Shown here: positions 1 through 64,000 of the stretch, piece after piece | How positions within the stretch are numbered: the stretch's first letter is position 1 | How the letters are laid out: every line of letters begins with the position of its first letter | Assembly (NCBI GenBank): GCA_010015805.1 | Contig: ML978124.1 | Coordinates: 2,418,001 to 2,482,000 of the forward strand | Length of the DNA stretch: 64,000 bases | DNA from: Rhizodiscina lignyota | Lineage: Eukaryota | Reading direction: 5' to 3' | Program-made: the position numbers and the translations under genes | The notes under the pieces: model-generated | Told to the model about the DNA's origin: nothing | What the model saw: only the letters and a program-made list of their open reading frames with translations | The model's database searches: none

Positions 1-377
1 AAGTCGTAAGTCGGATTGGCGCCGAGGATTTCCAGTCCGGCCTGTTCGTCGAAGACGAGGAAGTCTGCATCAGATACAGCACCAGTAGCGAAGGGATTGT
101 TGGCGGTTGAATGATTCGACGCTGGCACCGCGGTCTGATTGTTTTCTGGTGGGACACCAACGATGGTATCACCGTAAGGGATGGGTGTACCGCCAACGGG
201 AACATAGCGGTAGAAGTGGTACGGTAAGACAGCATCGTACTTGTTGATACATAAGACATTTGAAGCCGGAAGGCAGTTAGTTGCCAAGGGTGTTATGACA
301 CCAGGAGGATTAGTCTCCTGGGCCCTTGACGAAGAAGCAAATGCCAAGAATGATAGTGAGATGCTTAAGAAATCCAT
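1..377 (-). CDS. Secreted SMP-30/gluconolactonase (lactonohydrolase)-like protein, 5' part only (runs off the window)
   Basis: Hand translation from ATG 377: MDFLSISLSFLAFASSSRAQETNPPGVITPLATNCLPASNVLCINKYDAVLPYHFYR...DADFLVFDEQAGLEILGANPTYD. It has a signal peptide and an N-terminus resembling fungal secreted lactonases. TATAAA on the minus strand at 461-466. Absent from the ORF track because its stop is outside the window. Confidence 0.65.
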   Translation of the reverse strand, partial: MDFLSISLSFLAFASSSRAQETNPPGVITPLATNCLPASNVLCINKYDAVLPYHFYRYVPVGGTPIPYGDTIVGVPPENNQTAVPASNHSTANNPFATGAVSDADFLVFDEQAGLEILGANPTYD

Positions 378-2893
378 TTTTCTGAGCTTGCCTGAGATTA
401 TACTACCACACTGGCAACGAAATGGACTTGCAAGCCTCCATGATTGGAAGGCAGTCAGCATTTATACCCAGAGGATGTCACTGAGACCATTCCCCGCGGC
501 TATAAACGTGCCATGGACAAAAGATCCTATTGCCGGCGTGGTTCATGGTGCCTGAGCAAGAATTGCAGCCTGTCGTCTAGGGCAATCACTGCCAGCGTGC
601 GCCGGCAATTAGACGGGCGACGAGGAGAAAGCTGAAATTTCTCATCAACTGCTGCAAGACTAGAGCAGTGGAAGTAAGCCTCCGCCCAGCGGATACTTGC
701 AATCTTGCTGAAATTCCCTTGCAATTCCCATCTTGGGTCTGAAATCGGACAGAAAGCCGTGAGAGGTTTGGAGGTTTTGTGACGTCGCGAGAGGGGAACA
801 TCGAAAGTGACTTGCGGGGAACTGCTGTGGGGCAAGGAAGCCCTGATGATCGCCCCCTTGGAGAACAGGCGACAGAAGCGATCAGTCCAGATTTTCATGC
901 GAACAGCCGGAAATCTTCGGGAAGAGGTGAGAATCGAGTTCGGAGATATTGTTAATTACTTTCATTAACTTCCAAAGGGAGAGAGAGAAAAAGAAAGCTT
1001 CGAGGTTGTGGTAATGAAACCTGAACTGCAGAAGGGTGGCCAGACTGCTCCGCAGCGCTACAAGAAGGATCAGACAAAAGTCGCCGAGCAGTTGGAGACT
1101 GTTTCAACTCGACTCTAAATTGCAAAACTCAATATGATAGGTTCTAAGTATCGTCTCTGAGACAGTCAAACGCGCTGAAAGGGTGAGCAAGCTTTGTCAG
1201 AGCAACGACACAATCCGATCCAAAGACTATGAGTAATGGACCATGGGAATGGCACCGAACAGTCTTTTGCGAACGCTTGGACAGAAGTAGACTCAAAAGT
1301 ACAGCATGGAGAATCAAGCGTTGATGATGCCCTGTTCCTCCATCGGATATTACAGTGAGGATCAGTGCTGCAGCGAGGAAACGAAATAAGAAAAGAGAAA
1401 TGTCAAATTTGCCTTTGGCTGAGGGAAAATAAATATTGACTACGGCAATATGGAGGACGGAAGCAATCTTATCTGCCGCGTAACACGTTACAATGAAGAT
1501 AGCTCCGTGGGACCGTGATACATGTTCGATTCAGAGCAGCTGGCGCGGAAGTGCAGCGACTTGCAAAGGCCAAGTTTGTTATGAAAGGGGACTGTATAGC
1601 GCTCGCCTAATTTCGTCCGGCTTTGCCAAGGTCCAAGTCATCAAACGAATTATTACTGTAGCGGCGCCTGCCCGAAAGACCTTAGCTTAGATGCGAATGA
1701 AGATTGCGATGCCGCGGGCCCGTCCATGCTTAGGACGGAGCTGCTTCTGGAAGGGCTCACAGAAGGAAGGCATGATGGTGTGGACAGCGATGATCGTTGA
1801 AGACGAAGGCATCGAGTGCAGACATTGGATTAGCTGGAGATTTGGATGAGCTTGAAGCGGCTGGGAAGGTTCCTGTCGGGCTGTTCGACGCTGGAGGAGG
1901 GCCAGGGTGGAGGGAGAGGACGAGAAGCTCAGACGGTGAGAGGGCAGGAGGCGACGCTCGTGCTTCCTGTTCCTGGCGCTAGCACACACTAGGCCAGCGG
2001 CAGCCTAGTGTATCAGCCTCTTTCTTGGCCAACCTCTGTGGCAGTCCTGGCCGCATCTCCTCCAAAGCGACCACCCGCTGCAACTGGCCTGCGAGTCACG
2101 TTGCTCTGCGGAATTTCGGGAGCGGAAGTGAACAGCGTAGCTTCGAGGGCGTCCGCGGCGACTCCCATGTCCTGCAATGTCATGTTGGATAGGCTGCTGT
2201 GACCGTGGAAGGTTCGTAAGAAGATCCTGGAGAAGCATGCGCTTGTCAATGCGAGGAATCAATACCGACCAGGCCTGGAGTGGATTCAGCGCTCCCTTTC
2301 CGCCGTACTGGGCGGCCAGAGAACGTGGCACAAGCGATGCTCGACTTAAAATAAGCCTGGCGATGCGCGAAAGCGCTGTAATTAATCGGGACGTGATGTT
2401 GATCTGTGTGTTGTGCGGAGCCAATCAGCGGGCGTGAAGCAGTCCGCAATTTGCCAGCCCGCAGAACGGCGCGCCCACTGACTTTGCCGACGCCGTGCGC
2501 TCCTCCTCACTCACTCATCACGCACTTCATCTCTTCTTCGTCGAGAGGCAGCAATTGTCCTTCTCTCCTCACTCTCTTTCACTTACGGCAGCATTGTCTC
2601 CAGTCGCTCGTTAATTCTGTACTTACTCCAGTCATTCATTTGATCGGGCTAGACCCTGATACGCCAGCTTGTTTGTTTTCGACAAAGGAATTGCAGAGCC
2701 TCGCAGCCTCCCTCTCCCCTTTGCCGACCAGCACGTTCACGACGACCGATTTACGACCTCTAAGCACGACCCAGCGAGCTTTAATTCACCATACTGTAAT
2801 TCGACAACTTCCCAATGCAGCCTCGGTAGCATCGAGCACCTCCACTACGCGCTTTGTATTCTGTCTTCGCTCCGGTCCGGCATACAAGGCACA

Positions 2894-5144
2894 ATGAACG
2901 ACCACCTTCACCACCGTCATTCCCTCTTCCACAGGCACACTGCAGGCGCTTCACGACGTGTCAGATCCTTCGAAGAGCATCACCATGACGCTATACCTGT
3001 TCCTAATCGTTCCATCCAGGAGAGAGGCCCGGACCGCGTTCTTGTAGCTCGCAGCTCAAGCTCAAAGACATGCACAGACACCCAGAGTTCAAATACCTGT
3101 GAATTGCCTACAGACACCTCTGGCAACTTGTCAATCATTCTCGGAGTTGTGTATGTGTTTCGAAACATTTCGTTTCGAGCCCCGCTAATTTACTATAGCA
3201 TCCCGGTCGTCATATGTATCATTGGGTGCATCTATCTCCACCGCAGATATCTTCAACGACAGAAACGCGAGGACAATGACAGCAGGCACAAGTCGCTGGA
3301 CTTTGGATTGGAAGTTGCCCGCAAGTTTTCGAAGAGGGGAAAGAAAGGTCAGCAAAAGATTCCTGAAATGAGTGTCACCGACTTCGAAAAGTCCGTTCGG
3401 CATGGACGGGGCCTGTCAATGGACGCGGATATCACTAGCCCGTATATTCTCCCCGCGGCATTGAAAGGGTCGAGAGAGTCTATCCACTCGCTTTCCCGGT
3501 CAATGAATGATGAATATGATCCTTACCGCCCGGTCACCATGGTCTCTGGTGACAATTCTTCGATACGACATCCTCGTGGCCGTGGAGGAGACAATGAATC
3601 GACTATGACAGACTCAAGCCGTGGCACGGATGCATTCACTGCTGGTCTGCTAAAGAATGCCAAGGGAATGTCAGCATCTCCACCTCCTAGAGGCGACTCA
3701 ATGTCACCCAATCGCAACGAGTCGATGTCTCCGTCTCTCAGCGCGGCCACATTCTCCAAGGAGGTGGAAATTCCATCCAACCCCCCTCCGCCGCCTGAAC
3801 CACCAGCGAATGCATACCTAAAGAATACTGTGTACCAGAAAGAAGCTCTGTCTCCACCAACGACCGAACCAGAGCGAGATTCCTACTTCGAGAAGAACGC
3901 CCAGACCTTCCTGAGTGACGACACATATGTTCCTCCCCCGAGATCAGCATCTAGCCGTGCTCCAGCGTTAAATCAGTCTCCGCCGAAGAGTCAGCCTAGC
4001 CTTCCTCAGATCGACGTGCAGGAGCATGACTTTTCCAATACCGACTGGCATCAAGGACAAGATCAGAGTAGAGCACTTCCTCCTCGCGGCCAATCTCTGC
4101 AGGACTCACAAACTCCCCAACAAGAGCCAGTCCCACGGCCTCGGAATCTTGGTGTCGACCAGCCAGACAACAGTAACCACAGGCTGTCTATCAGTGTTCG
4201 CCCACTGCCTCCAGAAGACCCTTCTGAGGATGCTGAGATGCGTGCCAATCGCATTCGGTCATTCTACCGTGAGTACTTTGACGACTCAGGGAAGCATCCG
4301 GTGGAGGAGATGCCTCAGAATCCATACGCACAGCAAGACTATTACGAAGACTACGGCCAGGAATTCCTCAATGATGGTGCCGTCTTCGATCCTGAGACTG
4401 GCCAGTTCGTCGTCGCAAGCAAGCCTTTCTCTGAACCTGTTACTCGTCGCGCAATGACCCCTCCACCCCGAGCTCCTCCGCGATTCAAAGGCGGAGCGAG
4501 AGGTCACAACTCGGGTGGTTCGCTGCACTCAACTGGCACCTTCGCGACCCCACCCCGTGGTCATTCCGCCATGAGCAATCGTGGATTCCAGCCCAAGCCC
4601 AAGCGCCCTCTGGCCCCTCTTCAACCGCTCAAATCGCTGCCTACACCACATTTACTTAAAGATGATACAAACCTCATCTTCTCGGCGGCGGACTTCGCCC
4701 CTCCGGTGTCATATAGGGACAGACAAGCAGGACGTAGACCCGACAGCCCGTTAGGCACTGCAAGACCCTACTCCCCGAGCGTCAAGGCCTTCACCCCGCT
4801 CACAACCAGTTTGGACGATCTCACCGTTATGCCTAGCCCGTAAGTCTTCCTGATCTCCCTCTATCTCAATGTTCAAACTAACTTCTTTGACCAGACATTT
4901 GCTTCGCAAATCTGGCACCTTCACCGCCCTGGATTTCGCCCCTCCAACGAAATTCCGCGACATCGACAGCGGCAGCGACGTCGCCAGCATGCGCTCCGGC
5001 CGCTCTGGCCTCTCGCAAGCCCAGGTCTACAACATCCGCGCCGGCGCGTACCGCGTCAGTCGTATTCCTAAAGAGCTGGCTGGCACGAAGGATGAGCTTA
5101 GCACAAGTTTGAAGCCGACGTGGGATCTGCGTGGTCCCGCATAG
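2894..5144 (+). CDS. Conserved fungal single-pass membrane protein with a long Pro/Ser-rich cytoplasmic tail, function unknown
   Basis: ATG 2894. An in-frame 48-nt intron 3151-3198 (GTATGT..GCTAAT..TAG) splits the TM helix IILGVV|IPVVICIIGCIYL. Intron 4840-4894 joins MPSP|HLLRKSGTFTALDFAPP. Other conserved-looking blocks: RANRIRSFYREYFD, EPVTRRAMTPPPRAPPRF. Confidence 0.8.
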
Positions 5145-6205
5145 CCACTTCAAGTGGAGAGATACTAAAGGGGAGTGAATGTTAATCTTCGTAATGGCGT
5201 GCGCTGTGTTGTACATCTGCGGCGGCGCGGAACGCTCGTTATACAAACACTCGAGCTGTGTGGCTCGATTTTGCATTTGCACCCGTTCTATAGCACTAGA
5301 CCTTTTTTGCTTGTTGTTTTTCGGTATTTGCGAAGCATGGCATGGTGAGCGCCGCTACGTACAGATGAGGCGTTGGCTCATATTTTCTCTTTTTCCCTTT
5401 TCTGCGACTGCTTCAGTTTGAGCGCCGCTTTAGTGCTGTCAATGGGGACGCTAGCTTTCTAAGTTCGAGCTTCGACTGGCGGGTAATAGAACGAGGAGGT
5501 TCTCGCTAGTGGTAGGGTCGGTATGGCTGAAGGGTTGCTGAGTGTGGGGGAATGGGGAAGAATGTATATACTAGTGGATGGGGTGTGAGGCAGATGAGAA
5601 AGCGTACTCGAGTAATAGACGGCACAGAAATGAAAAAGAAAATCTTATGAGATGCAGATGCTATTGCAATGTACGTACTCCGTATATACCAGCAGAGATT
5701 TCCATGAAGTGCCTGACTGGTAAAAGCAGCCTTTTTGTCAAATCTAAAGATGTACCGAGAGGCACCTGTATTCTGGGTAGTAGGTACCTAAGCTCAGCAC
5801 CTTAAGCCCTACAAAACGGGGGTCATCGGTTGCAGAAGACGGGCCGTGAAACGATTAACTTTGTATTTATGTTCTACTCCGTGCTGGGTTTTCGTCTCGA
5901 AATGCCCACGTACGACGTATCCTTCAGGTCGTATATATCGCTGCTTGTGTTTGATGTTAAGCACATACTTGTAATGAGAGGCTATGTAAGGCACTGGAGT
6001 TTCGAAGCTGCAGATTCAACTACCAATCAACTTGACCTGGTTCATTACAGGATTTACTAGCTTCATCCTCTTTTGCAGCTTACTTCTTCAAAGTACATGT
6101 GCATCAAATAGAACCTTGCTAGTGATGCAGTGTTCCTTCCAATATCTTGGGATATTTACTTGCATTTATGACATACTCCCCACAAATCTACAATCGAACA
6201 ATCAA

Positions 6206-7390
6206 CTAGCTCTGCATAGGACATATCGTTCTGTGATGACCTCTACTATCGCAAGCCGTACAAAGCAGATCCTTTTCGCCGTGGGCAAAGGGGCAATTCG
6301 GTCCATGCATGCAGCGCTCCCTCGGGCAGAGTTCGTGCTTCTTGGGTATCTTACGTCCAAACGTTTCGAAGCGCTCCTGCTCCTCCCTAGTGCGACCGTG
6401 TTTGCAATCGATACCATCGCGACAGTAAAAGCCCCAGTAGCAGTGCCGTCGCCACTTCCGCTCGCCCTTCTGAAATATTTTCTTTTGCTGCTCTGAGCGA
6501 TGATTTACCTGAGTGAAACCATCTGTGGTGTCGGTAACCTCGTCGTGGTTATCGCCCAAAATCCCATCTCCGTTGCTTTTCCGACTTCTGTCCCCGGTGC
6601 CCGGAAGCTCTGGGTCTGGCAGCTCTGCGAATCTGTTGGAGATCGCCAGTTCATCTGTACGAGAATCCCAGAAAAAGTGTTGGCGATATTGGAAGTAGGT
6701 CGTCGCGTTAAGACCAGAAGCCGCAGACTTTGCTTTAGAGTCTTGGAACAAGTCGACTAAATCGGAATGGGCCATACGCCAGACAAACGAAGGGATAATA
6801 ACGAGATCCTTGCTGAACGCATTCTCGCGCTGTGTAGGGCATTCATACGTATGAACTGGAATATTCAGGCCGGATATGAAGGATTTGACTTCATCGACCT
6901 TAGACAGCGGGTCGAGGATGACGATGCTATGTGGACTAATGGTGTTTCGGTCCACACGGAACGTAGTCTCTCGGATGCCGATTTCTTCGAGATAATAGTC
7001 AAGAAGGTATATCTAAAGAAGTTCGTCTTGGTTCCGTCGGTATACTTGACCCAAAGAACTCTCCCATGCCCACACGTGCACCGGAAACCCGTCCTTGACG
7101 ATTTCTGATACCGCTGAATAGAGATCTCCGTCGCCCGAGACAAATATGAACTCGCTTTGAAGGCCAGCAGTACTATCTCTTTAAGCCTGTTTTCCGGACT
7201 GAACGCCCATTGTCATGTCAACTTGCTTTTCACGTCCGGTCCATGTGCTTCGAGCAAATGTGCTCACTTCCACGTCACAGGACTCGATCGCTTTCCAGAC
7301 AGTGTCCACAGGAGGTGGTGTCGACCCATACAAATGGATTTTGCCCGCTCTTCGGCTCGAGGCGCCGGAGCTAGGTGAAGCGGCGGCCAT
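6206..7390 (-). pseudogene. NYN (PIN-like) RNase domain + two CCCH fingers + CCHC knuckle, interrupted by two in-frame stops
   Basis: One frame from ATG 7390: LYGSTPPPVDTVWKAIE..GREKQVD..QA*(TAA 7181-7183)RD..FIFVSGDGDL..GFPVHVWAW..DELL*(TAG 7013-7015)IYLLD..., continuing into ORF 6206-6955 with CYWGFYCRDGIDCKHG, CPRERCMHGPNCPFAH and CTACDSRGHHRTIC. Confidence 0.75.
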
Positions 7391-8678
7391 TTCAGGTGCA
7401 CTTTGGCCAGAGAGGCCAAAGAAGCCAAAGAAGGTTGAAGGGGCTGAAAGAAGAGTGGTAGAAAGGATAACCAGTGGTAAAGCGAACTGTTCTTAGCTAT
7501 TTTCACTCCTAACTATAGGCCAGATAGGGCCAACCTGACTTTATTCTTAAAGGCAGACGCAAGCGCCCATGTAGGCCACATGCAGAGGTGCAGTGGCATA
7601 TCTGCACCTGAAGCCAATCAAGAAGTAAAGTACAAACCTGAAGCCCTCAAGGCCTCAAAACTGCCGAAGAGAAGAAAAAGTAATAAAATAGGAAAGAGAA
7701 GGCGCAACGGAAATAGAATTAAACGGAAATATGCGCTTGAGCTGCATTCACACCCACCCTTAGGATTGGACTCCTTAGACCCAAGGACAGTGCCCACCGA
7801 TTCTAGGTGGTTCGCACCTACGCTTAAGTAGCAATGCCCCCAAAATCGGTCCATCTTCGGGATTCGGTGTGGTACGAGATCTCCCACGCTTACGTTGGGC
7901 TTTTAGCTCCGCGTTCCACCTTACTTCTTTCTAAGAGATATACGCAACATTAACAGGCAGTCTTAATATGAGATAGTGCATGTCCTAGTCCTTTATCATA
8001 CTGACTTGACTCTCATGAGTAGAATCAAGACTTGTCCAGCCCGGGACATCCGGCCTTCTAGTCCTGCAGCCGGTTCAGCCCTCTGGTTCAAATTATTTTT
8101 TTTGTCTCTGCCTGCTCCTCTCAATCACTTGGATGGATTTCATTCTTGTCTCTCGGACTCTACTCTATCCAGCCGCTCTCAATATTCACCATCCAGATCA
8201 GGTTCTTGTCTCCGCGAAAGCAAGCCAATCAGGCATGACATGTACTTTCAAAAATGAGGCTGATGCCTAGGGCATTCAGTTTAAGGCAAACATGCAGCTG
8301 CTGGAAAATCTTAATGGCTAACAGCGGAGCCATGTACCTTTAATATTCTCCCATTGGAGAGTTTTGAGGGGTTGTTGTTCATGGTTTGAGACTGCCAGGG
8401 CTGAATCTATTGGGCGTTACGAGTTCATGGGAATCAACATCCTGGCAGCCCGGTGGCAGAGCAACAGTCCGCATGCAGGTAGCGGTTGCCTTGTTGATCA
8501 CGGAACTGCGCGAGACTAACTTAGGCGCCTACAGGAATACACCCTCTATTCGACGCTGCCGGGACATCATTCTGTTTATTCTACCGTCCAGCCAATGTGC
8601 AGCTTAACCAGAGAAGCTCAATTCAGTTGGGAAAAGATCGATTGATGGGCTAGATATCCTGCTAGGATACCAGCTGTG

Positions 8679-11378
8679 ATGTCCGGGTACAGGTTTACCT
8701 ATTCGTGGCAGAACAATAGCCCGCCTGTCAATCGGCCTCTTACTCCACCAGACCTTACCGAATGGGCACCAGACCCTCGGTTGCAGAAAATTGGTCTTGC
8801 AAACAAGCCAGCAGCTGAATTTGATAACTTCTATACACCTCAGAATCAATCCTTCTACTCAAAGTCCCCATATCTGCCCTTAGATCCAAAGCGGCGCGAA
8901 ATCCGGCTTGTCAAAGTTCTTGGACGAAAGCCTTGGGCCGAGTACGTTACAGCAAATCCTCAACGGGTGCAGAATGGTCTAAATGGAAAGTTCGCGAGAC
9001 CTCAAGAGCGGCGACTCCCTAGCAAAAAGGAGCTGTCTAATCCCTCGTCGTCCCTGCTAATGGCATCCAATCCATCGCCAATGACATGCGAATTGGTCGA
9101 CAAAGTTGCGCTTTCAAGAATCGATGGGCACTACTGCACCTTGTCGTATAATGCGGGGAAGCCAACGGATACAAAGACAATGATTGTGGACGGCATAGTA
9201 TTCAATGCGTTCGCAAATCTCGAGCACGCGATCGGATGTGCCTTCGAGAGTTGGTCATCAAGGAACCCCGGCAGGGAGCTGCTGCTATGGGTTGATCAAA
9301 TTTGCATCAATCAGGTGGACCAACTCGAACGAGGAAGCCAAGTTGCAATGATGAGAGATATATATCGCAGGAGCAATGAGACCTTCATCTGCTTATCCAC
9401 TCCCGGAGCAGAACACTGCTTATCATGGGTTCCTCGTGTCCCACGAAGGGTATCCAGTGGCCGGCCTTCCACACAGAGCATCGGGCCGCGAGAAGAATGG
9501 CCTGCCGTATCGGCTCTCAAAATGTGTCTTCGACGGTTACTTGTCGGACCAGATGCGTCTATCTCTCCTCCAATAGCCCAGCGTAGGCTTCAAGATACTT
9601 CGCATCGTCGGGATACCTCGCGTCATCGGGATACATCTAATCATGAAAATGCAGCACGCCGTCGAGCTACATCGAAGCATCGATATTCATCCTCTTCCTC
9701 CGTGTCAAGTCCAGAACCGAGCCCCCCACCTGTAGATAAAAATCTCCGGCGACATAACAAAACTCAGCCTACGAAGCCTGTAGCAACAGAGCATTCCGAC
9801 TTGTTGGCGCCTAAAAATGGCGTTGGAAAAACGAAATCTGCGGTAGATGAATGGGTGGCTGGGTCACCACGACCTCAGGGAGTAGCTGTACGTGTAAAAG
9901 TTGCGCCAATGCGACCGAACACTGTATCAGCGGAACAAGAGACTTCATTATCACGACCAGAGACTGTATCACTGCATGGAAATACCGCAATATCAAACGA
10001 AGTAACCGCCGATCGATTGTTGACTGGCCTAGAAGCCTTCACTACGAGCCAGTGGTGGGGTCGGTCATGGGTCTATCAAGAATTTATAGCATCTCCTCGG
10101 CCTCATTTTCTCTCAGGCTCCACTTCAATTCCTTGGACAGAGCTGGCACCTACTTTGGAGTTTATCTGCGGCGGCCTCGATGCATTTATTGACCCAATGC
10201 TTTCGGAAGCCATTACCAGCGCTTCGCAAGAGGACAAGCAAAAGAACAAAGATGCTCAAGAGGAATATCAGAGAAGCTTACGTGAATACGAAGAAAAGAT
10301 GAACATATATCAGCAGCAGAGCCTTCTGGAGTTGCGAAAGTGGTGGCAAGCGCGCCAGATTTCATCCCTATTAACATACGGGACTGGAAGCTTCAAAGAG
10401 GCGAAGCGTGAATGGGAAAATGATGTGCGAAACGGATCTGGCGAAGGTAGAATACTGACCAGGGGATTCAAGCCAAGCTGTTCGCGACCCAAGCCCCCAG
10501 TTCAGCAGCCATTGGCCGTAGCAGGAAAGCAGCGGGCCCAACACTTGTCTTCCCTTCAAAATCGGTTCCGAGCACTGAGTACATCGACAATCTCTTCGAT
10601 GGTGGAAGGCAAGGTGAACCTGCGAAGGTCTTCGGACCTAAAGACCATTCTACAGCATTCCAGACATTGCAAGGCATCAGACCCCCGAGACAGAGTTTAC
10701 GCATTCATCGGTTTGGCGGACAAAGAGTACGCAATTATCCCCGACTATTCCACGAGCAATACCGTAGTCCAGGTCCTAATCAATACCGCGCGGCGAATCA
10801 TTGAGCACGAAAAGAAACTTAGTATCCTCAAGCACGTGTGCCACGGCCGTGAAAAACTGGGCTGGTTGCTTCCTTCGTGGGTGCCTGATTGGACCAGCAC
10901 GGAGGTCGACCGAAGAATCAAAGACTCCGACTTGGTCTGGAGTGGCGGACAGAGGGAGAGATCGTTTGATGCGTCAAAGGGCCTGGTCACTCGGCCTGAG
11001 TTCCGGAAAGACGAAACGAACGAGTCCAACATGGATTTGAAAACCAAAGGTGTTTTTTTCGACTTTCTTGACGAGTATTACGAGGCCGACGAACCGGACG
11101 GGGCTGAGGATGCCTTTCCACATTTTCAATCTTTCTTGACCCAGAGCAGTCGGCGAGTTATTGCCCCCAAATCTGCTCTTTTGGACGATGAGGTCTGGGT
11201 TCTCCACGGTGCGTCAAAGCCTGTGCTTCTACGGCCGGAGGGTGATGATACGTATGGCTTTCTCGGTGAGATTTTGGTTTGTGAACGGAACGGCACTTTT
11301 TCGGATGTAATGTTCGGCAAGATGATTGAACTGGCAGAGCAAGGGAATGCGGAGACGAAGGATATCTGGATTGTGTGA
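8679..11378 (+). CDS. HET-domain (heterokaryon incompatibility, HET-6-like) protein
   Basis: HET motifs YCTLSYNAG, LWVDQICINQVDQLERGSQVAMMRDIYRRS and WWGRSWVYQE, plus the HET-6-type C-terminal blocks ASDPRDRVYAFIGL, LPSWVPDW and DEVWVLHGASKPVLLRP. First ATG is at 8679. Confidence 0.9.
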   Translation: MSGYRFTYSWQNNSPPVNRPLTPPDLTEWAPDPRLQKIGLANKPAAEFDNFYTPQNQSFYSKSPYLPLDPKRREIRLVKVLGRKPWAEYVTANPQRVQNGLNGKFARPQERRLPSKKELSNPSSSLLMASNPSPMTCELVDKVALSRIDGHYCTLSYNAGKPTDTKTMIVDGIVFNAFANLEHAIGCAFESWSSRNPGRELLLWVDQICINQVDQLERGSQVAMMRDIYRRSNETFICLSTPGAEHCLSWVPRVPRRVSSGRPSTQSIGPREEWPAVSALKMCLRRLLVGPDASISPPIAQRRLQDTSHRRDTSRHRDTSNHENAARRRATSKHRYSSSSSVSSPEPSPPPVDKNLRRHNKTQPTKPVATEHSDLLAPKNGVGKTKSAVDEWVAGSPRPQGVAVRVKVAPMRPNTVSAEQETSLSRPETVSLHGNTAISNEVTADRLLTGLEAFTTSQWWGRSWVYQEFIASPRPHFLSGSTSIPWTELAPTLEFICGGLDAFIDPMLSEAITSASQEDKQKNKDAQEEYQRSLREYEEKMNIYQQQSLLELRKWWQARQISSLLTYGTGSFKEAKREWENDVRNGSGEGRILTRGFKPSCSRPKPPVQQPLAVAGKQRAQHLSSLQNRFRALSTSTISSMVEGKVNLRRSSDLKTILQHSRHCKASDPRDRVYAFIGLADKEYAIIPDYSTSNTVVQVLINTARRIIEHEKKLSILKHVCHGREKLGWLLPSWVPDWTSTEVDRRIKDSDLVWSGGQRERSFDASKGLVTRPEFRKDETNESNMDLKTKGVFFDFLDEYYEADEPDGAEDAFPHFQSFLTQSSRRVIAPKSALLDDEVWVLHGASKPVLLRPEGDDTYGFLGEILVCERNGTFSDVMFGKMIELAEQGNAETKDIWIV

Positions 11379-11543
11379 TACTCTGGGTCATGATAAATAC
11401 TCCGAATTGAAATTCAGCAATGCTTCCGTCTTACAATTCACAATCTCATTAAATACATCGCAAAAGTAAGATCTCTCGCTTTTGACAAACAGCGTGTTCT
11501 TAGCCAGTCTTGCGTGGAATTACGAGACATAGTTGTGTCAGCT

Positions 11544-12602
11544 TCATGCGCCAACTTCTTGCAGGCTCTTGACAGTGTCAATGATGCACTGCTTCAAGGG
11601 TCGGTATTCAATGCCCAGAATGTTCCTGGTCTGGCTGTTGTCAAATCCATAGATGTCCCTTCGCAAGTCGGATTCGTAGTTGTTTGGCAGCTTCGTTGCG
11701 AGCTGTGGATACCCTTCCTTGATGGCGTCCGCGATAGCCGTATTGTCAACGTATCCCGCAGCACAGAAGAATCGCTTGCCGGCGGCCGCGGGGATCTCCA
11801 TGGCCTTGACGTGCGCCAGAGCAACGTCGCGCACATCGGCCCAGAGGAAATATCCAGTCGGAGCAAGGCCGTCCTTCATCTTTCCCAGTATCATGTCTCT
11901 GAGTCTCTCGTTCGACGTGTTCAGTGAGTCGAGCGAGTTCAGATAATGTACTGTTGGTCCCAGAACCAGAGTCGGCAGGATTGTGGCCACTTGGAAGTTG
12001 GGCCTCTCATTCTCCACAAACTCCCACGCAGCTTTCTCGGCATATGTCTTGCCGACCCGATAGGCGATGTTAGCACTCTCCTGAGCTTGCTCGAATCTGA
12101 CAGGATTCCAGCACGTCTCGTCGTAGATCTTCGGGGGGTTGAGGGCGTTGACCATTGCTGCAAAAGATGAGGTAATGACGACAATCTTGACAGTTGGTGC
12201 AGATGCCTTGATAGCCTTCAGAATTCCTGTCGTCCCAATAATTGCTGGCTCGATCAGGTCCTTCTTGAAGTCTGTGGGATGAAAGTGGAAGGGGCTTGCA
12301 GTATGCAGGACTGCTTCGAAGGGCAGATCCGACTTGACAGCATCCTTAAATGCATCTTCCTTCGCGATATCCTCAACTATGACATAGGAGACCCTGGATT
12401 TGGCATGATCGGGATGGCTGGACAGCATCTTCTTTCCTTTCTCATGTGATCTCACGGTGACGACAACATCGTGTCTGGTATTGTCAGTTTCCTAAATCTG
12501 ACGTCCGATAAAAACGAGTTCCGTTTCTTACCCATGCTGGAGAAGATAATCGAGACAGTGTGCAGCAATAAGACCGCTGCCGCCAGTCAGGAGGACCTTC
12601 AT
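11544..12602 (-). CDS. NAD(P)-dependent epimerase/dehydratase-family ketoreductase (Gre2/DFR-like)
   Basis: Exon 1 MKVLLTGGSGLIAAH (Rossmann motif), intron 12475-12531, then HTASPF, TSSFAA and the catalytic YRVGK (YxxxK) motif. Confidence 0.92.
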
Positions 12603-14447
12603 CTTGTTTCTCTTGAAAGAACTTATTGATAGGTGTCGCAGATGTATTATGAGAAAGGTGACTTCGACGATTGGATGCAAACTGAAGGATGCTGCCTCCT
12701 CGTTGATGCGGAGAGCAAGACCTTAATATACTGCTCATCGAGCAATTGTGGTAGATGTTAAACTCCGTCATGACTGAAGGTTGGATCCCGGGTTTAGACT
12801 TAATTGCGGCTTTAGGAAATTAGACGTAGCTGCGGAGTTGGAAGGAACTTTGTTGTGACAATATCAAAGTCCTCCATGAGTTTCAATGAAAACACCGGAA
12901 TCGCCGTTGTCCATTTTCGGCGAACTTCGTCACACCTCCTCATCTTCCGCACCATAATTCCGCGCCTCTCAAAGTTCGTAAGAACAATCTATCGCCGTGC
13001 ACTCAGAGCCTCACCCATATGTACGGTAGCGGATCTGTATCGTGATGAACTCGTCCTGTGAGTCGGTTCGCGTGAAGATCTTTGAAAGCATCCCAGTTAT
13101 CGTAGCTTGCTTACTACTCATTTCTAATGCGAAAGCAGAGGTCTTCGTTGAACTCAACACCAGAACGAACGGCAAAACGCAAGTCTGATGCTGACGGCAT
13201 CAAGCTTTCGCTCGAAGAGGTAGTATTGCGCGCGATGGTGGACAGTAGGACTGAGGAGACCATGAAGGGTGTGACTCCTTGCCGGCTCTCTCCGTTTCTA
13301 CATCTGACATCCGACGATCCGTACCTTTTTATTCTCCTGGACATGTGCACAATCGATCTCATTTGGAGGAGATGAACAAGAAATACGATGATCATTTCCG
13401 AGATCATTACTCTGAGCCGGAGTAGACCACACACTGCTGCGGGTGTTCTTGGACTCCAAAGGTCCACTCCTCGGCGAGTTCGCTTGTCTGCCATTAGCAA
13501 AAGTCAACTAACGCAGCTTTTTCAATATTTGACTTTGTTATGTTTCATCAGTTCTCTAGTCCGTGAGTCGTCTTTCCATTCAGTCTCTTGAAGATGTGAA
13601 TATAATGGATGACGCTACACCGGTCGGCCTCTGTACCTACCGTCAGCGACCTCGTCCCAGGTGACAGTGACAGTACGAGGGCCGCAAAGGCGACATCGTT
13701 ACGAAAGCTGACCTTGTCCTCTTGGGGAATTGAACTGAAGAGCAGAATTGAGGTAGTCGCAGAAGCAAAGTATTCAAACGCCGTCTTCCATGTGCAATAG
13801 TTGACTCCAAATCGCAGGGAACTCTACCCTACTTCTCCCCTTCGAAAGCTAGAAAGTCCGCAAAGGGAACACGAAACGGGTAGAATGGATTTGCAGACTC
13901 GAAGCATTCTATCCTTGATAACAGGTGTAGTCGTCGCCACTGATTCTACCCGGAGACTCACTGGTTCTTATTTACTATGTCTGGTGTCTGAGACCGTCCC
14001 CGGGACTCCCGGCCATCATAGATGTCACTCTCGACCATGATATCGTAAGAAGCCGATCTAATTAATCTTTCACGGTGGACTACATGTGCCCAGCCGAGTA
14101 CGATCCAGTGCAAAAGAGTGGAGGGTGGAGAAAGCCAATGAGTTGTGTGGGCATCGAAACCAGTAGCAAAACCCATCGCGCCTCCGTCCTCACAGAGTCT
14201 CAGCTCTCGTTGCCTGCTGCATCATAGAGATGGGGCATTCAGCATGAGTACAAATCTTCAAATTGAGTTTCCATCTGCTACAAAAAATAGCACGCGGATA
14301 GTCAGTAGTATGATGTGTTAAATCACGCTGTCCGGCTATTGGCGGTTACATTCACAACGCTTCACGTTTTGACCTCCAGCGGAACACTTTGATAGGGGGT
14401 TTACGATACCACGGTTATTAGCGTAATTTAGATTAATTTGAGAAGAG

Positions 14448-14454
14448 TATATAA
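14448..14454 (+). promoter_or_regulatory. TATA box (TATATAA) of the cystine-knot peptide gene
   Basis: TATATAA followed by a CT-rich leader, about 150 bp upstream of ATG 14602. Confidence 0.6.
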
Positions 14455-14601
14455 GCTTCCTACTCTCTTCCGAATCTCTCCTCCCTTCAACAACCTCCGA
14501 GATCAACACCTTTACAAGCGTCTCTCACTTCTCACTACAACCTCTTCACTCAACCCTCTATCATCAAACCGAGTCTTCAAAGTCAACTGCCTCTACTCAA
14601 A

Positions 14602-14895
14602 ATGAAGGTCAACTTCCTCAACATGGCGCTCCTCGCCGCCTTCGTTCCCGCTGTTCTGGCAGGCCCCGTTGCCACGCCCACTTCTCCAGCACCCTCGCTT
14701 ACTGAGCTCACTGACCGTAGCGCACCTGTATGTGTTGCGCCGGATGAGAATAACATTATGATTCTAACGTCACTGTAGTGCCGCATCCAGGGGTCGCTCT
14801 GCCAGGAGGACAACCAGTGCTGCACTGGCCAGTGCACCGAGCCCGTCCCGACGTACAACTGGTTCTTCGGAGTTGTCATCGGAGGCTGCCTCTAA
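14602..14895 (+). CDS. 80-aa small secreted cysteine-rich prepropeptide with an inhibitor-cystine-knot (C-C-CC-C-C) pattern
   Basis: Exons 14602-14727 and 14779-14895; 51-nt intron GTATGT..TCTAAC..TAG. Protein: MKVNFLNMALLAAFVPAVLA-GPVATPTSPAPSLTELTDR-SAPCRIQGSLCQEDNQCCTGQCTEPVPTYNWFFGVVIGGCL*. Confidence 0.85.
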
Positions 14896-15396
14896 AGCAA
14901 TGACTCTTCAAACACTATCGGACCTTTTGATCGAGGATTGAATGAAATCGGAGTTGGCGGTTATCTGGGAATGAGTGGGTTTGGATGGGAATTACGCACA
15001 CCAGTGAATCAGGGAACGGGGAAACCAACTACGGCACAAGACAGTGACATGTCCATCCCTGGAAGTCTACACTTTTAGTTAGCTGCAGTCTAGCTAGGAA
15101 TGGCAGGAAATTCAACTGGTGACATGCATTATCTTTGAAATAATTCCGCGTGCTGTGTTACCTTTGCATAACCCGTGAACTTTTCGTGTTAATTTGAGAT
15201 ACCCTTCGGTGTGGGTCTAAGAACTCTTTAAGCTCAAAATGAGTATCGCAGCAATCTCTATACTGGCGGACAAGTCACTAGTGACCACCGCAGGTCCCAA
15301 TCGCTGAAGTAGATGCTAAGAAGACATACCCAAACTATCGTTCGGAATTTCATTGCGTGTTCAAACTTCTTCAGGATCTCTATGTACTCGTCGACT

Positions 15397-17316
15397 CTAC
15401 CACATGAAGCGCTGTATATTTCCTGGCTCCTGCGGCCAGCTGAACCCACGGTACAAGAACATGTATCCCGTTGCAGCATTGATGGCGAAGAACCATAGAG
15501 TTTCTAACCACAAGCGGTGATCATGCTCTTGAAGAGCGTCTACCAATCCCTCTTGAGCGGCTCCGTGCGGACTCCCGTTCTTCGCACGAGTCGGATTTCT
15601 GCCTGATGTCGCAGCAAAGCGATAAGCTGGTACATGCAACCGCCAGACAACCCACGGGATAATGAAGTATCGCGGCTCAACTAGGGGCGCCGTAACAAGA
15701 GACAGCGCTGTTGATGCGAGCCACACAATGACAAAGCTCGCATTGCAACTGCCATCGCTCCGAGTCGCGGTCTGTTTTGCTATATCCTGGCCTTTCTTGA
15801 CACATTTCTCTTCTTTCCTCGGTATCTCTGACGCTTCCGAGCCGCCGAGAGCATTAATGCTCAAGTAGGCGCAGAGAACGTATGTCGGAGCTGCGCCGTA
15901 TTTTGTGAAACCATTTCGAAGCAATATCCGGAAGACGTAGAACATGTAATGCCTGTTGTCCGCGAGTGTGAAAGGATGCACAATAGTGTTAACGCGAATC
16001 ACGAGTGCCGCAATCGCCGAGAAGGCCGCGAATATGCAAAGTCGAGGTAAGTTCGTTTTGGCTTCCTTTGACCGGGGGCTGAGACCGGGAGCGCGGGATA
16101 GGAGATGCAACGCGAGACGCAAAGCGCTCGGAAGCATTAGCGGGAAAGAGAAGAACACAAAGTAGGGCCAGATGTATAGCATCTGCGGGAGATGAATTGT
16201 TGCGACATGATTTGACTTGTCGCCTGGTGTCTTGAAGTTAGCTTTTCAGATTGTGATGAACTTGGGTGACCTGCATACCAAGTACTACGCCACCGTTCCA
16301 CAAAACGAAACAAGCAAAGATGCCCAGGATGAAGCCATACTGCAGAAGAGCAGGTACAACACGTCTGAGGTTCCTTAACGTGGCGACTATAATAGACGCT
16401 GTGGTAAGAAGGTAGTCTGTCAGGGAAGTCAGAAACTCGTCGGTGACTGTAGCATCTAGTCACTTACCCTCAAGGGTAGCTTCAATAATTGGAGGATCAT
16501 ATACACTGCCTTCTGTCCAAGCCTGCTTCAATACACGAGACGACAGCTGCATCAATGATTCACTGTCTCTACGACGAGCTCCAGCAGGGGAGTGTTGCAA
16601 TGTGGAAATAACAGTGAGTCCGGCAGGAAAGACTGCAACCCAAAAGATGTTGGTTTGTCTGATAGTGAGACTACAGAGTGCCCATGCGATTTGCGAGGGC
16701 GAGAACAGCTTGGCCTTCGAGGATTCCGCCATGTAACACCAATAGAAGCTGAGAACGAGCAACGTGGATGCTATGTCCGTGTAGTAGAGTCCGGAGAAGA
16801 AGAACAGCAGCGGAAATAGCGTTATGTTGAATGCGCTGTGGGCGTCATTCAGAGCCTGCGTCAAAGAGTTCCGAGGAGTTGTGCCGTTCGCTCTCCGCAA
16901 TTCCAGAATCCAATGCGCTACGATGCCAACTGCACCAAGTAGTCCCATATTCACAGCGCGAAGATTATAGACAGTGCAGCCGTCGCCTACCCATCTCAAC
17001 GGAATTGAGAGAACATATCTGTAAAGAATTAGACATCATTATGGGTAGATATAGGGTATTCCCTCACAGCCCAGGGGGAGTTGTGATCTTTGGATCCCAT
17101 TGACTCAATTTGCCATCACAATAAGCTTGAGCTTGCCGGAGATGGAAGACTTCATCCTAGAAACAACTGTTAGATATATCCTACTCATATTACAAAGCTT
17201 TGGTGGAGTACCAGGTAAGGGGCTGGAACGATGGCAGACACCAGCTTGTACCAATATCCAGCAAAGATCGTGCATAAGAAGAAAAGAAGGGGAAACAAAA
17301 CGAGAATATTCATCAT
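15397..17316 (-). CDS. ALG10: Dol-P-Glc alpha-1,2-glucosyltransferase Alg10/Die2
   Basis: Spliced [31 protein letters not shown] (introns 17157-17211 and 17019-17067). Also [42 protein letters not shown] and terminal QRFMW. Further introns lie near 16.2-16.5 kb. Confidence 0.95.
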
Positions 17317-17652
17317 TTATGGATTTGAGGCGCTTAACAGTGATATCTTCTTCAGTCCATTGCGAATGAGCTCCTTCGAAGACGCCTGGCAAAAGATTGA
17401 AGCAGTAGTTGGATGGCGAGAGACGAGGTCCCCCGTTGGAGATGTTTGATTATTAAAGTAACTTCTAAAGTCTCTGATTGCTTCTCATGTCAGGTCTTTA
17501 GATCTTTGAAGAAGACGCCACTTCTTTTTCAAGATGTATTCCTCTAGCTGGCCTAATTCGATTGGATCGGATGAACTTCGGACGACGCGACGCATTGTAC
17601 AAAGCGCGAACTTCATCAAACGCACCAACTCCACATCTCCTCGCAATCAACC

Positions 17653-18524
17653 ATGGCGCTACCATTACCGCGAGGCTTGACGCCTCCCGAAGTTGCTTTT
17701 ATCTGTGAAATGGAACTCGTCACCGTCATACCGCGACAGCGACTTGACGCACTCGAATTGCTTGGGGTGAGTTAACCCTCAAACCCACGCGTCGTACGTG
17801 TAAAACTCAGTGCTGGACGCGTTTGCACTTTGCTAACCGAAATACTATCTTCTAGGGGCCGACACCTGCTCTGCGACCGCCTCATAGAAACAATATCCCC
17901 CTCTGGCTCGCGTTGCTTCTGAAGCGCCAGCGACGCGCCAATATCGTCCCACCTCCATGGCTACAACCCGCCGCACTCTCTGCGATCCTCGAATTCGAGA
18001 CTAAACATGCTAAGGATGTCTTCTCTCCACCGCCGAAACTCCCTCCATCTGCAGACGGATCCAACATGACGAGTCCCCCATTCCTGCCTTCATCTACAGC
18101 AGATGCACCGCCCGATGCTCTTCCTTACCACTGGCTTGAACTCGGAGAGATGCTCCTTAACGCGGCACCAGATGATTTTGAGGAGCCAGATCAAGTAAGA
18201 AGACTGATGCGTGATTTAAGAGAAGTGAGAATGGCAAAGCTACGGGCAGGCGTCGACGTTCTTGATGCAGGAGGCGGGGTAAAGATGAATGGCGTTGGTG
18301 GCATGGAGGTCGCTGAGGGGAGAGCCTTCATCGGAGGGGTGATTGATGGACTGAGGTATGCGTACTTTTTTGAGAAAGCACGATGTGCACTTGGCGATAC
18401 TGATAGTTGTTACAGAAAGATTGGAGCATCAAGAGAACAGAGCAGGCGTGAAGGCGAGGCGGACGGTGGTGCAAATGGATACGGACGGACCGCAGACTAC
18501 GATGACGACGAGATGGACGTATGA
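17653..18524 (+). CDS. PSF2: GINS complex subunit Psf2
   Basis: [72 protein letters not shown]. Introns 17767-17855 and 18356-18415. Confidence 0.96.
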
Positions 18525-21500
18525 TACTGCGCCTAAATTCGACGAGCTGTCAGCTCTGGGGTTCTGCTGGGGGAGTGTTTCGTCAAGCTCCAGCAGAACT
18601 GACAGAAGCCCGCAGGGAGTGGCATCCGACTCCATAATGGGTGATGTCCGCCACCAACTGCAGTGTCGATCCTCCGCACGGTAAGGCTCCAACTGTCGCA
18701 TCATGTCGACTCGAGCTCCAATGCACCCAGTGGGGTTGATCAGTTGTAGGCGTTTCTAGCCACGCCACGCGGGGAGAAAACCGCCAGATCCAGAAACATC
18801 GATCCTGAAGCAAGCTCGTCCAGGTTGGGTTGGAGATATGGAGACACAACTTGACAGGTCCCTTGCGTCTATCTACGTACACCAGGTGAGACGAGTGGAG
18901 CTGATGCGTACATCACATGTGGTAAGAGTCAGCAGATGCTGTAGATATAATCCTAAGCGAAGCAATGTCACGCTTAAACTTGTCCAGTCTCGCAACTTGC
19001 CGAGGGACCCTGAACTTTGCCATCTGATGGCCTGAACGTCAAATGCTTCAAAGATGCTTTTCACCCTGGGGACTGTTGAAACGTGAAACACTTCATCTGT
19101 GCCTCGGCCTTGCTGACGTTTTCCAAACCTCGCACGCTCCCTTCAAGATTTTGACGTTTCGAGGTTCGTGACCTAAGAAAATAACTCGCAGGGTATTTCC
19201 GGAGGCCGCTGGATCCGCATTGAACAACGTGGCAGCCACGATGGGTGATTGCTGTGTGAGGTAATGCGAACGCTAGTTAGACTTCTTACCTGAGGGCACT
19301 CTGAGAAAAGTCTATTTGAACGAAAAGAGAAAGAAGACTCCGTCGCCAGGGCATGAATCAAAAACTCAAAGACTGCTTTGCATGTGGGGTGCACGATTCA
19401 TGCAGTTCAAATTCAATGCTCAGAGCTCTCCGCATCCGGACAACGTGGGTGCTCAAACAAGCATAGCACGGGAAGAACGTCAAGGGACTTTACGGAGCGG
19501 CTTCCTGTCCGGAATACCTCCCCGAAGCAGTGAAGCACACTGGAAAGGCCTAGGTTTATTATTGCATGGTTCGTGCAAAAAGGTTACCTGGCAGCCTGGT
19601 AGCCTGGTTAGCACCTATACCCACTGCAGGAGGTAGGAGCTATATCCAAGCGACGTATCATTCCATGCCCACGAGCATGATCGTACCACATCAATGCCGT
19701 TCAGATAGCCTCATGCACAGTAGTAGCAATTCCATCTACAAATTCCAGCCCGCTTTGCCAAGTTCCAGGCTGAGCTGCGTGCGCACGCGGTTCGGAGATT
19801 TCAGAAGCGGGAAGCTGCGGAGAAAATTGCCCACGCGGCATTAGAGATGACATTCTCAACGACGGCTGGGCTGTGGGACTGCACCTGTAGCGTGATTTTG
19901 GGAGGATCACGATCGTGCGTTCGACGAGACTGCGGGAAGTCCCCCGCATTTCAGGCTGAACCGTTAGTTGGGTTCTTTCTGGACTTCCGATGGAATGTGC
20001 AAAACAGTTTCATGGTTTATGATCTGAGGTACATAGAGACTAGCGATAAGGGCAAGACTCGGATCATGAATGAAGCCCTGATGCCGAAATGGGAGTGATC
20101 AGTGCCGATTGAAAGCCAAATTGGTGAAGGAAGAGAAGCCTGATATCGGTCACTTAGCCTAAATGGTAAGCTTTGTCTGGTCCGAGCGATTTCTAATGGA
20201 AAGAGAAACCCGTTACGGCTTCGACGCGCTTCTCACGCGACTCATGGAAGAGGGTTGAATAATGTGAATTCCTTTTGTTGACTCGATGGAGGAAGCATTG
20301 TATTCCTTCACAACGATCAATCGTGGAGTTGGACGAAGCTAGACGTCCAAGTCGGAAGGATAAAGCCGCACATGGCACAACCAGTTCCTCGGGCCCAGAG
20401 TCGCGAATTCCCAAGCTCAACAAGTGCCGTGACGATTCCATCACGTTCCTTTCGATAAAAGCCCAGTGTGAAAGTCGCGTGAAATTGGCGTCTGCATCCC
20501 AAAGGGCTGGGCATCTGCCGCGCGTGTGGGCCGCTCGAAAGAGCAACTCGTAACTGCGATATTCCCTGCGAGTCTGCACGACGGCAGCTAAATCGCACGC
20601 CTACTGCAGGATGGTGCAGATGGCGTAGATCACTATCTTTTTCCCCGTCCAAGCCAATCAGCACTGGTAGAATTCAATAAATACTTTGTTTCGCCAAAAG
20701 GAAAGGGGACAGGGAAGGTGACATCTGGTCGTCAAGCAGTTGTCGGGGAGAGAGCTGTGGTCGTGAACGGTATGGCGAGTCTCGAGATGACAATCTTAAC
20801 CCCGCTACCATATCTGCTGCCATGTGGAACATCGAATCAGAACGTGCAAGTCTTCCATTTCATATCTTCTCAGCTAACCACCGCCCGATCACGCGCGCGT
20901 GGTTCCTGCAGCGGGAAGGAATCGGCCATTGCGAAGAGAGCACAGCTTGGCCCCTCTGCCAAAAAATCTCCGTGCAACAGGCCTGGAGTCGTCAAAAATA
21001 AACGGCGGATCAGAAAAAGAAAGGCCGCAGGTTGGGGGCTTTTGAGGGGAGGCCGCTTGCAATGCCGTGAAGTCACGGAGGTTGCGCCGGCTAGAAACAA
21101 GCGAATGGGTTGACGCCATGACCAGCCGACAATTTCATTCTGCTCCGATCGAAACTTCGAGTCAGCGCGCTCCCATCTCTTCGGGACCAACAGGACTCGC
21201 CCTCTACGCTCCCAATACTCGTGCAGCGGTTGCGTGCGTTCAGCGAGTGGACGCAGCTGTAGAAGGTCAGCTCGACGATGAAACCCCACGTTACAGCTGT
21301 AGGAGAAATTAGAGTAATCTATTCTCCGAGTATGACCATGTGATGCTTGCCAACACGTCTTGAAGCCCAATAACGAAGACGAAGGCCGACGCTCCGCGTT
21401 GCTTGGTCAAAGATTAGCCCGCCAGGGCCCAACAGGAGGTTTTAGCGCAGACGAACGGCAGCCCCATTTCTGCACGCCGGCTTGGCCTCTGCCCTCGCCA

Positions 21501-22946
21501 CGGCCACAGTGATGTTAAGCCGTGATGGGATGGACGACCGCGCGGAAAGAGTCGCCGCACGCCAGACCCTCCAGTGGCTCTGTGCGTCCATGTGAGGTTT
21601 CGACACTACGGCCAGAAGAGCTGTGATGCTCCTCGCACGGCCCCGGCCAGTGATGACAACCCCAGTCCCCGGATGGGGCCACGAGGGAGGATCCATGTGT
21701 TCGAGCAGCAGGGCCGCATAGAGAAAGGCGCTGGTGGTAAGCAGGCATGTAGGGGAATAGGGGTTGGCGATCCACGCTGCAGACGACTCGACACGAAGTC
21801 GAAAGCAGCCATGTCGCCGGCGGGTGGGTTGCGAGGCGGAGGTGGATATGAAAGTGGCGTTAGATGCACTCACTCCACCAACGCCTACGCCGGCACAGGC
21901 TTGCGATCCTGCGCGAGGATCAAGCTTCTCAGCCGTGTGCCCCGGAGAGCGAGAGGTAGCGTGTGTTTTTCGCTGAGCAACAGGCACAGACGGCGTGCAG
22001 GCCCTCATCCCATAGTGCTCCGGGGTAGGTCGCGCGCGAGCGAAGTTAGACTTCGTCTCTCCCTCTGACATCCGTACCTGACGTCCGCCTGTAACCACCA
22101 CGGTCCTTACAGAACGCAGCTTACGAGCGTGTCGTCAAACCTTCCATTCCGCCGGCACCCACCGTTGGCGCACGAGGGCGAAAGGCGCTGGACGAGGATT
22201 CTGGCTGACAGTGCTTCTCTCGAGGCTGGACCCCGGACGCCTGGCACGCGCTGCACACTGAGCGTCGAGCGAGTGCAGTCTGCCAACCTCACAATTCCAC
22301 CTCGCCGCATTATTTGCAACCTCTCTTCTGGAATTCGGCGCTATTCAAGCATAACTGCTTGCCCGGACTCGCTGTCCCGCCAGAGCTGTCGGACGTTGCA
22401 GCTCAAACGGATCGTGTCACAGGCAACGCTCCCGAAGCGCCTTCGAAAACAACTCCCAGACGTGGTGATGCTCGTCATATAGCGTCACTCTCAATAACGC
22501 AAAGCCTAAGAAACAAACGACGCTCGGCCCCTCAGCTATTGCTTGTCGTCATACTGTACAATAGAGCTTTGTGCGCGGTAAAGAGCCTGGAAAGTGTTCG
22601 CGTGCAGTGGGAATGCTGTGCGTCTGCTCATTCTTCATCGAACCCAAGCAAGAGGCAAGTGCATTCCGCATCGAAGTCACGCTCCACTCTCGCTCTAATT
22701 CTCTGTTTAGACATAAACATACTATCGCTACCGAGGGACATCGCGCATCTGAAAACGCTTTGGCTCAATTGACATCACCGTCGCGTCGCCAGCCGACATA
22801 GGCAGCGTTCAGTGCCCGTCGCAGCTTCCGCGGACTCCAACAATCGTTCGATAAAAGCTCCGACCACCTTCTGGACTGGCTTTCGCACCACCAATGCATC
22901 GAAGGCCACCGTCTGGTGCTAGAAGACACCGCTGACCAGAATTCAA

Positions 22947-25900
22947 ATGACGACTTTCTTCGCAGAACCCTCTCCCGTAGGAGAGGCAGAATGGGGATCC
23001 GAGAAACTGGCTGCTACGACAATGCTCGTTCACAAAGTCAGCCATGAGGACATTCGAGCGAGCGCAATGGTGCCGGCTCCCTTGGCCATCGGAAAGGACC
23101 TTTCCCGGAGTCGGAGCACAGGCGTGCGCAGCGCGAATTCAAGCCACACTCGACAATCATCAGGCAAGACCCAACGGACTATGTCGCTAAAATCCAAATC
23201 GAATCCCTCACCACCTCTCACGCCGAGAACGTCGCGAGAAGAGATGGACGGAGAGGAAGAGGAGGAGGAGGAGGAGGAGGAACCTACCTTTCACAACTAC
23301 ATGCGCGCCTTCTATCCATTTCATCCGTCATCGACCGTCTCATCATCCTCCGACGCAAATTCCATAACCGTTCCGATAAACCAAGGCGATGTCATCCTTA
23401 TCCACTCCGTACATCCGAATGGCTGGGCGGACGGAACATTGTTGGCTTCAGGGGCGCGTGGTTGGCTACCAACGAATTATTGCGAGGCGTACGACCACGA
23501 GACAATCCGGAGTCTTCTCAACGCCCTGACGCAGCTTTGGGATCTTGTAAAGAATAATCAAGTGGACAACCTCGCGGCCTTTACGCGGCAGGATTATGTG
23601 CGCGCCATCATTGCAGGTGTACGCATCTTCTTGGTAAGTGCAGGAATATTGCAATTTAGAAACCAACATTTTATGAGACGGAAAGCACTGATATTTTGTA
23701 CAGGAAAAAACCCGATGTTTAAACCGCGAGTCCGAGCTCATCCAATCGCAAGTAAGCCTTCGCCGCCTACGGAAAGGTCTCTTGGGCGATCTGTCTGCGC
23801 TGGTGAAGATTGCCAAGCGGCTGCAGGAGCTTGTGCAGTCCGCTGCAGCTACTCAAACGGTCTATGAAGCGCTGGACGAGCTCGTTTTAAAGGCTTTTAA
23901 AGTCGTGATCCGGGCAGTTCGGTTTTTGGACATCTGGAGCCAGGACGTTCGGTCAGCGCACACCTCAGTAGACTATGCCGAGTCCACAAAAAGGCCACCG
24001 ACTCCGCCGTCAGATACTCAGACGGTGCACACAGTTGAGACTGATGCATTGTCCACGGCGAATATCGCATCTGATGCAGGGACAGATTCGATCATCGGAG
24101 AAGTATCACAAGAACTAACACAAAGGCGGACCGTGATAGAAACTCCTGCTGTATATTCTCCGACTACCTCAAGTTCGACAACAAACCCCAAACGAACATC
24201 TTCAATGCCATCTCGACGTCACTCGAAGCGGCTATCTGTTTCACACCGAGCCTCATACATTGGAAATTCAACTGGCATAAGATCTCCGAATCTCGCATCA
24301 GAACGGTTAAATGCGGCCCATGACGCTTTCCTGGGCTACATTGGGTCTTTCATTGGCCTCCACCTCCAATCACGCTCCTCCTCCGACCTACTTCACATTA
24401 CTCGACAATCCGTCATCGCGTCCAGAAAACTTTTGCTTGTTGCAGACGAGGTCTGGGAACGGGACGGCCGACGATCTGGCGCCTTGGAGCAGGCCAAAGA
24501 TGCCATGTATGCGCGATTGGCGGAATTAGTGCAAGCCACGAAAGACGTTCTCTCTCCAGCCTCCTTCGAAGACGACGTGTTCATGCCAGACCAGGGCAAG
24601 CAATTAGTTCTCGCCGCGACAAGTTGCGTTCGCGCAGCTGGCGAGTGCGTGTCGAAGACTCGATCTGTTATCGAACTAATCGGAGATTTCGAATTCGAAC
24701 CCGTCGGCTTGGGTTTACCGGACACCATTTTCCAAGATGTCGCACGTAGTGAGACCTCCGAGAAGCACAAGGTCAATCCCTCAATAGACGGTGCATCATC
24801 CGTTCACAGCACAGACAAGCCATTACCTCCGCCTCCTCAACCGATGCCACCGCAGCCAACAGAACCTCCTCCACCACCTCCACTTGATATCCCCACAGTT
24901 ACTGTGGACTCAAAACCTTTACCTGAGCCACCCGCACAATCGCCTGTTCAGACATTAGAAGATCTAGATGCTGGCCAAGCCGATGAGGCGGCTCCAAGTG
25001 TGCCCGAAACAATCGCAGAATCACCAGAATCATCACCAATAAGGGACGCACCGGAGCCTTCCGAGCCGCAAGACACAACTGCTGGAGCAGAGATCGTATC
25101 GCGGTCATCGATTGCAGAGTCCTTTGAGAGATCTGAGAGCCCACAGATTGTTATAGAACCTGTTCAAAGCCCAACAGAGAGCAATCCTCGAATGAGTCTG
25201 AGTCTCCGAGCTAGCCGCGTTTATAACAAGGGTATTCGATCCGACAGCGTCAACGAGTCTATCCCAGAAACTTCGAGCACTTATCCAAGTAGCATTCGGG
25301 ATGACGGCGCAAGCATTCTATCACAGAATTCAACTCGAGCAACAACACCGGACAGGTCACCCATCAACCTGCATAGCAATGACTCAACGATGCTTAGCAG
25401 CTACGGGAGCACTTCTGAGTTACAATCTATGGCCAATGACGATGTAACCGGCCTGGAAGAGGTTATCCTCGAGAAGACATATGCTCATGAGCTTATCCAC
25501 AACAAAGATGGACAGGTCACTGGAGGTTCACTACCTGCGCTTGTCGAGAAACTCACCACACATGACACGACACCCGATGCCACATTTGTCACCACATTCT
25601 ATCTCACTTTCCGCCTCTTCACCACACCTCAAGAGTTTGCTCGATCGCTTATTGATCGTTTCGAAAACGTGGGCGGCAATGCGAAAATTGGGGTTCCTGT
25701 TCGACTGCGAGTGTATAATGTCATGAAAGGCTGGCTCGAAAGCCATTGGCAAGCTGACACCGATGCCAGCGCGCTCCCTACCATCACAGAGTTTGCGAAC
25801 GGCCAGCTGAAGACTGCCCTCCCTGCTGCAGGAAAGAGACTTGTGGAGCTAACATCGAAAGTTACCGAGCTCAAAGAAGGTTCCATCGCTCCACGACTGG

Positions 25901-26925
25901 TCTCATCTCTCGGTAAGAGCAGTACATCGGCCACAGTCTTTTCCGTCCCCGACAGCTCGATGCCAAACCCCATCATCTCGAAAGGCCAGTTGAATGCGCT
26001 TAGACATGCAATGATAGGCGGATCGCCCTGTAGCATTACCGACTTTGACCCGTTAGAGCTTGCTCGCCAGTTTACGATCATCGAATCGAGAATATTCTGC
26101 TCAATTGGCCCTGAGGAGTTGCTTGGCTCGGAGTGGACCAAGAAAGTGGATTCCAAGGCCGTCAACGTTCGCGCCATGTCCACGCTTTCTACAGATTTGG
26201 CAAATCTCGTCGCGGAGACCATCCTGCAGCTCGAGGATCCAAAGAAGCGGGCGGCAATGATCAAGCAGTGGATCAAGGTCGCCGCCAAATGTCTTGAGCT
26301 GAACAATTACGATTCGCTCATGGCAATCATTTGCTCTTTGAACTCGTCGATGGTTCTTCGACTCAAGCGTACTTGGGAACACGTCTCGCAAAAGACGAAA
26401 GCCAAGTACGATGAGCTTGTTAGCATCGTTGACGTCGGCCGTAACTACGCTGTCCTGCGCCAGCGCCTTCAGAATCATGTCGCACCTTGCATCCCGTTCG
26501 TTGGTATCTACCTTACAGATCTGACATTTGTCGACGTTGGCAACCAGAGTACTCGACAACTTCCAGGAGACGGTTCTGGTGAAGGTACCTCTGTCATCAA
26601 TTTCGACAAGCACATGAAGACGGCCAAGATCATTGGTCAATTTCAACGATTCCAAGTACCTTACAAGCTCGCGGCGATACCGGAGATGCAGGACTGGATG
26701 AACTCACAGATCCAGCGCATGCGGTCAAGTGACCAGGCCAACGTTCAGAGCTATTACCGTCGCTCGCTCTTGCTCGAGCCGAGAGAAACCCAGAACTCCA
26801 AGCTAAGCCCTGGGGACAGTGGCGCGAGCATCTTCTCGAATGACAAGAAGGAAGGGTTTGATTTATGGGCAAGCTTCTCTTTCAAGAGGCCATCACACCA
26901 GCGACAACCGAGCAACACCTCATAA
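22947..26925 (+). CDS. Ras guanine-nucleotide exchange factor with N-terminal SH3, REM and Cdc25-type catalytic domain
   Basis: SH3: YMRAFYPF..GDVILIHSVHPNGWADG..RGWLPTNYC. Intron 23634-23703. REM: GGSLPALVEKLT..FYLTFRLFTTP. GEF: DPLELARQFT, LNNYDSLMAIICSLNSS, PCIPFVGIYLTDLTFVDVGN, INFDK. Confidence 0.95.
23253..23282 (+). repeat. (GAG)n coding microsatellite (poly-Glu, 10 residues)
   Basis: gaggaagaggaggaggaggaggaggaggaa, just before the SH3 domain. Confidence 0.85.
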
Positions 26926-28026
26926 CCTCATCACACCACATCACCAACAATCACGACTGATTGTTCCGCCTTTGTATCTATTCCCACATCATGAATTGAT
27001 TTCAGCGTTTTTGGAGCTTTTGCTTGGATACCACTTGCGGAATGAAGGCTCCCTTTTACGCCCGTTTTGATTTTCTGCTTTTCCCGCAACATTGTACGGC
27101 TACTACACGACTGGCGATACCTCTACTGGATTGGATTGGAGCTTTGGCGATTGCGGAGCAGATTGTTTTTTCAGGAACTGGGGCAGATTCAAACCTTTTA
27201 CGGCCCCCGTCTTTTCACGCGTTCCGACGGCTCCACGTTGAGTGCCCCTTTAACGATTTTCCTTTTTTTCTCCCGGAGTCGTCTGTTTTTGGATACCAAT
27301 ACCTCTTTAGCGAAAACGGAAAGAACTAGAAGAGCCGCGAGGGCATACTACAATATGTATTGTGTAATTGTGAAAAAAGGGGGACATTGTTCTTTTCGGC
27401 TCGAAGACAAAAATTGGCGAGGGAGCGGGCTCGCTGCCTGCGATTTGGGAGGAAAAGTTTGGATAAAAGAAAAGTCGCTTTGGGCGTTCTTTTCTGCGCT
27501 GGGGGGATGAGATTGTCGGAATTGTCAAGGAAAAGGGAAATACAATTGTACATACTGTGATGACTGGAATAAGAAATTTTGAGAGATTTCAAACAACGTT
27601 TTGGTCTTGCTATGTCCTGTGATCGATGCGACGATGTCGTACTGAAGAATGCAATTATGCACACGGAGTAGTAGCGCCTATCCTCAAGGGTGACTTTGTG
27701 CGCGAGTTCTTACTAAAGCACCTCTACCGTCGACTGGCCTGGCCTTCTAACGATCGAAAAGCGAACAAGGTAGCTTACTATAAAGATGAATCTCCCAAAA
27801 GTCATTCGCTGTTTATTACGGGCCTGCGAGATTCATAATTAGCAGTTGGCGGGGGTGCTTCGCTTGCATCCAATGTTTCCATGTTTTGCATCTTCCGTGG
27901 CTTGCAGAGCTGCTATCTAGAGATCGCAATAGGTATCATACGGATTAGTGCTTTATTGTGCATCGCGTCGCCAACTCTTCAATAAGAAAAACAGAGAGGG
28001 TTTTGAGTATTCTTGCAAAGGGGCCA

Positions 28027-28177
28027 GAGAAGTGTGTTATGAGAAGTGTGTTATGAGAAGTGTGTTATGAGAAGTGTGTTATGAGAAGTGTGTTATGAGA
28101 ATTGTGTTATGAGAAGTATATTGTAAGAAGTGTATTATGAGAAGTATGTTATGAGAAGTGTGTTATAAGAAGTATAT
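28027..28177. repeat. 14-bp tandem minisatellite (GAGAAGTGTGTTAT) x ~10.8
   Basis: Five perfect units 28027-28096 followed by mostly degenerate units. It ends about 200 bp upstream of the CHK1 ATG. Confidence 0.95.
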
Positions 28178-28373
28178 CCAGAGGTATTGTTGAAAACTGC
28201 GGCCGCGCTGGTGACCGGGGGTTCTTCCCTTTTATGGCTTAGCGCAGCACCGCCTTTGGGATTAGTACGAAAACCGCGTTGTTTACAACGCGTCTTCCCA
28301 GACTTGCAGCGAACGGATAGACAACGCACGACGAAGAGTTCATAGAGGCCATTGGAGTATTCGGATATCCAAT

Positions 28374-30119
28374 ATGACTATACAACTTCCTTCGGTAAGT
28401 TTAATTCTCTTCACATAGCCTCCATCCGCTAACCCTCGTCCAGTCTCAGCAGGTACCGCTGCCAGTAAACTTACCATTCCGCATAATATCGAAGACAATT
28501 GGACAAGGAGCCTATGCTTCGTACGTGTCAATCTAACCGTGCGCTTTGAAGTACTTCTTAAATGCAACAATTGAAAGTCTGACCTACTTCTACTATTTAG
28601 AATCCGCAAAGCTATCCCACTCAATACCTCGAAACCAGTCATCGCCATCAAATTCATCAACAAAGAGCACGCCTACGCGCACTCACGCCTACGTCCGAAA
28701 CAAATCCAGACCGAGCTAGTCCTGCACCAGCACCTCGGAAAGCACCAGAACATCATCCGCTATATCGCGCATGGCGACGATCCACTATGGATATGGATTG
28801 GAATGGAACTTGCAGAGGGTGGCGACCTCTTCGACAAGATTGAGGCAGATGTCGGTGTGGGCGAGGACATAGCGCACTTTTACTTCACACAGCTGATCAG
28901 CGCGGTGTCATACATGCATTCGAAGGGCGTGGCGCATCGGGACATCAAGCCAGAGAATATACTGCTGAGTGGCGAGGGGAACTTGAAGATTGCGGACTTT
29001 GGGCTTGCGGCGCTATTTGTGCGGGATGGGAAGAAGAGGCTATGTAACACGGTATGCGGAAGTCCACCGTACATTGCCCCAGAAATTGTGGCCGGGAAGC
29101 GGAGCAAGAGACAGGACTTGCTAGAGACGGGCTATGCGGCAAACATTGCAGACGTCTGGTCTTGTGGAGTGGTTCTGTTTGTGTTACTTGTGGGAAACAC
29201 GCCATGGGACGAGCCGACGAGGCGGAGCTATGAGTTCTGCGAATACCAGGACAATAATGGCAGGACGACAGACGAGCTGTGGACGAAGATACCGCAGGAC
29301 ATGCTGTCGCTGCTGAGAGGCATGCTGAAGCTCGATCCGAAGGGGCGCTTTACGCTTGACGAAGTCCGCACACATCCCTGGTTCACTCGACGGAATCCTC
29401 ACCTCAGTTCCTCTGGCACCGCTGCAAATCCAATAGTCCTCGCGACCCAGATGCTCGAATCGCTCAAGATTGATCTGAACGCACGAATCACGCCTTCCCA
29501 GCTCGCTGCAGCATCTGATCCAGACGCTATGGATATCGACTCCGGACCCGCTCTTCGCTCTCGCTTCTCGTCCACTCAACCTGAGACGCCAGTAGCAGAA
29601 ACAATCTTCGACTGGGAGCGCCCTCCGCGACATCCTGCTGCTGACGGAATTTCAGCAAGCCAGCCAACCTATCCACAAACTCAAGTCTCCTCCGCCACAT
29701 TGGACCGTCTCGGTGAAGACCCGTCATTCTCACAATTCTCTCAGACGCCTGCAGTGCCGATGTCTCTCACGCAAGCAGCTCGTCACTTCGGCGACATCGT
29801 CCCATCGCACAGTTTGGCACGCTTCCTTTCACCTCTTTCCTTCTCATTGCTGCTGCAGTTGCTCGTGGAGGCTCTGCATCGCCTCGGCATACCAGCACGG
29901 GCAATACAAGAGCAGGGGAGAGAAGACGCATGGTGGATTCGTGTGCAGACTATCGATGGACGACAGCAGCCGTTAAGCGGGACTGTGTTCGTGGAGCGCT
30001 ATGATGGAGAGATGCTAGAGGTACGATTTGTGAAAGCGAAGGGAGATCCGCTTGAGTGGCGGCGGTTCTTCAAGAAGGTTGTTGTTCTATGTAAGGACGG
30101 CATCATGCTTCCGAGCTGA
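28374..30119 (+). CDS. CHK1: DNA-damage checkpoint kinase Chk1
   Basis: Exons 28374-28394, 28444-28520 and 28601-30119 give LPFRIISKTIGQGAYASIRKA..AIKF..MELAEGGDLFDKIE, HRDIKPEN, DFG and CGSPPYIAPE. The C-terminus has the Chk1-type KGDPLEWRRFFK motif. Confidence 0.95.
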
Positions 30120-30650
30120 GCAGGGCTCCGGTTTTCATGCTCGTATGTGTCTTGCTTATGTTGGCAACATATGCTTGTGTGGTCAAACATGCATATGGCA
30201 ACGAGTCGGATTGACATAGATTCGGGTTGTCACTGCACAAACGATGTAGTTTTAGGAAATAGACTCATATATCAAGCCACGTGAATGCGAAATCCAACTA
30301 GACATCGATATGTATTTTGATACTCTTGCCAATATCGATTGAACAACTTAGAAAGATTTTTATATGTGCTAAAGCAAGCGCCAAATTGAATGTTTCGACT
30401 ATTCGACCTAAAAGTCGCAGGATATGGCCAGTAACTCGACTTAAGTGGGAAATTATAAGCCGAAGGTTTATGAGATTTTCCATTATTAGGTAGACCCCTC
30501 CGGAGGCTGTAGATTGGTAAAGCCCCTAAAAATCTAATAAGCCAAGAGCCACCAAGAGAATAGAGAAATTGAAAGAGGGCCAAACTCTTCATCCAAGATG
30601 CCTCCGTCACATCCTCCCGGTTCACGTTCAGTGGCAGGGAGAATAGCTTG

Positions 30651-32631
30651 TTACTGACAGTCGGACCAACGGCGATCAACAAAGTCAGGATGATTCATAT
30701 CATTTGGTTGATGAACATGTAAATTCCCAGGAAAGGTCTGAGCATGGTGACTGACCCTAGGGCGCTGAGCGGCTTGAGTCCGGTGAATGGGCGAAACTCT
30801 CGGGAATGATTGAGGTTGCTGACCAGGATATTGATGCAGAACAGGCGGGGGTAGTTGCACAGGTGGAATGTACTGAGCAGATGCCGCTTGTTGAGTATTT
30901 GGAGGTTGTTGTGACGAAGTACGTTGCTGATTGGAGGGAGCCCGCGAGATGGAAGCTCGCTGATCGAGGTGGCTTTGCTGGAGAGATGGACGGACGAGAG
31001 ATGGTTGAGAGCTAGGAGTGAGCGGAGCATATTGAGCAGGCCGTGATGGCTGAGTAGACTGATAGCCATGAGTACCTTGAGGGTACTCAGCGTAATGAGT
31101 AGATGAGGGAACAGAAGAGCTACGAGAATTTCCAGATTGCTGGAACAGTCCATTCCGGTCTACGGAGGACGTCGACGGAAGACGCTGAGGTGGTTGAGCA
31201 TTTCGAGTAGACGAGCTATATTGTAAGGATGCAGGGTACGAATGCTGCCGAGGACGCCCATTTTGTTCTGGGATGTGATTTTGAAACCAGCTTGACGGGT
31301 GCTGTTGAGGATTTGGACCATTTGAAAAGGCCTGATTCTGATTATCATGTGGACTCACTGAAGAAGCTGGAGAATAACCAGAATGCTGTTGCAAGCGACT
31401 ATGCTCCTGATTACTGCGTGGAGAAGTGTTTAATGACAGCCGTGGAGGCTGTTGAGTGTATCGATATGCCGCGAGGGAGGAACCATGTCCTGGAACTGGG
31501 GACTGCCACTGCTGATGAGGACCAGGGCCGGGTCCTTGCTCAGGAGGAAAGCGATCCGTCTGAGCGTAGTGTTGGGTCCTTGCAGCTCTTGCCGGATTCT
31601 CGCTATGCGAAGCATGTTGTACATTAACAGGTTCCTGTGTAGGCAAGGGTCGGGATAGATAATCAGGAGGTCGTTGGGAATGCAGAAACTGATGAGAGTT
31701 TTGAGGATAATGGAGGTCTTGAGGCACCCCGATATCGTTTGCGTGGAAATTGTTCGGCAGCGGAGGCTGACTGGCGTCTGACCGGCGCTGGGGGCGTCCA
31801 GGAGTTGGCTTGACCTCACGCTTTGAGCCATGGCTCTCAATTCTTCCTCCCGCTTGCGTTGATTGCGTTCCCTCCGCACCGCAAAGTCTGAGAGGTTCGC
31901 TTTCTGTTCTACAATGAATATGTCAATATACAGGTTCAATGCGCGTCATACACGTTGAAATTGTCTCACTCACTTCGCGAGAGTGTACTGGTGAGGGATC
32001 CAAATTTTTTGCCAGGCGTGTTGAATGTGATTAATCCTCGCTTTACGCATTCGCAGATCCCGATAATCATATCGTACGGCATTTCGTCGATGACAAAAAA
32101 CGTCGACTGGAAGACGTGATCTGAGTTGTGGAACAGCCACTCGAGCTCGATCTTGTCGCGGACGGTGATTCTGGTTCCATCACCGAGTGTGATCGGAATG
32201 GCTCTCCTGCTGAGTTTTGTCTTGTGGTCGAGACAGCATCGCTCTAACGTCTCGCGCGTGACGAAGTTATAATCTGCTCCAGTGTCCATTCGAGACTTCG
32301 CGGTTCTCGATTTGCCTCCCACCTGGATATTGACGATTCGGGCGACTTGCCTGAGCATTTTTCGCAGGGCCCGCCCCCTTTTCGAATGGGATCGGTTCCC
32401 ATTCCCAGAAAATGCCATCAAGAACTGCTCTTTCTTTTCCTTGATCGTCATTCTCTTAAAGAAAGACCCCGCAGCATCGCCGAGCATTGGGCTGATATGC
32501 CCATTACCGTCGCTGCTCGTGTCGCTCGTGTCACTGTCGCTGCTATTGTCGCTGACAGACTCATCATCTTCACCGTCATCAAAGTCATCGTCTGTGTCAA
32601 AATCTAGGTCGAAAAAATCATCGAATTCCAT
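30651..32631 (-). CDS. Retropepsin-like (single-domain) aspartic protease with acidic N-terminus; 3' structure (charged helix and/or Gln/Pro-rich tail) uncertain
   Basis: ATG 32631 MEFDDFFDLDF...; SRMDTGADYNFVT (DTG catalytic motif), ITLGDG flap, FFVIDEMPYDMIIG. Intron from 31973 (GTGAGT) to 31909 (TAG). The downstream Q/P-rich ORF 30651-31727 is in a different frame. Confidence 0.65.
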
Positions 32632-33251
32632 TCTCGAACAAGCACACTCTCTTGCTCTTATGTTCAACTGAAATGAGTCCTACACTATTCGGTCGAGCTT
32701 GTGACGATAAAGTGTCAGAATATCTCAGCCTCTCAAACGAGACAAGGCTTTCGATATCGCTAACCTCTAATGACTCGCTGGTTTCATCTTAACACCTCTT
32801 CGAGGATTTCAGATATATCACGATGAGAGCCCAAGGCTTATAGACATAGCCATCCCCTCAAGGCTGCGGCAGGGCGCCGACCTCTGAAGCGGCTGCTTGC
32901 AGCGCCCCTGCCTGTAAAATCCCAATCGATGCCACAGCTTGACCTCCTTTACGATACTCTCGGCGGTGTAGCTTCCGAATTCGTCACACCGGCTCTGTAT
33001 ACAAGTTCCGCAGCCGACGCAACCCCTGTGATCAAAAAACTGTCCAATAATGAGCATGAGGTTTTCTGCACTCTCACAGAAAGCCCTAGCTCGAGGACCT
33101 GTCCTTCACGTCTTGCCCTCTCCGGGCGCAAATGTCAACCTTGCGTGATGAGTACACAGCCTTGCAAGCCTGGCATAGGAGCTAACTATATATGCTATAT
33201 TGTGCGTTAAGGCCCCCATTATACGGTTGGATTGGAATTTACGCAGCAATT

Positions 33252-34281
33252 ATGGATGCCACAGTTGTTGATGCAGACGATAATGTTGACAATGGGCAGA
33301 CTGGCTATCCAGGTCTCGCAGAGCTTATGGGCAAATATCGAGATTTGAATATATTCAGCAGGTTCGCGACGCTCAATGCACGAAATCTCATCTATATGCA
33401 GGCGGAGATCTTATACCTCGAGCGAGAACTGAAAGTCATCACTTGGGTGAAGCACAAATCCCCTCTTGATGCTGACCGGGCGTACGAACGAGAGGCTAGC
33501 ACACTAATAAGCTCTATGGAGAACGAGGACTCGCAATGGAACATCGTCCTCAAGATCAGGGAAAAGTTGAAAGAGTACAGTGAGTTGCCTCACTCTGGGC
33601 CGTTTGGAGCAAATATTGACCCTTTACTCAGACCGTGCACTTCTACTGCAATCAAAAATAAATCATCTTCCTCGTGCGAGACGGCGAAATCTTAAGATTT
33701 TACAGCAGACGCTTTTGAGTCATAACCAACCCGATACTGAATTCGACGAGTGGACCGAAATTTGGGATGCGGAACGAATTTCGGATCTAATTTCATTAGC
33801 GCCACGGTCGGACTTGGATTGGTTTTCGCGTTTGATCGAATGCACGTTACTGCCTTAGTTGATGGAGAAGTCCTATCGCAGGCTTAAGGTATTCCCTAAG
33901 ATGAGTGTGGTTAGTGCTAATGCGACTGCTAATTTGAATCAGCGAGTGTTTAAGCACGATGCACCACTGATCGAGACGAAAGAGGAGTATTATCATGCCA
34001 TTTCGAAAGCCTTCAGCGTGGTTTTGTCAGCGGCAATCATCTCAGCGACGGTGCTGGCCTTGTACTATATCCCATCTCTTCACCTCCGCGTCCTGTCCAT
34101 CGTCCCATTCACTCTCTTATTCGCGACAGCCGTAGCGGTATTTACAACTGCTCGATCCGCGGAAATCTTTGGAGCAACAGCAGCGTTAGTATAATGACTC
34201 GTCTGCATTAAACTTCAGCTCACCATGAACAGATATGCCGCAGTGTCAGTGGTTTTTGTCGGAAGCACTAGTATCATGTGA
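33252..34281 (+). pseudogene. DUF6594-like membrane protein with one in-frame TAG (33856-33858)
   Basis: GYPGLAELM..IFSRFATLNARNLIYMQAEI, REKLKEY|NRALL, C-terminal TM helices ending TARSAEIFGATAA|YAAVSVVFVG. Introns 33580-33631, 33889-33942 and 34185-34232. The frame reads ..ECTLLP*LMEK.. with no usable intron over the stop. Confidence 0.75.
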
Positions 34282-35028
34282 TGGCAGAACCATCCGGCGT
34301 ATTAGAACTTCAATGACGAGGAAATGGGTTGTTTGGATGCATGCAACGTCATTTGGCAACGGAGAGTCGAGGAAGTGGAAGCTGTAAATGCACGCTCATT
34401 TGCAAAGGCTGAATGGACAGCCAGAACGGACAAACGGGCTCACCGGAGTCGCAACCTATTGATGTCAGCCTCACGGGGCGTATATTTTCACAAGATTAAA
34501 GCATCCTTTGCCTGCCAAGCACTAACTGTGGACTTAGCTTTCTGTTGTGTAACCCAGATATGCATCCACGGCACCTTCTACCCAATGAACTTTTTGCGGC
34601 TGCTGAGCGAAATCCCCAAAGTTAAGCGAGGCTGCAGGGAATGTTTACTGGACCGCTGACTCTGATCAATCATTTTTTATACTCCCCCTCCGAACAAAAT
34701 CAGTTGCCTTTGTAACGGGACCTCGACTCCATTAGAGCTTCACCGATATTCTGCAGTGCACATTGGCGATACTCAGATTACGTCCTCTCGCACATGCTTG
34801 CATACAATGCAGGCAATTGGATCGATGGTGCAGAAATGTTTGCCTTGTTTCTCAAGGCTGAATGATGCGAGTCGACTGCTCGTGATTTACTTCATGGACG
34901 TCTCTATGTTGAGAGTTAGAAATTCCATCCCTCATCTGGTATCTCTGGACTGCCGTACTAGCAACCAAACCAACAAATGAGAGCTTGAAATAAAACTTAA
35001 TTTGGTCGCGGATGAATGAACATAAAAA

Positions 35029-36186
35029 ATGAATCTTGCCAATTTCTTCGAGGTACTTGCTATTGCGGCCTCTCATTACGATTTATGCGCCCCAAACACT
35101 CGCAGTGTTCGATTTCTTTCCTTTTTACCGTCTTCACGTGGGGCGACTGACGACTGCTGATAATAGGGCGGTGGGCTCAAATCACATTACAATATTGCGA
35201 GGGCAGTGTACACCACGCTCGGGTGTTTCACTCAAGCGCATGAACTGTACAAGAGGGTAAAGCAAGGCAAGGCTGATCGGGAGCGGAACAAGGAGTCGTC
35301 CAAGTCCAGATCAAGGAGCACCGAAGATCGAAAGAATGGCAGGAGAAGGAACCAAGACTACGATGAACCGAGAAGCATTGTGGTCGTAAGCCCTCTCGGG
35401 AGGACACTGCAGGAATCCGAAGCGGCGATCTACTCCGCCTATGGGAACCACAGAAGACTGGGAGATCGATTTGAGATAGGAGACAGTATCGGATATACCG
35501 AGCTACTGGAGCAGAAGGTGCGGTTTCAGCAAAACGTTATCAAAATCCTCCAAGATGCGGCGGCTAGCGGAAGGAGCTCATATGGCCAGATCGACACGGC
35601 CGCTCTCGCCAGAGCATCCGAAATAGCGCGTGAAGGCTCGATAGAAGCGCTCAATCGTCAATACTACCGTCTGCTCGATCCAGGCCCCCGGACGAGAGCT
35701 ATTCTCGCTCCACCATCCAGTTATGGCGACATTCCTTCACGCTCTCACTCATCATCGACGCGAGGTGCAGGAAGTGAATATCTTTCGGAGGCCTCACGTT
35801 ATCCTCCAAGCAATCGGACCTTACTATTTTGTCCACATGGCAGCATGCTGCAACAAAGCTTTGACGCAGCCGTGATAGATCTGTTCGCATCTCATGGCTC
35901 TCACAGATGTGACGAATGCAATGCCGTGATCAGGATGGAGCCCAACGCAGCGTTGCGGATCTGCACGTCAGGCCGTAATGAGGGATACGAAAGGCGAAAG
36001 TTCCATATCCTCACCAAATTCTTTCTGAAGTGTCATCGGCCATGCAGCGAATTCGCATGTGCCCTTTGCTGCCGGATATATGGGGTCATCACGATTCGTC
36101 CTGATGAAGAGAGCCTGGCGCGACACCTCCGGGATCACAGTTCGCAGGAGCTTAGTGGAGATATCGATATTGAGGAGCTTTCTTGA
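35029..36186 (+). CDS. Hypothetical fungal protein with C-terminal Cys/His (zinc-binding-like) region
   Basis: Main ORF 35206-36186 contains FCPHG..HRCDEC..FFLKCH..FACALC..LARHLRDH. Probable short first exon 35029-35052 and intron 35053-35166; the start is uncertain. Confidence 0.7.
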
Positions 36187-37245
36187 TATGAGGAAGGCTG
36201 TTGAAGTGATATGGCATGACTCAAGCTTGGCTGTACATTTTTCGTTCCATGCTAAAGAAAGCAACGAAAACAGGGATCTGAAGCATAGCTAGTGATGCCA
36301 ATCTCGAAATATGAGATCACAGAGCTGAACATGATGATGAAACCTTGCTAACATCTGAGGTGTAACGTAGGATCTCAGGTGCGTTGTACGGAGAACGTAC
36401 ATACACATCCTCCGTGTAACATTCCGGCTCCTTCATTCGCAAGGCCAACGTACGGACGCCGTTGAATTGCAAGACAATTGGAAGATATCGAGTCCTCAGT
36501 TGGCCTAGAAAGTTGATTGGTTATTCATCGGGATAGAGAGAATCCATCTCAAGCAGCGGGGCTGCAGTTGGAAGAGCGCAATGGGCTCCGAGACACCCTT
36601 CTTAGCGCGCGTATGTGACATGTCCATGCTGTCCTCCCCCACGCATGGCTCGTATGGAACAGTGCGGGTGTCTGGGGTCAGAGTGCGGAGAAGGCGGAGG
36701 GGGAGCGAATCGGAGGCACTGCAATGTGGGTGAGTCAGGGTAAGGAGGTCAAAGACGCGTCGCGCGCGGCTGATCGACCGTCATGGGTGTCTCTATAGCC
36801 TTTCGACTTCATCTCACCTTTTCGCCTTCGACATGGCGTGTTCTCAGGTGATTGTATCGCAAGTCGCCGACTTTTCACTGCGACGGATGATTAGCTGAGC
36901 AGCGGGTTCTCGCCATGAGGCTCTCGGAAGGCCGGCAGCCAATAAGAGCGGCGCAGGTGGGTCGACACGATTCAGGGCGGCACTCCGTGCTCGCTGCCTG
37001 TGACGAGATTGACAAGATGTTCCAGTCTGAATTTCTTACAAACTTCCAAATCTTTTTCTTCGCCTCGACCGTTGCTTCTTCACCCACCCCTTCAATTGCC
37101 TACTTACAGTCTCTACCACTCTGGTTTTCCACCTTTCAATTTTCTCCCGAGCTCAAGCTCTTGACAATCTCTGCGGACTATCGTAAGCAGCAAACGCATA
37201 TCGCCTCCTTATCACCGATAGCGTATCGAACGCTCCCACCCAACA

Positions 37246-38421
37246 ATGGCCACCGTAGCTAGGAACTTCACGCGCAGCGCGTTCCGCTCGACGCCCTCTA
37301 CGTTTCGAACTACAGCAGCACGTAGAACCTTCGTCAATGTCCCTCGCCAGACTCTCCGCCAAAGCTTCCGCCGTGGCTTCGCCGATGAAGCTGCCCCAAA
37401 GGCAGCAAAGGCAGAGTCCACTCCTCCTCCTCCGCCACCACCGCCAAAGTCAGGCCTAGGCTCCAGCAGTATCATCCTAGGAGTAGGCTTCGTCACGGCC
37501 CTCGCAGGAGGCTACTATGTCTACATGATAAACAACGCTACTGGCGCGAACGATAAGGCCGGTGCAAGCGGCAATTTCCAGCCCACCTTCGAGGACTACC
37601 AGAAAGTCTACAACACCATCGCGAAGGCTCTGGAGGAAAATGACGACTATGACGACGGCTCCTACGGCCCCGTGCTCCTCCGTCTCGGCTGGCACTCCTC
37701 CGGCACCTACGACAAGGAGACCGGTACGGGCGGCTCCAACGGCGCAACGATGCGCTTCGACCCCGAAAGCGAACACGGTGCCAACGCCGGCTTGAAAGTT
37801 GCCCGCGACTTCTGCGAGCCGATCAAGCAACAGTACCCATGGATCTCATATGGCGACCTGTGGACACTCGGCGCCGTCTGTGCGATCCAGGAGATGCAAG
37901 GACCAATAATCCCATGGCGCCCCGGCCGCCAGGACCGCGACGTGTCGTTCTGCACGCCAGACGGCCGTCTCCCCGATGCTGCGCAGGAGCAGAAGCATGT
38001 GCGCAACATCTTCTACCGCATGGGCTTCAACGACCAAGAGATCACCGCTTTAATCGGCGCTCACGCGCTGGGCAGATGCCACGCGGACCGCAGCGGCTTC
38101 GATGGCCCGTGGACGTTCAGTCCCACGGTGGTGACGAACGACTTCTACAACCTGCTGCTGAACGAGAAGTGGGCGTGGCGAAAGTGGGACGGCCCGAAGC
38201 AGTACGAGGACGTGAAGACGAAGTCTCTGATGATGCTCCCGGCGGATATGGCGTTTGTCAAGGATAAGAAGTTTAGGGAGTATGTGGGGAAGTACGCGAA
38301 GGATAATGATCTGTGGTTCAAGGACTTTTCTGCTGCGGTTACGAAGTTGTTTGAGTTGGGTGTGCCGTTCACGAGTGGCGAGGAGAGCAGGATGAGGTTT
38401 AAGCCCACGATTGAGTCTTAA
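37246..38421 (+). CDS. CCP1: Mitochondrial cytochrome c peroxidase
   Basis: Arg-rich presequence and TM sorting segment; [48 protein letters not shown]. Intronless. Confidence 0.96.
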
Positions 38422-38799
38422 GCGCAGGAGATGATGGACCGTAGTAGAGGGTTTGATTGCTTCTGTGTTTTCTCGCAAATGACTTCTGACTCCCTCTTTC
38501 CCCTCAAATTTCCTTTTTGCATGAGCATACCATAGAGCTGATATCCTAGATTATAGCATAGCATAGAACTTCCTTTCTCTTCTCCCTTTTTGTTTCAGCA
38601 AACAGGCGTAATTCTCTTTTTCAACAGATCTTGGAAGTGAATTATTCGGCCTGCCTGAATTCAACTGCATGTAGTTACTTGGCTCAGACCATTTCAGCTA
38701 TAGATACAGCAATCTGATCTTCAGTGATCTCTCGAAACACTCCATATTCGCCGTGATTGAAGAGCCACATCAGCAAATCGATGTCCGTCCACAGTTGTA

Positions 38800-39627
38800 T
38801 CACTTCTCACGTTCCATCGCCTCCGTATCAATCCACAACGCCTTCTTAGCTTGCAGCATCCCATCCTTCTTCGCCTTCTCCTCGGCATCGACTCGAACTG
38901 TTGCATCTTTGACCAGTTCATCCACCCAGGCCCTCACTTCCTCCAGGAACTTCTCTTTCTCTGCCGTATCATCTTCCGCCTCTGCGCCGTCCTTCCTATC
39001 CGGGTCAACGATCGCTTGTCCTACTTGTGCAACCTCCCCGCAAATATCCTCCCATTCTTTCTTGAACGATGCAAGAGAGGTCTCCGTGTCCATGATGAGC
39101 TCAGCAAAATCCGAGAATGATTTGCCCAGGGTAGTCTCGTACGGCTCTTTTCTTGCCTCATTATCAGAGTCTCCGAGCTCGGCCGAAGAATCGATATTAC
39201 TTGACTTTGGCACGATTCGAAGTACCTCGTCGCCGATTGGGCGGTGAAGATACATTTGACGCCTGACCAAAGCATCGATGTTCGTCTCGTCGTCTCCATC
39301 GACGGACCGTGCTGTTATCTTGTCTATAAACGGGTCATTATTCTTATCTTGCTCCTGTTGTCCTGTCTCGCCACGTAGACCAGCGAGGAGGGCAGCCTCG
39401 GCCTCATCGAGCGCACTGGCTGCTGAGGCGAGGACGCCATCGCGGTATTCGACGAGCGCATCTGTTCACAGTCAGAAAACTGACAGGTTATAGTGACAGA
39501 AAGTGAGACACTCACCAACCCATTTTGCTGCGAGCAGATACTTCTCCTTACCTCGACGCGTCTCTTTGGAGGAGCTCGACTTTGAGTTGCGCGCGCCTGC
39601 ACTACGATGCGTTTTGCTTTTCGTCAT
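38800..39627 (-). CDS. Hypothetical helical/coiled-coil protein
   Basis: ATG 39627 MTKSKTHRS..LLAAKWV; intron 39462-39515 (GTGAGT..CTGAC..CAG) joins in frame to ORF 38800-39270. Confidence 0.7.
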
Positions 39628-39993
39628 ATTAGTAGAAGCCCCAGTACCCTTTCGAGAGGAACAAGATGAATATGGCGAAGCATACGGTTGTGGGCCCACT
39701 CGACGAACGGTGAGGATTTTATGGACGATGAGGGTGAAGATCGTGATGTATAAAACGGTGAAAAACATGGCACCGAGAGGAGTGACAGATCAGATGAGGC
39801 AGAGTAAGGCGAGAAGAGTGAGTTAATAGGAGAAGATTGAGGTTGTTGAAGTTGTGATGAACGGGTGTGTTGAACTTAATACAGTGACAACTGAACTCGT
39901 CGTCCCACGTGCAGCTTCATCGCAGCTTTTGTCATAGGCTCTGCAAAGTACCCAAGGATCTGTCTCTCAATACAGTTACATATTATATACTCT

Positions 39994-40767
39994 TTAAGCT
40001 TCTACCACAACCTTCTTCTCTGCCAGCAACTTGGCTAATGACCCATCCTGATGCATCGACATCAAAATATCGCAACCTCCAACAAACTCGCCATCTACAT
40101 ATAGCTGCGGTATCGTCGGCCAGTCCGAAAACTTCTTGATCCCTGTCATCTCATCAGTATTTGTTCGCAGCTTCCCTTACTGCTGTTGTGTATTGCCTAC
40201 CTTGACGGAGCTCCTGATCCTCTAGCACATTGAACGCCGCAAATTTCGCTGGATCCACACCCTGCATGCCCAAAATTTGCACGCTCGCCCGTGAGAACCC
40301 GCATTGTGGCATCTCTGGTGTGCCTTTCATGAAGAGCACAACGGGCTTCTCCTTCACTGCCTTGGCGATCCCTGCCATCACCTCATCGTCCCGCGCCTTG
40401 TCCGTTGCGGTGTCTGCGCCCAGGTCGGTCGATGGCGCAGCTGTGGATGAGGATTTGGGAGGATTGGGAGTCGCGTCGGCTTGCGTAGTGGAGTATCGTA
40501 GGGATCGAGTGTAGGAGAGGCATCGTGATTGTGTCGCGAGGCGGAGAGCTGGTGATGGGCGTGCTCGTGCTGGTTGAGTCGCGAGTCTGGCAGGTTGAGC
40601 GGAGCGAGCTACTCTTCGTACAGCCTTTTGCCGTTGTTAGCTCTCCAATACACAAACGAAAGCTTTGAAACTGAATGCATTGTGCTGGCGATGGACCGTT
40701 GTCAAAGCTTCAAGAACAGATGGGATGATCGAGCACATACCGACGCCACCACAGGCCGAGAAAGCAT
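39994..40767 (-). CDS. GRX5: Mitochondrial monothiol glutaredoxin (CGFS type)
   Basis: Exons 40741-40767, 40201-40624 and 39994-40142: Arg/Ala/Ser presequence, [50 protein letters not shown]. Confidence 0.95.
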
Positions 40768-41294
40768 TTTGTTGATGACAGAGATGGGAAAGGCCAGGTC
40801 TGACAATTAAATGGGTAATCTCCGCAATTGCGAAAGGGAGATACTCTGATGATACGTGCGGTCGTTCGAGTAAAGGTGTGTGTGATGGAACGGAGGAGCT
40901 CTTTTTCGCCGCATCAATGACATTGCCAGTCTCGACGAGCACATGACTCGTCGAATCACTAATCACTTTTCAATTCGACTTCAATGTACGACGCTGAGAT
41001 GAATTATAGAAAGAAACCTGTCTTTCCGTATACTAAAGATCTTGCTAAGCATCATAACCTTAAAGCTGGTACAGGAAACTCCTTCACCAGCCCCTGAATG
41101 ATACTTCACAATATTGTACCTTCCCATGAAAACGCCGGAGATTCTGCTAACAGCCGCAGGGAGATAGATCTCCATCGATGCTGAGATTCAACCCCTTTGC
41201 TTTCTGATAAAAGAGACCCATTATCATCAATCAAATGCCCATTCAGAAAGAATCGTATGCCCAACAATTGTTCTGGTTCCGTCAAGGATGACAT

Positions 41295-42455
41295 TCAACC
41301 ATACCACCAATCGTAGAAGTTGTCATCCTCGTCAGGTACCAAAGGTGAAACCTGAATGGGTCCTCTTTCACCCCAAGATGAATATCCAGACTTGTGCTTC
41401 AAAGCCCAACAGATTCGATTATCGCAGACATCTTCAACTTTCACTTGGTCATCCCAGCAAAACTCTTCTGCATAATGGAACTGGCCCATGACTCTCGCTT
41501 CAAGCCCATCGCTGTCTCCAACGACCTGTCGAACCAGGTCAACGATCATCTCGGCGAAGTGGGACTTGAAGGCGCAAGATTCACCGTAGCCGCCGTGCAA
41601 TCTACAACGAAGATAAATTTGGGGCTTTTCAAGGCCCAATAGGACTTGTAGTAGTCCGGTCAGCGCACTAAGATCGAACTTAGCCATGTGCTCATGCTTA
41701 TCGCGCCAAGGGAAATCGAGGTCGATTTGCATGGTCTCCAAGTTAAAACAGTATGACAAAGCTTTAAGGCCGTCATCGTATGATCTTCCCAGCATACAGT
41801 GACTTATGCTGATGTGTTTGATATGGCTGAGTGCCTCATGAGACATAGGGTCGGCCCACAGGCAGCGTCCGACGATGCGCTGTTCGTAAAAATCGAAGAT
41901 CGTATTGCCGATGACAAGGGGAAACGTTTCGCTTCGAAGCTGCTGGTTTGTATGGACAATTGCTGGAAATAAAGGAGGCGTCCACATAATGACGTTCCAA
42001 TCCTGGTGGCTCTCCGACCAGCCGTTGTCCCAGCCGTCGTCACTCTTGCTACTCAACGTCCAAGTGACCGGTTTCACATGGATTATTCTAGGGGGAATGA
42101 GATAGTCGTACACTCGATTTCGCAACTCCGCTGGCAGTTCCCTGTTACCGATCAATATCCTGACATTCTGGCTGGAGGTTATACTATCTTACAAGAATGG
42201 GAAGGTGTACAAGAACGGGAACAAAGAACTTGCGGCTTTGCCCCGTGCCAGAGCCTCCGCATAGCTCCATGTCTTGGCGGATTGAGTTGGTTGCTGTGAC
42301 TCGCTATGACCATCGGTCTGAATCGAGACACAGGTCTCGTCGAGGGACCTCGAGTCTCGCGATTTCGCCCGGATAGGTGTCGATAAGGATGAGGGTGGTT
42401 GTCTTGAATGCTTTCGAGGATCGTTGTCGGGACCACGCGAGGACTTTATGGGCAT
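41295..42455 (-). CDS. Hypothetical protein with F-box-like/2EXR-like motif
   Basis: Intron 42142-42210 restores FPFL|ELPAELRNRVYDYL; followed by PAIVHTNQQLRSETFPLVIGNTIFDF, typical of this fungal family. Confidence 0.75.
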
Positions 42456-43370
42456 GCCACCAGCAAGCTATAACACATCAGGACTCCTGCTCCAGAACGA
42501 TTACCCCAAAGTTTTAGACTTACAGTTGCAGATCTCATAGTCTTCGTCAATCGAGCTGGTTCCCTCATTTCGTATACTGATATCGAAGGATTTCGACCGA
42601 AGGTGGCCTCCAGGAATCGGAGGCTGTACACTCAACCGAGATTGGTATGGGTGTTGAGAAGGTAAGGAGAGAGGTATGTGGTGTAAGATGTGGAAAGGAA
42701 CAAGTAGAAGTTAAAACATATTCATAATTATATACTCAGAAGTCGCTGGGTTGAACAACAGCGCGGTAATGGAAGCTTTCCTAGTGACACAGCGCTGTCA
42801 CAGAGTGCAGCGTCACGTTCTGTGTAAGCGCCAAAGGATACAACATCAGCATCTATTCGCTTTAGATCGACACAAACTCGCTTATTTGCTTGTTTAATTT
42901 GTGAAGCATCGAAGTCGCTCGATGTTTGAGAGCGAGCGATTGCCCGGTGCCATTCAGACCTCGGAACGAGGACATTCCCAGGCAAATACCACTCTGGTTC
43001 AAAGCCTTAAAATGTTCAAAAGTTTCGACAATTTGTGATGTTCTAACTAGAACTTTGTGGAATTGATCAGTAGCAGCGGATTTCCAATTGAAAGTGCTTA
43101 GCTATTCAAGGGAATGCAAACGTTGAAGCCGAGGATCACCATCTCAAGTGAGACGTGTGTCTGCGAATATAACTTGCTGACTCAAATAATTGCGAAGACA
43201 CAGAAGAACGGCTTTACATCCGCCGGGGCAGACTGGTCGGCTTTCTCGTGTCACAACTACGCGTATTGTCACGTATGTATATTGTGGAAGAGGAAGGGGT
43301 TGAAAATGCACGACTAATAGAAGACAAAAAAAGCAAGAGTTCTTTCGACAACTCTATGGCTTTCATCATT

Positions 43371-44406
43371 TCATGTAAAGTTGTACAACCCCACATGCAT
43401 CGACCTGTGATCACCATTGTTCGCATGGAACACCATGTGCTTCCCATCTGCTGCAATGCTCCCACCACCAGGCGCCGTCAGGTTGTCCGTACCAGTCTCC
43501 ATTATCGTGCCGAGCTTCTGATATGGTCCTTGTACATTTGTTGCCACGGCGCACTTTACATCGTATTCATTCGATGACCAGCAGTTCGACGAGTAGAAGA
43601 GATAGTAGTATCCATTCTTCGGTATGATTGAGGGTGCTTCGACTAATGGCCCATCGTCGTCGTCTCGATCGAGTATTAAAATTCCAAGCTCGTCGATGAG
43701 CTGAATACCATCACCCCAGACTTTGTGTAGTACGATTGGCGTCGTAACGATGGGCTCAACGAGATTGCCGCAACTGCCACCGTTGCCGACAGCGTTACCA
43801 TCAACTTTGTATACGACATAGCGCTGGCCGTCGGCATCACGGAAACTAGAGGGATCGATTGCGCCCCCGGTGCTATGCGGACAGAACATCGGTTCGGAAT
43901 GGGGAATGAACGGTCCGTAGATGGATGGAGATACAGCGGCGCCAATGCAGTGACGCCCGACATTATTTGCGCGTGCGGAGTAATACATTACGAATGATCC
44001 GTCATCCTATTTACTTATGAGAAGGTGCAGGAAATTTTTCGGCATGGAGTGAACTCACAACTTGCGAGACGTCTGGTGCCCAGAACTGAGCGCTCGTGGA
44101 GTTGACCCAGTCGGGGATGAAAGCCAGAGCATCCCAATCGCTCAAGCTCCAGCTCAGGAAGTCATATGACATCGCCAGCTGGATGTTGTAGGCCGTTCCA
44201 TCTCTTGTCGTCGATGACGCGAATGAGTACCATACTCCTTCCACATTGATAAGTGAGGGATCCGCGAAGTCTGATGCGACGACAGGATTCGTGCTGATGC
44301 TGTCGTATTTGATGACAATGTCTCTGCGCGCCGGTGCAACGACGGATAACGGGAGAAGAGGTATCAAAAGGCGTCGTGCCGCTTTGAGGTGGCGGCGGAT
44401 GGCCAT
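43371..44406 (-). CDS. Glycoside hydrolase family 43 protein
   Basis: DFADPS, FWAPDVSQV|DDGSFVMYYSA (intron 44007-44058), GGAIDPSSF, LVEAPSI, YYLFYSSNC, TAPGG, MVFHAN. Confidence 0.92.
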
Positions 44407-45565
44407 CGAAAATATGTATGTAACGAGGGAATGAAGAGGCTTCGCAGGATCCCTGGAGTGGGAGAGTGGTGGACTAACAGAATAACGCAAACGTTGAGAA
44501 ATGGCGAATGAGAGTGAGGAAAGGGAATGTAGAAGTTTCAAAGCGATTCGGGCAGAATAATGGACTCAACAGTCAGATGCTGCGCCTTCCAGAGGAAATC
44601 GCATAACAGGAAAGCGGCTACCTCTCGGCGCCGCGTGACGAAGGTCCATTTACCATTGCCATTCCTTGTCCACGTAGGATGGAATGCGTGCGGGGAAGGC
44701 GGGATGTATTGTGTTCGTTTGCAAACAAGTGCTGAACCAGGTGGTGTGAAGGTTCGACTCTGTGTGGTGTCTTTAAGGAGAGACGTCAAGCGTGCAAAGC
44801 GCTTCGCAGATGTGGGTCTTGGTCGCGCCCACAACGCTGAACGATTTGGATCAGAAAGATAATCTGGAAATGTATTGTGATTGAGCCCCTTTCTCTTTCG
44901 CTTGATTGACATCGACCCTCTGTCCGTCAATGATAGAGGGATAATTAAAACTGATTACCAATCGAGCGAAGAGAGGTGTTCCCGCCTCTAGCAGGTGCGA
45001 TTGTCCAGAAAATTTCGAGTGCCTAAAGCATTGAGATTTGGAAACAAGATTGTCGAATGGACATCAGTTGATTCATTTGTCGCTACTTCCTGTTTTGAGG
45101 CGGCGTCGGGGGAATAACAGAAACTCGTCCATTTCCTCCGGACATTGTTGGTATTTAGTAGTGTTATCTACCAGATATCATCGGAAATAGTAGCACCAAT
45201 GTGTCTCTACAGCCGTATGGAATATTGGACAGAGCTGTGGACATCAGCGCAAGAATTACAGCGACTACAAGCCTCATGGATTCATTGGAAAGCCTGACAC
45301 CATATGCGCGCCAGTATCGCATCCACTGCACAATATCAGGATGCTCTCACTCATTACCGTGGGAAATAGATACGAGAAATGTACGGAGTCATTGAACTGA
45401 CTTGATTGGAGAAATTTAAGTGAACATCTTCCACGATTGCCGAGCCCGTCTAAGGCCATCGTGCAAATCGCATGTGAATCTAGGGTAGCCTCCAGAAAAC
45501 AGAGATTGAACCAAAAAGAGATTCGTCCTTAATTCATGGAATGAAAGAATCCGTGAATCAGGCGA

Positions 45566-46423
45566 TCACTTGGAGGTTCCTACGCCGTCTTTCCGGTCTT
45601 CCTTACTGCGAGACTTCTCAAGATCCTTCGTGAACTCCTGGAACATTGCGCTTATGTCCGTCTTGTCGTTCTTCTCCGTAATGAGTCCCTTGAGCCACTT
45701 GTTTTCCATCTCCAGCTGCTGGACACGGTTCTCAAGAATGTTAACCTTCTCGGTCATCTCCTTTGACGTCTTCTCGAGCGCCTGCTCGCGCTGCTTCTTC
45801 TTGATGCGGAAGCGAGCGCTTGCAGCCGTGTTCCTGCGGCGCTTGTCCTCCTCCGCTGCGAGCCTGGAAGCCTCCTCCATGACCTGAGCACCGTTGGGAT
45901 CGCCCATGTAGTCCAGCTTACGCTTGTCACCAGATTGAGGACCGAGCGCGCGACTGGTTGGGGACGTAGCGGTAGGAGAAGCGTGCTGGAGGGGTCCGCT
46001 GTGGGGCATAGCAGGCTTGATGTCAGGATTGTGCCCATCGGCAAAGTTGGGAGCGAAATGGAAGTCGGGAAATTGGAAGTCCGCTGTAGACTGCGAGTTA
46101 GAAAAAAAGTTTCCTGTCGGAAGTCGAGATCACTTACCTTTACCCATAGTGGAAGAGGACGGCGAAGTCTCATAGGATGACTCTTGCTGCCTCTTGAGAC
46201 GAGCTTCAGCCGAGTCGAAATCAGAAGGTTGCGCCATGCGAGTGACTTCTCCCAAGTCAAAGTCGAAGAAGTCAGTGTTGGTGAACAAGGCCATGTCGTT
46301 GTCCAGGCCGGCAAACTCGTCCTGGTTCTGCGCAGCGGGATCTTGAGCCGACGGAATAGTATTCAGGTCGGCCAAATATTGAGACACATTTGGTGCCCTG
46401 CGACCGCCACTGTAAGTTGTCAT
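45566..46423 (-). CDS. metR: bZIP sulfur-metabolism regulator MetR/Cys-3
   Basis: N-terminal GRRAPNVSQYLADLN and LFTNTDFFDFD blocks; intron 46084-46137; bZIP AAEEDKRRRNTAASARFRIKKKQREQALE..QLEMENKWLKGLITEK. Confidence 0.9.
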
Positions 46424-46956
46424 GACGGTGCGCACCCGTGGGAAGAGAGAACCGTCTTCCCTCGTCGCGATTCAGCTGCTCTCTTCCTGTGTTTCGCGAT
46501 GAATATTTTTGGGTGGCGACGGAATGAAGGCCGGAGATATTAGGGACAACGGCAACACAATTATCGTGAGATGAGCGGTCGAAGGGGTTGATTCTATGTT
46601 GACGGTGAGGTGTAAAGTTGAAATTTGTTTGAATATGACGCTTATAGGATCGAAGTGCCCGAGGCAATAGGGCGTAGTTGACGTCGAGATTACTCTGACG
46701 ATCAGATCGTTGATGACAAACTCGTTGGTGGGTGGTGTCCCGCGTCTGCCGGCGAACAAAGCCCTGCCAAGCGGCGTCGAACGGGCGGCCGCGGCTCCTT
46801 GATGCCTCGAGGTGTCAATAAGAACCACCTGATACCGATTGATCAGAGGTAGGATGTGTAGAGGAAGACTGTGCAGGAGTGAGAGAGATTCACTTGGCTC
46901 GTTGTTGAGGCTCGCTGGAGTGAGTCGCGCGATTCCACGGAGCGGGGCAATTGGGA

Positions 46957-47215
46957 ATGGCGCAATTCTGGGGTTTTCCATCAGACAAACACTCTTTCCT
47001 CTTTGAGCAGTGCGATCCGAGTTTGCACGTGCAATCTCGGACATTTCTCGCTTGCGCGGCCCGGATTTCCTGACCCGGCCTCAGGGCTTCAGATCACGGA
47101 GCAAGGTTTTTCCGATCTATTCCCGAAGACGGAGGATTCCGAACCTATCCCTATGAGTATCACGTGATCCGCGCATCCCATCGCGTGGCTCGGCAATAAG
47201 CGCGTGTTTACGCGT
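46957..47215. promoter_or_regulatory. Motif cluster in the divergent metR/CHL4 promoter: CYS3-like site, two palindromic CACGTG E-boxes, MCB
   Basis: ATGGCGCAAT 46957-46966; TTGCACGTGCAA 47023-47034; ATCACGTGAT 47159-47168; ACGCGT 47210-47215 with further CGCG words nearby. Confidence 0.5.
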
Positions 47216-47282
47216 GTCAACAATGATATTTTAACATCACGGACTCGATACCACCCTTGAACAGAGCCATTGACGACCAACT

Positions 47283-48888
47283 ATGGCTCCAAGAGCTCGC
47301 CTTTCAGTTCCTACGAATGCTGCGCTTTCCCACAGCCATCGACTGTCGCCGTCAAACCGCGATGTTTACAAGGCCCTTTCGCGACTGTCGCGTCCTTCAT
47401 TGCTATCACTAGCATTAGAATGGCTCTCAGATTCGAATCTCCAACACTGCCTCCCATACACCCTTGCCGATGAAGACCAAGATGATGCAGACGACGAAGA
47501 TGCGCCTTATTCGGCGGCGCAGAGCATTGAAGAGCTGACGGAAATATACGAGGAACTGCGTGGTCGCAAAGATAGCAAGAGAGAGATCATAGACCGCATA
47601 ATGGAAGGCGACTGGCGGCGCGGAATCTCATTATATCAGCTAGCAATGGCAGAGACACGATACGTCATGGAGCACCAATCGTCACAAAAGTGGCACGCAC
47701 TGCGCCTCACAAGTATCCGCGACGATGACAGCGGGCACGACACAGAGAAGCGAGAGGAAGAAGAGCTGCCTCGATTCCGCCAACAGACTTTCCTCCAGAA
47801 CTTACAGCGCGAAATCGGCCCATTTGCAAAAGCACATCACTATTTCATGAGAGATGAAGAGCTCCGCATCTCATTGCTGCGCGTTCAACTGTACGATCTG
47901 CCGTATAACAGTTCTCAAGCATTACAAGATGTTGCTTTAGCGAAACGTGGACCGTCGGAAGGAGCAAAGAGCGTATATGCTGTGTTCCCTGATGCTACGG
48001 CATATGTCTATGTATCTCTTGGATCATCCTCGAACCAACCTGGAACGGATGGGAAGAGCTTACAACGGATCGTCATTGACGTAAGAACCCGATTGGATAT
48101 TTCCTTCTCTTGCTGATACATCTTAGGCAATTCCAAAGGCTCTCTCGCGACCACAAGCAAGATACACATTGAAAACGACTGCTCTATCTGCCAAGTCTCT
48201 GCCGTCTCTTCTAGCGCTGAGAGGTTCTGGAAGAAGTAACACGGCATCTGGAGGATGGAGCATATTCGTCGAGGACAGTAAAGGATCAAACGCGCTGGAC
48301 TATGCGGAGTCGGCAAGCAACGACATTTTGACGCCAGCAGACAACAAAGAGAACATGCAGCACGGAGAAAAGCGCAGGCTTGAGACTATTGGCGAGACAA
48401 ACGACGTTCAGAATCGAAAACGATGGAAACGAATAGCAGAAGGAAGATTCGGACGCCCAGGCCTAGAATGTGATGGACATGGCATTGAGCGCTTCGAAGT
48501 TCGTATCGATGACGCCTTTCCAAAGTCTGACGATGGAAAGACCATTGTCTCGCGCAAACGCGACCAACCAGAAGATAGAATTGATGGTTCTCACCAGAAG
48601 GTGGTGACAAAAACATCGTCAAAGTCGGGACGCAAGAAGCGCCCTTCGCTGTTGGACAAGACGCAGAATGACGAAATGGACGAATCGCGTGAGGCCAACA
48701 GCACGTGGAAACCGGATGTTCGCATTCTGTTTCATGGCGCTCACGTCTTTGCGGGGATAAGAAAGTTGGTCGAACAGGGTGTGGTAGATGGTGAGAAAAT
48801 GCCAGGCTGGATGACAGGCGAGGCTGGCGTCAGCATTGGTGTGGTTAAGCATGGCAGAATGATGGCTAAGACAGATGCGGCTCTTTGA
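47283..48888 (+). CDS. CHL4: Inner kinetochore protein CENP-N/Chl4/Mis15
   Basis: LSRLSRPSLLSLALEWL, KREIIDRIMEGDWRRGISLYQLAMAE; intron 48081-48126 gives D|AIPKALSRPQARYTL; C-terminal FHGAHVFAGIRKLVEQG..KMPGWMTGEAGVSIG. Confidence 0.92.
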
Positions 48889-49040
48889 GATCCGTGGGGC
48901 GGAGCTGTACCATGTACCCGGGAGTACGGAGTCGAAAGGGCTGATACCCAATGGGTTTCGATGGCTTTGCGGCGGCTGGATTCGACAATTGATGGGTGTA
49001 GTTACGAGTTGACGATTCGTCCAGCTTCAGCTCTCACCAA

Positions 49041-49385
49041 TCACGATCGCATTGGAGCTTCATCCCCTCTCCCCGATACCATCCTTATCCTGATAGGGCC
49101 GCTGATGTCTTCCACGCCAATGTGGTCGTCTAGAACAACCCCACGCTGCAAGATCTCCACCTGACCACCTGCCCGCAGCTTCCAAGCGACCTTCCGTACC
49201 GGCTCCATGGCACCTCTCCAATCCTGAGCGCCTAAACTGCTCAGTTCTGCAGTAGAGAGGGCTCGGGCGACCTCGGAGGGGCAGATGGTCTTTGGGTAAG
49301 CGCGCGATTCTAACAGAGTGCGCAAGTGGCTTTCCACGGTGTCGGCAGGGGTGGGCGAGGCCGGCGGATTGGCCGGATAAGGCAT
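49041..49385 (-). CDS. DUF3253-family small protein
   Basis: RAYPKTICPSEVARAL..WRGAMEPVR..GQVEILQRG..GPIRIR signature. Confidence 0.85.
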   Translation of the reverse strand: MPYPANPPASPTPADTVESHLRTLLESRAYPKTICPSEVARALSTAELSSLGAQDWRGAMEPVRKVAWKLRAGGQVEILQRGVVLDDHIGVEDISGPIRIRMVSGRGDEAPMRS

Positions 49386-50644
49386 TTTAGCCAGGCTGTC
49401 GATGCAGCTTTGGTCAGCCGAACGCTGCCTGGTTCCGCGTCATGAGACAATAGGCAGCTGTTGAGGATGTAGAATGGACCTCTCAGAAGCTGATGAAGAT
49501 GTTGGATATTGGCTCGAGCTTCCAATGGATGGAGAAGACGACGTCGGAGGTGGGATGGTCCGACAACATGGCCACGCTTGGAGCTATTTTTGGCCCCTGC
49601 GACCCAAACGCGGGAAGCCCCGCGGCGATCCGCCAAAACAAAACAAACCACCACCAACCTCCATCTCAACTTCCATTCGGCTATCCACCGACCACTCACA
49701 ACCGCGGATTGTCGCTACGCCGCACGATTCTCTTGCTCATATTCGTTCATCACAGTATCCTCAAACTTTCCAACATGGTTTTCTGTACTCCTCCAATTGT
49801 GATAGAGCTTCGTGGCCTATCGTCTACCTGCGCCGCACATGTGGCTTGTAACAGCAGTGAACGCCTCATATCAACAACCCCAACCCAGCCCACCTTACGC
49901 TCGTTTTCAAGGCGCTCGGCGGGAAGGCGGGCAGCTCGAGGCCATGCTGAGACATCTCGGTCGCATCGAATGACAATTCTATACCCTTTTTGGGGCTTTG
50001 CGGAGAGTTGCCGTTCATCTTGGCCGGAGGCTTATGCACTAGTTCCACTACAGCGCTTAGATCCGCCGCGCTTAGAGACCACATCCCATTCGAAGGCTTG
50101 CCTTCTACCAGCTCTCACTCGTCGGTTGTTTCCTATCCGGCTGCATGTGCTGCTTATTTTTGCATCTGTTCTGCATGTCAAACGTCCTCGTTCCTGCCAC
50201 CTCACCACCTTCTCGCCTTCTGGAAATCCTCCGGAAGCGCGAATCATGGCACAGCTGCGAGGCCGGCGAGAATTCAGGCACCATGATTCCTTGACATTTT
50301 CGTAGTCAGTCCAATGAGGACAGTATGCATCTACGCGCTGCCTCCGAAGTTAGTAGGTTCTGTTATCGGGCTGAATCTCGAGGCTTGCTTTGCCTCACTA
50401 GGTTCATGGATTAAGCGTCGCGATATCTGCAAGCATTCACGGTGCATGAAACATTAGATCGAGCGAATAGTTGACTATGAGTGTGGTGTTTGTTTTGTCC
50501 GTTTATGTGACCGTGTTGACTTTTGTTCAGTCCATATCCGCATTCTCTGCTGATCGGCTCCAGTTCTCATCGTGTTCCTTTCTCCTGACTACCTTTGAGA
50601 CAAACAGCCCTGGAGAGCTGCAATTGTAATTCTTTCAATTCTCA

Positions 50645-52963
50645 ATGGCGCATCTTGAAATTCCAAAGGCTCCGGGCAGCCCTACTACTACAATTCATTC
50701 CCAATCTGATACGATGGAGTTACCCCCAGGGTGGCCGCTCAATGACCGAAACAGTCCGCAGTTCGTGAGCCCATCGACGCACTATTTCCAGAATGGCGCC
50801 TCTCCACCGAGGGCAACAGCCTATGTCACCGACTACCCGATTGCATTCGACGAGAAGAGGCCAATTGAGAACCCTGAGTTCGGTCTTCCTCAGATCCCGG
50901 AGGCTGCTGCCATACCGAATAACGCCTTCTATCCGTCCCACGAGGATGTGTTGGGCCCTCACATCACTCAATCCCAATCAACTAAAAAGAGCTTTCGGCG
51001 AAAGCGATTCAACTTCAAGAGCGGTATCCAGCGTCTCTACGAAAGCTGGGTTGACAACTGGTGGCTTTGGGAGTTGATGGCGTGGTGTCTCAGTGCTGTC
51101 TGTATGGGCATTATCGCTCTAGTCCTTCTCCTTCTAGATGATACCCAAACTACCACCATGGAGGTGACACTCAATTCTATCATATCCGTCCTCTCTGGTA
51201 TCGCAAAAGCTGCCCTTCTTCTGCCGACTGCAGAAGCCCTGGGCCAGTTGAAGTGGAGCTGGTTCTGGCGCGACTCGAAGAAAGTTCGGGATTTTGAGAC
51301 GTTTGACGCTGCAAGCCGCGGGCCTTGGGGCTCTCTAATGCTTTTGATCCGAACGAAAGGAAAGTGAGTCGAATTGATTCTGACTTGCAGGTCTTTATTC
51401 GGATCCACTGACTGATGCTGCAGAACGCTCGCTACTATCGGCGCCGTCATTACCATCCTCTCCATCGCTGTCGATCCATTCTTTCAGCAATTGGTCATAT
51501 TTCCCCAAAAATGGGTCGCCCAAGGCACTGGAACCATGCCGCAGCTTCAGACTTACTATGGTTCAAACTACAACATCACCATGGCTGGCTCTGCGTACTT
51601 CTCGGCAGACACGGAGTTGCGGAGTTTCTTGGAACCAATGTTTTTTGGCCACGATCTGCAACCAAAAATCCCTCTGAACTGCCCAACAAGGTAACAAATC
51701 CGTATTAGTCCTTCTGGAGTCTTTGGGACTAATGAGTGCTGCAGTAATTGTACTTGGGAGCCTTTCGATACTCTCTCGATCTGTAGTGCTTGCCACGACG
51801 TATCTGACCTGCTCCATTACGGATGTTACAATACCACTTTGGATTGGCTCCATAACGTCACCGGTCAAGAGAAATCGCTCCCTGTCATCGAGACTTGCGG
51901 ATATTTCTTGAATGCAACATCAGACAACCCAACCCTTATGAGCGGATACATCCCTAAAGGAGATCCAGCGTTGCAAGAAGTCTTGATTGCGAGGCTATTG
52001 TCTATGGTGACCCAGACAGCAGATGGATACAAGGTGTACTATGATGGGTCCATCCATTTCAAAGATATCGTCAATCCCATCGCAGACTACATAACGGTCA
52101 GCGCTCCGAACGGTGTGCCAAGCGTTTACGGAAACTCAACGCCTGTCGCACAAGAGTGTGTTTTGAACTGGTGCACACAAAAATTCAACATGTCCTACTA
52201 CAGTGGCAATTTGACACAAATTCCGGTAGACCCTCCGCTGCGGACAACCGAGAAGACTCCATTCCCGTGGGCGATGGACGCTCCAGTGGATGGCCAGCCA
52301 AATTACATCTACTATGCCAATTTGTCACTTACTCCTCCGGGTCAGAATCTTACATTTTCCTTGTCAAACGACACCTTTTTCCAAACCATCGTCACAATCA
52401 ACGAATTCCTGCCCTCGCTTCTGACTGGACGAAGTGGCGACCCCGAGATGCAGTACAGATTCTACAACACTATTCCCCCGCCATTTGTGCGGCCTATGAC
52501 TGTGAATCCGTTCTCTGACATCGTGAATTTGAACGACCGCGTTGGCAAGCTCATGACAAATGTGCTCCTTACATCTTTCGTGGGGGCGAACCTTCAGGTT
52601 GGCACAGCATGGGAGCAGGTGGTTTTTATCAACGTTCGTTGGATATGGATGGTACTCCCATTCACACTCCTTCTCTTTAGCTTGCTATTCTTACTTGCGA
52701 CGATCTTCAAGAGCGAGGATGAGAAAGGCGACATCGGCATCTGGAAGACATCTGCGCTAGCTGTCCTGTTGAATGGCCTCCGAGGAGACGTGCAGCGTCA
52801 AATGGGCGATTCGCACGAAATGGGCGAGGCACGAAAGAATGCTGAGGATGTCCGAGTCAAGCTGATGCTCAACAAAAAAGGCCGGTTCCGACTCTCTGGA
52901 ATCAACGGGCCGTCCTGGATGGTATCACCTCGAGGTGGACCTGGAGGGCGTACATGGTTTTAA
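50645..52963 (+). CDS. DUF3176-like multi-pass membrane protein (paralog A)
   Basis: WWLWELMAW, TLNSIISVL..AKAALLLPTAEALGQLKWSWF, FDAASRGPWGS, DPFFQQLV, CPTSNCTW, AQECVLNWC, INVRWIWMVLP..WKTSALAVL. Introns 51364-51423 and 51691-51744. Confidence 0.88.
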
Positions 52964-53290
52964 AATGAACACAGTATGAGAGAATTTCACCGACTACAGC
53001 TCGAATTGAAATTGATAATGGAGACTTTTTTTTGTGACAGACAGACCCATTGATTCACACAGAGGAAACTATTGAAGACAGGCAACAAATCGTCGAGGAG
53101 CCCCTAAAGAGAACCGTGGAGCCACGCCCAACACACCGAACGCACCAAGGAAATCCAGAATTTTGGACGACGAGACGTCAAAATATACATCAGAAACATT
53201 ATCACAGAAGAAAAAGGTGGCCAAATGGAACACATATCTGCGTCGCACCACGGACTGCCTCGGACTCACGCCAACAACACTCTTCTTTGT

Positions 53291-53920
53291 CTAGTAAGAG
53301 CCTGGCCCTTTCTGCATCAAGTCAGCGATACATCAACTGGTTCTCACCGGGGCATGACTTACGCCATTTGTTCCTCTCTTGGCTGGTTCAATGGGACCTG
53401 GAATCATTCAGTACATCGCTGCTTTCATATACAGTGAGACACATACTATACGAGCCTGGGCCTTTCTGTACCGAGTCAGCGATACATCAAACGTATCATC
53501 AGCCGGGCTTAACTTACACCATTCGTTCCTCTTTTATACGAGCCTGGGCCTTTCTGTGCCGAGTCAGCGGCATATCAGCGGGTTCCCAGAGGGACCTGAC
53601 TTACACCATTCGTTCCTCTCTTGGCCGGTTCAATGGGACCTGGAGTAATTCAGTACATGGTTGCTTTCATCTACAGAGACTCGAGTGTCACATACTGTAT
53701 GAGCCTGGCCCTTTCTGTGGCGAATCAGTAACACAGCCATGTCATAAGCAAAGGCATTACTTACACCGTTTGTTCCTCTCTTCATCGGCTCGATCGGGCC
53801 TGAGCTTGGTCAATACGCGAGCCTTTCTATCTAGGAGTGCACCAATACTGTAAGAGCCAGGTCCCTTCTGTTGTTGGGTCAGCTTGGGTCCTTTGATCGG
53901 GCCTCTACCGACTTACGCCG
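53291..53920. repeat. Degenerate tandem repeat of ~155-bp exon-intron-exon-intron units (one unit shortened), forming the KEP gene body
   Basis: Recurring plus-strand words gagcctgg(c/g)cctttctg, acttac(a/g)cc and gttcctctctt. Related introns share sequence, e.g. 53640-53695 versus 53398-53446. Confidence 0.9.
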
Positions 53921-54042
53921 TCTACCCTCTTTGCGAACGGCTCCACAAGCTCCCCATTTGCAACAGGAACCGCCAATGGCGCCGCCGCCACAGTAGCTGC
54001 CAGGGTTGCAGTGAGAAGGACGAGAAAATCGCGGGGCATCAT
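53291..54042 (-). CDS. Secreted Kex2-type repeat-peptide precursor (KEP), 114 aa, 9 exons; cores GTNGKGPGSY x4 and VDGKGPGSY x1
   Basis: Exons 54042-53917, 53867-53849, 53799-53765, 53714-53696, 53639-53605, 53553-53518, 53465-53447, 53397-53363, 53311-53291. All eight introns are 49-56 nt, GT..CAG, with branch-site-like motifs. The spliced CDS is 345 nt and open to a TAG directly after the last core. Confidence 0.9.
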
Positions 54043-55491
54043 CTTGTTCAAAGAGATTGGACGCGCGCTTAAGAATAGAAAGAGTCGAGATTAAAGGGTG
54101 GTATAGAGAACAACTGGCTGTTTGGTGTTGTGGATTGAAAGCTGTGTTGTGCAGTCTTTTCGGAGCGGTCCATGGACTCAATTTATGTTTGACATGGGAC
54201 AGGAGACACTCTTTCGAACGGCAGCCCTCAATGCGGAGAACACCATCCCGGCAGCGGTCAATAACCTCGAAGACGCACACAAAGAAACACATCACTCCAT
54301 CGCGCTTACGGATCTCGCCAATGACGTTTGTGTAACGAAACTGTAAAAACAGGCACAAGCAGCTTACTGGTCCAACGACTGAAAGGGCTGGAAGTATCGC
54401 AAAAGAAATGCCGGGCGCTTCGAGAAATGAGTCCAAGCAGCGAAAAGGGCTCGATGACGGTGGCCATGGAGTGCCCAGATCCCACGAGGCGGTCGCCATT
54501 CTTCGACCTTCGATACGCCAGACGCGGCCGATGGCATTTGTGGCGTGTGCTTCGAAACAGCCGACGCACGTCTCCCACGATTTCCGCACCACGGTCCACG
54601 ATAACGAGGGTCTGTACGAAGCAAAAACCTCAAACATTTGTGATTGTGGATTTTTGCTGTCGAGTGTCGTTGACTTGACGGGACGAGCTTTTCGCCTCAA
54701 ATTGTGATGCGCGGGTCCGGCCAATCAGAGGTGCAGGCTACCTTGTTCGCGCACGAACTCCACACAGCTACGCGCCAACCACCAAACATCCTCTGACATC
54801 TTCATGCAATCTCCACCACTCAAATCTTAACGCCAACCCTGCTCCATCAGGCTGATTCCCATTATAACGGCGACGCCAAAAGTTAAAAGGACGACGCCAT
54901 AAGCGTTCTCCTCGTCTCATCGTGCAGGTGCGACCGTGGAACTTGGAAGGCCTCGATTTTTCGTACTGCAACTCAGGGCACTGTCACCGCTTACCCGACT
55001 GCAAGGCACACATGCTACTTGTCAACATCCTTGAACATTCACTCACCGTCGTCATGTCACACAGTTATCACTACGTTACGCATGTTTCTGGCCCTTTCGA
55101 AGCGCCGAAGGATCTTTGCGTGTGATCTTTCTGCTTATGGATCGTGTACCGAGCTCGGATCATACTGGTAGTATGACCCAGTACCGATTCATCTACTTTG
55201 TACAGCCTTGCGCATTGTTCGCTATTGTTCCTCTCCAATAGCCAACTCCAGAGTGATTCACTATCGCTACGTGTTCATTTTGCGATCCTTTGTATCTAGA
55301 CAACGGTATATTCTCATACTGTAAATCTTGGGTTCGTAAGATAGTCGTTAGAGTAATGCCCGTAATTCTAATTGATGTACGGAATGGCCAACCACTCCAA
55401 ATCTGTCTTTATGTGAGCTCATTGAGAAGTCAAGAAATTCATGGGACCGTTAAATCAACGCAGTTATAAATCGAATATTGCAAATTTTCTA

Positions 55492-57592
55492 TCACTGCGA
55501 AGATACATGCTTTGAAAATCTCCACCGACCTTTACGCCCGCGCAATCGAACTATCAGTCGCGGCTCGTTGCGTCTTCTTCGCACTGTTGTCTGCATGTTA
55601 TCCTTCTCTTTGATCAAATCTTCTCTCAGTCCATGCATGAGAATCGCCAATGCCGAATTTTTCCACACATCTACGTCACCTGATCTGCTGTGCAAGATTG
55701 CTGCTACCAGGAATGCTAAACTTGAAAATAAAAGCACCAGTGGCAAAGAAAACCAAACCCATCGAATATGCACGTACGTCTGGGGACTCAACGCTATGCC
55801 TTCGACCATCTCAGTCCCATATGACGATGAGCGCATGACGTTCGTCATGACTCCCGCAATTCTGTCCAGCTGAGCAGTCCAGTTGTTTCCTGTTAGCCAG
55901 GGATTTGACGGAAGTTGAACTAGATCCGGGGGCCCTACGGGGTCATCTTCATACCTGACCGTGGGCGTGGAATTGCGGGCCTTTGATGTCGTGAATGCCT
56001 GCAAAGGTGACGACCAAAACACGATGATTTCGTCGAATTGGGTGTCATTGGAACTGGGCCCAAAAGTAGTGTTCGACCCTGGCGGTCGAATTGATGGCAC
56101 ATCATATATATAGTAATCCGGGCTCCCATCATCCATATCTTTAACATGCCATTCCGGGGAAGACATCTTCGTTCTGTTATCGTACTTTGCCACGACCGAT
56201 TCGTTATATTCTCCATTGAGAACAGATGCTTGGACCTTCTTGACACACCAATGGAGATTGCACTCCTGAGCTAGTGGTCTTGTATTGGTCTTCACGCCAT
56301 CGTAACCGCCTGGAGTTGCGATGATCATGACATCCAGAAGTGCAAGTGGTATATCCTTGAAGTGCATCGAACCATCGTAATGGCAAGTGTTACCGACGTA
56401 CGGAGCATTGAGAACGAGTGTGCGCCCAACTAAAACTTCGGATTCATTGGCAGAATTCTCATACCCGCTGACGAGCACTGGTGATGCGCTTGTGCCATTG
56501 AGGAAAAATCCGCACGTTTCGGGTGCTGGAACTTTTTTGTTGACATTAGTCGTAGTGTTGGCCGCCCATTCTTGACTGTAATCTACCACCGAGCTCTTCC
56601 AATTGACTGGCGTGGGCATGCATCTGAACGAGAGGAGGTCAGATATATCTGCACACTCGCTACAGACCCCCAAAGTTTCAAATGCGGGAAACTGGCAATT
56701 TCCAGTGGGACATTGTACTTTCAGATCCGGTTCCTTACTACTCTCATTGGAGTAGAGCAGAGGGGTAACAAAATAATTCATTGAGACATCCGGAGTAAAC
56801 AGTTCGCTCCCCATTTCATGAACAGTAGCCGGAATGAGACTGTCCCATTGATATACCACGCTTCTGGGGAGCATCGCTTCTTTGACAGGTACACTCCGCA
56901 GAGGAAATACTACAATTTGCTGGAAGAACGGGTCGAGTGCAATGGAGAGCAGCATGACTGCCGCACCTATAGTAGAAAGAGCGCTTTGAGACATAGTTGG
57001 TCAGCTGCACCGTATCCACTGCTGAGCAATCCTTGATCACATACCGGCCTCTCGTTCTCAGGATCAACATAAAGGAGCCCCAAGGTCCTCGGGTTGCCTC
57101 ATCAAATGTTTGAAAATCATTCACGTCACGGCCCCGAGTGGCAAACCAATTCCATTTCAGCTGTCCAAGCGCTTCTGCGGTCGGTAGCAGGAGCGCCGCT
57201 TTGGCAAACGATCCAAAAACAGAGACATAGGAGTTGATCGTTAAGCCCAAGGGCCACTCCGGAAGTGGGCGACCTTCATAGACGGCCAGGAAAATCGCGA
57301 TTGCACCCATGCAGAAGGCCGCAAAACACCAGCTGAACAATTCCCAAAGCCACCATTCGTCGACCAGGTTCCAGAAACTGCTGTTCGGCGCGACCCTCCA
57401 TGAGGTCTGTCGTCTGAAGTCGCGAACAGTAGGTACGTCATCTGCCGCTATTGACTGGTTGTTACTGCATTGCTCAGGAGTATCGTTTCGTGTGAATGAA
57501 GGGATCCAATGTCGTCTCTTTTCGGCAATCGCCCAGGAGTAGCTCGGAGGAGGACGGGGAAACACAGTGATGGACTCGACGTCAGAATCCAT
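55492..57592 (-). CDS. DUF3176-like multi-pass membrane protein (paralog B)
   Basis: WWLWELFSW, TINSYVSVF..AKAALLLPTAEALGQLKWNWF, FDEATRGPWGS; intron 56984-57044; DPFFQQIV, CPTGNCQF, AQECNLHWC, VHIRWVWFSLP..WKNSALAIL. Confidence 0.88.
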
Positions 57593-59285
57593 AGCATCCA
57601 ATCGCTGGAGTTGATGTCTCAAAACTGGTCAACTGACGTCTCAATAATGATAGGAAAGAAATGAAGGTCGCGTCACAAGCACATGCGTGAGTCCTGAATA
57701 TTAGAAGTTATTCAAACTATACAAAACAATGAATATCAAGGTGGCATAGCCCCAGTACCAACACAACATGAGACACAAAGAGATGCGGGTGTTCTCCCAG
57801 GCGCCATGGAGACAGGAGGTGATGTTGGAAGATTGTCGTTCACATCATCATTGACAGCCTCTGACAGGCGCGAGCAAGATGGAAGCGCGCTCTCCCCAGA
57901 CATGTTGGCTTGCGGAAAGTCGCCGCACAGAGAGATTCTCCTATATCGAGGTTGCGTGTAGGAGCAGGAATACATTGCAGAACGCCTACAGAGCGACTCG
58001 ATACTTCAGCGGCTATCGCAGACGTCGGCAATTCAGATGAACGAAGGCGGCCAAAAAGAAGCGCGGTGGTAACGCTGGCCATGCGCCGACCGACGCACTG
58101 CAGGTCAAGCAAAAGCGGCCGAAAAATGCTGCAGCAATGAGCGAGGGCCAACATGCGAACGCCGGACGAGAGCTTGGCCGTGGTTCGCAGGGCGGCCATG
58201 CAGGGCATTGATAATCAGGGCGCTCAGGGGAGAGACTCCTTTGACCAGGATAAAAGTGCACCAAGCTTAATTCGGGCCCCACGGCGCTTACGGAGTATTT
58301 ACTACACCAAGATATTAATATCTACAATTCTGGGGAAGCATTACGCGACGGCGAGGCAGACAAGAACTCGCCGAGTTCTGCAACTCGTATTTCAGCATAT
58401 GTATCATGTATGCAGCTCCTACGTCTGGGCGGCAGGAGTGATGGCGCTTCGATATCAGTGTCGACACGGATGGCTTTCCTGGCAGCACACCCCTTCAGCC
58501 GGGCGCACATCGATTACAATTCGACGTCCCCAAGAGCCTCAAAGTTAAGGGTCAACGAGGGCACCCACATGCAGTCCTTCGTCTCCCGCGAACGTTCTGT
58601 TTTCCTTCAAAGATCGCGTTATTTTCAATGAATCAGCCTTCCACTAATTCCGATGCTTGACCTCTTAGTTACCAGAGTCGTTTCATGTTCAAGTCCCCTC
58701 TACTCATTAATAATTGACAAATGCTGACATGTGATCCTCTACTGTATCTCGTATTACACTGCAGCTACTACTTGAACCTCTTCCTTGGTGACACAATTCT
58801 CAAACAGACGATCCATCGCTTAAAGCGATCGAGAAGAGAAACGGCTAAGGCTTGCCGTGGCAAGAGTGAGAGGCCGAACATCTATGCATTTGTTCAGTAC
58901 CGCTTGTGAGCGATAAAGAGAAATGGTTGCACCGAAGCAAGGCTTGAAATGGTGGGGTAAGTATCAAGGATATCCCGTGAGAGAATACGGAAATTGCAAG
59001 TCCTCCCAGACATTACAGTTTTGTGATAGACAGAGCCTGTACCTTGCTCACACTCCTCAGACCACTCCTCAGACCACTCCTGAGAACATGTCTGTATTAA
59101 CAGGTCTATCTCAATAGATGCATCTGCTGTGCTGCCTGCTCGGGCAGGTTATTGTGCCTGCCATTCTCTCGCTTCTTGGACAATTCATGTCCAGCCGCAA
59201 GATCGTTTATCGGTTGCTTATGAGCATCCGATTAACAGCAGATCAGTCATGATCCATCTGGACCTGCAGTTCCCTCAGATCGACA

Positions 59286-61421
59286 TCAAAGCTTACTCTG
59301 CCCTTCCTGCATCGGCAACGCTCCGCTCATGAACGGGCCATTCTCATCAGCACCCTGGCCAAGGAATACCGCATCTCTTCCCCCATGCGTATTCCACCAC
59401 GTCACGCACATCTGCGACCGCTCCGGATCCATCTCGCCACTGATGAGAATCTCCCACAACCGCTCCTGACATATCTTACGCATCGATACATCTGATACGC
59501 GATTGATGAGATTCGCAGACATGGGGAGAGACTCATCGAGTAGATCCAGAGGCAAGAATGGTAGAGCGTCGAGGAAGGTCAGTACTAGAACTGCTTGTTC
59601 TGATAACGGTGGAGAGTCGTCTGGTTGGGTCATTGGTGTAGTAGGCTGTGGCGTGTTGAGAGGTGTGGCTGGTGCGGAGAGAGCTCGGTGGTGGACAAGT
59701 TCCATCAGTGCTCCAGGAAGATCAGGTTGGGTTGCAGAGAGCGGTGCGGGTGGAGCAGTTACGCGCATCAGCGTCTTGAATGCAAGACGAAATTGGCGTG
59801 GAGAGAGATTGTGCGGGAAAACGCTGAATAGTGCGTCGACGTAGAATGGTAGATGTTTTGCCGTGAGTTCAGCACTTTGTGGTGCGGATAATACCGATAG
59901 TATTACGCTGTGTGCGGCCTCGAAAATGGGTAGTAAGTCATTGCTGCCACCCGCAGCGAGGTATGGTGCAGCCGCAGCTACGAGCAATTCTTCGTTTACG
60001 GTGGGCGTGAGGACGAGAGTGAAGTGCTCCGCCGTGTTGAGGAAATACAGGTCCAGACATCGGTCCAAGGCATTCTCTGGGATCTGGCCAAGCCCTACCG
60101 GCCTGATTGATTTCAAGAACGCGTCAGCATGGATCGCGTATGTACTGAGAATATCGATTGCTGTCAAACAGACGAATGTGTATTGAGTGAACGAGTGTGT
60201 GCCCGTTCTGGAGGAGATGAAGTAAAGATTCCTGAGTGCATGCAGAGACTGCGAAACCATGACAGGTGCTACAGCATCAGATGAGAGTAGCCTGTCGCCC
60301 AGAAGCCGTCCTATCGCAGCGCGAAGAATGATGACGCTTGCGAATAGCGTCGACCTGAGCAGCTTCCATAAGGGTGGTAATGTTGTGCGAAGCGTATCTG
60401 CCGTGAAGTATTGCGCCTCCTCCGAAGCATCGACTTCTGAGAGCCCAATCTGGCGCCATTGGGTGAGAAGAGACCTCGTGAAACCAGCAATGTCGTCTAC
60501 AAGCGTCTGGACGAGCAGAGAATCCCGTACTTGCTCCGCAGCATGCGCGATTAACCTCGAAAGCGGGCCCATGGATGCTACAAGCGGTCTGGATACTACT
60601 CTTGCAATCTGGCGAGCTGAGGCAGAGTTTGATGGCCAGTCAAACTTTTGATCCTCCGTTGTTTTGATGTGCATGCCGATAGATGCAAGAAAGTACGCCG
60701 ACTGGAAACCTTCAAGCGAGTAGTATGCCGTTCCAACCAAGACTGGGAGTAGTCCATCGTAATCCAGCTTCGCCCGATCCGCGTCCGAGAGGAGTGGGAA
60801 CGTATGATTTAGCACAAGCGTGATACAGTGTGCACCAAGTTCGTCGCCATTTCGGGCCTCAACAATAGCCAGATTCGTAGCTCTTGCTAATGCATCCTCC
60901 AAAGTTCGGCGCATCGAACGAGTGAGTCCCTCACGATCTTGTCCTTCAAAGCCAACAAACAGACCTCCGAGGACCATGAGATGCTTCCATCTTTGTGAAC
61001 GGTCGTCTGCTCCTTTGACTACTGCTTTCACCCACTCTTCCCGTGGCATGCCTCCACCAATCTGAGGCGTATCTGGATACAAAGGCTGTGGTTTATCCTT
61101 CTCCTGTATTTCTCCTTCGCGTACTAAAGTCGCAGCAGCAGAGTGGAATACACTCATCACCCGGAGGCATGTGCCCAGTCCTTCCGGTCTGTCCCATATT
61201 GCCGGTGCTGCTAAGAGGTGCGATGTGAGGAGTGTGAGGTTAAGCGGATTCGTCAGAGTCGTGAGAAGAGATGATGCGGTGGACAATAATCTAAGAAACC
61301 GGTATCAGTTCTGCATGAATGGAATTGCAGCTATCATTGTCACTTACCTGGGCGTGTCTTGTTGGTCTGTATACGTCTGTAGAGACCGAAGGAGGGTGCC
61401 GAGCAATCTGTCAGCAGGCAT
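59286..61421 (-). CDS. PEX8: Peroxin Pex8 (Pex17 in Yarrowia nomenclature)
   Basis: MPADRLLGTLLRSLQ..DTP|RLLSTASSLLTTLTNPLNLTLLTSHLL (intron 61291-61347), LDLYFLNTAEHF, FPHNLSPRQFRLAF, GEMDPERSQMCVTWW; ends in the PTS1 tripeptide SKL. Confidence 0.9.
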
Positions 61422-62122
61422 GGCTGTTTAGGTGAGACTCAAGGTCTGCCCGCCTTGAGTGGAAAACTCCCTGAGCCTTCGCTTCATCTACGAGCAGTTT
61501 GATAAAGCAGTGTGAACTTTTTGGAGGTTGATACTCCTTCTGGAATGCCTCGGCAAATATTTAGGGTTAGGGCTCTTCATCAAACCACTCGAATGATCTG
61601 ACCCTCGCTCAAGGCGCTCCATTTTCCTCTTCCAGCACACGCACAAAGTCACGGCCGTATGTCCATGTTTCAGCTCCAAGTATATTTCATCCGAGTCAGC
61701 ATCGCAGTGCATAGTTCTACGCCCTTTCGTCCAATTATGTCATCAATCTGAGTCCCAAACTACGGTTACTTCTTTCCTGATGCAGGCATTGCGAAGAGTC
61801 GGACTTTAAGGAAGGATTTTGTAGGGAACATGTCAAGTGGATTATTGCTATATGATTGCTTGCACGAGGCAATATAGGATGTAGGGCGTTAGATCAGCAA
61901 TATCTCCCGAGTTTGAGCGGTGTCCATGGCTGTGGACAGACCATCAGGCCTCCAGCCGCGGCGCCGAGGATAGTATTTAACTCCAGAGTATGTTACACGA
62001 TGTAAGAACCGGATCTTATGTATATGAATTCCTCCGATACCTCAGTTCAGCCCCGTACTTAGTACGGTTCATTATTCCTACCTCCCTCTCGTCCGCTCTC
62101 TCAAGCGCCTCTCGTTCCCAGA

Positions 62123-62676
62123 ATGGCTCCACCAAAGCTCGAATACCTCTTCAAGATGAAGGGCTATCTCGCACCGGATCAAACAGTCGAGGTTGGTACC
62201 GTGAAATCCGGTCCACAGCGAATCTTCGCACCTATTGTGAGCGGTTGGCTGGAGGGACCAAGTGTTGGAAGAGCAGAAGCAACTCCCGGAGGAGGTGACT
62301 GGATGCTCGTATGTATCTCCTCTCCCGAAATCAGCTCTTACCAGCACTGATGATGTGCTCCCAGGTCGACCCACAGAGCCAAACAATCCACCTGGATGTC
62401 CGATTCTGCGCTAAATGGGAAGACGGCAACGCAGCCTTCTTTCACTATCCGGGGATCATCCAAATAAACGAAAAGGTCATGAAGGCTATGACCTACGCAC
62501 CAGACGCAAAGAGCACCGAGTTCGAGGATCTGGAGTTTTGGACGTCACCGATTGTTGAAATTAGCAACAAGGAGCTCAAGTGGTTGGAGCGAAGTATGCT
62601 TGTCGCTCAAGGTAAGCTGATCCATGATGATGGAGGATATGGAGTTGAATATGAGGTCTATAAACTCGCGCATTAA
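62123..62676 (+). CDS. DUF3237/UPF0311-family protein
   Basis: GPQRIFAPIVSGWLEG..PGGGDWML|VDP..HLDVR..HYPG..LKWLERSMLVAQG..VEYEVY; intron 62309-62364. Confidence 0.85.
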
Positions 62677-62738
62677 ACGATCAAATTTAGTTGTTGGGTA
62701 TATAAGTCGCTAAATCAAAGAGAAATATGCTATAATCT

Positions 62739-64000
62739 CTATCTCTGCTTGCTCCTCCGGACCAGAATCAGGAGGAAGAATGCGATAACGCGATAGGTCG
62801 TGCCTATCCCAAGTAGCACGACCATATCCAACCAAAATCTGCCAAACACTAATCCCAAAGCTTGTGCTGCATCATCGATCTGCCATAGATAACTGACTGG
62901 CATAACGTTCTCGCTGTAGTATACCTCCGCGATCCAGACACCAGGACTAGCTCGCCAGAGCCAAGTCATGTGCCATTGTGCGACCTGGTTCAGCGTTGGA
63001 GCGAAGCCCGAGAGAATACCAACGATCAAAGATGCCATGGTGGCAAGAAGTGGGCCGTCTTCGCGACGGGTGAGCATCGAAACGCAAGATGCGAGGCCGT
63101 AAATGCAGTAATAATACAAGAGGTTGACGACGAATGCTTTCAGCCAGTCTATGCGAGGCGTAGCAAGGAGCATGAAAAAGACTGTGAAATGATAACAACC
63201 GAGGATGATGCGAGGAAGCGTAGCAATGACTTTGCCCATGTAGTACGAGAAGCGGTTGTGGCCGGAAGCCGCCTCCCGGCGGTAGGTAAGCTTCTCCTCA
63301 CCAAACACCTTCACACCTGGGGCAGAAGAGGTAAGACCAAGTGCGATGGCGACGAGGAGCGCCAGGATAGAGAGGGTTTGGTAATCGATAGATGAAGAGA
63401 GATATATGTAGTCGTCGTGATAAATGCCATGGAAGAGAGCGCCGTCTTCGCCATTAAGCGCTAGACCAATCAGGAAGCCGGCCAAAGAAGCAACACCAAT
63501 CTCGAACCAGAATGCTGCTTTGAGTCTGTATTGCTGCAAGAAGCTTCGAAGCATACAGAAGTAGAATTGGGTATAAAAAGGGGCGCCACGTCGTCTTATC
63601 GACTTCTTAAGAGAGTGTTGTTCTCCATATGCACCCTGCATTTGGGACGGTCCTCGTGAGTCTCGATTTGTGGAAATGTTCGCCCAATGCTCGATCAGAG
63701 ATTCCTTCGAAGTGTCACCAGCCCGCTTGTATGGCCGTCCTGCACCTGTTATGATATCCATCAGCGTGTCGGCGGGATTAGAGTGCTCTGGAAAGTCAAA
63801 GCCTGCACGTTCGAAGTAGCCTTGTACATCGCGCTCCTTGCCCTGGTAGATTAGCCTGCCGTTGGCGAGAAGAATCAAATCGTCAATGGCATGGAAAATC
63901 TCTTCTCGAGGCTGGTGGATAATGGTGACGACCGTTATGCCAAGTCGAGCAAGAGCTGAAAGGATTTTCATTATATGCGAGGCAGCTGTAGCATCGAGTC
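62739..64000 (-). CDS. ABCG-family transporter, 3' part (H-loop region and membrane domain)
   Basis: LDATAASHIM..ITVVTIIHQPREEIF..DDLILLANGRLIYQG..NPADTLMDII, followed by an ABC-2-type membrane domain (EEKLTYRREAASG). Continues beyond the window. Confidence 0.92.
   Translation of the reverse strand, partial: LDATAASHIMKILSALARLGITVVTIIHQPREEIFHAIDDLILLANGRLIYQGKERDVQGYFERAGFDFPEHSNPADTLMDIITGAGRPYKRAGDTSKESLIEHWANISTNRDSRGPSQMQGAYGEQHSLKKSIRRRGAPFYTQFYFCMLRSFLQQYRLKAAFWFEIGVASLAGFLIGLALNGEDGALFHGIYHDDYIYLSSSIDYQTLSILALLVAIALGLTSSAPGVKVFGEEKLTYRREAASGHNRFSYYMGKVIATLPRIILGCYHFTVFFMLLATPRIDWLKAFVVNLLYYYCIYGLASCVSMLTRREDGPLLATMASLIVGILSGFAPTLNQVAQWHMTWLWRASPGVWIAEVYYSENVMPVSYLWQIDDAAQALGLVFGRFWLDMVVLLGIGTTYRVIAFFLLILVRRSKQR

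Follow-up and report, generated by a model that had tools for sequence, protein, structure and literature searches.

In Neurospora crassa, allorecognition involves cwr-1 and cwr-2, two linked, polymorphic genes that are co-inherited, and specificity resides in the large ectodomains of the membrane protein (10.1101/2025.01.17.633681). This protein, CWR-2, belongs to the DUF3433 family; it contains two DUF3433 domains and eight transmembrane (TM) helices, and its two large ectodomains carry the allele specificity (10.1101/2025.01.17.633681). The precursors of ascomycete α-pheromones have a signal peptide, dibasic sites and repeated cores, can contain XA/XP spacers, and give linear products (PMC6339444, PMC9769878). 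Dothideomycete α-pheromones are described as having either two Cys or a Pleosporales motif (PMC6339444). Kex2-processed repeat proteins (KEPs) are also found in the dikaritin clusters (ustiloxin, phomopsin, asperipin), where the KEP lies beside genes for a membrane-anchored family of unknown function, often two of them (PMC7329392). Other KEPs stand alone; for example, OAG15636 of Alternaria alternata is listed as type 0, with no DUF3328 (PMC7329392 Table S2). For most KEP peptides of fungi no function is known (PMC9769878), and according to a 2019 review the signals and receptors of somatic cell communication had yet to be described (PMC6455062).

The window considered here, a stretch of 64,000 nt from Rhizodiscina lignyota (Dothideomycetes, Aulographales), contains a Kex2-type repeat precursor (53291..54042, - strand; 114 aa, 9 exons) between two DUF3176 paralogs. 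Paralog A (50645..52963, + strand; 734 aa) has three exons (50645-51363, 51424-51690, 51745-52963). Paralog B (55492..57592, - strand; 679 aa) has two (57045-57592, 55492-56983) and is 100% identical to one annotated R. lignyota protein. An earlier note on this DNA placed the stop of A ~330 bp from that of the precursor and the stop of B ~1.45 kb upstream of the precursor, and the coordinates agree (327 bp, and 1449 bp to the precursor start). It had also found nothing else coding between B and the precursor, and indeed the single long ORF in this interval (281 aa) has no Pfam match. The assignment of both genes to DUF3176 (PF11374) is borne out by Pfam matches of 113 bits for A and 101 bits for B, well above the curated cut-off of 27 bits. 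Exon 1 alone matches at 88 bits (A) and 99 bits (B), and DUF3176 is the sole family matched in a Pfam scan of the two proteins, which are 37% identical (250/676 columns) and sisters in the DUF3176 tree. For both, the computed topology consists of three N-terminal helices, an ectodomain of ~385 aa and a single C-terminal helix, as had been proposed (N-terminal TM helices, a large domain rich in Cys and sequons, and a C-terminal TM helix); the ectodomains have 8 Cys in common and 10-11 sequons. The B ectodomain (55759..56913, - strand; 385 aa), a candidate peptide-binding part, is beta-rich and confidently modeled (pLDDT 90, pTM 0.90). On balance, and with somewhat better than even probability, the locus is a linked, polymorphic module of a peptide ligand and a non-GPCR receptor, probably used in self or kin signalling.

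The first precursor exon (53917..54042, - strand) encodes a hydrophobic, signal-peptide-like start, a short pro-region and the first KR site. It is followed on the same strand by exons 2-5 (53849-53867, 53765-53799, 53696-53714, 53605-53639) and exons 6-9 (53518-53553, 53447-53465, 53363-53397, 53291-53311); the 8 introns are all GT-AG and 49-56 nt long. The product carries four KR sites and a core of 10 residues, rich in Gly and Pro, that occurs five times. Each core sits immediately after KR, lacks Cys and ends in Tyr, with copy 1 deviating at its start. Three cores are followed by a 6-residue spacer and then KR, one by KR directly, and one by the stop. Core copies 2-5 differ by 23 synonymous vs 0 non-synonymous codon differences, and the last six core codons of all five copies by 30 vs 0. 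Since the cores differ only synonymously while the paralogous precursor introns are just 51-77% identical, the spliced frame is under coding selection; the nine-exon structure is predicted from sequence. The precursor, which is single copy in the R. lignyota genome, has the defining features of a KEP, a signal peptide (called by a hydropathy heuristic alone) and repeated cores at dibasic sites. It thus resembles α-pheromone precursors. However, the cores at this locus match neither Dothideomycete pheromone type (PMC6339444), and in the window precursor KR is not followed by an XA/XP spacer. In addition, the neighboring gene does not encode a 7-TM GPCR such as Ste2, and here precursor and putative receptor are adjacent.

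A detector that requires a signal peptide and repeats, and that was tuned after positives had been seen, made a call at 34 of 68 related fungal loci, no more than 3.5 kb from a DUF3176 gene (35 calls in 262 kb, one an antisense duplicate). Control DNA yielded 1 call in 725 kb, located in the 380 kb drawn at random from the R. lignyota genome; the 125 kb farther out from the related loci and the 220 kb surrounding 11 further DUF3176 loci of R. lignyota gave none. The call rate is therefore ~0.14 per 100 kb in the background vs 13 near the precursor-linked clade, and the proposal of a common system of precursor and DUF3176 genes passes the test that the earlier note had set for it. As most of the loci go back to a single syntenic locus in related fungi, they do not count as independent, and p-values for linkage overstate the case. 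When the tail-to-tail group and the basal locus L058 were merged at 90% identity and the clusters counted by hand, 23 clusters had a precursor and 2 had none despite long flanks; in 2 others a repeat array was cut by the contig end, and in 2 the flank was too short. The loci with long flanks and no precursor nearby are L031/L032 and L054/L065. The link is confined to a single DUF3176 clade that includes A and B (support 0.94), and the 8 other R. lignyota paralogs in the tree fall outside it. In R. lignyota, the surroundings of five DUF3433 loci and of an additional DUF3176-like gene were likewise free of repeat arrays.

Arrays at related loci contain 1-4 DUF3176 copies, and the recurring unit is a precursor that lies tail-to-tail with one copy (27 loci). 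The exact A-precursor-B sandwich seen by the earlier note is not conserved; what is conserved is the tail-to-tail pairing with one copy, which in the window is A. Independently of the detector, the Exserohilum DUF3176 protein EOA91789 is five accessions from the catalogued KEP EOA91784, and in both Dendryphion and Aaosphaeria a single accession separates two DUF3176 copies. For Corynespora and Venturia effusa, two of the three genomes compared with the published KEP list, no KEP accession lies near a DUF3176 accession. OAG15636 is a precursor homologue; an identification of the family with KEP type G-9, considered from the genus list, was dropped, as the two precursors for which a match was possible belong to type 0 (PMC7329392). 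From these sequence comparisons, a module in which a secreted repeat precursor is tightly linked to one DUF3176 clade would extend across the Dothideomycetes, with the present locus as one member.

A direct partnership is not the only way to obtain such linkage. The precursor could merely accompany a DUF3176 array because of common regulation or inherited gene order, the window precursor being an unrelated KEP that came to lie there. Such a passive association is unlikely, although several results agree with it: one syntenic locus is ancestral to most positive loci, the precursor is missing in some lineages, and the window precursor has no detectable homology to other precursors. A protein search with its exon 1 found no homologue among 419 candidates, and profiles of the signal peptide and pro-region gave no clear homology with the related precursors. 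The signal-peptide profile placed it 15th of 483 reported control starts at 3.9 bits (family members left out in turn score 16.7-54.2 bits), and the pro-region profile did not match it; the window precursor is tied to the related ones by architecture and position alone. Against a passive association are the contrast between the call rates given above, the persistence of the link in varied gene contexts and orientations (L023, L058, L061, L075, L083 and the window), and the geometry of the window, in which the end of A lies 1079 bp from the precursor start, within the range of the 27 tail-to-tail loci (591-1273 bp). Furthermore, none of the ORFs flanking the window locus grouped with flanking ORFs of any related locus, so shared gene order does not explain the link in this lineage.

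In sequence, the precursor of one syntenic locus and the DUF3176 copy lying tail-to-tail with it appear to behave like swapped haplotypes. Loci L050 and L066 have an upstream ORF family in common (L050 grouping with L057/L064), and their neighboring DUF3176 copies are 96%/92% identical, with dS of 0.12-0.35; in contrast, their precursor-adjacent copies are 65%/44% identical, and dS is saturated. L057, L064 and L066 carry different repeats although their ectodomains are 84-86% identical. This discordant divergence of adjacent genes is seen in metagenome contigs whose species is unstated, and so the difference may be allelic, cross-species or due to chimeric assembly. Five close pairs of the precursor-adjacent copy have dN/dS values of 0.00-0.03 for TM1-3 and 0.07-0.20 for the ectodomain, which is the fastest-changing part of the protein in relatives while the membrane part is nearly invariant. 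The ectodomain of the neighboring copy has an overlapping dN/dS (0.08-0.26), and dN/dS exceeds 1 in no region of the copies compared. A PPxY motif is present in 9 of 22 N-terminal tails, vs 1.1 in shuffles (maximum 4 in 200 runs), and at residue 15 of B. PPxY motifs are a feature of ubiquitin-controlled surface proteins, and the enrichment fits a role of this kind. Linked, co-varying alleles of a peptide and its receptor define recognition groups in staphylococcal agr and in plant self-incompatibility S-loci. The likeness of these systems to the present locus is an analogy for mechanism and not homology, since the proteins are unrelated and come from other kingdoms.

The same linkage and co-swapping would be predicted for a toxin and immunity pair, in which the peptides act against other fungi or bacteria while the producer is shielded by binding of its own peptide to the linked DUF3176 protein. 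The related repeats are Gly-rich (up to 45%) and many are basic, and candidalysin provides an example of a KEP-derived toxin (PMC9769878). However, the related cores are very short and have no common sequence pattern, and some are acidic; many of the precursors contain pheromone-type XA/XP dipeptide spacers; and the almost invariant membrane part resembles a signalling unit rather than a passive sink. A toxin and its antidote are thus an improbable pair here, about as improbable as a passive association.

An alternative maturation machinery had also been suggested, in which the lumenal parts of the DUF3176 proteins would take over modification or trimming of the peptide from UstYa oxidases. 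The lumen-facing topology, the Tyr at the end of each window core, and the three cores followed by a spacer without a dibasic site, which may need trimming, are compatible with this idea. So is the lack of a UstYa/DUF3328 gene in the window, noted earlier and upheld here, the nearest on the contig lying ~250 kb off among the at least 76 matches listed. But neither A nor B contains an HxxHC motif, and the near-invariant ectodomain columns (8 Cys plus Leu, Trp, Gly, Pro, two Glu and one Arg) include no His. The peptides of related precursors vary from locus to locus, and there is no Tyr common to their cores: 31 of 33 related repeat sets lack Tyr, and 25 of 33 lack both Tyr and Trp. Tyr content is given as 65.6% for DUF3328-linked KEPs (PMC7329392). 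The scarcity of Tyr argues against dikaritin-like maturation, and basic sites directly flank most related cores. With no common modifiable residue and no conserved ectodomain His, a maturation role is weakened to the point of being very doubtful, the least probable of the alternatives.

By predicted structure and features, DUF3176 and DUF3433 are reciprocal neighbors. Comparisons of predicted models of the two families, DUF3433 being the one to which CWR-2 belongs, gave TM-scores of 0.54/0.51 over 458 residues and 0.59/0.54 over 428. A profile-profile comparison of the two families, using a DUF3433 profile of 3 sequences, was not significant (probability <1%) and no better than a reversed control. 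The DUF3433 matches in the R. lignyota genome lie outside the A/B locus. Searches of the PDB produced nothing clear with full-length B (best Foldseek E 0.15; best Z 6.4, to helical bundles) or with its ectodomain (best E 0.08; best Z 2.8), a result that does not by itself prove a new fold; ENaC/ASIC or P2X-like channels were not listed with a meaningful score among these PDB matches. A complex model of the L066 ectodomain with 36 residues of its own precursor scored 0.00 twice, in runs with no alignment or folded controls and by a method unvalidated for peptides, and so speaks neither for nor against binding. Like cwr-1/cwr-2, the present locus would comprise two linked, polymorphic genes, one for a secreted and one for a multi-pass membrane product. 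Unlike in that system, the partner is a repeat peptide precursor rather than an AA11 monooxygenase (no AA11 family was found among the scanned window ORFs), and the membrane protein has one four-helix unit (~700 aa) and no DUF3433 match, whereas CWR-2 has two units (~1220 aa) (10.1101/2025.01.17.633681). CWR also responds to non-self alleles, while the diverse peptides here would fit a self-match better.

In a variant of the receptor reading, four-helix units would oligomerize into a pore that is opened or regulated by the peptide; the earlier note had raised a heteromeric receptor or channel for the peptide. Paired strands that hold a large, disulphide-rich ectodomain between two TM helices would suit a channel, and tandem paralog arrays could form heteromers. 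Yet neither pore residues nor an oligomeric state were identified, and CWR-2, which by predicted fold is the closest relative with a studied function, does not figure as a channel in the available part of its report (10.1101/2025.01.17.633681). A peptide-gated channel is therefore unlikely, slightly more so than a toxin pair. The suggestion of a receptor or channel, taken as a whole, gains support from the variable ectodomain, the haplotype-like swapping, the PPxY tails and the predicted fold in common with the CWR-2 family.

In the favored ligand-receptor module, the precursor would enter the secretory path, Kex2 would cut after KR and Kex1 would trim, as in known pathways. The short, linear peptides released in this way would at the present locus be the cores of 10 residues, some of them extended by a C-terminal spacer. 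The DUF3176 copy tail-to-tail with the precursor (A in the window) would act as a plasma-membrane receptor whose ectodomain recognizes the peptide of its own haplotype and whose conserved membrane and cytosolic part relays the signal; B may provide the second four-helix unit that CWR-2 has within one chain. Specificity would be set by the matched peptide-receptor pair, and the most likely role would be signalling among self or kin, for instance to control cell fusion or to sense density. A broader proposal can be made only tentatively: that DUF3176 proteins are non-GPCR peptide receptors with an unsolved ectodomain fold, and that this clade and its linked precursors form a multi-allelic recognition system, each haplotype producing and sensing a peptide of its own.

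The module offers matched candidate peptide-receptor pairs that are open to synthesis and cross-testing. It is a first functional lead for DUF3176, hints at a class of receptors other than GPCRs, and suggests a peptide signal and a receptor, both so far undescribed, by which fungi may distinguish kin from strangers. If DUF3176 proteins are indeed receptors, many orphan stand-alone KEPs would gain receptors, DUF3176, DUF3433 and CWR-2 would be suggested as one recognition superfamily, and a candidate signal and receptor for somatic communication would be at hand, at least in Dothideomycetes. No link between DUF3176 and KEPs was found in the texts and supplements searched, a scope that left aside most subscription journals, figures and bioRxiv supplements. 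In the KEP survey, DUF3176 is absent from the main text and three supplementary files, with figure 6, on neighboring domains, outside the search (PMC7329392). The one DUF3176 paper found concerns NDT80 fusions in Fusarium. The DUF3176 profile itself matches 13,448 clusters at 50% identity.

In the 33.4-Mb fungal genome of Rhizodiscina lignyota, a Dothideomycete in the order Aulographales, two DUF3176 (PF11374) membrane-protein genes flank a Kex2-type repeat precursor (KEP). Paralog A (50645-52963, +, 734 aa) and paralog B (55492-57592, -, 679 aa) share 37% identity and the position of the first intron. Both pass the DUF3176 cut-off, as the earlier note had expected, and its gene distances and membrane topology were also correct. 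A and B are the only adjoining DUF3176 genes among the at least 13 DUF3176 loci listed in the genome. The precursor between them (53291-54042, -), single copy in the genome, encodes 114 aa in nine exons; the eight GT-AG introns are 49-56 nt long, and six contain a branch-site consensus. Its five cores differ only by synonymous changes (23 versus 0 non-synonymous in copies 2-5; 30 versus 0 when the final six codons are compared across all five), in contrast to the paralogous introns, which have drifted to 51-77% identity. Neighbouring genes encode a CENP-N/CHL4 kinetochore protein (47274-48888, +), a DUF3253 protein (49041-49439, -), and a 672-aa frame without a Pfam match (59286-61304, -), which we take to resemble fungal Pex8. 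The window also contains a HET-domain gene (8646-11378, +; 910-aa open frame) and a tandem array of a 14-bp unit (28027-28173; 10.5 copies, 90% matches).

The combination of a precursor with DUF3176 is a real, recurrent gene module and apparently an unreported one; no DUF3176-KEP link was found in the article texts and supplementary files searched. Using an alignment of 20 B-like proteins, 68 related loci, which often carry arrays of two to four DUF3176 copies, were fetched from metagenome contigs (drawn from the best 80 of 154 confirmed stretches). A precursor detector with a fixed rule (a signal-peptide-like start, recurring peptide words and basic sites), tuned after positives were already known, made 35 calls, one an antisense duplicate, in 34 of these loci. 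None of the calls lies more than 3.5 kb from a DUF3176 gene, the scan in this range covering 262 kb. It made no call in 125 kb farther from DUF3176 genes or in 220 kb around 11 other own-genome DUF3176 loci, a single call in 380 kb of own-genome DNA taken at random, and another within the window, the precursor itself. In 27 loci the precursor and a DUF3176 copy lie tail-to-tail, and the precursor start is 591-1273 bp away from the end of the DUF3176 gene; the corresponding distance in the window is 1079 bp.

Many detector-negative loci lie on contigs that stop shortly behind the DUF3176 gene, and in two the contig end cuts a repeat array. L031/L032 and L054/L065, which have long flanks and lack a precursor, are true negatives. 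The 3' flanks of the precursor-less copies checked are AT-richer (GC 0.36 in L032, 0.43 in L054), a possible sign that the precursor was displaced by transposons now decayed. Twelve related loci share one upstream ORF family; thus, many positives descend from one syntenic locus, and the loci are not independent. The window flanks group with those of none of them. In a detector-independent check, which assumes that accession order reflects gene order, an Exserohilum DUF3176 accession lies five numbers from a catalogued KEP, while Corynespora and Venturia effusa have no catalogued KEP accession beside DUF3176 (one of three genomes positive). Dendryphion and Aaosphaeria each have two DUF3176 copies with one gene's accession between them. 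Linkage without direct partnership is an unlikely explanation.

Precursor linkage is restricted to one DUF3176 clade. In a tree of 102 proteins (125 before merging at 90% identity), rooted on an own-genome paralog and omitting pieces shorter than 330 aa (which took out 3 of 11 own-genome paralogs), A and B are sisters (support 0.82) within a clade (support 0.94) that holds all precursor-linked copies; Venturia, Lineolata and many Pleosporales contribute named proteins to the same clade. The other eight own-genome paralogs in the tree fall outside it. One own-genome DUF3176-like gene (L136, G000:C6 ~1132500-1134400), missed by the Pfam search, has no repeat array nearby; the adjacent ORF appears HET-like on visual inspection, and a DUF3433 gene lies ~15 kb off.

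The related precursors form one family by signal peptide (members left out of the profile score 16.7-54.2 bits, with a maximum of 7.2 among 502 control starts), and a pro-region is common to many of them. Their named homologues are Alternaria hypothetical proteins, one of them entered in Table S2 of PMC7329392 as a stand-alone KEP lacking DUF3328. The window precursor ranks only 15 of 483 against the signal-peptide profile and does not match the pro-region profile. It resembles the related precursors in architecture and position, being intron-rich as is that of L058, and is tied to them by these features, not by demonstrated common descent. Core sequences vary between the related loci; most are Gly-rich, with basic sites on either side and, in many cases, acidic dipeptide spacers as well. 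Among 33 repeat sets (duplicates counted, intron-rich L058 left out), Tyr is absent from 31, both Tyr and Trp from 25, and Cys from all. Eight Cys and some structural residues make up the near-invariant ectodomain columns of the DUF3176 proteins; His is not among them. The earlier note had offered the DUF3176 pair as maturation machinery or as a receptor or channel; next to such cores and columns, a role as maturation enzymes is very unlikely. The note saw no UstYa gene in the window, and the nearest among the matches listed on the contig is ~250 kb off. Across the genome there are at least 76 UstYa matches, many clustered, and dikaritin loci are probably abundant elsewhere in it. By the features tested, the window module is not a dikaritin cluster, a pheromone locus or a cwr locus. 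The literature consulted covered KEPs and dikaritins (PMC7329392), pheromone precursors (PMC6339444) and somatic cell communication (PMC6455062).

B is predicted to have three helices, then a beta-rich 385-aa ectodomain (pLDDT 90 when modelled alone), then a fourth helix. Pairs of tail-to-tail copies are 90-93% identical in TM1-3 versus 51-70% in the ectodomain, and in the five closest pairs dN/dS is 0.00-0.03 versus 0.07-0.20; it exceeds 1 in no region. Between L050 and L066, whose precursor repeats differ, the neighbouring copy is 96% and 92% identical (dS 0.12-0.35) versus 65% and 44%, with saturated dS, for the precursor-adjacent copy. On these few metagenome contigs, species not stated, this is the pattern of old haplotypes apparently kept across close relatives. 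A toxin with its immunity protein, which would likewise couple a diverging pair, is improbable, as is a peptide-gated channel built from the helices.

Outside DUF3176, the ESM Atlas neighbours of the B model include a DUF3433 cluster (TM 0.54/0.51 over 458 residues). With an own-genome DUF3433 protein as the query, DUF3176 clusters are the top feature match (0.96, 188 shared) and rank second in structure (TM 0.59/0.54 over 428 residues), with predicted models on both sides; profile comparison of the two families gave no match. According to a preprint (10.1101/2025.01.17.633681), Neurospora CWR-2 belongs to DUF3433, with two such domains and eight TM helices; swapping its two large ectodomains alters allele specificity, and it is linked to polymorphic CWR-1, with six haplogroups. 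Judged from DUF3433 models, CWR-2 may be the equivalent of two DUF3176-type units joined in a single chain, and this would account for the pairing of copies like A and B. For the Venturia inaequalis pangenome, a preprint counts a DUF3433 gene among the core genes of highest diversity.

The module most plausibly works like a linked ligand-receptor recognition locus. Gene structures, linkage, clade restriction and divergence patterns are results read from sequence, whereas we infer processing, localisation, binding and role as follows: Kex2 and Kex1, by the pathway outlined in PMC9769878, would release short linear peptides, and the linked DUF3176 protein at the cell surface would sense the peptide of its own haplotype, serving self or kin signalling. 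We favour this full scheme, with some hesitation. The agr system and the S-locus are analogies for linked, co-varying peptide-receptor recognition. Of 22 N-terminal tails, 9 contain a PPxY motif, a feature that fits ubiquitin-controlled surface proteins, versus ~1 in shuffles; the motif is present in B and absent from A. Many related DUF3176 proteins (P0003-P0016) have a conserved Pro-rich C-terminus that closes with Gly-Trp and one hydrophobic residue, a possible cytosolic binding motif; the ending of A is similar, that of B is not. The far ends of some arrays carry one or two extra precursors on the array's strand, with mixed cores (L047:7689; L073:6782-7420 and 8289; L080:2369-2884 and 3865; L084; L072). 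Some of these cores resemble cores found alone at other loci, and the far-end precursors could be ligands for other DUF3176 copies of the array. HET-domain genes lie near DUF3176 genes at L054:5012-6748, L065:386-2137 and L088:7078-8025, one precursor-less cluster included, and an RTA1-like membrane protein gene lies downstream of the array at L080:7066-8244, with matching ORFs in L035, L077 and L081.

Follow-up and report, generated by a model that had tools for sequence, protein, structure and literature searches.

A probable unannotated micro-exon gene for a KR-delimited repeat peptide precursor, apparently from Rhizodiscina lignyota

We predict that the window (the whole stretch of DNA that was analysed, 64 kb long) carries on its minus strand a gene that is probably real and intact, that very probably lacks an annotation, and that encodes a 114-residue Kex2-processed repeat protein (KEP) of a Dothideomycete, apparently Rhizodiscina lignyota. 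KEPs are defined by the presence of a signal peptide and a pro-region, together with near-identical peptides separated by KR (PMC6339444). The unusual part of the predicted gene is its structure, with two introns in each full repeat unit, and not the type of peptide. The reading draws on an exact splice model, on the way in which the repeat units differ from one another, and on comparison with known families of repeat precursors.

Gene model and predicted precursor

Splicing the minus strand from 54042 to 53291 by coordinates gives nine exons and eight GT-AG introns. The joined coding sequence has 345 nt (114 codons and TAG), and its frame is kept over all eight junctions. The parts of the model, with the stop codon that precedes it, are as follows.

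54091..54093, minus strand: in-frame stop TAA upstream of the start, at a distance of 17 codons from the first ATG; the interval to 54042 contains no ATG
53917..54042, minus strand: exon 1, 126 nt, with an ATG-ATG start, a signal-peptide-like N-terminus, a pro-region ending in VEPFAKR, and VDG of unit 1
53868..53916, minus strand: intron 1, 49 nt, phase 0, type a (GTAAGT...GCTGAC...CAG)
53849..53867, minus strand: exon 2, 19 nt, KGPGSY and the first base of a Ser codon
53800..53848, minus strand: intron 2, 49 nt, phase 1, type b (GTATTG, branch-like TTGAC, CAG)
53765..53799, minus strand: exon 3, 35 nt, the remainder of SPIEPM, KR and GTNG
53715..53764, minus strand: intron 3, 50 nt, phase 0, type a (GTAAGT...ACTGAT...CAG)
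53696..53714, minus strand: exon 4, 19 nt, KGPGSY and one base
53640..53695, minus strand: intron 4, 56 nt, phase 1, type b (GTATGT...ACTGAA...CAG)
53605..53639, minus strand: exon 5, 35 nt, the remainder of SPIEPA, KR and GTNG
53554..53604, minus strand: intron 5, 51 nt, phase 0, type a
53518..53553, minus strand: exon 6, 36 nt, KGPGSY-KR-GTNG uninterrupted, the sole unit that lacks both a type-b intron and the SPIEPA spacer
53466..53517, minus strand: intron 6, 52 nt, phase 0, type a
53447..53465, minus strand: exon 7, 19 nt, KGPGSY and one base
53398..53446, minus strand: intron 7, 49 nt, phase 1, type b (GTATGT...ACTGAA...CAG)
53363..53397, minus strand: exon 8, 35 nt, the remainder of SPIEPA, KR and GTNG
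53312..53362, minus strand: intron 8, 51 nt, phase 0, type a
53291..53311, minus strand: exon 9, 21 nt, KGPGSY and then TAG directly (53293-53291)

An earlier note on this DNA had proposed a hidden nine-exon gene on the minus strand with eight introns of 49-56 nt, with GTAAGT, GTATGT or GTATTG donors and CAG acceptors. Splicing by coordinates reproduced that model exactly. The donors are GTAAGT in five introns, GTATGT in two and GTATTG in one, the acceptor is CAG in 8/8, and the translation of the re-spliced coding sequence equals the one that the note had given. A look for sequence runs over this stretch gave no RNA run, only a DNA contig that is identical to the window and shows no joints.

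The type-a introns (1, 3, 5, 6 and 8) are all in phase 0 and lie in the core between GTNG and KGPGSY, and the type-b introns (2, 4 and 7) are all in phase 1 and split the Ser codon that follows Tyr. Exon context is identical among the five type-a introns, and likewise among the three type-b introns. Only as a 19+35 pair, and not singly, do the exons add up to a multiple of 3. The array grew by tandem duplication of an exon-intron-exon-intron module, so that each full unit carries a phase-0 intron in the core and a phase-1 intron after Tyr. Eight of the nine exons measure only 19-36 nt and hold 219 of the 345 coding bases, and the gene is therefore invisible to ORF scans. Internal exons of 19 nt are extreme.

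Three of the introns depart from consensus, and these weak splice signals, like the extreme exon length, count against the model. The GTATTG donor of intron 2 is the weakest (it has no G at +5), and introns 4 and 7 have the branch motif CTGAA instead of CTRAY. Under a strict definition (GT[AG]NG[TC] donor, CTRAY branch, YAG acceptor, 45-75 nt) only five of the eight introns qualify, the other three failing on the GTATTG donor or the CTGAA branches. The model introns resemble other likely introns of the window, namely candidates beside Pfam-supported exons (e.g. 16467-16417 and 28395-28443; two between the two ALG10-family ORFs and one before the kinase ORF), which are 49-62 nt long and show the local norm of a GTAAGT or GTATGT donor, with CTRAY as the branch motif and YAG at the acceptor. 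A search of the rest of the window for the introns as copies of a dispersed (introner-like) element gave only chance matches of 11-12 nt, and no Rfam family or tRNA was found at the locus. Tandem Repeats Finder did not report the array, as its units are too divergent and contain indels; another repeat search did report it. A minus-strand frame at 53879-54724 overlaps exon 1 in a different frame and has no Pfam match, and it was set aside.

The predicted product has a hydrophobic leader, the pro-region, and five units with KR at all five internal boundaries. The N-terminus, inspected by hand, has Arg4, a 15-residue hydrophobic stretch and the small residues V-A-A before A-P, and the Kyte-Doolittle hydropathy of a 10-mer peaks at 2.44 at residues 6-15. 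We judge it, by hand, to be signal-peptide-like and take it as a putative signal peptide. The layout of a signal peptide followed by KR-delimited repeats, as the earlier note had described it, thus has the support of both the spliced translation and the hand-checked N-terminus. KGPGSY is invariant in 5/5 units, of which four begin with GTNG and one with VDG. Three units have a spacer before KR (SPIEPM once, SPIEPA twice), one has KR right after Tyr, and in the fifth the stop TAG directly follows the last Tyr.

From the known working of the KEP family, we predict that the precursor would enter the ER and lose its signal peptide near residues 20-21, that Kex2 would cut after each KR in the Golgi, and that Kex1 would then trim KR. 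Five peptides of 10-16 residues, small and hydrophilic, would be released: two copies of the 10-mer GTNGKGPGSY (predicted mass 936.4301 Da), two of the core with SPIEPA (1530.7314 Da), and one of the VDG-type first unit with SPIEPM (1532.7181 Da). The earlier note had defined the core as exactly the 10-mer. This sequence is common to all GTNG units and two units end at Tyr, which makes the definition plausible, while its exact extent is still a prediction. With no protease beyond Kex2 and Kex1, three of the five units would keep SPIEPA or SPIEPM, so that a 10-mer from these would require an extra cleavage after Tyr.

Variation among the repeat units

In the core pieces the repeats differ only synonymously: the five KGPGSY pieces have 30 pairwise synonymous differences and 0 non-synonymous ones, and the four KRGTNG pieces have 13 and 0. 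The repeated exon pieces have 17 variable sites, and codon position 3 accounts for 15 of them (binomial p = 4.5e-6). This test is considered free of the weakness that the density and chain tests given below owe to the units being copies, although all of these statistics treat non-independent copies, the repeat units being related by duplication. In units 2-5 the variable columns number 8 of 54 in exons and 45 of 108 in introns (Fisher p = 6.5e-4), and with the divergent first unit added the counts are 26 of 54 and 78 of 112 (p = 0.01). Identity is 50-77% among the introns, which differ in length, and 83-100% among the exon pieces of units 2-5, where no indels occur. Because the copies differ synonymously and at codon position 3, unlike those of a neutral minisatellite, we consider the variation to show that purifying selection has long acted on the peptide as read in precisely this spliced frame.

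Three further figures set the locus apart from the rest of the window, and all three overstate the significance, since the units are duplicates of each other: a degenerate KGPGSY-coding pattern occurs five times in the 64 kb, always at the locus, where 0.01 would be expected (at least five in 0/100 shuffles); the strict intron definition gives 35 candidates on the two strands, with five of them inside 750 nt at the locus and no more than two in any other 750-nt stretch of the window; and a stop-free chain of eight introns with exons of at most 40 nt is found only at the locus, the maximum elsewhere in the window being three. In 40 first-order Markov resamples the maximum chain was three in 26, four in 12, five in one and six in one.

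We consider it quite unlikely that the locus is instead a non-coding, minisatellite-like intergenic repeat, in which splice-like motifs and an open frame arose by chance once and were then copied. Such an origin would agree with the derivation of all units from one module, by which eight good introns are not eight independent events, with a public annotation that seems to be without a model at the locus, and with the lack of a homologue in the protein searches with exon 1 and in the search of metagenome DNA by pattern (both given below). A neutral repeat would not, however, place its variable sites so largely on the third codon position of one spliced frame, nor give 43 synonymous against 0 non-synonymous pairwise differences in the core pieces, nor keep its exon pieces without indels while the introns between them change in length and sequence. 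It also leaves unexplained how an exon 1 that is not repeated, and that has an ATG, a stop upstream of it and a hydrophobic leader, comes to join the repeat in frame. The chance that the coding feature is on the plus strand is close to negligible. There a stop-free frame of 271 codons (53038..53853) runs antisense to the repeats and is long for random sequence, but it lacks a Met codon and matches no Pfam family, and the sites that vary synonymously on the minus strand do not do so on the plus strand. The five KGPGSY-coding elements are read in three different plus frames (offsets 1, 2, 0, 2 and 2), and hence no repeated peptide is encoded on that strand.

Annotation status and neighbouring genes

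The predicted micro-exon gene lies between two genes for DUF3176 membrane proteins, which are 35% identical to each other over 405 aa.

50630..52963, plus strand: DUF3176 membrane-protein gene A (Pfam DUF3176, E 2.8e-25), convergent with the peptide gene
55492..57628, minus strand: DUF3176 gene B (Pfam DUF3176, E 2.2e-28), upstream of the peptide gene on the same strand

The stop of gene A is about 330 nt from that of the peptide gene. Other genes of the window encode ALG10, GINS Psf2, a RasGEF, a protein kinase, a peroxidase, a GH43 protein, a bZIP protein, CENP-N/CHL4, a DUF3253 protein and a fragment of an ABC-2 transporter.

The C-terminal exon of gene B (55495-57000, minus strand) is 100% identical to the NCBI/UniRef entry [quoted passage not shown], so predicted proteins of this genome are present in the collections searched. 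A comparison of exon 1 (42 aa) with proteins of 75-2000 aa that share words with it (419 candidates) gave none at E <= 0.01. An HMMER pass with exon 1 over 1.84 billion representatives returned only two matches, of 3594 aa and 844 aa, which we take as low-complexity noise; the longer one matches in 14 Ala-rich stretches. Judged with exon 1 as the query, the gene is very probably unannotated in public protein sets, since the neighbouring gene B is present in them and a protein containing exon 1 is not. Such a result is expected of a gene that escapes gene predictors, and the earlier note had stated that ORF finders miss it. A DNA pattern of GTAAGT-N35-55-CAG followed by KGPGSY codons had 0 matches in metagenome contigs.

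The next-best relatives of the gene B protein are only 23-35% identical, and sequenced close relatives of this fungus therefore seem to be scarce. R. lignyota belongs to the Dothideomycete order Aulographales, whose members are saprobic on leaves and wood (PMC7082219). The species itself is a barely studied wood saprobe.

In one of three metagenome loci with a DUF3176 gene (L001), a DUF3176 homologue lies tail-to-tail with a small unspliced ORF of 103 residues, whose start resembles a signal peptide and which holds a 17-residue unit with KKGAGSG in four copies. The DUF3176 protein of this locus scores 230 bits against gene A and 213 bits against gene B. No relatives of the small repeat ORF were found at E <= 0.01, and the other two loci (L002 and L003) have no comparable small repeat gene. 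Recurrence in 1/3 loci is a weak lead and no evidence of functional pairing. The tail-to-tail pair of L001 echoes the arrangement of gene A and the KGPGSY gene.

Comparison with known repeat precursors

The predicted protein is best filed as a KEP, and nothing at the protein level appears to depart from the known KEP pattern. As in the KEPs of the 2019 and 2020 surveys (PMC6339444, PMC7329392, as far as the parts used here describe them), there is a signal peptide, identified here by hand, a pro-region, and several near-identical peptides between dibasic sites (KR, RR or KK), here five units with KR at the boundaries. GTNGKGPGSY, GKGPGSY and KGPGSY had no occurrence in the full-text literature searched, and KGPGSY, GPGSY, SPIEP and GTNGKG are absent from the supplements searched of PMC7329392 (whose Table S2 has 7,886 rows) and PMC6339444; Rhizodiscina is not among the strains of the 2020 survey. 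The earlier note, too, had matched the core to none of the cores familiar to it. Its further suggestion of a new secreted peptide class is not supported, because KEP cores are highly diverse (PMC7329392, in the parts drawn on) and an unmatched core is the norm among them. A lineage-specific core without a database match is typical of the family.

Two better-known kinds of precursor share much of this layout, and the earlier note had drawn both analogies. It is highly improbable that the gene is the alpha-type mating pheromone precursor of the species (the ppg1/MF-alpha equivalent) with a divergent core. [quoted passage not shown] According to the same passages, however, KR in ascomycete alpha precursors is directly followed by the dipeptides XA/XP, known as the STE13 signature, and Dothideomycete pheromones are of the PYG[L/M]P[I/V]G type (Pleosporales) or of a two-Cys type (PMC6339444). 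Here KR is followed by VD in unit 1 and by GT in units 2-5, the core has no PYG[L/M]P[I/V]G and, as the spliced translation confirms for a point already made in the earlier note, no Cys, and the spacer is C-terminal to the core instead of N-terminal. The analogy to alpha pheromones thus fails on both the STE13 signature and the Dothideomycete motif.

The dikaritin RiPP precursors UstA, PhomA and their relatives also have KR-delimited repeats, a Tyr in each core, and a core within residues that need trimming. That the present gene encodes such a precursor (ustiloxin/phomopsin-like), with its Tyr cross-linked and its tailoring genes outside the window, is very unlikely. There is one Tyr per core, at its C-terminal end, in a KEP-type precursor, and the flanking SPIEPA would require extra trimming as in dikaritin pathways; a link of Tyr in KEP repeats with nearby DUF3328 genes was examined in PMC7329392 (in the part consulted). 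Against this, the neighbours are housekeeping genes and DUF3176 genes, and the frames scanned across the window have no match to DUF3328/UstYa, tyrosinase or methyltransferase families. For DUF3328 in particular, no match was found in 104 of the 127 stop-to-stop frames of at least 110 aa in the window (94 + 10, scanned with Pfam), nor in 38 frames around the locus; the window reaches about 53 kb on one side of the locus and 10 kb on the other. The dikaritin analogy thus agrees with the gene in its Tyr and fails on a DUF3328 neighbour, no gene of this or another tailoring family having been found in the window.

We therefore return to a plain KEP, whose peptides would probably be soluble and unmodified. 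Their most likely role is in signalling or interaction outside the cell, as peptides that diffuse and carry no modification, which is favoured because they are predicted to be small and hydrophilic and no gene for a tailoring enzyme was found nearby in the frames scanned; most likely the product is neither a mating pheromone nor a cyclised toxin. The peptides of Rep1 from Ustilago maydis are longer and amphipathic. Rep1 is alike in being a Kex2-processed repeat precursor without a STE13 signature, and its peptides stay attached to hyphae (PMC6339444, in the part used), whereas those predicted here are hydrophilic and of 10-16 residues.

In its gene structure the predicted gene differs from other KEPs, with eight of nine exons at 19-36 nt and two introns per full repeat. 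The main texts of PMC6339444 and PMC7329392 make no mention of introns or exons, and a paper on Agaricomycete KEPs mentions introns only in regard to cloning from cDNA. A limited search for literature that joins KEX2 and micro-exons had none among the matches listed, which leaves their absence unproven. According to PMC11121469, no description of functional microexons in filamentous fungi predates 2024.

The architecture matters mainly by hiding such genes from annotation. The 2020 KEP survey presumably mined predicted proteins. Predicted secretomes from protein catalogues were likewise screened in 2019 (PMC6339444, in the part used). If genes of this kind are common, systematic gaps would run through the catalogues of fungal secreted peptides, and more KEPs would come to light once raw fungal DNA is searched for repeats in a splice-aware way. 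For the present gene, selection read from its own repeats yields a cheap and concrete hypothesis in the form of three predicted masses and eight junctions.

The closest likeness in architecture is to the micro-exon genes (MEGs) of Schistosoma mansoni, which also form secreted products from almost only very short exons and have modular exons that would permit in-frame exon skipping (PMC10526429, in the passages used). Their introns reach 5 kb (PMC10526429), as against 49-56 nt here, and in the present gene, unlike in MEGs, it is the 19+35 pair and not the single exon that is a multiple of 3. The likeness is one of architecture only, with no kinship in sequence or lineage.

It is unlikely, in our view, that the layout of introns in each module is itself functional or, separately, that the peptide gene forms a unit with the flanking, receptor-like DUF3176 proteins. 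The type-a introns share one phase and one context and the type-b introns another, so that any donor could join a later acceptor of the same type in frame. Alternative splicing could then set the copy number of the peptide and the ratio of the bare 10-mer to the spacer-bearing form out of one gene, much as has been proposed for the schistosome micro-exon genes.

DUF3176 paralogues in the window and on a metagenome contig

The peptide gene, a predicted nine-exon gene for a Kex2-processed repeat protein (KEP), sits in the window between two DUF3176 paralogues that share 35% identity across 405 amino acids:

50630-52963, plus strand, DUF3176 gene A, on one side
55492-57628, minus strand, DUF3176 gene B, on the other side

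The encoded proteins look like membrane proteins, and their central part contains many Cys residues and N-glycosylation sites. The family shows local duplication, because this pair is matched by two paralogues in tandem on a single metagenome contig (L003):

L003 983-3463, plus strand, DUF3176 paralogue 1
L003 5098-7560, plus strand, DUF3176 paralogue 2

A small repeat ORF beside a DUF3176 homologue

On another metagenome locus, L001, a DUF3176 homologue adjoins a small repeat ORF in convergent orientation:

L001 1070-2503, plus strand, DUF3176 homologue
L001 3005-3316, minus strand, unspliced repeat ORF of 103 residues

The ORF encodes a signal-peptide-like N-terminus, then four copies of a 17-residue unit, SASWTPKKGAGSGISGR, and is possibly a KK-type KEP. 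We found no relatives of it in a search at E <= 0.01.

Other frames and repeats in the window

53038-53853, plus strand, 271-codon frame without a stop, running antisense to the peptide gene's array of repeats
8646-11375, plus strand, frame of 910 codons with a HET (heterokaryon incompatibility) domain, from the domain scan
59289-61304, minus strand, long open frame of 672 codons
2660-4840, plus strand, long open frame of 727 codons
28027-28173, tandem repeat (period 14 nt, 10.5 copies, 90% matches)

The frame antisense to the array contains no ATG in any of its codons and had no match in the Pfam scan; the conserved elements (the five KGPGSY-coding pieces of the peptide gene) fall in three reading frames relative to it. 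Neither long open frame has a Pfam family at E <= 1e-4. The tandem repeat lies a short distance upstream of a protein-kinase ORF (28575-30116).
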